A stretch of DNA of 10,230 nt, taken from contig CAZDTP010000094.1 in the NCBI GenBank assembly GCA_964508365.1, positions 1-10,230 on the forward strand. Reading direction: 5' to 3'. The first letter of the stretch is position 1. Each line of letters starts with the position of its first letter. The DNA is from an uncultured archaeon (GTDB lineage: Archaea; Asgardarchaeota; Lokiarchaeia; Sigyniarchaeales; SOKP01). The position numbers and the translations under genes were made by a program. This document shows, piece after piece, positions 1 to 10,230 of the stretch. Under the pieces are notes generated by a model. It was not told the DNA's origin. It searched no databases and worked only from the letters and a program-made list of their open reading frames with translations.

Positions 1-1
1 T

Positions 2-298
2 GTAAATTTGGAGAAATACATTACACCGATCTTTAAAAAGTTAGAGTATTTAATTGGTAGAAAGAAGAAGAGACTTAATTTAGAAGGGATTACTGAAGAA
101 TATCTAAGGAATAAGAATTATCCTAAAATGGCTTTAAATACTGGACCATATCTATTCGAAAGTCTTAGTTTTTTGGAATCAATAATCAAAGAAAAAGAGC
201 CTTATCCTGGTTTAGATATCGGATATCGTACTCACGAAATCATAGAATCTGCATATCAATCGTCAAGAGAAAATCAAATCATATCATTTAATTCATAA
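2..298 (+). CDS. C-terminal fragment of a probable Gfo/Idh/MocA-family NAD(P)-dependent oxidoreductase (5' partial)
   Basis: Frame is open to the window edge (GTA AAT TTG...), so the TTG at 8 is not the true start. The end 'ESLSFLESIIKEKEPYPGLDIGYRTHEIIESAYQSSRENQII' matches the typical Gfo/Idh/MocA C-terminal pattern (F..ai....ep.....G....eii.aay.S......v). The N-terminal Rossmann domain is outside the window. TAA at 296-298. Confidence 0.6.
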   Translation, partial: VNLEKYITPIFKKLEYLIGRKKKRLNLEGITEEYLRNKNYPKMALNTGPYLFESLSFLESIIKEKEPYPGLDIGYRTHEIIESAYQSSRENQIISFNS

Positions 299-386
299 AT
301 GAAAAAGTGTGAACAAAAAATGATTTCATTAATTTCTTATAAAAATTAATATCGGTTTTTCCACGATTTAAAGGAAAAAATAGAAT

Positions 387-470
387 TTAAGATTTCTTTT
401 GTTTTTTACTTATAATGATTGCTACAATGGATAGAATACCAAGCAGGAAGAACAGATTATATCCGGGAAT
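387..470 (-). other. Loki-CTERM-like C-terminal sorting signal (IPGY-NLFFLLGILSIVAIII-SKKQKKS)
   Basis: Tripartite motif/TM/basic-tail architecture starting with IPGY at 470-459, as in the Loki-CTERM family and analogous to PGF-CTERM/LPxTG signals. Confidence 0.75.
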
Positions 471-1328
471 ATCCCCTCCTGGGACTTCTGGAGGTTCAAA
501 CCATCCAATAATTTCATAATTCTCAACTTCTTCTTTCAATGGATAAGAATCCATTGTAACTCTAACAGAATCGTAAAAAACGACTGGAGAATCTCCAATT
601 CCATCAACATCAGCATCAACTCCATTGTAATCATCCCAATAGTTACCGAGATAATTCGTGTAGGATTTATTGTCGTAAATGTACTTTAATTGTTTTGGTG
701 AATTCCACAGGTTGTTATTGCTTGTATTAGTTAAAGTAAAAACATCCATAACAGTAGTTTTAAGATTGTTTAAATAAAGAGTATTATAATTCGAATATCC
801 AAAATGCATACCCCTCTCATTGTCAAATAGATTCCCTATAATAGTATTGTTTTCGGAATATTCTAAATATAGTCCCCAACCATTATTATGAAAACTCGTA
901 TTATTGATCATCCCATTGAAAACTGATTCTAGCTTAATACCAGAATCCACCCAATTAATTCCACAATTAGAAAACGTACAATTTTCAATTTTAAAAAAAG
1001 CATTGGAATTTTTAATGAGTATGCAACTTCCCGAACCTCCAGCATCTATAATCAAATCTTCTATAACATAGGGTGCGGAATAAGTCCCATTCCCCGTACA
1101 AATTCCCGCAGCCTTTGCAGCAGTCCAATTATTATCAATACGAATTTTTCCCGATATTGCTGAGGTTTTTAGATTTATTTTATCTAAATTGATATCACCT
1201 TTATATTCCGAACTTTTATTGCTATTACCCGAAATAAGAATAAGATTAGTGATAACTATCGGTGAGAAGGCAAAAAACATTCCTAAAGCGATTAAAATTA
1301 TTATTTTTGATTTTGCATTTGATTTCAT
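387..1328 (-). CDS. Secreted/cell-surface right-handed parallel beta-helix (NosD/PbH1-like) protein with C-terminal Loki-CTERM-type anchor, 313 aa
   Basis: N-terminal basic + hydrophobic signal (MKSNAKSKIIILIALGMFFAFSPIVI). Asn-rich beta-helix turns (NNTSFHNNGWGLYLEYSENNTIIGNLF). NosD-like ending GNYWDDYNGVDADVDGIGDSP. Pro/Gly linker, then IPGY + TM helix + KKQKKS. Confidence 0.85.
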   Translation of the reverse strand: MKSNAKSKIIILIALGMFFAFSPIVITNLILISGNSNKSSEYKGDINLDKINLKTSAISGKIRIDNNWTAAKAAGICTGNGTYSAPYVIEDLIIDAGGSGSCILIKNSNAFFKIENCTFSNCGINWVDSGIKLESVFNGMINNTSFHNNGWGLYLEYSENNTIIGNLFDNERGMHFGYSNYNTLYLNNLKTTVMDVFTLTNTSNNNLWNSPKQLKYIYDNKSYTNYLGNYWDDYNGVDADVDGIGDSPVVFYDSVRVTMDSYPLKEEVENYEIIGWFEPPEVPGGDIPGYNLFFLLGILSIVAIIISKKQKKS

Positions 1329-1389
1329 ATTATTTTCATCAAAATAATAAAAAATAATTTGTAAGTAATTAATAACTAATCTAAGTTCC

Positions 1390-1396
1390 TATAAAT
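1390..1396 (-). promoter_or_regulatory. Candidate archaeal TATA box for the beta-helix gene
   Basis: Minus strand reads GAAATGT-ATTTATA about 62 nt upstream of the ATG at 1328. The AT-rich context makes it uncertain. Confidence 0.3.
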
Positions 1397-2014
1397 ACAT
1401 TTCAATCTATTTGGGAGTAAACCAATTAACATTTTTGTCATTTAGGATTAGCGGGATATAACAAATAAAAAGTTATTTTCTCATTTCATAAATGCTCTCA
1501 AAAGCTGTCTCTCATTAAAAAAAACAAAAAATCAATAAAAAAAAATAAGAATTAGGATTAATATTATTAAGGAGTGAAAGTTTGAACATATAGAGTCATG
1601 TATTCATACTTCCCCACTCTAATTTTTCTCTTAAAAAAATTATCTTAAGATCAAAATGTAAAGTAATGAAATTGCTTAAGTTATTTATTATTTTTATTTA
1701 AATTTGCGTTATATATTGATTTAAAGAATTATTATTGTAGAGAAACAAATAAAGCAATAGACAAATCCCTCTTGAATAAATCGGAAGCTAAATTTATGGG
1801 AATTACTGTAGTAAAAGAATTTTGATGTTTATCCTTTTTTTTAAATTGTTCGAAAAAAAATTTAAAATCTTATAAGTTTAGAGGAAAAATAGCTTAACTA
1901 GAATCAGTGAATACAAGAATTTAAATTGCTTATTGTTATGGATTCTCTAGGACTTAATTGAGCAATTTGCTACTTTTTTCACATAATAATAGACTTTTAT
2001 TTACTAATAATAAA

Positions 2015-2029
2015 AAGTTAAATTAACTT
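2015..2029. promoter_or_regulatory. Perfect 15 bp palindrome AAGTTAA-A-TTAACTT, candidate transcription-factor operator
   Basis: 7-1-7 dyad ending 18 nt before the ATG at 2047 (probable true start of the hydrolase), i.e. over the expected core-promoter position. Confidence 0.4.
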
Positions 2030-2129
2030 CTCATATGTACTATACAATGAAAATGACGAGGGATAAAAAATTAAGGATAAATACCAAGTAGAAACTGGTT
2101 TTTTTGAAGATGGTTTACCTTATGCTAAA

Positions 2130-2891
2130 ATGGGAAGTGGACCAAAAATTCTGCTCAATATTGAAGCGTTATCAACCGAGCATAAACCACCATCAGGATT
2201 TATGTTAAATCAATTTAAAAAATCAAATAGCCTATTCCTGGAAGAATACACGGTATATCTTGTTGGGCGAAGGCCAAACTTACCAGACGATTATTTAATG
2301 GATAAGATGGCAGATGATTATGCAAAAATGATCCGAAGGGAATTTAAAGGACCAGTTGATGTCATTGGAATATCAACAGGAGGACAGATTGCTCATTTTT
2401 TAGCCGCTGATCACCCCGACACTGTTCAAAAATTAGTCATCATATCATCAGCGTATCGATTGAGTGAAAAAGGAGTAGATATTGAGAGGAAAGCGGCTGA
2501 ATATTTTCAAAAAGAAAAATATGGAAAATCAATGGCAGCAATAATGGAACTGATATATCAATCTGGATTTAAAGGAGTTTTCATCAAATTATTCGTGAGA
2601 CTAATAGGAGGTATGATGTTCAGGAAAGTAGAATATCCAAACGATTTCTTGGTTGAAGTGAAAGCCGATCGCGAGATGAATTTCAAGGACAGATTATCCG
2701 AAATTAAAGCTCCTACCTTGATATTGAGTGGAGAATTAGATATTGGTTATTTGGCAGATGATGTTCGTACGACCGCAGAGGAAATACCAAATTCAGAATT
2801 GATTCTTTATAAAGGTTATGGACATAATCTCGCAATGTCTAATCGGGAGCAGGTGCTTAAGAAAACTTTAGAATTTCTAAAGAAGAATTGA
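2130..2891 (+). CDS. Alpha/beta-fold hydrolase (esterase/lactonase-like); N-terminus probably extends to 2047/2053 across a frameshift
   Basis: Nucleophile elbow G-I-S-T-G (Ser codon 2373-2375), acid in ILSGELD and His in YKGYGH form a Ser-Asp-His triad. The frame stays open upstream to 2067 (KIKDKYQVETGFFEDGLPYAK) with no ATG/GTG/TTG. TGA at 2889-2891. Confidence 0.9.
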   Translation: MGSGPKILLNIEALSTEHKPPSGFMLNQFKKSNSLFLEEYTVYLVGRRPNLPDDYLMDKMADDYAKMIRREFKGPVDVIGISTGGQIAHFLAADHPDTVQKLVIISSAYRLSEKGVDIERKAAEYFQKEKYGKSMAAIMELIYQSGFKGVFIKLFVRLIGGMMFRKVEYPNDFLVEVKADREMNFKDRLSEIKAPTLILSGELDIGYLADDVRTTAEEIPNSELILYKGYGHNLAMSNREQVLKKTLEFLKKN

Positions 2892-2901
2892 AATTAAATT
2901 T

Positions 2902-2974
2902 TGATTTGGAAAAGTATGGCTAACTTTTTAGAATAAAATTCAAACATTTCTTATATTTTATTCCATCCAAATCA
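2902..2974 (-). terminator. Nested stem-loop between convergent genes (terminator or 3' UTR element of the selenoprotein candidate)
   Basis: Minus strand: outer stem UGAUUUGGA (2974-2966) / UCCAAAUCA (2910-2902), 9 bp perfect. Inner stem UGGAAUAAAAU (2965-2955) / AUUUUAUUCUA (2939-2929), 11 bp with one G-U. Confidence 0.45.
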
Positions 2975-2977
2975 TAT

Positions 2978-3451
2978 TTATTTGCTTAACTTTTTAATTA
3001 TTTTAAATAATTCTTCATTTTCGGGAATGTCATCCATCGAATCGCTATAATATGCATATCTTATTATTGCTTGCTTATCTATTATTAGAAGTGCTGGCAT
3101 TCTCCCAAATTTTAAAGGTTTTACTTCTTGTTTTAACATTTTATTAACCTTTTTTTTAGCATCATAATATATAGGGTATTCTTTTGCATATTCGGATTCA
3201 AAATTTTGCGCATTTTCAAGGTTATCAGGTAAGATTGCGTATAAGATTGTATTTAATTCTTTGAATTTTGCATAGTCATTTCTCAATTTTTTTGAATGAG
3301 CTTTGGCATAAGGTCAACTTTTACTTCTAAATAATACTATCACTACGTTTTTATTCCCTTCAAATTCAAGTATATTGCTTGTTTCACTTCTAGAGTTTGG
3401 TAAACTAAACTCTTTGATTTTAGTACCCACTAAATTAAATTTATCTTTCAA
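2978..3451 (-). CDS. Peroxiredoxin-like (AhpC/TSA/redoxin family) protein with in-frame UGA at codon 46, probable selenoprotein, 157 aa
   Basis: Reading through TGA (plus tca 3314-3316) joins the track ORF to 45 upstream in-frame codons from TTG at 3451: MKDKFNLVGTKIKEFSLPNSRSETSNILEFEGNKNVVIVLFRSKS-U-PYAKAHSKKLRNDYAKF...GRMPALLIIDKQAIIRYAY. The upstream part has the redoxin N-terminus (VG..i.eFsLpn......l..f.g.k.vvivlfR) and the UGA sits at the C of the FR.xxCPxC-type active site. A GTGA SD-like motif lies 7 nt before the TTG, and an in-frame TAA at 3466-3464 bounds the ORF. Confidence 0.85.
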
Positions 3452-3610
3452 TTTGATTTCACTTTATTTTTTATTTTATTTTAAAATTAAATTACTATTT
3501 TTTTCTCAAATCAATATCCTTGTGCATAGGTGGGTTGTATCATTCCGACGAACCAAATTCTTCATATACAACAGCTTTCATAATATTTTGAATAAACATT
3601 GTATTTATAT

Positions 3611-3664
3611 ATTAAATTAAGTTAATATCGAAATTTTATTGATAATTTGAATTAAACTCATTAG
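3611..3664. repeat. Intergenic 54 bp element, copy 1 (imperfect dyad)
   Basis: ATTAAATTAAGTTAATATCGAAATTTTATTGATAATTTGAATTAAACTCATTAG; 47/54 identical, ungapped, to 5001-5054. Confidence 0.8.
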
Positions 3665-3702
3665 AATGAATTTTTAATGTATATTATTTAAAATGAAGTA
3701 GT

Positions 3703-4722
3703 TTAGATTTGAAACATTACTAATTTTAAAATTACATAAACGCTATAGAATCCGATTAATAGACATCCTTCCCATCTTTTAAGTGTTTTTTCGCTCCATA
3801 ACAAATAAAGAGCTAAAGATAACGCCAAGAATAGAACAGGTATATCAAAAACCAGAATTATCAAGGGAACATTAAAATTAATTAGTATTGCTCCTGATCC
3901 TGTGGCTAATAAAATATCGCATATATTGGAACCTAATATATCTCCTACCGCGATTCCAAATGATCCTCTCCTAATAGCGGTTAAGTCAGCAATAAGTTCT
4001 GGTAAACTTGTGCCAAATCCAACTATTATTATTCCAATTACATTTTCAGGAATATGAAATTCTTTTGATATATCATGCGCTGAAAGTAATGAGGCCTCTG
4101 CTGCGATTATTAAGATAATGAGCCCAAAAAGCAAAGTACCCAAATCTCTAAGTGTTGACGATTCTTTACGAGGGCTCTCAACCGATTCAAACCTTACAGC
4201 ATCTATACGTTCCTTTTCAAGATATTTAATTTCTAGTTTAGCTTTTGTTAGATGTCGCTCACTCCAAATCACCAATGAGAGATAAAGGAAATATATTATT
4301 ATCATTAAAAGCGCTTCAAATTGGGTAAGGATTCCATCCAATGAGAAAAAAAGAAAAATCAATATAGAAATAAAGAGCATAGGTCCTTCTCTTCTCAATT
4401 CCCATTTACTAACGAAAATCGGTTGGCTAACGGCTAAAATTCCAATAATTAAAGTGATTTGAATCAAGAAAGAGCCAACTTTGTTTCCTATAACTATTCC
4501 ATCAATGTTAGGATCAATACCTAAAAGCTTATCCAAACCACCCATTATACTTACAGCAATTTCTGGTAAGCTAGTCCCAATCGATAAAATTGTCAGCCCT
4601 ACCATTATATGACTAATATTTAAGCGATCTGCTATGTTTTCAAGGCTAATTATCACAAATTTAGCACCAATATATAACCCCAAAAATCCTAATATTAGAA
4701 AAAGAAGTGAATATAACAGCAT
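3703..4722 (-). CDS. yrbG: Ca2+/cation antiporter (CaCA superfamily, YrbG/NCX_Mj-like Na+/Ca2+ exchanger), 339 aa
   Basis: About 10 hydrophobic segments in two homologous halves. Alpha-1 repeat SIGTSLPE...GNKVGSFLIQ and alpha-2 repeat GFGTSLPE...GDILGSNICD. The symbol is family-level only. Confidence 0.92.
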   Translation of the reverse strand: MLLYSLLFLILGFLGLYIGAKFVIISLENIADRLNISHIMVGLTILSIGTSLPEIAVSIMGGLDKLLGIDPNIDGIVIGNKVGSFLIQITLIIGILAVSQPIFVSKWELRREGPMLFISILIFLFFSLDGILTQFEALLMIIIYFLYLSLVIWSERHLTKAKLEIKYLEKERIDAVRFESVESPRKESSTLRDLGTLLFGLIILIIAAEASLLSAHDISKEFHIPENVIGIIIVGFGTSLPELIADLTAIRRGSFGIAVGDILGSNICDILLATGSGAILINFNVPLIILVFDIPVLFLALSLALYLLWSEKTLKRWEGCLLIGFYSVYVILKLVMFQI

Positions 4723-4746
4723 TCCTAGATATTAAAAACAGTATTG

Positions 4747-4754
4747 TATATAAA
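4747..4754 (-). promoter_or_regulatory. Archaeal TATA box (TTTATATA) with purine-rich BRE-like TAAAG, upstream of the exchanger
   Basis: Minus strand ATTAAAG-TTTATATA ends 25 nt before the ATG at 4722, the spacing expected for a leaderless or short-leader archaeal transcript. Confidence 0.6.
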
Positions 4755-5000
4755 CTTTAATGGAGCGATTATAACGAGACCTCGAAAATCATTGCGAGTA
4801 ATAACTTTGGAGTTGGTATACATATAATTGCTAGTTTACATTATCATACTCTATAGCCAAGGGTTATAGAATCAATACTACTTAAATTAATTTTCGACGG
4901 GTGAAACTTGATTATTAAATTTATAAATTTTCATAATTTTTTTATTTGTCGAATTCATTTCCATAACTGATTTTTATAGGATTCTGTACTAAAAATATGT

Positions 5001-5054
5001 ATAAAATTAAGTTAAAATCGAAATTTTAGTGATAATTTAGATTTAAATCATTAG
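5001..5054. repeat. Intergenic 54 bp element, copy 2 (imperfect dyad)
   Basis: ATAAAATTAAGTTAAAATCGAAATTTTAGTGATAATTTAGATTTAAATCATTAG; contains ATCGAAATT-N8-AATTTAGAT (8/9 complementary); lies 1,390 bp from copy 1. Confidence 0.8.
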
Positions 5055-5152
5055 TTTAAGTCAAATTAAGAGATGCGGGAAAAACTCACTAGTAAAATAA
5101 AAAAAAGTAGAAAAACAATAAAAAATTAAAAACAATAAAAAAGAGATTTAAA

Positions 5153-8100
5153 TTAAGTATTAATATTATTTTGGTTGTTTTCAGATTGCTCAAATGTTTC
5201 TTTCTGAATCGCATCTTTTCCAGCTTTTGGTGCGACCTTACTCTTTAATTGCTTTTCTAAAGGATGGATCTTTTCTGCGTAATTATCTTCGATTAATTGA
5301 TCTCTTGAACGAATTTCAAGACCCATAGATTTTGGGTTCTTCAATTTGCTCTTGAATTTTCGAATCTTTCTCACTTGTTTAGGATATTTAAGCACTCGTT
5401 GATATGCAAATAAATAACCTCCTAAACCCACTGCGGCACCTACACCGAGGATGGTCAAAATTTGGAATAATAAAACATCCTCGGGGGGTTGTACAACATT
5501 TAGAGTAATTGTGAATCGTTCGAAATCATAGTCATCACCAGCATAGACGGAAATAGTAATAACAAATGTTCCGACTCTGAGATTTGATATAGTGCCTTCA
5601 TAAATGCCGTCATTTTCAGGATCGGTAAGAGTACCTTGACCGTATGTCCAAGTGTAGGTAACAGTTGCATTTAATACATATGTATTGAAATCTAAGTCTA
5701 AGAGTCTTATCTTTAGTTGATAATTTTGTCCGGGTTGGCGGTTAATAACCGTTTCCCCCGAAACCGTAGTGATATTTGTTCGGATTCTGTCTACTTGTAT
5801 CCGCAGGAGTGCAGAAGATGATTGATAGTTAGCACGTTGAGCAAAAATTGTTAAAAATCTAACTCCGATGTCCAATTGAGTAGTATCTACAGAGATAGAA
5901 TAGTGTTGGAGTAAAGGATTCTCTGTAAGATTTAAAGATAAGCCCTCCCCAACTAATTGAATTGTTGCTCCAGAAATGCCTAAACCAGTATCAAATTCTA
6001 GGTATTTTACTGTCACATTTAATAATTTCCGTAATGGAAGCGTTAACGTTCTATCAATTGTTTTATTCAATCCGTTAAGGAAAATGTGCAAATCGGTTTC
6101 TTTTACAATAATTTCAATTCGTACGATAAGTGTTTGTGGCTGATAATTTGCTCTTTTTGCGTACAAAGTAAGTAAGTTAATTCCAAAGTTTAAATCATCC
6201 GAATCAATGGTAACATTGTATTGGTTGTATATCGAGTGCTTAGTTAGATTTAAATCTATTCCTTCACCAAAAATAATAACTTCTGCATTATCAATGAAAA
6301 GTTTTGCGTAATCTTCGTAAATGACCGTAACATTAATTAGTTCACCTATGATTACTTCAATTGATTTATCTAATGTTTCATTATTACCATTTAAGAATAA
6401 TTGTAAGTTTGATGCTTTTTCTTTAACTTCTATGGTAAATAATATAGATTGAGATACATATCCTTGCTTTTGGGCAAAAATGGTAAGGAAATTAATACCC
6501 TGCTCCAAATCAATCGTTCTAATCGAAATATTATAGTGTTGAAGGATAGCATTCTCGGTTAAGTTATCATTGAGTGCACCGGTTAGTTTTAAATTTGCAT
6601 TTGATACAAAGCTACTATCAGAGGAATCTGTAAAATATACGGTAACATTTAATGTTTGATCAATTTCAGCAGCGATGTACCTACTTGAAGTGAGATTATC
6701 ACCATCAATGTATAATTCAAGATTAGATCCTCTTTCCAATACATTTAATTTAATGTTCTTAATTGAATGGGTATAGTTTTCTTTATCGGCAGAGATTACT
6801 AAGAAATGAACTCCAACGCCTAAAACTTCGAGATTCAATGTATAATTATATTGTTTAAAAGTTGGATGTAAAGTTAGAGTCTCTGATATTCCAAGGCCAG
6901 TAAGCTCCACTGTTGCACCTGGGATGAAAACAGGAGTAATATCCTCGTAAATAGCAGTAATATTTAAAACATCATTAATAGAGATACTGTAAAATTCAAT
7001 AGTACTACTATTAACCCCATTTAGTAGAACATCTAAGGTTGTATCGCGCTCATTTACCGTGATTAAAATGCTCACTAGTGAAATGGTGTAGTTTTCTTTC
7101 TTAGCATATATTGAAAGCACATTACTACCTAAGCTAAATTCGTTTGAGTTTTTCATTAATGTATATTGAGCTATATTAGGAGATAAAGGATTTAACATGG
7201 TACTCCCTTCTCTTAATTCAACATTAGCAGAATCAATAAAAGTCCCAGTAAAATCTTCATATATGGCAGTTATATTTATTATTTCACCATAGGTAACTTC
7301 AATGGCGGTTCTTTCTAAATCATCAAGAAATATCGTCAGTACAGTGTCTCTTTCTGTGACTATAATAGAGATGCTTACTAAAGCTGCAGAGTAATTTTCT
7401 TTGTTTGCATATATTGCTAGCAAGTTTGTTCCTAAGTCCAAATTTTTAGTGTTGATTGTCAAATTATACTGAGTAAATGTTGGATGTGTGGAGAATGTAT
7501 ATAGAGTCGTACCTCCTTCTCTTAATTCACACGTAGCCCCTATAATGAAAGCATCAGAAAAATCTTTATAGATTATAGTGATATTAATATTTTCATTATA
7601 TGGTTTTTCTATTACAGTAGTGGGCGTCTCTTCAAGATATATATCTAAACTTGTATCTCGTTCGTCGATAGTCAATGTTATGCTTGCGAATGCTGCAGAA
7701 TAATTATCTTGCTTCGCATAGAGCGTCAATATATTAACACCTAAGTTCAATTCATTTGTGCTAATCTCTACATAATACTGACTAAAAGAAGATTCCGTCA
7801 ATGAATAAACTACAATTGATCCCTCTCGTAATTCAACAGTGGCCCCATCAATAAAAGAACCTGATAAATCGTTGTAAATGGCTGTTATATTAAGTAATTC
7901 ACCGTGTGGGTAACTTATGGAGGTTGTAGTTGTATGGTTCAAGATTGATACTATAGTTGTAGGTCTTTCTTCAACTGTTATGGTAATCAGTTGTGATGCG
8001 ATGCTATAGTTATCCTTTTGGGCTAAAAGTGTCAGAAAATTATTTCCAATTGAAAGGTCATAAGTATTCACGGTTAGATTATAGAGTTGACCAGATTGGC

Positions 8101-10228
8101 TAAACATTTTTGAATAATCCGTTCCAATTAATTGGAGTGATGCTCCATCAATGAAATTATCGGTTATAGTATCGTTATATGAGACTGTAATATTAAATAG
8201 TTCATTCCACGCGATTATGATTGAATTCGATTCCGTTCCGTTCAATTCCAAGTTATCGAGATATGTAGTTCTCGATGTTACCGTAATTTTAAATCTGATA
8301 TTTAATGAGGTATAGTTCTCTTTTGAAGCATACACTGTTAAAAATGTGCTTCCAACACCTAAATCATAAGTATTAATTGAAATATAATATTGTTCATTCG
8401 CAAGATCTTCGCTTAATGTCTTTGTGGATCCAACACCAGTTAACTCCACTGTTGCCCCGCCGATATGAGTAAATGGAGCATTTTCTATATCACGATATTG
8501 TATCGTAATGTTTAAGTTTTCATTCCATTCAGTCGTCCATTCTTTCTCAATTGTTCGATTATTCATGTCAAGAAATAGCTGAATTTCCGTATCTCGTGAA
8601 AGAACCTCAACAGTAATTTGGAACTGTTGAGTAGTATAATATCGTTTGCTTGCTGTTAACGTGAGATAACTCGCCCCAACTCCTAAATCAGTTGAATTAA
8701 TAATCGTGAAATAATTATCGAATGTCCCTTGAGGTAATGATATAGGTGTTATCCCACTTCCAGTTAATTGGATGTCCGCATCGGAAATAAAACCTCCAGT
8801 ACTATTCTTATATACAAAAGTAATGTTCAAATTCTTATTAAAAGTAACTTGCGTTGATTTTTCCGTCGTTCTGTCTACGTCGTTTAAAAATAAATTATAT
8901 GATGTGGTATCAGGAGGGGTGTATATTCCGTAAGAAATTTGTAAGGAAACATCATCTATGGATATTTTTATAGTGCTATTTAACAAAAACTCATCACCAA
9001 TATATACTTGAATTGTGAGGTTCACATGTTTGTTCGGAGATATGAATGGTGTAACATCAAATCCTCCTTGCTTTATTTCTCTTAATGTTCCATTAGCTGT
9101 ATTTAAGTTTACTGTTTCTCCCAGTTGATTATTGTTAATGAGTATTCTGAATTCAGAATTTGGAGAGGAAGTATATTCTGACCAACTAGCATTTATTATG
9201 TATTTAAAGTTTAACGTGGCATTTTCAATCTCGTAATAAGCTGGAATTAAATCTCCATTTTGCTTCCATGAGGCTCTATTAAGTTGATTTATCTTCTTTT
9301 CGTATTCAAATGTCAAGTTCACTGATTTAATTAGAATTTCGTGAAATTCATCATTATCATAAGTATCAGAGTTATCTGCGGTATAAATTCTAATTCCTAA
9401 AGTCACTGTGAAATTAAAATTGTCGGAGTTAAGAACCGAAGTTAGATAGAAAAGCAAAACATCTTCAGGTACAGATATTAAATTTTTATTTGTCATTAAA
9501 TAATTTCCAGGCGGATTACCCGATCCTAGATTAGTTGGTTGATAGTATGCAATCTCATATTTTTTATTTTTGGATAAATCAGAAAGCAAAACATAGAATC
9601 TAACATAATCGTATGATTCTCTTTGATTTAATAAAGCACCTCCATCTGTGGCTATGGTGTCTCCTAATACATCGACATCTCTATCGACTGTAGCATTTAC
9701 AACTACTTGGATTGAGGCAGAGGTGATTATATAATCAGACATATCCACGGGCATAGTGAAATTTCTATCCCAATGCACACTGGGATTTTGATTTGCATCG
9801 CGGTCGTCAAATAGATGATATACTTTCAGACCTTCTGAATCTGTAAAATTGCTTGTTGGTCCCCTTGGAAAATCTGGATTTGGAACGGCTAACCAGTTTG
9901 CACCGATAATAGGATTTTCACTCAAAGAGAAAGTTCTTTTTTCTCCCGTGACCTCATAATCTGCAACCCCGCTGCTTATGCCTAGGCTTAAATCTGAAGT
10001 ATCTCCTAAAATTTCACTAGTCCAATATGTACTTGAACCCGTAGAAAAGTTGCCATATTTTATCCATTCTTCAGTATAATAATCTGTCTCAGATACTTGA
10101 AGCAAATCTTGTTCTGAAGAATTATTATTTTCACCTCTGGAATCAAATATGATGTTCCGAATACCAGGAATTTGGATGAACATGCTGAGTGCTAATAAGA
10201 TTAATAGAAAAGAAGGAAAAACAATCCG
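5153..10228 (-). CDS. Giant single-pass cell-surface glycoprotein (>1,690 aa, 5' partial): ~420 aa N-terminal region, 10 conserved + 1 divergent ~101-108 aa beta-sandwich-like repeats, TM helix, basic cytoplasmic tail
   Basis: The frame remains open past the ATG at 10183 to the edge (RIVFPSFLLILLALS-MFIQ, a hydrophobic signal/TM segment). Repeats with LN[IV]T..Y, FI.gA.v.L and L..G...Lt..A.k.nY start at 8914, 8596, 8272, 7966, 7660, 7351, 7048, 6733, 6418, 6103 and 5785. TM at about 5476-5402, followed by KYPKQVRKIRKFKSKLK. Confidence 0.9.
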   Translation of the reverse strand, partial: RIVFPSFLLILLALSMFIQIPGIRNIIFDSRGENNNSSEQDLLQVSETDYYTEEWIKYGNFSTGSSTYWTSEILGDTSDLSLGISSGVADYEVTGEKRTFSLSENPIIGANWLAVPNPDFPRGPTSNFTDSEGLKVYHLFDDRDANQNPSVHWDRNFTMPVDMSDYIITSASIQVVVNATVDRDVDVLGDTIATDGGALLNQRESYDYVRFYVLLSDLSKNKKYEIAYYQPTNLGSGNPPGNYLMTNKNLISVPEDVLLFYLTSVLNSDNFNFTVTLGIRIYTADNSDTYDNDEFHEILIKSVNLTFEYEKKINQLNRASWKQNGDLIPAYYEIENATLNFKYIINASWSEYTSSPNSEFRILINNNQLGETVNLNTANGTLREIKQGGFDVTPFISPNKHVNLTIQVYIGDEFLLNSTIKISIDDVSLQISYGIYTPPDTTSYNLFLNDVDRTTEKSTQVTFNKNLNITFVYKNSTGGFISDADIQLTGSGITPISLPQGTFDNYFTIINSTDLGVGASYLTLTASKRYYTTQQFQITVEVLSRDTEIQLFLDMNNRTIEKEWTTEWNENLNITIQYRDIENAPFTHIGGATVELTGVGSTKTLSEDLANEQYYISINTYDLGVGSTFLTVYASKENYTSLNIRFKITVTSRTTYLDNLELNGTESNSIIIAWNELFNITVSYNDTITDNFIDGASLQLIGTDYSKMFSQSGQLYNLTVNTYDLSIGNNFLTLLAQKDNYSIASQLITITVEERPTTIVSILNHTTTTSISYPHGELLNITAIYNDLSGSFIDGATVELREGSIVVYSLTESSFSQYYVEISTNELNLGVNILTLYAKQDNYSAAFASITLTIDERDTSLDIYLEETPTTVIEKPYNENINITIIYKDFSDAFIIGATCELREGGTTLYTFSTHPTFTQYNLTINTKNLDLGTNLLAIYANKENYSAALVSISIIVTERDTVLTIFLDDLERTAIEVTYGEIINITAIYEDFTGTFIDSANVELREGSTMLNPLSPNIAQYTLMKNSNEFSLGSNVLSIYAKKENYTISLVSILITVNERDTTLDVLLNGVNSSTIEFYSISINDVLNITAIYEDITPVFIPGATVELTGLGISETLTLHPTFKQYNYTLNLEVLGVGVHFLVISADKENYTHSIKNIKLNVLERGSNLELYIDGDNLTSSRYIAAEIDQTLNVTVYFTDSSDSSFVSNANLKLTGALNDNLTENAILQHYNISIRTIDLEQGINFLTIFAQKQGYVSQSILFTIEVKEKASNLQLFLNGNNETLDKSIEVIIGELINVTVIYEDYAKLFIDNAEVIIFGEGIDLNLTKHSIYNQYNVTIDSDDLNFGINLLTLYAKRANYQPQTLIVRIEIIVKETDLHIFLNGLNKTIDRTLTLPLRKLLNVTVKYLEFDTGLGISGATIQLVGEGLSLNLTENPLLQHYSISVDTTQLDIGVRFLTIFAQRANYQSSSALLRIQVDRIRTNITTVSGETVINRQPGQNYQLKIRLLDLDFNTYVLNATVTYTWTYGQGTLTDPENDGIYEGTISNLRVGTFVITISVYAGDDYDFERFTITLNVVQPPEDVLLFQILTILGVGAAVGLGGYLFAYQRVLKYPKQVRKIRKFKSKLKNPKSMGLEIRSRDQLIEDNYAEKIHPLEKQLKSKVAPKAGKDAIQKETFEQSENNQNNINT
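5483..8914 (-). repeat. Tandem protein-level repeat array (11 units of 101-108 aa; Ig-like fold inferred)
   Basis: Unit lengths 106, 108, 102, 102, 103, 101, 105, 105, 105, 106 and 101 aa, read from the translation. Alternating hydrophobic beta-strand pattern; units are linked by E/S-R-D-T-like junctions. Confidence 0.85.
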
Positions 10229-10230
10229 TT

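What the first reader, a model, noticed from the sequence alone, without database searches (positions are those of the whole stretch)
2978..3451. Hidden selenoprotein: peroxiredoxin-like gene with in-frame UGA at the catalytic position
Seen: the 102 aa track ORF lacks any active site, but 45 upstream in-frame codons form a redoxin N-terminus and the only interrupting stop (TGA, 3316-3314) falls in ...VIVLFRSKS-[UGA]-PYAKAH..., exactly where AhpC/TSA-like proteins have the catalytic Cys of R.xxCPxC. Established: UGA encodes selenocysteine, and a peroxiredoxin-like family is among the selenoproteins reported for Lokiarchaeota, whose Sec system is intermediate between archaeal and eukaryotic. Inference: a 157 aa Sec enzyme that standard gene callers truncate or miss.
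Basis: partly seen in the sequence, partly recalled or inferred. Interest (0 to 1): 0.85.

Follow-up and report, generated by a model that had tools for sequence, protein, structure and literature searches.

The report
Selenocysteine Prx-like redoxin gene, Lokiarchaeia
This is a real selenocysteine-encoding thioredoxin-fold "peroxiredoxin-like" gene of an Asgard (Lokiarchaeia) archaeon that gene callers cut short; the protein family is already published, but its 3' signal RNA is not the textbook type.

Summary
Window 2978-3451 (minus strand) is one 157-codon gene with a single in-frame TGA (3316-3314). One AhpC/TSA domain spans that TGA, and the AlphaFold model is confident (pLDDT 94).

All full-length orthologues checked carry TGA at the same column: 96 loci from relatives and metagenomes, and 79 from species-representative Asgard genomes. 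More distant homologues have Cys there. Selection is as strong before the TGA as after it.

The genome has the full Sec machinery:
- SepSecS
- a Sec-containing SelD
- PSTK
- EFSec
- a tRNA-Sec gene with two introns, which standard finders miss

The family is already known: PrxL (Mariotti 2016) and Prx-like (Huang 2024), whose data include this UPYA sub-type.

Two corrections. Sec aligns with the first Cys of a thioredoxin CxxC box, not with the peroxiredoxin catalytic Cys, which is Ala here. The protein has no Cys at all.

One extra. The 3'UTR holds a covariation-supported three-way junction with a near-invariant UAGCCA loop. It follows every orthologue and lacks the published AUGA_GA SECIS core.

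Verdict: genuine selenoprotein gene, a new member of a known kind. Interest is moderate, mainly for the unusual SECIS candidate.

The parts
2978..3451 (-). Full prxL coding sequence: 157 codons, TTG start at 3451-3449, TAA stop at 2980-2978. It encodes a thioredoxin-fold AhpC/TSA-domain protein.
   Evidence: Translation. Pfam AhpC-TSA 1.1e-20 over residues 8-132. AlphaFold2 pLDDT 94.4, pTM 0.90. Best structural neighbours are BCP/PrxQ-type peroxiredoxins, TM 0.83-0.86. Orthologues start MKDKF at the same position.
3314..3316 (-). In-frame TGA, the selenocysteine codon (residue 46). In the model it lies immediately before helix 47-58, after strand 35-40.
   Evidence: TGA at this column in 96/96 and 79/79 orthologues. 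Cys at this column in more distant homologues (PMC11227280 supplement). pN/pS is 0.33 upstream and 0.43 downstream of it. Secondary structure.
3305..3307 (-). GCC (Ala49), at the +3 position of the redox box. Most orthologues have Cys here, and true peroxiredoxins have their peroxidatic Cys here.
   Evidence: PDB alignments put Prx T/S opposite U46 and the Prx catalytic Cys position opposite A49. The +3 residue is C 61, A 29, S 4, T 2 in one set and C 62, A 14, S 2, T 1 in the other. The non-Cys forms make one clade with 100/100 support.
2978..3286 (-). The 102-aa ORF that standard gene callers report. It is an artefactual truncation of the gene.
   Evidence: ORF list. The exact 102-aa product is on record in NCBI and Logan for a 10230-nt contig.
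2903..2973 (-). Conserved 3'UTR three-way junction, beginning 4 nt after the stop codon. It is the candidate SECIS of this gene.
   Evidence: Covariance model R1 scores 88.2 bits, E=7e-16. This is the only significant hit in the 4.07-Mb genome; the next has E=0.57. Covariation: 92.9% of cells paired, 17 pairs with double changes against 5.7 in shuffles, 0/500 shuffles as high. Replicated on 78 other sequences. Present after the stop in 79 of 80 genome loci.
2967..2973 (-). P1 5' arm, GAUUUGG. It pairs with 2903-2909 (CCAAAUC).
   Evidence: Helix 1 is 99% paired, and 4 of its 7 pairs show compensatory changes.
2929..2965 (-). P2 hairpin: an 11-bp stem (2955-2965 with 2929-2939) and a 15-nt A-rich apical loop (2940-2954). 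In orthologues with Cys at +3 it is often a 9-bp stem with an 11-12-nt loop of the form GAAAA..AG, like the top of a lokiSECIS.
   Evidence: 10 of the 11 pairs show compensatory changes.
2911..2927 (-). P3 short hairpin. Its 7-nt loop UAGCCAU (2916-2922) is nearly invariant across orthologues.
   Evidence: UAGCCA[C/A/U] is the loop in 69 of 78 distinct sequences. The G-C pair closing the stem switches to C-G in 10 sequences.

Best explanation
The region encodes a genuine selenoprotein. It is a 157-residue thioredoxin-fold 'peroxiredoxin-like' (PrxL) oxidoreductase of a Lokiarchaeia genome.

Shown: UGA codon 46 lies at the conserved redox-box position, and the genome carries the archaeal/eukaryotic-type Sec pathway (tRNA-Sec, PSTK, SepSecS, Sec-containing SelD, EFSec).

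Inferred: UGA 46 is decoded as selenocysteine by that pathway.

Inferred from exclusive co-occurrence: recoding is directed by the conserved three-way-junction RNA that starts 4 nt after the stop codon. This RNA keeps the hairpin-with-A-rich-loop and the three-helix layout of the genome's other lokiSECIS elements. It lacks their AUGA_GA core and has an invariant UAGCCA hairpin loop instead.

Shown for the protein: Sec46 sits just before the first long helix, at the position of the attacking Cys of CxxC redoxins. The second box residue is Ala, and there is no Cys anywhere.

Inferred mechanism: the selenolate attacks an oxidant, either a peroxide or a disulfide or sulfenic substrate. This gives a selenenic acid or a mixed selenenylsulfide, which an external thiol or redoxin resolves. 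That is a one-selenol cycle like 1-Cys peroxiredoxins, glutathione peroxidase or monothiol redoxins, rather than an internal Se-S cycle.
For: - **One domain across the TGA.** Pfam AhpC-TSA 1.1e-20. AF2 model pLDDT 94.4 with U46 between strand 35-40 and helix 47-58. Prx/BCP fold neighbours.
- **TGA conserved.** 96/96 loci and 79/79 species-representative Asgard genomes at 37-95% identity. Cys at the same column in remoter homologues.
- **Selection.** pN/pS is 0.33 for codons 2-45 and 0.43 for codons 47-157.
- **TGA is still a stop.** It ends the neighbouring gene 2130-2891 and 11 orthologues of this gene.
- **Machinery.** SepSecS 477 bits. SelD with GUSCK. PSTK is the best family, matched full length. 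EFSec 237.8 bits against 133 for EF-Tu. tRNA-Sec at C19:8044-8194 is called SeC(tca) once its two introns are removed.
- **Same family as published PrxL/Prx-like selenoproteins.** ...LFRSKSXPYAKAH... sequences are in the PMC11227280 data.
- **3'UTR element.** Covariation supports it. It is unique in the genome. It follows 79/80 orthologues.
Against: - No protein-level evidence of Sec insertion. There are no proteomics, labelling or transcript data.
- The 3'UTR lacks the AUGA_GA quartet that both published surveys treat as the signature of Asgard SECIS elements. How this UGA is recoded is therefore not explained by the known model.
- EFSec and PSTK score below NCBIfam's curated cut-offs.
- tRNA-Sec needs two introns removed, and the exact splice points were not determined.
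- The peroxiredoxin catalytic motif is not kept, so peroxidase activity is a guess.
Confidence: 0.88

Rival explanations
1. Nonsense pseudogene: the TGA is a recent inactivating mutation, and only decaying remnants of a redoxin remain.
For: Standard callers report only a 102-aa fragment lacking the active site. The usual second Cys is also lost.
Against: The same TGA is in 175 of 175 orthologous loci spanning 37-95% identity. There are no other stops or frameshifts. Purifying selection acts on both sides. A dedicated conserved 3'UTR RNA follows the gene.
Confidence: 0.01
2. The TGA is read through as a standard amino acid, for example Trp or Cys. This could be by a genome-wide code change or by near-cognate suppression, and would not involve selenocysteine.
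For: Public 157-aa entries show W at this position. No canonical SECIS is present.
Against: Those W entries are table-4 gene calls on short low-GC contigs; the translation matches 'with_TGA=W' only. TGA terminates the neighbouring gene and 11 orthologues of this same gene. The position aligns with redox-active Cys in homologues. A complete Sec pathway and other Sec genes exist in the genome.
Confidence: 0.04
3. The gene is a selenoprotein, but the three-way junction is not its SECIS. The junction could be a stability or terminator element, or a regulatory RNA. In that case the true recoding signal lies elsewhere, for example inside the coding region.
For: The junction lacks AUGA_GA. T-runs follow it in many orthologues, so it could be part of transcript 3' end formation. 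It is found nowhere else in the genome, unlike a generic signal.
Against: It is the only conserved structure between the stop codon and the T-run. It co-occurs with the gene in 79/80 genomes. It sits where every other lokiSECIS of this genome sits, 12-22 nt after the stop. It shares their three-helix layout and often their 9-bp stem with an 11-12-nt GAAAA..AG loop. SelD's lokiSECIS is also gene-specific in form (PMC4989117). No scan for a conserved structure inside the coding region was run, so this rival stays open.
Confidence: 0.2
4. Function rival: the protein is a classical peroxiredoxin in which Sec replaces the peroxidatic Cys (the TxxU type known in bacteria).
For: Best Pfam family is AhpC-TSA. 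Best structural matches are BCP/PrxQ peroxiredoxins.
Against: Pairwise alignments to 3drn, 2ywn and 2cx3 put Sec opposite the Prx Thr/Ser and put Ala opposite the peroxidatic Cys. The Prx Pro of PxxxTxxC is Arg here. The family is defined in the literature as CxxC/UxxC 'Prx-like', not TxxC. The 2026 review lists TxxU Prx and UxxC/UxxU Prx-like separately.
Confidence: 0.1

Closest known systems
PrxL / Prx-like thiol:disulfide oxidoreductase selenoproteins of Asgard archaea (Mariotti et al. 2016, PMC4989117; Huang et al. 2024, PMC11227280)
   Same: AhpC/TSA thioredoxin-fold domain. Sec at the first position of the redox box. No Cys outside the box. Lokiarchaeia host with archaeal Sec machinery. 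Close relatives (...LFRSKSXPYAKAH......XPYSKAH...) are in the 2024 sequence set.
   Different: The second box residue is Ala (UxxA), not Cys or Sec. The literature lists UxxC and UxxU. The exact sequence is not in the 2024 set. The 3'UTR has no AUGA-9bp-11nt-9bp-GA lokiSECIS, which the 2016 paper reports for all PrxL genes.
The genome's second PrxL paralogue (contig C79, ...FFRGNWUSHCKKH..., 176-residue open frame)
   Same: Same superfamily, with a single Sec at the same box position, in the same genome.
   Different: It keeps the UxxC box and carries a textbook lokiSECIS 15 nt after its stop: AUGA, 9 bp, an 11-nt loop AAAAAUAGUUG, 9 bp, GA. It was not detected as a homologue of the window protein at E<=0.01.
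lokiSECIS / eSECIS-like elements (eukaryote-like SECIS of Asgard archaea)
   Same: 3'UTR location right after the stop. A hairpin with an A-rich apical loop, often ending AG. In this genome, a lower closing stem plus a short hairpin on the 3' side.
   Different: No AUGA_GA non-Watson-Crick quartet at the base of the hairpin; those positions are variable or Watson-Crick paired. The P1 sequence and the UAGCCA loop of P3 are strongly conserved. The elements after the genome's other selenoprotein genes were not among the significant hits of model R1.
BCP/PrxQ-type peroxiredoxins (e.g. Sulfolobus Bcp1 3drn, Aeropyrum BCP 2cx3)
   Same: Overall fold: TM 0.83-0.86, rmsd 2.1-2.3 A over about 150 residues. 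Weak sequence similarity, E 1e-6 to 1e-5.
   Different: The PxxxT/SxxC catalytic motif is replaced by RSKSUPYA. The redox residue is shifted three positions towards the N-terminus.

Membership tests
Asgard PrxL (Prx-like) selenoprotein | AhpC/TSA-type thioredoxin-fold domain | tested here: met
   Pfam PF00578 E=1.1e-20, 74 bits against a cut-off of 26. AF2 model and Foldseek matches.
Asgard PrxL (Prx-like) selenoprotein | In-frame UGA at the first position of the CxxC redox box, with Cys in some homologues (Sec/Cys pair) | tested here: met
   TGA at the same column in 96/96 and 79/79 orthologues. CPFC/CPYC/CPMC in remoter homologues. Haloarchaeal CPKC in the PMC11227280 alignment.
Asgard PrxL (Prx-like) selenoprotein | Second redox-box residue is Cys or Sec (UxxC / UxxU) | tested here: not met
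   Ala49 (GCC 3307-3305). The UxxA/S/T forms make one 100/100-supported clade nested among UxxC forms. It is therefore a derived sub-type, not an outsider.
Asgard PrxL (Prx-like) selenoprotein | No Cys outside the redox box | tested here: met
   The 157-residue translation has no Cys at all.
Asgard PrxL (Prx-like) selenoprotein | Host genome encodes tRNA-Sec, PSTK, SepSecS, EFSec and SelD/SPS | tested here: met
   EFSec and PSTK are the top families but score below the curated cut-offs.
Asgard PrxL (Prx-like) selenoprotein | lokiSECIS in the 3'UTR: AUGA, 9-bp stem, 11-nt A-rich loop, 9 bp, GA | tested here: not met
   No such element lies within -30..+400 of the stop in 78 and 79 distinct orthologous loci, using a relaxed pattern that does hit 255 sites genome-wide. 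The strict version of the pattern (no stem mismatch, loop ending in G) found the canonical elements after the genome's other selenoprotein genes. A three-way junction takes its place here.
Canonical peroxiredoxin (Prx, BCP/PrxQ subfamily) | PxxxT/SxxC active-site motif with a peroxidatic Cys (or Sec, TxxU) | tested here: not met
   Alignments to 3drn, 2ywn and 2cx3 place U46 opposite T/S and A49 opposite the peroxidatic Cys position. R42 stands where the Pro is.
Canonical peroxiredoxin (Prx, BCP/PrxQ subfamily) | Prx fold | tested here: met
   Foldseek top hits are 3drn, 3hjp, 5enu and 1xxu, TM 0.82-0.86.
Canonical peroxiredoxin (Prx, BCP/PrxQ subfamily) | Peroxidase activity | not testable with these tools
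   Needs an enzyme assay. The PrxL family has never been characterised experimentally (PMC4989117).
Eukaryote-like SECIS (eSECIS-like) element | GA/GA quartet (AUGA_GA or AUGA_AA) at the base of the upper stem | tested here: not met
   The junction nucleotides flanking P2 are variable (5' side TGG/AAG/AAT/AGG...; 3' side TTT/TTA/ATA...) and often Watson-Crick paired.
Eukaryote-like SECIS (eSECIS-like) element | Unpaired A-rich motif in the apical loop | tested here: inconclusive
   The loop here is AUAAGAAAUGUUUGA. GAAA occurs in the loop of 39 of 78 orthologues, and many loops read GAAAA..AG as in canonical lokiSECIS.
Eukaryote-like SECIS (eSECIS-like) element | Directs Sec insertion at an upstream UGA | not testable with these tools
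   Needs a reporter assay in a Sec-competent archaeon.

The most novel reading that the evidence does not exclude
This widespread PrxL subfamily (N-terminus MKDKF) may be recoded by a separate class of Asgard SECIS. That class is a fully base-paired three-way junction with a near-invariant UAGCCA hairpin loop and no AUGA_GA kink-turn core. If so, the Asgard Sec machinery does not strictly need the eukaryote-like core, or it has a second recognition mode. In addition, the sub-clade in this window (UxxA, no Cys) would be a natural single-selenol enzyme with no thiol of its own.
Probability: 0.45. Interest if true: 0.65.

Novelty: new member of a known kind. Interest (0 to 1): 0.42.

Why it matters
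**For annotation.** This gene, and hundreds like it in Asgard genomes, is deposited either as a 102-aa fragment without its active site or as a 157-aa protein with a false Trp. Any redox or selenium budget of these organisms is therefore off.

**For biology.** The protein family is known but has never been characterised. The main argument that Asgard archaea bridge archaeal and eukaryotic Sec decoding rests on the AUGA_GA core of their SECIS elements. Here is a selenoprotein gene that always carries UGA and never carries that core in about 150 distinct loci. It offers a natural test of which parts of the signal are really needed.

**For the enzyme.** The cysteine-free UxxA form is a clean case for asking what a lone selenol does in a thioredoxin fold.

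Tried and rejected
- **Rfam scan of the window (E up to 10).** It found no SECIS or other RNA family, only a chance miRNA-like hit.
- **tRNA-Sec by standard tools.** ARAGORN with and without intron mode and Rfam RF01852 all failed on the whole genome. The weak RF01852 hits are Leu/Pro/Ser-type tRNAs. Two pattern scans of my own that required a contiguous anticodon arm also found nothing, as did Rfam on the EFSec/SepSecS contig. The gene was finally found as two GC-rich islands upstream of SepSecS.
- **An AUGA-led hairpin in this 3'UTR.** AUGA at 2975, a 12-bp stem with one mismatch, a 20-nt loop, then AA. Rejected: AUGA is not conserved there (ACGA, CCGA, AGCA... in orthologues), and covariation supports the P1/P2/P3 fold instead.
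- **RNAalifold on a raw MAFFT alignment of the 3'UTRs.** It recovered only P1, so a trimmed alignment and a hand-set structure were needed.
- **GC-rich orthologues (L034, L036-L039).** Model R1 does not detect them, although their MFE folds show the same three helices.
- **Pairing of the UAGCCA loop with codons just after the UGA.** UGGC of Trp-His occurs in UxxC forms. Considered and dropped because it is absent from the UxxA clade.
- **The 2016 paper's own SECIS sequences.** No supplement text is held for that paper. I could not check whether its PrxL.2 belongs to this subfamily.
- **The 2024 paper's SECIS tables (S4).** Not held either.

Full report
**1. The observation**

On the minus strand, the frame that starts at TTG 3451-3449 and ends at TAA 2980-2978 has 157 codons. 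It has one internal stop, TGA at 3316-3314, in the context VIVLFRSKS-U-PYAKAH. A plain ORF listing shows only the 102-aa piece 2978-3286. Read through, the product matches Pfam AhpC-TSA from model position 1 to 123 of 124 (residues 8-132, E=1.1e-20). The TGA therefore lies inside a single domain.

**2. Is the TGA a sense codon?**

Homology search.
- A search of 5.8 billion proteins returned two kinds of relatives. One kind is 157-aa proteins with W at position 46. The other is about 102-aa fragments that start after the TGA.
- The W forms are gene calls made under a TGA=Trp table. P0002 translates from its contig 'with_TGA=W' only.
- The window's own 102-aa fragment is what NCBI holds.

Six-frame searches.
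- In 40 related genomes, 24 full-length or near full-length orthologues (39-95% identity) were found. Each has exactly one TGA, and it is always in L[FL]Rxxx-U-P[YF]x.
- The set was extended with 80 metagenome loci and 80 loci from species-representative genomes. The codon at that column is TGA in 96/96 and 79/79 loci, and never Cys.
- More distant homologues have Cys there (CPFC, CPYC, CPMC). Haloarchaeal relatives in the published alignment do too.

Other lines of evidence.
- Across 24 distinct 157-codon orthologues, pN/pS is 0.33 for codons 2-45 and 0.43 for codons 47-157. The part upstream of the TGA is as much protein-coding as the rest.
- TGA is not reassigned. It terminates the neighbouring gene 2130-2891 and is the real stop of 11 orthologues of this same gene.

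**3. Sec machinery in the same genome (4.07 Mb, 149 contigs; the window is contig C94)**

- SepSecS: 477 bits on TIGR03531.
- SelD: has its own in-frame TGA in ...KIYGUSCKLG....
- PSTK: its best family is TIGR03574, matched full length at 154 bits, below the cut-off.
- EFSec: TIGR00475 at 237.8 bits against a cut-off of 242. The next family, EF-Tu, scores 133.
- tRNA-Sec: missed by ARAGORN and Rfam. It lies at C19:8044-8194, directly upstream of SepSecS.
  - It has a 9-bp acceptor stem, a G discriminator, an encoded CCA, anticodon loop CUUCAA and a long variable arm.
  - It has two introns, one in the anticodon loop and one in the T-loop.
  - After removal of both introns in silico, ARAGORN calls tRNA-SeC(tca). 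A T-loop intron was described for Lokiarchaeum tRNA-Sec (PMC4989117).
- Other selenoprotein genes in the genome (HdrA-VhuD on C53, a second PrxL on C79, and two more on C6 and C8) carry textbook lokiSECIS elements.

**4. What the protein is**

- The AlphaFold2 model built on 29 sequences is confident (pLDDT 94.4, pTM 0.90). It shows a thioredoxin-type fold with U46 in the short loop between strand 35-40 and helix 47-58.
- The best structural matches are BCP/PrxQ peroxiredoxins, AhpE and ResA, with TM up to 0.86.
- Sequence alignments to solved BCPs put U46 opposite the Thr/Ser of the peroxiredoxin T/SxxC motif. They put Ala49 opposite the peroxidatic Cys position.
The protein fails the peroxiredoxin motif test while passing the fold test.

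**5. Relation to the literature**

- Mariotti et al. 2016 named PrxL as one of five Lokiarchaeota selenoprotein families.
- Huang et al. 2024 found Prx-like selenoproteins in 43% of Sec-using Asgard archaea.
- The 2024 sequence file contains XPYC 47 times, XPFC 8, XPYA 4 and XPYS 3. It includes ...LFRSKSXPYAKAH... from Lokiarchaeia MAGs.
- One of those sequences (GCA_019894955) matches the fragment I recovered from a same-genus genome (L029), by my reading and not by a computed comparison. This places the window in Lokiarchaeia.
- The exact window sequence is not in that file.
- The gene is therefore a new member of a known kind.
- The 2026 review lists only UxxC and UxxU for this family. The UxxA/S/T forms exist in public data but are not discussed.
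- In a maximum-likelihood tree of 77 sequences, the non-Cys forms make one clade (100/100, 22 rows) nested among UxxC forms, plus one separate Ser case. The resolving Cys was lost essentially once, and Sec was kept afterwards.
- One genome of the genus (G007) has both forms.

**6. The 3'UTR**

Structure.
- Only 86 nt separate the stop codon from the convergent hydrolase gene.
- Starting 4 nt after the stop, all orthologues share a 65-75-nt element.
- Its fold is a three-way junction:
  - P1, GAUUUGG/CCAAAUC.
  - P2, a 9-12-bp hairpin with an 11-17-nt A-rich loop.
  - P3, a 4-5-bp hairpin with the loop UAGCCA[C/A/U].

Covariation.
- On a 40-sequence alignment, 92.9% of cells pair. 17 of 23 pairs show double changes against 5.7 in shuffles (0/500 as high). 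Sliding the partners drops pairing to 27-55%.
- This was replicated on 78 further distinct sequences: 93.2% paired, 18 pairs with double changes, 0/500. That alignment was fitted to the model, so it leans towards the structure.

Distribution.
- The covariance model finds the element once in the window's genome (2903-2973, 88 bits). The next hit has E=0.57.
- It finds the element directly after the stop in 79 of 80 genome loci. The missing one is cut by a contig end.
- GC-rich orthologues that the model misses still fold into the same three helices with different sequences, for example CCUGGCC/GGCCAGG for P1.

Comparison with the published lokiSECIS.
- The published signature is AUGA, a 9-bp stem, an 11-nt loop, 9 bp, then GA.
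- It is absent from -30..+400 of the stop in 78 and 79 distinct loci under a relaxed pattern.
- The strict version of that pattern found the canonical elements of the same genome.
- In MFE folds, those canonical elements and the SelD element also have a lower stem and a short hairpin on the 3' side. Their apical loops (GAAAAUAUUAG, AAAAACAAUAG) resemble P2 loops of many orthologues (GAAAAAAUGAG). This similarity of layout was seen, not tested by covariation.
- My reading is that the junction is a derived or parallel form of the lokiSECIS that has lost the kink-turn-like core. I hold this as inference at about 45-50%. The alternative, that it is a stability or termination element with the recoding signal elsewhere, is not excluded.

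**7. Mechanism**

Shown:
- The gene structure.
- The conserved Sec codon.
- The machinery.
- The fold.
- The position of Sec.
- The absence of any Cys.
- The conserved 3' RNA.

Inferred:
- EFSec delivers Sec-tRNA-Sec to UGA 46 under the direction of the 3' junction, 340 nt downstream.
- The selenolate is the only redox centre, and an external thiol or redoxin regenerates it.
- Whether the substrate is a peroxide or a protein or small-molecule disulfide cannot be told from sequence.

**8. Verdict**

It is not a new kind of selenoprotein. Its remaining interest lies in the systematic mis-annotation, the cysteine-free UxxA sub-clade, and above all the gene-specific SECIS candidate without an AUGA_GA core, which is conserved across Asgard lineages.

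Noticed in passing
own genome G000, contig C19:8044-8194 (+), locus L141:8044-8194: The tRNA-Sec gene has two introns: about 28 nt in the anticodon loop and about 28-31 nt in the T-loop. It lies immediately upstream of SepSecS, with EFSec 5 kb away on the same contig. ARAGORN and Rfam tRNA-Sec both miss it, so intron-rich Asgard genomes may be wrongly scored as lacking tRNA-Sec.
   Followed up: yes
own genome G000: C79 (AUGA at 2126, +), C53 (25514, -), C8 (45873, -), C6 (66549, -); SelD 3'UTR just below C6:91383 (-): The canonical lokiSECIS elements of this genome, and the SelD element, are each followed by a short GC-rich hairpin and closed by a lower stem in MFE folds. This is a three-helix, k-junction-like layout that the published descriptions do not stress. 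Some of these hairpin loops (UGCCC, CGCAA) recur in the P3 loops of prxL elements from other Asgard families.
   Followed up: partly
loci L174, L182 (Freyarchaeota), L198, L202 (Atabeyarchaeia), L179, L185, L197 (Jordarchaeia), plus others labelled Hod-, Hermod-, Odin-archaeota: Genomes labelled as Asgard lineages that the 2024 survey describes as apparently lacking the Sec trait carry this prxL with an in-frame TGA and the three-way junction. Their Sec machinery was not checked here, and the NCBI labels may be unreliable.
   Followed up: no
L143 (DATKTW010000112.1) and L215 (DATKTP010000126.1): MAGs titled 'Candidatus Nanopelagicaceae bacterium SMAG_U14091' (95% identical gene) and 'Candidatus Deferrimicrobium sp. 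SMAG_U14084' carry this Asgard gene. They are probably mislabelled or mixed bins.
   Followed up: no
window 3606-3664 and 4996-5054: A 59-nt direct repeat (86% identity, 1390 nt apart) brackets the Na/Ca-exchanger gene 3703-4722. It lies in the intergenic regions upstream of prxL and downstream of the giant surface-protein gene.
   Followed up: partly
L103:409-480 and 1074-1144; L113:411-483 and 1077-1150; L222:211-283 and 876-949: These loci hold two copies of the three-way junction about 665 nt apart on the same strand. This implies tandem prxL paralogues, each with its own element.
   Followed up: no
L046 (G036:C422) and PMC11227280 supplement file 79: A different PrxL type has two Sec codons in the box (..NWUEHU.., ..NWXHHX..). 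This matches the published PrxL.1 putative diselenide form.
   Followed up: no
window 5153-10183 (-), 387-1328 (-), 2130-2891 (+): The neighbours are a 1676-aa ORF (not examined here), a NosD/beta-helix protein, and an alpha/beta hydrolase whose stop codon is TGA. None has an evident redox link to prxL, and the gene context differs among orthologues.
   Followed up: partly
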